NCBI GenBank assembly: GCA_037137395.1
Contig: JBAXKK010000037.1
Coordinates: 1-23,307 of the forward strand
Direction: 5' to 3'
DNA from: Elusimicrobiota bacterium
GTDB taxonomy: Bacteria > Elusimicrobiota > Elusimicrobia > Elusimicrobiales > UBA9959
Length of the DNA stretch: 23,307 nucleotides
The translations under genes and the position numbers were made by a program. Position 1 is the stretch's first letter; each line of letters opens with the position of its first letter. This document shows, piece after piece, positions 1 to 23,307 of this stretch. The notes under the pieces were generated by a model that saw only the letters and a list, made by a program, of their open reading frames with translations, did not search any database and was not told the DNA's origin.

Positions 1-181
1 TGTGCTGCGCTTCAAAGACGGACCTGCCGCGGAGCATACCCTCGAAAAGCCGGGGCGATTCCACGACATGCATCTCGCATTTCTCCACCTTGCCGTTCTT
101 CACATTGACCACGATGTCACCGTGTCCCTCAACGCGGGTAATGTACTCCACTTTTATATCAAGATCTTTATTTTCCGCCAT
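1..181 (-). CDS. hydA: Group 3b [NiFe]-hydrogenase large (alpha) subunit, 5' part only (truncated at window edge)
   Basis: Not in the ORF track. Manual translation from ATG at 181 gives MAENKDLDIKVEYITRVEGHGDIVVNVKNGKVEKCEMHVVESPRLFEGMLRGRSVFEAQH. RVEGHG and ESPRxFEG are large-subunit N-terminal signatures. SD-like AAGGAAGG upstream; overlaps the stop of the small subunit. Confidence 0.92.
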   Translation of the reverse strand, partial: MAENKDLDIKVEYITRVEGHGDIVVNVKNGKVEKCEMHVVESPRLFEGMLRGRSVFEAQH

Positions 182-944
182 TGATGTCACCTTCCTTGCA
201 CTTGTTGTACATGTCGAATTTGTTCTTTATGAGATCGGCGTTAAGTTTGTATTTGCCGATAACTTCGGCGGCGGCGTTCTTGGCGGGGTTTTTAACCTCG
301 CCGCGACAGCCGTAACAGATGTTGCCGTTACTGGTGCACCAGGAATTGCAGCCGCCTTTGGTCCAGGGGCCCAGGCACGAGACGCCCTTGTCGTACATAC
401 AGACATTCTCGTTAAGCTTGCATTCCACGCAAACCGGATTATCGGGCACGGTGTAAGGAAGTCCGCGCAGCGCGCATTTAATAACTTCAACCAGTTCCGG
501 CGGATATATAGGACAGCCGTTCACGAAGTAATCAACCTTCACCACCTGATGAATGGGTCTGGTCTTGGAGCTGTCAAACAGCTTAAAGTCCTTGCCGTAC
601 ACATACTGGCGGATCTCGTCGAGCTCGAACGAGTTCTTCATCCCGTTAACTCCGCCGATACAGGCGCAGGCGCCGTAGGCGATCAGAACTTTGGAGCGCG
701 CGCGTATCTTTTTGATGCGTTCTTCGGCGTGATGGTCGGTTATGGATCCTTCAATTATGACAACGTCATAATCCTTGTCCCATTTCTCGCTCATCACTTC
801 GCGGAATTCCACCACGTCGATGGCGCCCAGAATGTCAAGCAGCGCCTCTCCGAGATTGGCCACCTGAAGCTGACAACCTTCGCAGCACGCGAAGTCAAAG
901 AAGGCCACTTTAGGTTTGGTTGATGTAATTGGTGCGTTAGTCAT
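168..944 (-). CDS. hydD: Group 3b [NiFe]-hydrogenase small (delta) subunit
   Basis: CCEGC, IEGSI, YGACA..GG, GCP and a Cys-rich C-terminus (CVEC, CLGP..GGC..C, CYGC). Position in the operon fits. Confidence 0.92.
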   Translation of the reverse strand: MTNAPITSTKPKVAFFDFACCEGCQLQVANLGEALLDILGAIDVVEFREVMSEKWDKDYDVVIIEGSITDHHAEERIKKIRARSKVLIAYGACACIGGVNGMKNSFELDEIRQYVYGKDFKLFDSSKTRPIHQVVKVDYFVNGCPIYPPELVEVIKCALRGLPYTVPDNPVCVECKLNENVCMYDKGVSCLGPWTKGGCNSWCTSNGNICYGCRGEVKNPAKNAAAEVIGKYKLNADLIKNKFDMYNKCKEGDINGGK

Positions 945-961
945 CTTAGATCCCCTTTGAG

Positions 962-1798
962 TTAAAGTTTCTTCGCCTCTTTCACTTCGTCGTAAGTGAA
1001 AGTCGGGCCGTCCTTGCAGCAGTAATAATTCTTAGGATGGTCTATCTGGCAATGCCCGCATTTTCCCATGCCGCATTTCATATGCCGCTCCAGCGACAGA
1101 ACAATATGCCTTTCCGGAATATTCTTCTTAAGGAGTTCAGCGATGACGAACTTATACATGATGGGCGGGCCCACGACCACGGCGAAAGTCCTCTCCGGCT
1201 GTATGGTCACGCCGGGGATAAGCGTGGTGATAAGACCCACGTTACCTTTCCAGTCCGGATCGGTCCTGTCAACGGTGCAGTGAAATCCGACATCCAGCCT
1301 CTCCTGCCATTTCGCGACTTCAGAACCGAAGATCATGTCTTTAGGGGTGCGGCAGCCGAGCAGAATGTCCACTTTGCCGAAGTCCTTGCGGTTATCTATC
1401 ACATAATTGATTAGGGACCGCAGCGGCGCCAGCCCCAGACCGCCGGCCACGAACAGAAGGTCATTGCCGACCATAACTTTGACCGGGAAAGGCTTACCGA
1501 ATGGCCCGCGTATCCCTACATAATCTCCGACGTCAAGCTTATGCATGGCGTCGGTCAGACGGCCCGCAGATCTGACGGTCAGCTCAAAAGAGCCCCGCTT
1601 GGTGGGGCTTGAGCAGATGGAGATGGGTGCTTCCCCTATGCCGTAAAGCTCCACCTGAACGAATTGTCCGGGTTCATGGTCCAGCTCACCGTCCTCAAGC
1701 TGTATGTCGAACCATTTCTCGGCGGCGGTCATCTGCTTGGCCGCGATAATTTTTCCTTTCCTTAATTTCCAGTTAGAATTTTTTATTTCCTCAGTCAT
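962..1798 (-). CDS. hydG: Sulfhydrogenase gamma subunit (FAD/NAD(P)-binding, 2Fe-2S)
   Basis: PGQF, GEAPISI, RGPFG, AGGLGLAP, VGPPIM and ERHMKCGMGKCGHC..CKDGP motifs. Confidence 0.92.
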   Translation of the reverse strand: MTEEIKNSNWKLRKGKIIAAKQMTAAEKWFDIQLEDGELDHEPGQFVQVELYGIGEAPISICSSPTKRGSFELTVRSAGRLTDAMHKLDVGDYVGIRGPFGKPFPVKVMVGNDLLFVAGGLGLAPLRSLINYVIDNRKDFGKVDILLGCRTPKDMIFGSEVAKWQERLDVGFHCTVDRTDPDWKGNVGLITTLIPGVTIQPERTFAVVVGPPIMYKFVIAELLKKNIPERHIVLSLERHMKCGMGKCGHCQIDHPKNYYCCKDGPTFTYDEVKEAKKL

Positions 1799-2829
1799 AC
1801 GTTTTCCTTCACGAGAGATGTAAGGGTCTCCTTAAGGCTGATGTCGGCCATGCAGGTCCTGGTGCAGCGCCCGCAGCCGGTGCAGAAAAACCGGTAGAAT
1901 TTATCTACTGAGTACTTGAATTTTCTGTAGAACCGATGGCGCTGACGGTCAGAGCGCTCTTCCCGGAAGTTCTCCCCGCCGGCCACGGCTGCAAAAGTCT
2001 CCACCTGGCATGAATCCCAGGTCCGGTTCCGGGAACCGGTCTTCATGTCAAGGTTTATAGTATCCGCCATGTCGAAGCAGTAGCAACTCGGACAGACATT
2101 TGTGCAGTTGCCGCAGGAAACGCAGCGCCGGCCCACGTCTTCCCAAACCTTGCTCTTGACGCCCTTGGCGAATATTTCCGGCAGCTTGCGCGGATCAACT
2201 CCAACCTCGTTCTTAAAAGCGGAGCGCTTATGCTCGCGCACTTTTTCCAGAGCCGCTGTGTCGGCGTGAGAGGCCCTGGGAAGCCCCATCCCCTCCACAA
2301 GATCCTCGGCTTTCTGGGTGTTGACATGGATGATAAATCTGTCGCCCAGATCGGTAAAGAACAGGTCGTAACCGCCGCTGGGGATGTGGGAACTTACCAG
2401 AGCGCAACTGGCGTTTTCGTCGCAATAATCATTGCATTCCAGGCCGATGAGGAATATTTTATCTTTCCTGCGCAGGTAATTATAATCCCTCGGACGCTCT
2501 GAGAATACCATGTTCAGGCACTGGATGCCGGCCAGGTCACAGGTATGTACGCCGAAAACCGCTATTTCTTCGGCTTCAACCACGGCTTTATCCGCGGGTG
2601 CGGCGCCGGAAATATCAAAATCCAGCATCTTCTCACGCTGAGGCATGAAATATTTTTTGGGAGGAAGGATCGTGGGAATATATTGAAGCGCTATCTCGGA
2701 GGCCGCTTTGACCTCCTGGAAAGCGAAGCTGCCGGCTCCCTTGGCTACGGGGGCGACAACTTTCATTTTATTAGAAAGCTTTTTGATAAAGCCATCCAGT
2801 TCGTCTTTTTTGAGTATATGATAATTCAC
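1795..2829 (-). CDS. hydB: Sulfhydrogenase beta subunit (4Fe-4S dicluster, AsrA-like)
   Basis: CVSCGNCTNVCPSCYCF and CTGCGRCTRTC motifs. GTG start preceded by GGAGG. 4-bp overlap with the gamma subunit. Confidence 0.9.
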   Translation of the reverse strand: MNYHILKKDELDGFIKKLSNKMKVVAPVAKGAGSFAFQEVKAASEIALQYIPTILPPKKYFMPQREKMLDFDISGAAPADKAVVEAEEIAVFGVHTCDLAGIQCLNMVFSERPRDYNYLRRKDKIFLIGLECNDYCDENASCALVSSHIPSGGYDLFFTDLGDRFIIHVNTQKAEDLVEGMGLPRASHADTAALEKVREHKRSAFKNEVGVDPRKLPEIFAKGVKSKVWEDVGRRCVSCGNCTNVCPSCYCFDMADTINLDMKTGSRNRTWDSCQVETFAAVAGGENFREERSDRQRHRFYRKFKYSVDKFYRFFCTGCGRCTRTCMADISLKETLTSLVKENV

Positions 2830-3209
2830 TCGCTTAGACCTCCATAGAAGAGTATTAAATTACCTGTATATTATAATTAAAATGACGCTCTTTTCCTATT
2901 CAGCCGCGTTTCACGAACCCGGATGACCCTGACACAATATAAGGCAAGCTAATAAAGGTCCACGGTAAAAAGGAGAGGGACTGCTTGGAGTGACCCCGTT
3001 TTTCCGGGTCACGCGCGCTTGTGTGCAGATTAGAAAAATTAATGGAGCCGCTAGTCCTACGTTTAGCGCTTAACGCGGATTTTATTTCTTCGTTTTACCG
3101 ATGGCCTCCGCAGGCTGGGAGCACCAGCCAAGGATCAAGCGTGAATCGCTTAACGATACGGCCCAAAAATCATAATCCGCGAACCCGATAAATTATGTCG
3201 CATTATTGA

Positions 3210-3238
3210 TTGAAGACACGGCGCGTAACTGGTAAAAT
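3210..3238 (+). promoter_or_regulatory. Sigma70-type promoter for the sixA operon, probably leaderless
   Basis: TTGAAG, 17-bp spacer, TAAAAT with TG extension. ATG lies 6 nt after the -10 and there is no SD. Confidence 0.55.
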
Positions 3239-3244
3239 GTCTTA

Positions 3245-3727
3245 ATGAAAGAATTAATTATAATGCGCCACGGCTTGGCGCTTTCGGCCCAGGAATCCGG
3301 TCCCCGCGGTGATGCCGGCAGAAAACTGTCCGAGGACGGGGAAGTTCAGATAGAGATTTCTTCAAAGCGCCTGGAAGAACTCGGAGTTTCTCCCGGCGTC
3401 ATAATCTCAAGTCCTTTCTTGCGCGCCGTGGAGACAGCCGACATAGCGGCAAAACACTTTCCAGCCGCCAGGCGCGTCATCGAGCCCGCCCTTATTTCCA
3501 TGGCCCCCCTCTCCGACATAATCAACTCCATAGCGAAGGCCGCCGCCGGCGAACCGTCCGCGCTGGTAATAGGGCATCAGCCCACTCTGGGATCCCTGTG
3601 CGGCCTCCTGCTCAAGGCGGACAGCCCGCATTTCAGCACCGGCTGTTTCGCCCGCCTTAAATGCTCCGACGGGCCCGGCTACGAGAAAGCCGAGTTGGCG
3701 GAATTCTTCACTCCGGAGAGTTTTTGA
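3245..3727 (+). CDS. sixA: Phosphohistidine phosphatase SixA (histidine phosphatase superfamily)
   Basis: MRHG, SSPFLRAVETA and IGHQP motifs; 160 aa. Confidence 0.88.
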   Translation: MKELIIMRHGLALSAQESGPRGDAGRKLSEDGEVQIEISSKRLEELGVSPGVIISSPFLRAVETADIAAKHFPAARRVIEPALISMAPLSDIINSIAKAAAGEPSALVIGHQPTLGSLCGLLLKADSPHFSTGCFARLKCSDGPGYEKAELAEFFTPESF

Positions 3728-4884
3728 AAAAACTAATCCTCCTGACGGCCTGCCTTCTGGCGACCGGACCGCTTTCCGCCAAGGAGCGGATGGTAAAGAT
3801 CCTGCTCTATTCCGTAAGCAAGCCGGCGGCCCTGACTCTGACCCCCGGGCAGGAAAAAGTTTTCATCAACGCCATACCCCTTAAAGCGTCTACTCTTATT
3901 TCGGCGAACGGATCCATTGTAAGCGTTAAAGGTTTCGGACCGGCCAGAAAAACCGCGCGCCTAAATATATCCGGCAAGGGCGCCTGGCTCTCCGGCAACA
4001 TGAGTCCTAAGCGCCTTTACAAAGGCTTGCTGGAAATCACCGCTGAAAAAGGGCGCCTCAAAATCATTAACACTATCCCCCTTGAAGAATATATCGCCAG
4101 CGTGACTTCAGGCGAGGCCGGAGATCTTTCGCAAACGGAAGCTTTTAAAGCGCAGGCGTTGGCCGCGCGCACCTACACCCTGAAACACATCGGAAATCAT
4201 GTTAAAGACGGATACAATATGTGCGATTCAACACATTGTCAGCTCTTCACCGGTTTCGGCGCTGTCAGGCCCATTGCCCGGGCCGCGGCTGATTCCACGC
4301 GAGGCGAGATCGTCACCTATCAGGATAAGCCGGCAGCTACCTTCTATCATTCCATCTGCGGCGGCAGGACCGAGACCATGACCTATGTGTGGCCGTTCGA
4401 ACATAAGCCATATCTGGTCTCTATCATGGACGGGCCCGCCAGAAAGCCATATTGTTCTATAGCGCCCGGCTTCAGCTGGAAGACCCGCATATCAATGAAG
4501 GCGCTTACCGGGATGGCGCGCTTGCAAAGATGGATATTGCCGGATGAGAATATACGAAAAATGGAAGTGCTTGACCGGGGGATTTCAAAGCGGGCGGTGA
4601 CACTCCAGTTTTCCACCGAAAGACGGAGCGTCAGAATCTCAGCCACTAATTTTTATCATGGCGTAGGCCGCCGCAAAGGGTGGGCCGCTATACGAAGCGC
4701 TCTATTCTATGTCTACTCCGGCAAAGATTATGTAGTATTGGAAGGTAAGGGCAACGGACACGGAGTTGGAATGTGCCAGTGGGGCGCGGAAGGCATGGCG
4801 CGGCGCGGCTTCAAATACCGCGATATACTGACTCACTATTACCCCGGGACGGTCTGTAAAAACATTAACGATTCTCAAGATTAA
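3724..4884 (+). CDS. SpoIID/LytB-domain protein (secreted lytic transglycosylase-like)
   Basis: LEEYIASV, EAFKAQALAARTY, CDSTHCQ, YHSICGG, GNGHGVGMCQWGA and ILTHYYPG motifs. Start moved to TTG 3724, which overlaps the sixA stop and gives a signal peptide (MKKLILLTACLLATGPLSA). Confidence 0.9.
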   Translation: MKKLILLTACLLATGPLSAKERMVKILLYSVSKPAALTLTPGQEKVFINAIPLKASTLISANGSIVSVKGFGPARKTARLNISGKGAWLSGNMSPKRLYKGLLEITAEKGRLKIINTIPLEEYIASVTSGEAGDLSQTEAFKAQALAARTYTLKHIGNHVKDGYNMCDSTHCQLFTGFGAVRPIARAAADSTRGEIVTYQDKPAATFYHSICGGRTETMTYVWPFEHKPYLVSIMDGPARKPYCSIAPGFSWKTRISMKALTGMARLQRWILPDENIRKMEVLDRGISKRAVTLQFSTERRSVRISATNFYHGVGRRKGWAAIRSALFYVYSGKDYVVLEGKGNGHGVGMCQWGAEGMARRGFKYRDILTHYYPGTVCKNINDSQD

Positions 4885-4889
4885 ATCCT

Positions 4890-5672
4890 ATGACTGAACT
4901 TCACGCGGTTATATTGGGCGTACTGCAGGGCGTGGGAGAATTCCTGCCAATATCGAGTTCCGCTCACTTGGCGCTGGCGCCTTATATCTTCGGCTGGGGA
5001 TACCAGGGCCTGGCCTATGATGTCATGCTCCACCTCGGCACGCTCCTTGCCATCGCCGTATATTTCGCCCCGGACTGGCTGGGCATAATCAAGTCCGGAT
5101 TGACCAGGCCCAATGAACGCGACGGACGCCTGCTCTGGCTGCTGGCCGCCGGAAGCGTCCCGGCCGCGGTCGCGGGCCTGCTATTTAACGACCTGGCGGA
5201 ACACGCTTTTCGCGACCCCGCATGGATAGCCTTCAATCTTCTGTTTTTTTCCGGACTTATTTATTTAGCCGACAGGTCCCCCTCTCAGGCGAAAAAGGCC
5301 GCCGACATAACACTGCAGGACATACTATTTATAGGCCTTGCCCAGGCTGTGGCGATAATGCCGGGCGCTTCCCGCTCAGGCATGACCATTATGGCGGCCC
5401 TGTTCCTTGGCTACGCCCGGTACGACGCCGCGCGACTCTCCTTTCTGCTTGCGACTCCTGTCATCTTAGGCGCCGGCCTTCTGGAGGCGCGCAAGATAGC
5501 GCCGGCTGACCTGAATGCCGCGTTCGCCGCGGGGGTTGTCGCCGCGTTTATAGCGGGCATACTCTCGATAAAATTCCTGCTTTCATACCTGAAAAGCAGG
5601 GATCTTAAACCGTTCATAGCCTACCGCGTTATACTGGGATTATTTATATTCTGGAAGGTTTGCTTCGGCTGA
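4890..5672 (+). CDS. uppP: Undecaprenyl-diphosphate phosphatase
   Basis: QGVGEFLPISSSAHL, HLGT and PGASRSG motifs; multi-TM protein. Confidence 0.95.
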   Translation: MTELHAVILGVLQGVGEFLPISSSAHLALAPYIFGWGYQGLAYDVMLHLGTLLAIAVYFAPDWLGIIKSGLTRPNERDGRLLWLLAAGSVPAAVAGLLFNDLAEHAFRDPAWIAFNLLFFSGLIYLADRSPSQAKKAADITLQDILFIGLAQAVAIMPGASRSGMTIMAALFLGYARYDAARLSFLLATPVILGAGLLEARKIAPADLNAAFAAGVVAAFIAGILSIKFLLSYLKSRDLKPFIAYRVILGLFIFWKVCFG

Positions 5673-5686
5673 AAAAGGCAGTTACC

Positions 5687-6973
5687 CTAACCCCTGGCCC
5701 CTAAACCCTCTTCATTGAGCGCAGGAAAAGTAATTTTCACAAGGGCGCCGCCGGAGGGTCCGTTGGCTATAGAAAACTCTCCGTCATGCTTTGTCATTAT
5801 CTGCGCGCAGACGTAAAGGCCCAGGCCGGTGCCGCCTGACTCTTTCCTGGTGGTTTTAAAAGCCTTGATCCCGCCGTTCAGCATCGGCTCTGGAAAGCCA
5901 GGCCCATTGTCCGACATCTCAACCACAATTTTATCTCCGTCAGCGAAGCCCTTTATAAGGATCTCCCCATTCCGCGGAACAAATGATAGAGAGTTAGACA
6001 ACACGTTTATGAACAGGCGCTCGATGTGAACCTTGCTCATATTAACCAGCGGTAGATCAGGAGAAAGTTCCACCTTTATAGAAACCACGTTTTTCTGAGC
6101 CGCGTAAGCCACCAGCTGAACGGCGTTTTCAACTGACTCGCTTATGGCACCCGGCTTAAAGGAATATTCCTGACCCTGCGCGATGCCAAGAGCGTTAGCG
6201 ATAATACTTTTAGAAAATCTCGCGGCCTTCACTATCCGGGCGAGATCCTTCCTGTCAACCACCTCATCTTCACTGGCTATCTGCGCGCTCAAAAGGATAA
6301 CGGAAACCGAGTTGCCGAGGTCGTGCATGATTCCGCTGGCCAGCTGCCCGACCTCCCCCGCCGACGCCGTTCGCACGATATCAGTGTTTTTATCCATAAG
6401 CTCACGGGTCATCACCTCAACTTCCTTACGCTTGGACATAAGGCTGAATTCCGCCTTCTTCCTCGCGTCCGCCGTGCGATAAACCACCGCCGCAGACAGG
6501 GTGAACACCGATAGCTTGATAAGCAGGCTCATAACAGCCGCCAGATCCATCAGGGACAACGGCAGAGAAAACAGCGTTACCGCCAGAGCGGCCAGGAAAA
6601 CAACTCCGGCAACGTCCTTCATGCTTACCAAAAGAGCCGAAGCGAATATCGGCAGCAGATAGAGAACCCAGAAATACGAATCCCCGCCGCCGGAATAGTA
6701 AAGAACTCCGGTTATAACCCACAGATTGAAAACCAGGATTGAATCTATAACCCAAAGGCTGACGGAAGCCCGGTTGCGCAGCACCTGGTTAAAAATAAAA
6801 TTTGAAACCATCAACAGCAGAAAGAAATAAAGAATCCTTGGATAGCCTATCTGGGGATTGTTGCGATAAAAAAAAGCTATCGCGACCATAAAAACCGAAA
6901 AAACCACCTCGTAGGAATTTTTGGAAAAATTACTGACGCGACCTCTGTTTAAAGCCTGTAAAAAGTTCGCCAT
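5687..6973 (-). CDS. Membrane sensor histidine kinase (orphan)
   Basis: Hydrophobic multi-TM N-terminus, H-box HDLGN, N-box NVLSNS, DNGPG, GTGLGL. ATG 6973 preferred over TTG 7006. Confidence 0.9.
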   Translation of the reverse strand: MANFLQALNRGRVSNFSKNSYEVVFSVFMVAIAFFYRNNPQIGYPRILYFFLLLMVSNFIFNQVLRNRASVSLWVIDSILVFNLWVITGVLYYSGGGDSYFWVLYLLPIFASALLVSMKDVAGVVFLAALAVTLFSLPLSLMDLAAVMSLLIKLSVFTLSAAVVYRTADARKKAEFSLMSKRKEVEVMTRELMDKNTDIVRTASAGEVGQLASGIMHDLGNSVSVILLSAQIASEDEVVDRKDLARIVKAARFSKSIIANALGIAQGQEYSFKPGAISESVENAVQLVAYAAQKNVVSIKVELSPDLPLVNMSKVHIERLFINVLSNSLSFVPRNGEILIKGFADGDKIVVEMSDNGPGFPEPMLNGGIKAFKTTRKESGGTGLGLYVCAQIMTKHDGEFSIANGPSGGALVKITFPALNEEGLGARG

Positions 6974-7023
6974 GCGATAAATATAGCATTTTTTTCGCGC
7001 GTCCAAAAACCGGTACGCCCCGG

Positions 7024-7199
7024 CCCCAAAAGCTCCGTAAAACCAAGCCGTCTTTCCGACTCCGTCTCACCGGCGAAAGCCGGTGCCCAGATTATGACAG
7101 TACACTGGACCCCGGCGTTCACCGGGGAGACATCAAAGGCATCACAAGAACGATGAGAAATGGCTCGGCGATACCTCCGCTCTACATGAGCTTTTGGGG
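7024..7199. mobile_element. MITE-like element copy A with internal REP-type hairpin pair
   Basis: 12-bp perfect terminal inverted repeat CCCCAAAAGCTC (7024-7035) / GAGCTTTTGGGG (7188-7199). Internal palindromes at 7064-7089 and 7106-7131. Homologous to 19975-20227 in opposite orientation. Confidence 0.7.
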
Positions 7200-7245
7200 G
7201 CCGGCGCTACGCTCTGCTACCGGCAGACTATGATATAATTATCCC

Positions 7246-8328
7246 ATGACCGAGCAACCTAAACCCTTAAATTTCCTCAAATTCGACAAGATCCAGCTTT
7301 TTAATTTTTTCTTTTTCGGAATATTAATATTCCTCCTGTATCAGCTTTTAAAAATACTTTCCCCTTTCCTCGGCGCTATACTGGTGGCCGGGACTCTGGC
7401 TCTGATCTTCTACCCGGTTCATCTTTGGATAAAGCGCCGCGTCACGGCCAACAACAACGCAGCGTCCGTGCTTTCCACCAGCGTCGTCCTGCTGACCGTG
7501 GTTCTGCCGCTGTTTGTCTTCGGCTGGTTGCTTTTAAAGGAGTCAAAGGAGATCTATCCTAAGACCAACCAGTGGCTGGCCAATTTTTCCCAGACCGGCA
7601 TCGATCTCCGGATGCCGGAAGGGCTCCGTTCGTTATGGGATATCAACGTGGGAGATATCGTATTAGGCAATATAAAGAATCTGCAGGAAAACATCATGAA
7701 GTCCGGCGGCACGATTCTGAAGAATATCTTTTTCTTATTCGTAAACTTCCTGGTGATAATCGCTACACTGTTCGCGTTCTTCAGGGACGGAGAACGACTG
7801 CTCCACTGGCTCATAGACATAATGCCGATGGACGCGGAACATAAATACCGCATAGCAAACCAGCTTTATATAACCACCATCGCGGTAGTCAGGGGGATCC
7901 TGCTTACCGCCGCCTTGCAGGGCTTTACCGGAATAATCGGTTACGCTCTCGCGGGCGTTCCGGCCCCCATACTTCTGGGTGTGCTGACATCTTTCGCCGC
8001 GCTGGTACCATTCGTCGGCACCAGTCTTATCTGGATCCCACTTGGCCTCGCTTTTATTTTCATAAAGGGCGTCTCCACCGGCGTGTTCATATTGCTCTGG
8101 GGCGCGCTGGTGATCGGCCTTATAGACAACATCGTGCGGCCGATCCTGATAGGTCAGAAAGCCAAGCTTCCAATATTCCTGCTGTTCCTCGGTATTTTCG
8201 GCGGCCTTCGGGTCTACGGGCCGATAGGTATTTTCATGGGCCCGCTCCTGATATCGTGCCTCATCGTCTTCCTGCAAATCTATAAGGAAGCAAAAAATCT
8301 TGGCCAAGAACAAAATAAAGCTTCATAG
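7246..8328 (+). CDS. AI-2E family transporter (PerM/YdiK-like)
   Basis: 360-aa multi-TM protein with FFRDG, LVPFVGT, DNIVRPILIG and FGG..YGPIGIFMGP motifs. Confidence 0.92.
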   Translation: MTEQPKPLNFLKFDKIQLFNFFFFGILIFLLYQLLKILSPFLGAILVAGTLALIFYPVHLWIKRRVTANNNAASVLSTSVVLLTVVLPLFVFGWLLLKESKEIYPKTNQWLANFSQTGIDLRMPEGLRSLWDINVGDIVLGNIKNLQENIMKSGGTILKNIFFLFVNFLVIIATLFAFFRDGERLLHWLIDIMPMDAEHKYRIANQLYITTIAVVRGILLTAALQGFTGIIGYALAGVPAPILLGVLTSFAALVPFVGTSLIWIPLGLAFIFIKGVSTGVFILLWGALVIGLIDNIVRPILIGQKAKLPIFLLFLGIFGGLRVYGPIGIFMGPLLISCLIVFLQIYKEAKNLGQEQNKAS

Positions 8329-8349
8329 CCGGCGGCTATGAAGCTTTAT
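8315..8349. terminator. Perfect 16-bp hairpin overlapping the AI-2E stop codon; probable bidirectional terminator
   Basis: ATAAAGCTTCATAGCC-ggc-GGCTATGAAGCTTTAT, between convergent genes. Confidence 0.65.
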
Positions 8350-8448
8350 GTCGGAAGGCTCCTTTATACTTTCTGCGTACGGCAAACGGCAAATAGCTAA
8401 TAGCTTTTTGCTCTGCCAATTGCACACCTTCCACATAAGATAATAATG

Positions 8449-9165
8449 TTATTTTTCTTCCGCAACAGCGCAGAGTTTTCTTATCGCGCAAAAGGAGCAC
8501 GTTCCTTTGCGGGAAAGATCAAGGGCCAGGATTTTTTCCCCGGTCTCGCGCAGGAGAGCCAGGACGCCCTCTTCACCGGACGGGTCGTATGGGACGGAGA
8601 TCTTCTCACCCTTTACGAGCAGATACCAGGAGATGATCTTAACATCCATATTAAAAGCCCTTTTCAGGCCGATAGCGTACATTGAAAGCTGGAGGTCGCT
8701 CTTAAGATCTTCAGCGGTTTTCGGTTCGAACCCCATTTTATAATCTATAAGTTCACAACCTCCGCTCACGCGGTCAACCCTGTCCATGGTGCCGCGCACG
8801 CGCCACCGCTCAAATTCGAATTCAAATTCTTTTTCCGTGAAAACAACCTCCGCTTTAGCGGCATCCTGTTCGGCTTTAAGATAATTTTCAAGCACTTTAC
8901 GGCCCTTGCCGTAAAACTCCAGAGTCTGCTGAGGCGTCTCAAAACCATGATGGTGCCAACCCTCGTCATAATAAAGCATTAAGTCACTCAAGTCCCCGCC
9001 TTTAGAATGATACCGGTCAAGAGCGCGATGAACCGATATCCCCAGCGAAGAAAAAGGCGTATGGGGAGCGTAATTGCGGTCCAGATACAGGTATTTATAC
9101 AGGTAGGGGCAGTTAAGGTAAGCCTTGACCTTGGAAAAATTAAGTTCAAAAGGGTCGGAATGCAT
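8449..9165 (-). CDS. Stand-alone PD-(D/E)XK nuclease (RecB/AddB/Cas4-like) with putative 4Fe-4S staple
   Basis: SKVKAYLNCP, GISVH, GTMDRVD, LIDYK, QLSMYA and a C-terminal CSFCAIRKLC (Cys19 plus Cys223/226/232). Confidence 0.88.
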   Translation of the reverse strand: MHSDPFELNFSKVKAYLNCPYLYKYLYLDRNYAPHTPFSSLGISVHRALDRYHSKGGDLSDLMLYYDEGWHHHGFETPQQTLEFYGKGRKVLENYLKAEQDAAKAEVVFTEKEFEFEFERWRVRGTMDRVDRVSGGCELIDYKMGFEPKTAEDLKSDLQLSMYAIGLKRAFNMDVKIISWYLLVKGEKISVPYDPSGEEGVLALLRETGEKILALDLSRKGTCSFCAIRKLCAVAEEK

Positions 9166-9294
9166 AATAAATAACTTGCCGTTAGCCGTATGCTTTTTGC
9201 CGTACGCAGAAACTGTAAAAAAACTTCCTTACTGACTTATAGCGTAAAGCAAATGGCGGTTGTTATTCTGCGAATGGCAAACGGCCAATGGCGT

Positions 9295-9891
9295 TCATAC
9301 CACTTTAGCGCTATAAGCGGCTACCCTAACAAAGTCAACCAGCGTATCGCCGTACTTCTCCTGTCTGGTGCCCTCAAGTCCCGGCGGGATCTCGATCTTT
9401 TCCCTTTTGTGGTGCTGGGCCACTATCAGGCAGTTCGGTCCCATAATGCCGCCTTCGGCTATCAGCGCCAGGGTCTTTGAAGTATAAGATAGGGGCAGAT
9501 TTTCCTCATCCCGGTAAGGCGGACTCAGGAAGATGATATCATAACCCTCATAATTGGCATAATGCTCCAGCCATTTAAGTCCGCTAAGCACGTCGGCCCG
9601 CAGAACCTTGGCCTGTTCCTTAAAACCGAGGCTCTCCACGTTTTTTTCTATTATCTTGACGCAAAGTCCGGCTTTTTCAACGAACACCACCGAAGCGGCC
9701 CCGCGTGAAAGCGCCTCCAGCCCCACCGTGCCGACTCCGCCGTAGAGATCCAGAAACACCGCCCCCGGCAGATACGGGCGCAGAATATCGAACACAGACT
9801 GCCTTATCCTGGAGGAAATAGGCTTCACATTTTTAGTCTTGGGAACGGAAGCTATAAACCGCCCCCGCATAGAACCGGCAATTATTCTCAT
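9295..9891 (-). CDS. rsmD: 16S rRNA (guanine966-N2)-methyltransferase
   Basis: MRIIAG..RGR, FLDLYGGVGTVGLEALSRGA, FLSPPY and KYGDT motifs. Confidence 0.92.
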   Translation of the reverse strand: MRIIAGSMRGRFIASVPKTKNVKPISSRIRQSVFDILRPYLPGAVFLDLYGGVGTVGLEALSRGAASVVFVEKAGLCVKIIEKNVESLGFKEQAKVLRADVLSGLKWLEHYANYEGYDIIFLSPPYRDEENLPLSYTSKTLALIAEGGIMGPNCLIVAQHHKREKIEIPPGLEGTRQEKYGDTLVDFVRVAAYSAKVV

Positions 9892-10065
9892 ATTTTAACC
9901 ATTCGTAAAACCCGACTGCCAAGGTGCCGCCGTATCACATTAAATCTTTACGCAACAAATCGGCAATTTCCAAAAATATATAATGTATTATAGAATAAAT
10001 AGGGGAGCAGTTGTTCCGGCCGCTTCTGAAAGATTCAAAACCGCCCCCCTCAAATGAGGCTAATT

Positions 10066-11379
10066 ATGCAGCAACCCGACATCATTATAATCGACGACGA
10101 CCCCATGGTGGGAGAACTCTCCCGCGACCTGCTCACGGATGAAGGCTACAATGTATTGCTCGTGCAGGACTCGCTTGAAGCAATTCCTAAAATTAAAGCC
10201 ATCATACCAAAGCTGATAATCACGGATATAATGATGCCGGGGATATCGGGAATGGACATCTGTAAATCTGTCAAGTCTGACCCGGATCTCAAACATATCA
10301 AAATAATCGTAGTTTCCGGGAAATCCTATCAGGTAGAGCAGCAGCGCGCCCTCCAGTTCGGCGCGGATTTTTTTGTTCAAAAGCCCTACAATGTCGAGAC
10401 TTTCTCCCAAACAGTGAAAAGCATTATGGACGGCACCACGGTAGCAAAAGCCCCGGATGACGAACCGGCTCCGGCCATCATCCAAGAGGACACTGCCCCG
10501 GCACAAACCAACGATATCGCCCAGGGCCAGATCCGCACGACCCTGTGGGGCGCCAGAGGCCTCCCCACGATGATGCCCAACACCGCCTCGCGCCACGGCC
10601 GCCAAACAGCCTGCGTCTCGGTGGAAACCGCGTCCGATTTATTCATCTTTGACGCCGGCACCGGCATAGTCCCCCTCGGCGCTGAGATCATGGCCAAAAA
10701 GACGTACTATAAAAACATCTGGATATTCATCACTCACTTTCACCTGGGCAATATAATAGGCCTGGCCAATTTTCAGCCGATATACGACCCCTCTTTTTCC
10801 GTTCATATTATCGGCGCCAACGATCCGGAAAAGAGCCTTAAAGAGGTGGCCCAGGCCGCTTTCTACAGCTCATTTTCAATGACCAAACGCCCCCCAAAAG
10901 CCAAAATAGATATCTATGAGGTGCTGGAAGACAATTATGAGCTTATGCCCGGGGTAAAACTTTCGGGCATGTACGCCAACCACCCGACCAGCACGATGGT
11001 CTACGCGCTGGAACTCCTTGGAAAGAAGATCGTCTACGCTCCCGATTCCGAAATTTGGGGTGACGCGACCGCCTTCCAGGATTATGACGAAAAACTGGCC
11101 GTGTTCGCTAAAAACGCCGACCTCTTTATCCACGACTGCATGTTTTCCGACGCGGATTACGAGTTGCGCAAGCGTGAAGGACATTCCGGGCTTTCCGTGG
11201 TCACCGACTTCGCCGCAGAAAAGGCGCTGGCGCGCGACTTGGTCCTGACACACCTTAACCCCGCTTACAGTGATGAAGAACTGGACAAGTTGCTTCAGGA
11301 CGCCCAGACGCGCATACAGACAAAAGGCTACGCGCTCAATTGCCACCTCGCCACCGAATCAAAGAGTTTTCTTCTATAG
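10066..11379 (+). CDS. Response-regulator receiver fused to a metallo-beta-lactamase-fold domain with a degenerate metal motif
   Basis: REC domain: IDDD, TDIMMPG, VSG, QKP. MBL domain: WGARG, DAGTG, THFHLGN, NHP, HDC, GHS, LTH. Start is 10066 (GAGG upstream) or 10054. Confidence 0.85.
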   Translation: MQQPDIIIIDDDPMVGELSRDLLTDEGYNVLLVQDSLEAIPKIKAIIPKLIITDIMMPGISGMDICKSVKSDPDLKHIKIIVVSGKSYQVEQQRALQFGADFFVQKPYNVETFSQTVKSIMDGTTVAKAPDDEPAPAIIQEDTAPAQTNDIAQGQIRTTLWGARGLPTMMPNTASRHGRQTACVSVETASDLFIFDAGTGIVPLGAEIMAKKTYYKNIWIFITHFHLGNIIGLANFQPIYDPSFSVHIIGANDPEKSLKEVAQAAFYSSFSMTKRPPKAKIDIYEVLEDNYELMPGVKLSGMYANHPTSTMVYALELLGKKIVYAPDSEIWGDATAFQDYDEKLAVFAKNADLFIHDCMFSDADYELRKREGHSGLSVVTDFAAEKALARDLVLTHLNPAYSDEELDKLLQDAQTRIQTKGYALNCHLATESKSFLL

Positions 11380-11411
11380 GGAAACCCGCAAAAAAAGGAC
11401 GCCATAAACTT

Positions 11412-11458
11412 TAAGCCGCAGGCTGTAAAAGGGATTCCCCTTTATAGCCTACGGCTTA
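11412..11458. terminator. Long imperfect hairpin between convergent genes
   Basis: TAAGCCGcAGGCTgTAAAaGGG-att-CCCcTTTAtAGCCTaCGGCTTA. Confidence 0.55.
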
Positions 11459-11484
11459 TAGCTTACAGCATCAATTCCCGCCTA

Positions 11485-11787
11485 CTAGCTGTGTCCCTGG
11501 GCAGTCATCACCGCTCTCTCGGGGATAGCGCCGAAGCGCTCCTCATATCTCTTAATATTCTCAAGCAGCGCCACGAGGAACCTTTTGGTATGCACGGGGC
11601 TGGAAATCACGCGCGAACGCAATTTAGCTTTCGGCTGATTTGGCTGCAGAAATAAGAAATCAAAGATAAACTCCGTTTCGCTGTGGGTCACGCCCGCCAG
11701 ATTGGCGTACAGGCCCTGCGAAGTGGCATCGTCCATCTCCACCTGCAGCTGCACCGCCTTGTTGTTTTCCGGTTTATTTTCCGCCAT
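11485..11787 (-). CDS. DUF3467 domain-containing protein
   Basis: GLYANLA..HS..EFIFDF....P..SRVISSP.H.KR...AL..NI..YE..FG pattern; AAGGAG SD upstream. Confidence 0.85.
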   Translation of the reverse strand: MAENKPENNKAVQLQVEMDDATSQGLYANLAGVTHSETEFIFDFLFLQPNQPKAKLRSRVISSPVHTKRFLVALLENIKRYEERFGAIPERAVMTAQGHS

Positions 11788-11911
11788 AAGTCATGCTCCT
11801 TATACGCGCCGTCCGTTTGAGCACGCGGCGCGCCTGATATAGAGAAGTATAATATATTTCACTAAGGCATTAAAGCTGCGGCGCTCGCGCGCCCATGTAA
11901 GGCGTGCTGTA

Positions 11912-11951
11912 TAAACAAACCGGCTCCGGCATTTTGAGCGCCGGAGCCGGT
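11912..11951 (-). terminator. Intrinsic terminator of the cold-shock gene
   Basis: 12-bp stem ACCGGCTCCGGC / GCCGGAGCCGGT followed by a T-rich tract on the minus strand. Confidence 0.75.
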
Positions 11952-11966
11952 AAACTTAAAAGCAGT

Positions 11967-12188
11967 TTATGCTTTTTTGGGGGCCTGAACCTTTTTCACA
12001 TTAACGGCCTTGGGTCCTTTGTCAGTGTTTTCGGTGTCAAACTCCACTTCCTGATTTTCAGCGAGGGTTTTAAAGCCTTCGCCCAGGATTGAAGAATGAT
12101 GGACAAAAAGATCCTTTGAACCATCTTCAGGAATAATGAAACCGAAACCTTTCTTATCGTTAAACCACTTCACTTTACCTTTTGCCAT
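11967..12188 (-). CDS. Cold-shock protein (CspA family)
   Basis: GKVKWFN, KGFGFI (RNP1) and LFVHHS (RNP2); GAGG SD. Confidence 0.96.
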
Positions 12189-12337
12189 TTGTTAATTTAC
12201 CTCTCTTTAATTACTATTTTAGTGCAGCGCCTCAAAAATATTATATATCTTTTTTCCGCCACAGCAACAGTTAAGGAATAAGCCTCAAGATTGTCCTCAC
12301 GCTTATGGCCGATGGCTGATGGCATACGGCATTGTAT

Positions 12338-14893
12338 TTACTCCTCATTCCATTTTATCAAGAGCGGCATGAATGGATTTATCAAGTCCGGATGCCTGGG
12401 AAGGACGCGCACGGCAAAATCCTGACGGCCGCTTCTAAAAGCCGTCACCTCCCCCTTGAATATGTAGGCGTCACCCAGCCTTGAATCCATTACCATGGAA
12501 ACGGATTTCCCATTTTTAAAAACAGTTTCCACATCAGCCGTGCCGATATGTATCTGCACGTCAACGTCTTGCGGCGTCAGATCGCCGAGCCAAACTATCG
12601 CCCGCACCGGCACATTTGTTCCGGAATGTATCTCCATCTCCGGCTTGAAATTATCAAGCGATATGCGCACGCGCGGCCAGTTGCTCTCCACTTTCTCGCG
12701 CCAGCGTGCCAGTTCCAGGATCTTGCCGTTATCCAGCAGTTTTTTTGTCGCTCTATGGGCGTGCACATAAAACTTATCGTAATATTCCCGCACCATGCGA
12801 TTGGTGTTAAACTCCGGCACGAGCTTGCGGATGGAGGCCTTCATCATTTTTATCCAGTTATGCGGCAGGCCGTCGGGGCCGCGGTCGTAGTAAAGCGGAG
12901 CCACCACCTTCTGCAAAAGATTATAAATGGCTTCCGATTCCACGTAATCGCGCTCTTCGTCGCTGTTATATTTTTCGGTGCTGCCGATAGACCAGCCGAC
13001 TTCCGGGGCATACCCCTCAACCCACCAGCCGTCCAGAACCGATAGATTCAGCACCCCGTTGGCGGCGGCTTTCATGCCGCTGGTACCCGAAGCCTCAAGC
13101 GGGCGTATGGGGTTATTCAGCCACACATCAACGCCCTGAACCATGTAGCGGGCCACGTTCATATTGTAGTCCTCCACAAAAACAATGCGGCTCTTGAAGC
13201 GTTTGTCCATGCTGAGACGGGCCACGGCCTTTATGTATTCTTTACCATGCGTGTCTGCCTGGTGAGCCTTGCCGGCAACGACAAACTGCACGGGAAGTTT
13301 CTCGCTGGTGACAACTTCCAAAAGTCGTTCCATGTTCCGCATAAAAAGCGTAGCGCGTTTATAGGTGGCAAAGCGCCGCGCGAAACCTATGGTCAAAAAG
13401 TCAGGATTGAGGACTTGTTCGGCCTCCGCCAGCACGGTCCGGTCGGAACCCAGCCGCTGATACTGCCGCTTAAGCCGCTCGCGCACCATCTTAACAAGTT
13501 TCTGTTTCCTTATAAGATGGGTCTCCCACAGTTCGCGGTCGTCTATTTCAGCCGTCTTTCCCCAATCGCAGGAGTCCGGAATGCTGTCTCCGCCGTTGTA
13601 GTCCTTGGCGAGATATTTTTTATAGAGCTTATTCTGTTCGTGGCTGATCCATGAAGAGGTATGCACGCCGTTGGTCACGCCGTGTATCGGGATCTCATAG
13701 TGCGGCAGCTGGGGCCATATCCTGGACCACATGTCGCGCGAAGTGTCGCGGTGCAGCAGGCTGACGGCGTTGAGAAAGGCGCACAAGCGCAGCGCTACGA
13801 CCGTCATGCAGAAACCCATTGAGGAATGCTCTTCCTTGCCTATCTCAAGCAGTTCTCCCATAGTGAGTCCCAGCTGTTTGCAGTAAGGTTCCATGTATTT
13901 GCTGACCAGCTCGAAATCAAAGTATTCGTTGCCGGCCATTACCGGCGTATGCGTGGTAAAGGCGGAAGACGCCCAAACGGCTTCCCGGGCTTCTTTGAAC
14001 GAAAGGTTTCTGGTCGCCATCAACTGGCGAATGCGCTCGAACAGAAGAAAAGCTGAATGGCCTTCGTTAACATGGTAAACAGTGGGCTTAAGGCCCATAG
14101 CTTCAAGCGCGCGAACTCCGCCCACGCCCAGCACTATTTCCTGGGTGATACGGTTTTCGCGGTCTCCGCCGTAAAGCTGCTCAGTGATAGTCCGCACCTT
14201 GGGCGAATTCTCCGGCAGATTGGTATCAAGCAGGATAAGGGAATTACGCCCCACCGGCACTTTCCATATGCCGACCTTTATAGTTTCTCCGGCCAGTTGA
14301 ACATCTATGCGCAGGGGTTTGCCGTGCGCGTCGTTAACTATCTGCACCGGCATATTGTACCAGTCGTTCTCCGGATAACGTTCAACCTGCCAGCTGTCAA
14401 GATTCAAAACCTGCTGAACATACCCTTTGCGGTAAAGCAGACCAACTCCGACAAGAGGAAGACCGAGGTCGGAAGCGGATTTAAGATGGTCGCCGGAAAG
14501 CATACCGAGGCCGCCGGAATAGATCGGCAACCCCTCTCCGATGCCGTACTCCATGGAGAAATACGCCACCAAAATATCGTTCTCCTGCTGATCATGGTTC
14601 TTATTAAACCAGGTGTCCTTGTTGAACATATAGGCTTCATAACGGTTCTTTATTTCCTGCAGTCGACCGAGAAACGAGCCGTCGTGGCTGAGAGCGTCCA
14701 GTTTGTCCGGAGCTACCGCGCCCAGCATCCATTTTGGATTGCGGTGAGAGCGGTGCCAGAGATCCTCGTCTATCCCCACGAACATCATAATAGCGTCCCA
14801 ATTCCAAGTGAACCACATATTGGTTGAAAGCTCGTCAAGCGCCTTAAGGTTCTCCGGCAGATTGGGTGAGACATTAAAAGATTGTATTTTCAT
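12338..14893 (-). CDS. glgP: Alpha-glucan (glycogen/maltodextrin) phosphorylase
   Basis: YFSMEYG, YSGGLG.LSGDHLKSASDL, NEGH, FARRFATYKRA and the PLP motif EASGTSGMKA; 851 aa; AAGGAG SD. Confidence 0.96.
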   Translation of the reverse strand: MKIQSFNVSPNLPENLKALDELSTNMWFTWNWDAIMMFVGIDEDLWHRSHRNPKWMLGAVAPDKLDALSHDGSFLGRLQEIKNRYEAYMFNKDTWFNKNHDQQENDILVAYFSMEYGIGEGLPIYSGGLGMLSGDHLKSASDLGLPLVGVGLLYRKGYVQQVLNLDSWQVERYPENDWYNMPVQIVNDAHGKPLRIDVQLAGETIKVGIWKVPVGRNSLILLDTNLPENSPKVRTITEQLYGGDRENRITQEIVLGVGGVRALEAMGLKPTVYHVNEGHSAFLLFERIRQLMATRNLSFKEAREAVWASSAFTTHTPVMAGNEYFDFELVSKYMEPYCKQLGLTMGELLEIGKEEHSSMGFCMTVVALRLCAFLNAVSLLHRDTSRDMWSRIWPQLPHYEIPIHGVTNGVHTSSWISHEQNKLYKKYLAKDYNGGDSIPDSCDWGKTAEIDDRELWETHLIRKQKLVKMVRERLKRQYQRLGSDRTVLAEAEQVLNPDFLTIGFARRFATYKRATLFMRNMERLLEVVTSEKLPVQFVVAGKAHQADTHGKEYIKAVARLSMDKRFKSRIVFVEDYNMNVARYMVQGVDVWLNNPIRPLEASGTSGMKAAANGVLNLSVLDGWWVEGYAPEVGWSIGSTEKYNSDEERDYVESEAIYNLLQKVVAPLYYDRGPDGLPHNWIKMMKASIRKLVPEFNTNRMVREYYDKFYVHAHRATKKLLDNGKILELARWREKVESNWPRVRISLDNFKPEMEIHSGTNVPVRAIVWLGDLTPQDVDVQIHIGTADVETVFKNGKSVSMVMDSRLGDAYIFKGEVTAFRSGRQDFAVRVLPRHPDLINPFMPLLIKWNEE

Positions 14894-15030
14894 ATTTATA
14901 ACTCCTTAAATATCAGCGGCCTAAATCCATTATGCGTCACTATGGCTCAAATAAGCCCGCAACTATTGAATAATTTTACAAAATATTCCTGTCACTACAC
15001 TAGCCCAGCATTCCACCATTCCGGTAAAAC

Positions 15031-15061
15031 AAAAAACGCGGGCCGGAATCCGGCTCGCGTT
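15031..15061 (-). terminator. Intrinsic terminator downstream of tRNA-Ala
   Basis: Stem AACGCGGGCCGG / CCGGCTCGCGTT followed by a T-run on the minus strand. Confidence 0.7.
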
Positions 15062-15083
15062 CTATTTGCTATTGTCAGAAATC

Positions 15084-15159
15084 TGGTGGACGTGACAGGG
15101 ATCGAACCTGCGACCTCCTGCATGCCATGCAGGCGCTCTCCCAACTGAGCTACACGCCC
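15084..15159 (-). tRNA. tRNA-Ala(GGC)
   Basis: GGGCGTGTAGCTCAGTTGGGAGAGCGCCTGCATGGCATGCAGGAGGTCGCAGGTTCGATCCCTGTCACGTCCACCA: 76-nt cloverleaf, anticodon GGC, G3-U70 Ala determinant, encoded CCA. Confidence 0.97.
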
Positions 15160-15184
15160 ATAAAATCAAAACTGCTACACATAT

Positions 15185-15213
15185 ATTTTACAAGAAAACA
15201 TCCACCGGCGCAA
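15185..15213 (-). promoter_or_regulatory. Sigma70-type promoter of tRNA-Ala
   Basis: TTGCGC, 17-bp spacer, TAAAAT on the minus strand, about 25 nt upstream of the tRNA. Confidence 0.55.
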
Positions 15214-15261
15214 GGTGTTTTTTGATGAAAACATTTTTTAGCTCATGGCAGTGTCGGTTAC

Positions 15262-15406
15262 GGGTTCGCAGGGCCTGCCAGGGGCCTGGAACGTGGAACC
15301 AGTGTCGCCCACACCGTGGGCGCACTTCCCGTCCTCAGCCTCGTCGCTACGCAAGCCTCGGCTTCCGGAGGGTTCCACTAACCCAGATCCCCTGTCACCC
15401 GCTCCA
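15262..15406 (+). repeat. Structured repeat element copy 1, ending in a tRNA-Gly-like 3' end
   Basis: Homologous to 22866-23067 (inverted). Nested stems show compensatory changes between copies. Ends in GATCCCCTGTCACCCGCTCCA. Confidence 0.8.
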
Positions 15407-15576
15407 CTGTTATAATGCGCAGCATGACATTTATCTAGCTGGGGAGTTGCCTGCCCACTCAGTAATAAAAAAACCACACCCATGCCCCTTCCACCTTCTG
15501 TCAATAGGTGTTTTTTTAATACATTTTTTTTCAGGCGACAATCTTCGGGGATAATTGTTAAAATACCTTTACCACT

Positions 15577-16752
15577 ATGGAGCCAAAAAAACTGCTGATC
15601 TTTCATCTGGACGACGGCAAAGAGCTGCGCGGCGGACAGCGCCAGCTCATGTACCTGGTCAAAGAGCTCAACAAGTTGGGCCATTCCAACTATGTAGTTT
15701 GCCGCAAAGGCTCGCCTCTTGAGCGCACCTCTCAGCGAAAAGGCTTTAAGACCATCGCGCTTCCGTATTTTTTTGAATGGGATCCTGTATCGGCCTTCCT
15801 GCTGAACAAAACCATACGCGATATCTCCGCCGCCTGCCCCCATTGCGAACCGCCCATACTCCACGCGCACACGTCTCATACCGCGGCCGTCTCCTACCTC
15901 GCATCCTTTACCCTGTCCTGCGTGCGCATCGCCCACCGCCGCGTGGACTTCGTACCTGGGCGCGGCCTGTCGTCTAAATTTAAATATGAAAAAGCGCACC
16001 GGGTCATCGCCATTTCCCGCCCGGTAAAAGATATCATGCTCTCCCTGGGCCTTTCTGAAAACAAGATTTCAGTGGTAAACAGCACCGTGGATCTGGAAGA
16101 AACTCCCTGGGAAAACGGCGGCTTTGAACGATACCGCGCCGAAGCCAGACGGGCCATAGCCGCAAAGTTCGGCATTCCCGCCGAAGCGCCCTGGATAGGA
16201 TCTCTGATAGCCTTGGTCCCGCATAAAGATCCGGAAAACTTCGCCAGAGCGGCCGCGCTTGTGATAGAAAAACATCCGGAGGTCAGATTCCTGATAGCCG
16301 GGACCGGCGAACTAGCCGCCGATATGCGCCGCTTGGTCAAGATCCTGAATATCGCGGACAGGTTCCATTTGCTGGGTTATTACGACAACCCCTACGAACT
16401 GCTTTCCGCGCTTGATATTTTTGTACTGCCCTCCTGCGAGGAAGGTATGGGCAGCGTCCTAATAGAGGCTATGAACTCACGGCTCCCCATAGTCGCCACC
16501 AGGGCCGGGGGCATCACCGATGTCATAGAAGACCGGGCCAACGGCCTAATTGTGGACATAAAAGACCCGGCCGGCCTGGCCGCGGCGCAGATCGAACTGC
16601 TTGAGGACTCCCCTTTAAAACATCGCTTAGCCGACGAAGGCCATCGCCGCAGACTGGATTTTTCTTCGCCCAGGATGGCGGAACTGACCCTTAAAATATA
16701 CGAGCAGGAACTCGACCGGCTCAAGGCCCCGGCAAACGAAACGGCGAACTAG
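15577..16752 (+). CDS. Glycosyltransferase family 4 (GT-B), LPS biosynthesis
   Basis: LRGGQRQ, LHAHTSH, HRRVDF, HK and the EX7E motif EGMGSVLIE. Confidence 0.9.
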   Translation: MEPKKLLIFHLDDGKELRGGQRQLMYLVKELNKLGHSNYVVCRKGSPLERTSQRKGFKTIALPYFFEWDPVSAFLLNKTIRDISAACPHCEPPILHAHTSHTAAVSYLASFTLSCVRIAHRRVDFVPGRGLSSKFKYEKAHRVIAISRPVKDIMLSLGLSENKISVVNSTVDLEETPWENGGFERYRAEARRAIAAKFGIPAEAPWIGSLIALVPHKDPENFARAAALVIEKHPEVRFLIAGTGELAADMRRLVKILNIADRFHLLGYYDNPYELLSALDIFVLPSCEEGMGSVLIEAMNSRLPIVATRAGGITDVIEDRANGLIVDIKDPAGLAAAQIELLEDSPLKHRLADEGHRRRLDFSSPRMAELTLKIYEQELDRLKAPANETAN

Positions 16753-16777
16753 CTAATAAAGCGGGAAGCGCGTATTT

Positions 16778-17833
16778 ATGAAAATTCTTAATATCATTGA
16801 TATTCCCTGGCACAGCGCCCTGGCCGCCTACGCTTTTGACCAGAGCTTAGCCCTGTCCGACCGGGGCCACGGGATATATTTCGCAGCGCCGGACTCCAGC
16901 GCCTCCGCATCCTTCGCTCTGGAGAAAAAATTTCCCCTGACTATTATCCCCCACCGCAAAAGCTACATGATCCTGGGCGCCGTCCTGAAGCTGAAAAAGC
17001 TTATCGAGAGCGAAGGCATCGATATCGTCAACGCCCATACCGGCAAGGCGCAGACAATGACCTGGCTGGTTTCTCTGATAAGCGCCAGGCCGTTCGCCAT
17101 AATAAGAACTAAAGCGGACGCCAAGCTCCCCAAAAACGGCTTCGCCCTCGGAAAAACCGCCGTTGTCATAGCCGGCTCCAAAGTGATAAAAGAAATGTAC
17201 GCCGCGGCCGGCGTAGATCCTGCGAAAACTGAAATTATTTACCAGGGCGTAGCTCCGCAACCGGAAGCGCCCGCGGCTCACGATTCCCCCTTAAAGGTCG
17301 GAATTCTCGGCAGACTGGATCCAGTAAAAGGCCACGCCTGCTTTATCGAAGCCGCCGCGTTGGTCCTGGGTAAATTCCCGGCGGTGGAATTTTTGATCGC
17401 CGGCAGGGAAGAAGATATCAAGTACGCGTCGCTCCAAACCCGGGCCAAAGAACTGGGGATAGCTGGCAGCGTGAAATACCTGGGCCATGTATCCGACAGC
17501 GCGTCTTTTACCCGGTCCTGCGATGTCGGAGTTATCGCCTCTTTATCCAGCGAAGCGGTTTCGCGCGCGGCGCTTGAATGGCTGGCGGCCGGAAAGCCCC
17601 TGGTGGCCACCTCCGTCGGCAGCCTGCCGGAGTTTGTCCCCCCCCAATGGCTGGTCCCGCCAAAAGATCCGGACGCGCTAGCCGGCGCTCTCCAAACCCT
17701 TCTGGAGTCCACTGAGAAAAGGCTCGCGGCTGGCGCCGCAAACAGGGTCAGAGCGCTCAGAGATTTCAGTCCGGAGCGTTTCGCGGAACAAACAGCGTCT
17801 GTATTCGAGGCCGCGATGAAAAGGACACCATAA
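16778..17833 (+). CDS. Glycosyltransferase family 4 (GT-B)
   Basis: VNAHTG, GRLDPVKG and the EX7E motif EAVSRAALE. Confidence 0.9.
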   Translation: MKILNIIDIPWHSALAAYAFDQSLALSDRGHGIYFAAPDSSASASFALEKKFPLTIIPHRKSYMILGAVLKLKKLIESEGIDIVNAHTGKAQTMTWLVSLISARPFAIIRTKADAKLPKNGFALGKTAVVIAGSKVIKEMYAAAGVDPAKTEIIYQGVAPQPEAPAAHDSPLKVGILGRLDPVKGHACFIEAAALVLGKFPAVEFLIAGREEDIKYASLQTRAKELGIAGSVKYLGHVSDSASFTRSCDVGVIASLSSEAVSRAALEWLAAGKPLVATSVGSLPEFVPPQWLVPPKDPDALAGALQTLLESTEKRLAAGAANRVRALRDFSPERFAEQTASVFEAAMKRTP

Positions 17834-19071
17834 TGACACCCGAGCAATATCTTGAAAAAACAAAGCAATTCGCCATAGCGCTCTTCGCCTTAAGCGTTCT
17901 ATTTTCAGTGACCGCCGTGGAGGGGGCCATGCTGCTTCTTGCCGGCGTGGTAATATTGGAGCGCTACCGCCGCGGCCAATTGAAGCTTCTGCTTAAAGAG
18001 ACCGCCGCCCAGCCCCTCTTCCGCCCCTGGATGCTGTACCTGGCCGTCGGCCTTCTTACGGCCGCTTTCGCGCTGAACAAAGGCAAGGCTTTCGCCTACG
18101 CCCCCTCGGACATCATAAAGTATCTGTGTTTTATCGCTCTGATGGCGGGGCTCACCAAGGACAAACTCGCCGCCATGTCTAATTTCTATATACTCGCGGC
18201 GATGTCCGCGGCGGCTATCGGAATAGCGCAGTCGGCCTGGGCATTATCCTCAGGGCTTGATCTCAGGGCTCACGCTTTCGCGCACCCGGTAAGATTCGGA
18301 GAGATGATGGTAATCGCTTTATGGCTGCCACTGGCGAGATTCCTGACTAAAAAACAGTTCGGGGGGCGCAAGCTCAATATTGTCGCGGGACTTATAATTT
18401 TCGCCGCGCTCGTATTAAGCCAGACAAGAGGCGCCTACCTCGGCTTTTGCGCTTCCTTCGCGGTCATATTCCTGCTGGACAAACAGTCGCGCATAAGATT
18501 CAGTATTGTTTTAGTAACTTTAACATTTCCCGCAATAATAGCCCTCGCGATTATTCCCGCGGTCCGGCATAAATTAATTGCAATACCCGAAGGGATCGCT
18601 AAAGCGGCATCTTCCCTAACGCAGCCTTCTTCCGCGATCACAAATCACACTTCCGACGTAGCGATAAATATCCGGATCGAGCTTTGGAAAACGGGACTCA
18701 GGATCTTCAGAGATCACCCGTTCACTGGCGTGGGGCCGGCGAATGTAAAAAAAGTATTTCCCGACTACTATAAAGGTCCGCTGGGAGACCAGAACACCTG
18801 GGGAAGCCTGCATAATCTCTACCTGCATCACCTGGTTGAGCGCGGGATAATCGGACTGGCGGCCCTTTTAACGCTCTTCGGCGGAATGTTCGCGCTTGCA
18901 TGGAAAAACTTCAGGACAGAACGCAACGAATGGACACTCTGGGCGCTGGCCGTATTGCCGGCTTATTTCGTTGTAAATCTGACGGAAATATCGTTCCAGC
19001 ACATACACACATCTTTTGCCGTATTTCTGGCGCTGGCAGCAAGCTGTGCCTCAATAAAGTCAGAAAGCTAG
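17833..19071 (+). CDS. O-antigen ligase family protein (WaaL/Wzy_C)
   Basis: Multi-TM protein with SQTRGAY, RIELWK, HPFTGVG and LHNLYL..LVERGIIG motifs; adjacent to glycosyltransferases. Confidence 0.88.
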   Translation: MTPEQYLEKTKQFAIALFALSVLFSVTAVEGAMLLLAGVVILERYRRGQLKLLLKETAAQPLFRPWMLYLAVGLLTAAFALNKGKAFAYAPSDIIKYLCFIALMAGLTKDKLAAMSNFYILAAMSAAAIGIAQSAWALSSGLDLRAHAFAHPVRFGEMMVIALWLPLARFLTKKQFGGRKLNIVAGLIIFAALVLSQTRGAYLGFCASFAVIFLLDKQSRIRFSIVLVTLTFPAIIALAIIPAVRHKLIAIPEGIAKAASSLTQPSSAITNHTSDVAINIRIELWKTGLRIFRDHPFTGVGPANVKKVFPDYYKGPLGDQNTWGSLHNLYLHHLVERGIIGLAALLTLFGGMFALAWKNFRTERNEWTLWALAVLPAYFVVNLTEISFQHIHTSFAVFLALAASCASIKSES

Positions 19072-19183
19072 GGGCAAGGCAATCTAGATGCAAAGCAATT
19101 TAGATGTAAGGCGAGCTAGCGACTTAGAAGCACGGCGATTCAGCAGTTTAGCTAAACTGCTTTGCGTCTAAATGGCTAAATCG

Positions 19184-19930
19184 CTATTTACTTTCTGATA
19201 TTTGCCGGTATTTCAGGTAGGCTAAAACTTCATTGAACATGTCTATCACGGCGGCGGCAAACCCCTCCGGGCCGTCCAAAAAACCCAACTTCAAAAAATA
19301 ACTGACCGCAAATTTTCTGAAGGCGCGCCAAGGTCCCAGCGCGGCCGGGCGGTCGGCCTTTATAAATTTCTCAGCCTTAAGCGAAGCGTAGAAATCAAGT
19401 TTCTTAACCACATCGTCATAATCCCTGTAGGGGAAATGGGCAAAGGGGTTCGTCAGCGAAGCTTCTTTACCAAGGACCGTAAGTCTTTCATGCACGTCCC
19501 GGCAAGGGAACGACGCCGTACCCTTCCTGAAAAGACGCAGCTGGAAATCCGGATATTTCCCCCCGTGCCGCAGCCAGCGCCCGAAATAATGATTTTTTCT
19601 GGGAATAGAGTAAGCGTCAGCCGAATGGCCTTTCGCCAGAAGATCCTTTATCTCTTCCCGAAGTTCCATGGGAATAGTCTCGTCGGGATCGATGTAAATG
19701 ATCCATTCGCCGGAACATTGATCTATCGCGAATTGTTTATTGATATTTAAATTTGACGCGTTGGGTCTTGAAAATATCTTAACAGGATACCGCGCGGCTA
19801 TCTCGGCGGTTTTATCCGTGCTTTCGCAATCCACCAGGATTATCTCGCTGACCCAGCTCAGACTTTCAAGACAGGCCCCGATGTTCTTCTCTTCATTATG
19901 CGCGATGATGGAAGCTGAAATGCTCGTCAT
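19184..19930 (-). CDS. Glycosyltransferase family 2 (WaaE/KdtX-like LPS core glucosyltransferase)
   Basis: IIAHNEE, VDCESTDKT, IDPDE, RLFR, VHE and GFLDG motifs. True start is probably ATG 19930 (MTSISA); the longer ORF-track extension reads through a repeat element. Confidence 0.88.
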   Translation of the reverse strand: MTSISASIIAHNEEKNIGACLESLSWVSEIILVDCESTDKTAEIAARYPVKIFSRPNASNLNINKQFAIDQCSGEWIIYIDPDETIPMELREEIKDLLAKGHSADAYSIPRKNHYFGRWLRHGGKYPDFQLRLFRKGTASFPCRDVHERLTVLGKEASLTNPFAHFPYRDYDDVVKKLDFYASLKAEKFIKADRPAALGPWRAFRKFAVSYFLKLGFLDGPEGFAAAVIDMFNEVLAYLKYRQISESK

Positions 19931-19974
19931 AACATATATTTTAGCAATAAAACGCCAAAGGCGATAGCGGCCAC

Positions 19975-20227
19975 TCAAAAGCTCAAGTAAGTCGGAGGTC
20001 TCGTCGAGACATTTTTCATCGTTCTGTGGAGCCTTTAATGCCTCCCCCGGCGGCCTGCCCCACCGTGAAACTGAGGGGGCTTGTCCTCTGTAGCCGGGTG
20101 AAGGAGGAAAGCCGCTGCCAGTTCCATTTGGTTTGTCTCCCCGGCGAAAGCCGGGGTCCATTGTAGGCCATATTCATGGATTCCGGCTTTCGCCGGAAAG
20201 ACGACCTGGTCTTATGCGAGCTTTTGA
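19975..20227. mobile_element. MITE-like element copy B (longer) with internal REP-type hairpin pair
   Basis: Terminal inverted repeat TCAAAAGCTC / GAGCTTTTGA. Palindromes GTCTCCCCGGCGAAAGCCGGGGTCCA (20135-20160) and TGGATTCCGGCTTTCGCCGGAAAGAC (20177-20202). Homologous to 7024-7199. Confidence 0.7.
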
Positions 20228-20365
20228 TAGCGGCCAATACCCCTAAATTGCCTTACATCTAAACCGCTTTACTTCCACGCTAGGCCTTTAGGCCTATCCC
20301 CATATAGGCCTTTGGGCCCTTAATTCCGCATGCCTTTCTATTATAATAGCTTCAAGGAGAATAAC

Positions 20366-21490
20366 ATGAAACTGCTTAAACTCTCTCTGCTGACAATTTT
20401 CCTGACCCTTAATTCCGGCGCAGCCCGCTGCGAAGAAAACACGGTGCTTTTCAAGGACGCCGCTTTCCCTATCATCATAAATGTTTCAGCTGACACGGCC
20501 ATAGGGGCGGTGGTATACGAAACGCAGTTCAGTGAGGCGCCTGCCAAAGATTACGACACCGTGCTTATAAACGGAGAAATGCCCGACCCGCGCATGCGGC
20601 TTCAGATCAGGGTAAAGAACGGGGCGGTGGTAAAAATTTTTGACAGGTCCGTAATGCACCGGTTCCCCAACGGCCGCTTCTGGGCCAAATACAGTATCGG
20701 CCCTGTTACCCGCGAGCCCCTCAAGGTCACCCTCATAAATGATGGCGCGACATCAGCCCACACCTTTACTATCTACGGCGTGGAAGCTTTCCGCGCAACC
20801 ACAATGAGGGAAAATCCGGAAGGCGGGACAGTGGAGGATTATAAACCCGACCCCGGGTTTTACCTGCCAAGAGAAGTGCCTTTTACTATTTTCAGACGCG
20901 AGATATGGAAAGCCGCGCCTCCTAAAGCGGCATATGCGCCGCACACCCCAAAAATGTTCACGCTTCATCATACCCAGGGGAATTCTCCTAAAAATTTCGA
21001 AGAGGCCGCGCAGGAAATGCAGTTTATACAGGACTATCACCAGAACGGCCGCGGCTGGATAGACATCGCCTACCATTTCCTCATTTCGCCGCAGGGTGAC
21101 ATTTTTGAAGGCCGGCCTATAAACGTTGTCGGAGCGCATACTCTGAACTGGAACACGGCGAATGTGGGCGTCTCCATTATGGGAAACTACCACCCACCGG
21201 TCAATCAGATCCCGACCAAAGAAACCCTTAATTCCTTTGTCGAGATGGGCAAATACCTTAAATCCACTTATAGCATCAATGTAAGCAGCTTTTACGCCCA
21301 CAGGGATATCGGATCAACCGATTGTCCCGGGAACATTCTCTACGCCCGTGTACCCGAACTTCGGGACCTTATCTTCAAAGCGGAAACTCCGGTCCCGGTT
21401 CCCCCAACTCCCATAACGCCCCCTTCCCCCCCGGCCACCCCTGCCGATTCGCCCTCTTTAAGCCAACTTTTAGAATACACGGATAAATAA
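20366..21490 (+). CDS. Secreted PGRP-like N-acetylmuramoyl-L-alanine amidase (Amidase_2) with an unknown N-terminal domain and Pro-rich tail
   Basis: LHHT, GWIDIAYHF, GAHT, AHRD and TDCPG zinc-amidase motifs; signal peptide. AAGGAG SD before ATG 20366 and TATAAT at 20342. Confidence 0.88.
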   Translation: MKLLKLSLLTIFLTLNSGAARCEENTVLFKDAAFPIIINVSADTAIGAVVYETQFSEAPAKDYDTVLINGEMPDPRMRLQIRVKNGAVVKIFDRSVMHRFPNGRFWAKYSIGPVTREPLKVTLINDGATSAHTFTIYGVEAFRATTMRENPEGGTVEDYKPDPGFYLPREVPFTIFRREIWKAAPPKAAYAPHTPKMFTLHHTQGNSPKNFEEAAQEMQFIQDYHQNGRGWIDIAYHFLISPQGDIFEGRPINVVGAHTLNWNTANVGVSIMGNYHPPVNQIPTKETLNSFVEMGKYLKSTYSINVSSFYAHRDIGSTDCPGNILYARVPELRDLIFKAETPVPVPPTPITPPSPPATPADSPSLSQLLEYTDK

Positions 21491-21491
21491 A

Positions 21492-21524
21492 AAACACCAC
21501 GCAGGTTAAAACTGCGTGGTGTTT
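21492..21524. terminator. Bidirectional intrinsic terminator between the amidase and lysA
   Basis: 13-bp stem AAACACCACGCAG / CTGCGTGGTGTTT flanked by A and T tracts. Confidence 0.8.
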
Positions 21525-21550
21525 ATATTTTTTATATCTAAAAGTAGTTC

Positions 21551-22777
21551 CTAATCCTCCAAGCCCCTTTCCCGCTTTATCAGATCCTGATAGGTCTCCC
21601 GCTCTCTTACAAGGCGCCAGGTCTTTTCCCCCGTGATCAAAACCTCAGCGGCGCGCGGCCGTGAATTGTACTGTGAACTCATGGAGAACCCGTAGGCCCC
21701 GGCTGAAAGTATCATTAGAATATCGCCACGGGAAGGCGTTGTCAGCGTAACCCCTTGCGCCAAAAAATCTCCGCTTTCACATACCGGCCCGGTTATATCA
21801 AACCTTACGGCTTTACCCGGCCTCTTCACAAGAGGGCGCACCGGGTGTCTGGCGCCGTAGAAAGCCGGGCGGATAAGATCGTTCATGGCTCCGTCGGTTA
21901 TCACATAATTGCGGGGCCCGCTTTTTTTTCTGTAAAGAGTTTTTACGGCCAGCGCGCCCGCCGACGCCACAAGCGAACGCCCTGGTTCAAGTATTAGCTT
22001 CAAACCCAGCTTTTTAACTACCGGACCGGCGATTTTGGCCAGAACGCCCGGCGCAAGCATTTCAAAACCTTCTTTAACACCCCAGCCTCCGCCCATATCA
22101 AGATACTTAAGCTTTACGCCTTCCCTCTCAAGCTGATGGATGAATTTAGCGGAAGCCGCCAGAGCTTTAGCGTAAGGCTCCGGTGAATCTATCTGCGAAC
22201 CGAGGTGAAAATGGAGAGCGACAGCATCCAGATGGCACGATTTTTTTATAAAAGAGTAGAGCTGGCCGGCTTCTTTAAAAGCGACGCCGAACTTGCTGCC
22301 GAGCTTTCCGGTAGTGATAAATTTGTGGGTGTGGGGATCTATGTCGGGATTTATTCTGACGGAAACCGGCGCTTTTATTTTAAGTCTGGCGGCTACGCGT
22401 TCAAGGGTTTCAAGCTCTTCAAATGATTCCACATTTATGAATAATATTCCGGAACGGAGAGCGTAAGATATTTCATCCTCGGTCTTACCTACTCCTGAGA
22501 ATATTATCTTGCGCGGGTTAAAGCCGGCTTTGAGCGCCCTGTAAAGCTCCCCCCCGCTGACTACATCCGCGCCGGCCCCGTTCCGGGCCAGCAGCCCGGC
22601 CACCGCGCCATTGGAGTTAGCCTTCATCGCGTAACAAAACAAGGGAGCCAGATTGGAAAAAGCCTTTTTATAGGCGTCCAGATTCGCGATTATTTTTTCC
22701 CGGGAGTAAATGTACACCGGAGTCCCGGTCTGCTTAACTATGCGCTCTATCAGCGCGGCAGAAAAAGTTTCTTTCAT
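21551..22777 (-). CDS. lysA: Diaminopimelate decarboxylase
   Basis: YAMKAN (PLP lysine), VSGGEL, SKFG, HFHLGSQ, EPGR, GPVCESGD and GAYGFSMSSQYNSRPR motifs. Confidence 0.96.
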   Translation of the reverse strand: MKETFSAALIERIVKQTGTPVYIYSREKIIANLDAYKKAFSNLAPLFCYAMKANSNGAVAGLLARNGAGADVVSGGELYRALKAGFNPRKIIFSGVGKTEDEISYALRSGILFINVESFEELETLERVAARLKIKAPVSVRINPDIDPHTHKFITTGKLGSKFGVAFKEAGQLYSFIKKSCHLDAVALHFHLGSQIDSPEPYAKALAASAKFIHQLEREGVKLKYLDMGGGWGVKEGFEMLAPGVLAKIAGPVVKKLGLKLILEPGRSLVASAGALAVKTLYRKKSGPRNYVITDGAMNDLIRPAFYGARHPVRPLVKRPGKAVRFDITGPVCESGDFLAQGVTLTTPSRGDILMILSAGAYGFSMSSQYNSRPRAAEVLITGEKTWRLVRERETYQDLIKRERGLED

Positions 22778-22865
22778 AATTTTAAAGCCGCCGGGCCATG
22801 AAGCCCAGGCGGCTTTATGCCATCCTTTAAATTACTATGCTTTCAGTTTTCATAGAGATGAAAAT

Positions 22866-23067
22866 TGGAGCGGGTGACGGGGGATCTGGGTTAGCGAAAC
22901 CCTCCGGAATGGAGTCCGCCGAAGGCGGACGACAGTTCTTCGCCTGAGGCTTGCGTAGCGACGAAGGCGGGTGGAGCCCTGCGACACTGGGCTCGCACGG
23001 GAGTAGCGGCCACGGTGTGGCCGACTACGGTTTCGCGTTCCAGGCCCCCGGCAGGCCCCGCAAACCC
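22866..23067 (-). repeat. Structured repeat element copy 2 (two extra hairpins), ending in a tRNA-Gly-like 3' end
   Basis: Reverse complement aligns with 15262-15406 and ends in GATCCCCCGTCACCCGCTCCA. Confidence 0.8.
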
Positions 23068-23071
23068 CATC

Positions 23072-23307
23072 ATTCCCCCCCAACTACATCAAAGAGCTTC
23101 TAAAAAAAACTGCGCGGGGGGGGACCTGTTTGAACTGTTGAATTGTGTCCGTCCGCCTTGGGGCGGACTACCACCCGAACCCGGGTGTTCGATTCCCCCC
23201 CAACTGCATCAAAGAGCTTCTAAAAAAAACTGCGCGGGGGGGGACCTGTTCAAACTGTTGAATTGTGTCCGTCCGCCTTGGGGCGGACTACCACCCGAAC
23301 CCGGGTG
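23072..23307. repeat. 120-bp tandem repeat, at least 2 units, truncated by the window end
   Basis: 23072-23187 and 23192-23307 are identical except at three positions (CTAC/CTGC; TTTGAAC/TTCAAAC). Each unit contains the hairpin GTCCGCC-ttgg-GGCGGAC. Confidence 0.92.

Follow-up and report, generated by a model that had tools for sequence, protein, structure and literature searches.

ERIC and Correia repeats carry a TA target duplication, the rtT repeats of E. coli tyrT are duplicates of a tRNA 3' end, and integron attC sites, one for each cassette gene, pair RYYYAAC with GTTRRRY at the base of their stem. REP, BIME and REPIN sequences are associated with RAYT (TnpA-REP) transposases of the Y1 HUH type (PMC8266576, PMC3116915, PMC3733652), and in the system described in PMC8266576 the REP is cut strand-specifically at CT as a folded single strand of DNA. 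Mini-hairpins of the GCGNAGC type, described as far more stable in their DNA form than as RNA, occur in the single-strand origins and promoters of phage G4, ssiA and N4 (PMC13037366). We compared with these systems an element of an uncultured bacterium that is probably a small, non-autonomous, REPIN/ERIC-like mobile DNA repeat of one family of Elusimicrobia, recognised as a folded single strand.

The window, which is the whole stretch of DNA analysed, comprises 23,307 nt of contig JBAXKK010000037.1 from an Elusimicrobiota bacterium (GCA_037137395.1). A sequence-only reading had described two homologous copies of a structured element in it, and its coordinates, as well as every helix change that it listed between the copies, are present in the sequence; instead of two copies, however, this genome has 43 loci according to an iterated HMM. 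Copy 1 (15263..15406) is a full-length unit whose folding strand is the minus strand, on which it scores 109.7 bits with the covariance model, and it runs from 5'-TGGAG through a basal stem and a three-way-junction core to GAACC-3'. On that strand, the basal stem is formed by a 5' arm (15385..15406) and a 3' arm that has a 3-nt bulge and finishes in GAACC (15263..15287); the complement of the 5' arm, at 15386-15406 on the plus strand, is a tRNA-Gly-like tail. The arms enclose a conserved 97-nt core (15288..15384, minus strand) that consists of a closing stem with an asymmetric loop, the junction and two hairpins with tandem G·A pairs. One of the hairpins holds, following a TT bulge, the mini-hairpin GCGTAGC (15346..15352, minus strand), which is of the GCGNAGC type as defined in PMC13037366, and the second (15301..15326, minus strand) has a CAC-GGT-GTG top and a bulged A.

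Copy 2 (22866..23066, folding strand plus) is also a full-length unit, and it carries two inserted modules. Its 5' arm (22866..22887, plus strand), whose complement is again the tRNA-Gly-like tail, and its 3' arm (23042..23066, plus strand) flank a core that spans 22888..23041 on the plus strand with the inserts included and has its mini-hairpin at 22953-22959. The first module (22909..22935, plus strand) reads TGGA, stem, GAA loop, stem, GACA and is shared with the copy on C43, while the second (22971..22994, plus strand), of the form GTGGA...GACAC, recurs in other copies. Since the module motif has 212 matches in the genome and 141 with a reversed control, only the 25 matches inside elements were used.

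The family was found in 48 of 80 genomes of the same taxonomic family, with up to 48 strict matches per genome, and the reversed-pattern control gave 0 matches in all 80. The copies are intergenic, number tens per genome and stand in either orientation. They are enriched directly 3' of genes, and back-to-back pairs of two element subtypes occur. The 150 neighbouring ORFs that were scanned belong mostly to housekeeping genes. Copying has been recent, as a neighbour copy at least 95% identical exists for 6 of 40 copies, and relatives have gained or lost copies: in four of five congeners the orthologous interval has no HMM match. The aspS spacer is occupied in 19 of 30 genomes and the nifU spacer in 11 of 30, and arm-only remnants remain at empty sites. 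No bias towards a replication strand was detected (12 vs 15, p=0.70), and the viral contigs gave 0 matches to the element. The repeat is gene-less and dispersed, and the earlier suggestion of a small non-autonomous element is supported. Neither the two window copies nor six copies from relatives matched an Rfam family at E<=1, so the check that the sequence-only reading had proposed points to no known RNA family. No published description of this repeat family was found in the open-licence literature, and related repeats may be listed in the supplements to PMC11893778 or PMC3733652.

The proposal that a multi-branched structure is under selection is borne out by the alignment of 85 copies, in which both partners have changed in 28 of 42 pairs and 95.4% of the cells are paired, compared to 36-53% in slid controls. 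Against dinucleotide shuffles, the fold of copy 1 has a z of -2.9 (1 of 200 shuffles as good) and that of copy 2 a z of -4.3 (0 of 200). The strand on which the structure had been described is the poorer folder: folded as RNA, 38 of 40 copies are more stable on the reverse strand, and folded as DNA, 39 of 40 are. This folding strand carries near-invariant tandem G·A pairs, which, like the junction bases and the TT bulge, are retained in 76-85 of the 85 copies. Within the core, an AAC lies opposite a TAAC, both unpaired. The mini-hairpin GCGN(N)AGC, that is, GCGNAGC or GCGNNAGC, is found in 58 of the 85.

If the selected molecule were instead the RNA of the well-folding strand, the family would have spread by gene conversion, either as a structured RNA in many copies or as a cis-element that was domesticated, for instance to stabilise mRNA 3' ends or to bind a protein, which we regard as unlikely. 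The tandem G·A pairs speak for it, as do G·U wobbles (103 G·T cells vs 46 A·C cells) and the GUAA loop present in 45 of 85 copies; these traits suit RNA too and form a counterpoint to a DNA model. Also in its favour are the position of many of the relatives' cores, 14-60 bp from a stop codon, and the long-lasting, high occupancy of certain spacers. However, the loop has three bases (GNA/ANA), differing from the RNA GNRA form, in 31 of 85 copies, the interior of copy 1 has no terminator-like site, and near-identical copies stand at unrelated sites, as does the 99% identical counterpart of copy 1 on contig C71. The orientation to genes is also free, even within a single site: among 86 copies of relatives, those between co-directional genes have the folding strand sense in 18 cases and antisense in 23, and at aspS the numbers are 14 sense and 5 antisense. 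Long persistence at orthologous sites and the enrichment 3' of genes could also reflect a benefit to the host.

The unit measures about 140 nt, with the three-way-junction core set within a basal stem of 15-25 bp. Among 55 full-length copies, the 5' end TGGAG is conserved in 50-54 per position, with GGAG at the 5' foot of the folding strand in 51-54 per position, and the 3' end reads GAAC followed by C (43) or T (11), which makes the unit end in CC or CT in 54 of the 55. By analogy, such an end would fit the guide rule given in PMC8266576 for a GGAG guide. No duplication of 2-5 bp reaches 15% of the 55 copies, and the putative insertion ends are placed by this conservation. The conserved part is the inner core; the arms vary, and in many copies of genus g4 they are unrelated. 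It should be considered that template switching can yield complementary arms without selection.

Swapping or flipping of the core inside arms that remain in place is seen at the orthologous aspS site. In 14 of 20 aspS rows the arms are closer to those of another copy at aspS, and in 8 of 20 the cores are; in L279 and L300, the arms are 93% identical, and the cores are 68% identical and oppositely oriented. Four aspS cores are 100% identical to cores from other loci. Flipping within fixed arms, like the arm-only remnants at empty sites, is also what one would expect if no dedicated enzyme were involved and the element were a self-templating palindrome, propagated through template switching and short-homology recombination by the host replication and repair proteins. 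The tRNA inserts described below, with their inverted and direct copies of target sequence, fit this scheme, as does the fact that a partner gene was not found in the loci checked. Template switching should, on the other hand, erase mismatches, which the copies keep at the G·A pairs, the TT bulge and the junction bases, and the ends are fixed in 50-55 of the 55 full-length copies. We give this scheme a small chance, below that of a selected RNA.

The likeness of the tail to tRNA-Gly holds in part. With one gap, the tail agrees with the host tRNA-Gly at 18 of 20 bases in copy 1 and 17 of 20 in copy 2, 26 of the 29 copies that retain the end match tRNA-Gly best, and the terminal TGG/CCA is conserved. 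The match exceeds that of shuffles in a test that was post hoc and whose shuffling loses the C-runs, and the contiguous identity extends over 9 bases only. The acceptor strand is not the ACCCGC previously cited: the host tRNA-Gly has GCCCGC, in the GCC and CCC isoacceptors here and in the TCC isoacceptor of five of five relatives. ARAGORN called no tRNA on either copy, and neither copy has a tRNA 5' half, as the sequence-only reading had stated.

From these observations, that reading had proposed either a tRNA-mimicking ncRNA or an element that targets tRNA 3' ends. The first would be a CCA-ended RNA of the strand that it described, possibly reverse-transcribed from the CCA end; the 17-18 matching bases and the conserved terminus are in its favour, and it is nevertheless unsupported, because the CCA strand folds poorly (in 38 of 40 copies it is the worse of the two) and the tail is base-paired within the element. 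The CCA strand would moreover bear T·C tandems, not G·A, many g4 copies have unrelated arms, and a reverse transcriptase (PF00078) occurs in one of five genomes, namely this one, where the element is absent from its locus, and in none of four element-rich relatives. We judge this explanation very improbable. Given the tRNA-like tail and the tRNA-tailored inserts at tRNA-Gly genes, the tail could alternatively be the duplicate of an attachment site, belonging to an element for which tRNA-Gly 3' ends are the present target. Such targeting is unsupported because, of the 43 tRNA genes, only one lies within 400 bp of a copy, which is on the 5' side of the tRNA, and this reading is the least credible explanation that we weighed: one of 89 copies in relatives is close to a tRNA, the tRNA 5' half is missing at both window copies, and the core is another one in the inserts at tRNA-Gly(GCC) and tRNA-Leu(CAG), with no model match on L415 or L416. 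No sign was seen that tRNA genes are general hot spots for the element. In the window, tRNA-Ala(GGC) (15084..15159, minus strand) has its 5' end 103 bp from copy 1, which is therefore not at a tRNA 3' end.

The window does contain an rtT-like repeat, and it is a separate feature that adjoins copy 2: a 120-bp tandem (23072..23307, minus strand) in which the units close with 15 nt copied from the 3' end of tRNA-Leu(GAG), at 23231-23245 and 23111-23125. Copy 2 breaks the start of its third unit, and the tRNA-Leu(GAG) gene itself sits on contig C106, whose end overlaps that of the window. The rtT-type pattern of tRNA 3'-end duplicates is seen at 10 of 43 tRNA loci in this genome. At tRNA-Gly genes, tRNA-tailored inserts with an arm layout like that of the element are present in this genome and in three of five relatives, and they hold inverted and direct copies of the target sequence. 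Because the fold is on the strand opposite to the tRNA-like tail, the tail most likely derives from a tRNA gene, part of which was captured and serves as a stem arm, and is not the sign of a tRNA mimic. Capture from tRNA-Gly is plausible since the match beats shuffles and inserts of the same layout exist in the genome; the likeness is probably a record that the element originated at a tRNA-Gly end.

Several enzymes were considered as partners of the element. For RAYT/Y1 transposases, 42 Y1_Tnp loci were examined, from about 170 matches listed for 60 genomes, and none carries a copy; the four Y1_Tnp loci of this genome have other repeats at their flanks. For a small stand-alone GIY-YIG gene (UPF0213), 24 of 62 loci (18/32 plus 6/30) have the element as a flanking repeat, as did three of four genes of genus g4 at first look. 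This candidate was weakened, as the gene is unflanked in this genome and its genus, none of 16 further loci outside g4 has the repeat, and outside genera g4 and g12 the count is 0 of 17. Its flanking rate is about that of the control spacers (aspS 19/30, nifU 11/30), which run high because they were picked where one genome had a copy. The best solved relatives of the protein are the UPF0213 structures 1ywl and 1zg2, which points to a subfamily other than cd10448. Tyrosine recombinases were discarded, with a copy in two of 21 loci, each about 1 kb away, and so was an rve-transposase IS as the autonomous parent: the element lies inside its right end in two of 15 loci, with only its first bases in a third, and it is missing from a 64%-identical relative of the IS, so that it reads as a passenger. 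Among the Y1 loci, neighbouring ORFs, reverse transcriptase, tyrosine recombinases and IS checked, no mobilising enzyme was identified.

Our preferred explanation, a mobile DNA repeat, would have the folded single strand serve as the substrate of a nuclease or recombinase acting in trans, and its closest precedent for movement would be single-strand cutting and joining of the HUH/Y1 kind. Against it count the lack of a mobilising enzyme in the loci checked and the absence of a replication-strand bias. Whole units would give rise to new copies; in resident copies the ends would decay while the arms remain complementary, and the cores may be renewed from other copies by recombination at the conserved core edges. 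With similar confidence, the founding unit seems to have taken its arms from a tRNA-Gly 3' end, as tRNA-tailored inserts do, and then to have spread away from tRNA genes. More speculatively, the tRNA-tailored inserts found in uncultured bacteria and the dispersed repeats with their Y-shaped fold might form one class of gene-less single-stranded DNA elements, in which a core copies its landing target as a stem, can move with captured arms such as the tRNA-Gly end, and is exchanged or inverted as a cassette by a structure-specific nuclease of the host. The only nuclease candidate seen for cassette exchange is the uncharacterised UPF0213 GIY-YIG protein.

With the tRNA-mimic reading removed, what is left is a lineage-specific repeat with a strand-specific branched fold of DNA-stable motifs, and with the unusual, testable trait that cores swap and flip inside site-resident arms. 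If its arm was captured from tRNA-Gly, two kinds of small unexplained elements that are common in uncultured bacteria are linked, and a route is indicated for the birth of new repeat families. The fixed ends and the short length make it a ready substrate to probe small orphan nucleases such as UPF0213.

Compared to the known systems, the element resembles ERIC/IRU and Correia repeats in being an imperfect palindrome of about 120-150 nt that is intergenic, restricted to a family and subject to internal insertions. Unlike them, it lacks a target duplication and has a conserved branched core and exchangeable arms; the missing target-site duplication also separates it from a MITE, the derivative of a TIR transposase element. 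It shares a tRNA 3'-end-like tract with the rtT repeats, but it is dispersed away from tRNA genes, it is not tandem and its tract has diverged from the host tRNA. In contrast to integron attC sites, its AAC and TAAC are unpaired in the core, and its neighbours are housekeeping genes.

With the G4, ssiA and N4 mini-hairpins, as presented in PMC13037366, it has the exact motif in common, here within a chromosomal multi-copy repeat. The flanked GIY-YIG gene and the likely role of strand-specific hairpin DNA as substrate recall the Ssn single-strand nucleases and their NTS/SRM repeats (PMC11893778). According to that account, however, Ssn is the cd10448 clade and the NTS/SRM measures 28 nt, while the flanked protein matches UPF0213 structures, the element has about 140 nt and flanking is absent in the genus of this genome; the SRM consensus hairpin is found in none of the 43 copies and has 53 matches elsewhere in the genome. 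From the REP family, as characterised in the papers cited at the outset, the element differs in its foot, which is GGAG instead of the most frequent GTAG and is present only once, in conserving an inner three-way junction where REPINs conserve both ends and vary the spacer, and in not flanking any of the 42 Y1_Tnp loci examined, in contrast to a REPtron, a RAYT gene flanked by its repeat. It is like REP, BIME and REPIN sequences in being extragenic, mostly directly 3' of genes and in either orientation, with genome-specific subfamilies and paired subtypes, and also in having a long hairpin with compensatory changes, mismatches conserved on one strand, a tetranucleotide at the 5' foot and no target duplication.

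The two homologous copies described in the sequence-only reading, copy 1 at 15263-15406 (folded on the minus strand) and copy 2 at 22866-23066 (folded on the plus strand), are both present in the window together with their compensatory differences; Rfam gives no match over either, and both fold better than their dinucleotide shuffles (z of -2.9 and -4.3). Their homology stands, but not their number, as BLASTN, nhmmer and three HMM rounds found 43 loci of this gene-less repeat in the genome, placed between ORFs according to a crude ORF call; 40 of them reach at least 115 nt, and both ends are retained in 28. Copy 1 is bordered on one side by the 5' end of a tRNA-Ala gene (15084-15159, the sole ARAGORN call in the window, with none on either copy) and on the other by a glycosyltransferase-like ORF, named from sequence inspection. 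Copy 2 lies between a lysA-like PLP-decarboxylase gene, identified by the Pfam domains of its homologue at locus L089, and a 120-bp tandem repeat. Its two extra hairpins represent one small module type, which occurs 25 times within elements, in 20 cases on the folded strand. With respect to the genes around it, the tRNA-Ala gene has the opposite orientation to that in all five congeners, and one relative (G005), like the window, has a nested element on the 5' side of this tRNA. Elsewhere in the window, the region of a cold-shock protein gene (11916-12330) scores 58.9 bits against the Rfam cspA thermoregulator threshold of 78, a score that probably comes from the coding part of the gene.

The strand that folds is the reverse of the one carrying the tRNA-Gly-like, CCA-ended tail; treated as RNA, it is the more stable of the two in 38 of 40 copies, and treated as DNA in 39 of 40. 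Because G-richness alone could favour its stability, the mismatches were examined in an alignment of 85 cores, taken from 102 that are non-redundant and of standard length; the 17 omitted are mostly shorter subtypes. One internal loop of the core shows G·A in 82 cores and A·G in all 85, a second tandem G·A is found in 76, in either of two registers, and the second hairpin has a tandem G·A in place of two Watson-Crick pairs in 33-34; on the opposite strand these would be T·C tandems. The covariation proposed earlier was borne out in these 85 cores, which are kin and whose closing stem was fixed by the search pattern: 28 of 42 pairs changed on both sides (509 cells), a result equalled by none of 500 shuffles. 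In the named structure, 95.4% of cells are paired, compared with 36-53% in slid registers.

A DNA search detected the element in 11 of 24 genomes of the same family and in none of 16 from two other families. A strict pattern occurred in 48 of 80 family genomes, at most 48 times in any one of them, and its reversed control had no matches; a covariance model, scoring at most 24 candidates per genome, found the element in 5 of 7 family genomes and in none of 143 belonging to different families in the phylum. Across all species genomes, a pattern scan matched at least 112 stretches; among the 80 matches listed, 72 are titled Elusimicrobia, seven are titled only as bacteria, and one is a 1.8-kb Armatimonadota contig. 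Viral contigs gave no matches. The element is a real, structured, family-restricted repeat, and we found no description of its family in the openly licensed literature. The genome also contains sister families with the same terminal stem and different cores, a 190-nt family with about 38 copies, and several heptamer-repeat families.

Conservation across 55 full-length copies, 20 of them from this genome, spans TGGAG to GAAC, after which comes C (43) or T (11); the ends show no target duplication. A copy on contig C71 shares 99% identity with copy 1 and has different flanks. At the site orthologous to that of copy 1, four of five congeners have no HMM match, and the remaining one has a nested relative. 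Some copies are enclosed by an outer inverted repeat. This repeat, of about 17 bp (contigs C1, C19, C20, C30, C40, C43 and others), holds either the element or a sister core, an arrangement resembling a MITE with interchangeable cargo. The right end of an rve-transposase IS, whose end pattern we take to be IS1202-like, also contains the element, in this genome (contig C116, 4647-4785), in a relative (G002, locus L032) and at locus L127. The same IS end with the element occurs on a short contig titled Armatimonadota, possibly reflecting a route between lineages or a binning error.

Arms stay at a site while cores change. Of 30 genomes, 19 have the element in the spacer 3' of aspS, in sense orientation in 14 and antisense in 5, and several unfilled spacers have arm-only hairpins or other repeat families. 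Compared with 161 other copies, the arms are closest to another aspS copy in 14 of 20 rows and the cores in only 8 of 20 (19 loci, L306 being counted twice); four of the aspS cores recur unchanged at other loci. Between loci L279 and L300, the arms are 93% identical, and the cores, which point in opposite directions, 68%. In genus g4, many copies have perfectly paired arms of unrelated sequence.

The tail that had been likened to the end of tRNA-Gly is complementary to the 5' arm of the folded strand, and its sequence covaries with that of the 3' arm. The likeness holds at 18/20 positions (copy 1) and 17/20 (copy 2) with one gap, but the tRNA-Gly genes of the host end in TCGCCCGCT, so only 9 contiguous bases are common to both. 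In a post hoc test, shuffles with CCA kept matched any of 42 tRNA ends as well in 0 of 1000 trials for copy 1 and 5 of 1000 for copy 2, and tRNA-Gly is the best-matching tRNA for 26 of the 29 copies in which the end is retained. Another family, distinct from the element, gives independent support: in this genome, 10 of 43 tRNA genes have a duplicate of their 3' end (12-21 nt) behind them, and at 8 of these the gene's T arm is also repeated in inverted form over 9-17 nt (at other tRNAs, median 6-7 and maximum 8-12). Such inserts follow tRNA-Gly in this genome and in three of five relatives; at tRNA-Gly, the duplicate and the element tail share their start, the T-loop GAT. It seems somewhat more likely than not that the founding unit acquired its arms at a tRNA-Gly gene. 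Present targeting of tRNA 3' ends, as had been suggested, is contradicted by the distribution: one of 43 tRNA genes is near a copy, and one of 89 copies in relatives is near a tRNA. The tRNA-tailored inserts (contigs C24, C26, C43, C59, C62, C77, C113 and C130; loci L338, L339 and L341) run from the tRNA gene through its inverted T arm and a 100-200 nt core to the 3'-end duplicate; the element model matched neither of two tRNA-linked inserts tested. By generally known rtT features, the true rtT-like feature of the window is the 120-bp tandem repeat (23072-23307, and 1-138 of contig C106), in which the 3' end of tRNA-Leu(GAG) is duplicated at the end of the units. Contig C106 carries the tRNA-Leu(GAG) gene and overlaps the window end by its first 14 bases, so the two contigs probably join.

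As to the molecule under selection, DNA is favoured, with RNA as the less likely alternative. At the apex of the first hairpin, 15 of 85 copies have GCGNAGC and 43 have GCGNNAGC, with a three-base loop in 31; these are the two forms of the mini-hairpin DNA, and both occur in the element. PMC13037366 puts melting at 76.5 °C for the DNA and at 39 °C for r(GCGAAAGC). The orientation of the copies shows no dependence on transcription: of those in relatives (n=86), 29 are placed between convergent and 7 between divergent genes, and between co-directional genes 18 are sense and 23 antisense, with 9 unresolved, the respective figures for this genome (n=32) being 7, 8, 2, 8 and 7. Replication-strand bias was absent (12 versus 15).

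No partner enzyme is established for the element. None of 42 Y1/RAYT loci had a flanking copy; the four RAYT-like genes of this genome each have their own flanking inverted repeat. Neighbouring ORFs (150 of 152 scanned) are mostly housekeeping, the remainder including two rve, one stand-alone GIY-YIG, one HNH and one YhcG nuclease. The GIY-YIG gene, UPF0213-type and present in 60 of 80 family genomes, has an element within 400 bp at 18 of 32 loci and 6 of 30 further ones, on either side and in either orientation, which recalls the Ssn nucleases (PMC11893778). The flanked loci, mostly at a tRNA-Gln spacer, are all in genera g4 and g12, the gene in this genome has no flanking element, and control spacers are also filled (aspS 19/30, nifU 11/30); the UPF0213 GIY-YIG protein stays a candidate only. 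The locus of tRNA-Gln(TTG), this gene and a nucleotidyltransferase (L221-L250) holds many repeat kinds in g4 and g12. At locus L363 (contig C52, 12491-13186), a 539-codon reverse transcriptase frame is the only PF00078 match among five genomes.

Regarding known systems, the GGAG foot and CC/CT end would fit the TnpA-REP guide rule of PMC8266576, a hint and not a test. Membership in REP/REPIN fails by the lack of a REPtron (a RAYT gene flanked by its repeat) and an inverse conservation pattern, in SRM, the Ssn nuclease repeat, by matches in 0 of 43 copies, and in MITEs by the missing target duplication; the element does not belong with tRNA-targeting elements either. The ERIC, Correia, rtT and attC features used in this comparison are general knowledge. 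By analogy, and with ERIC features as generally known, the element would work like the non-autonomous repeats of the REPIN/ERIC type.
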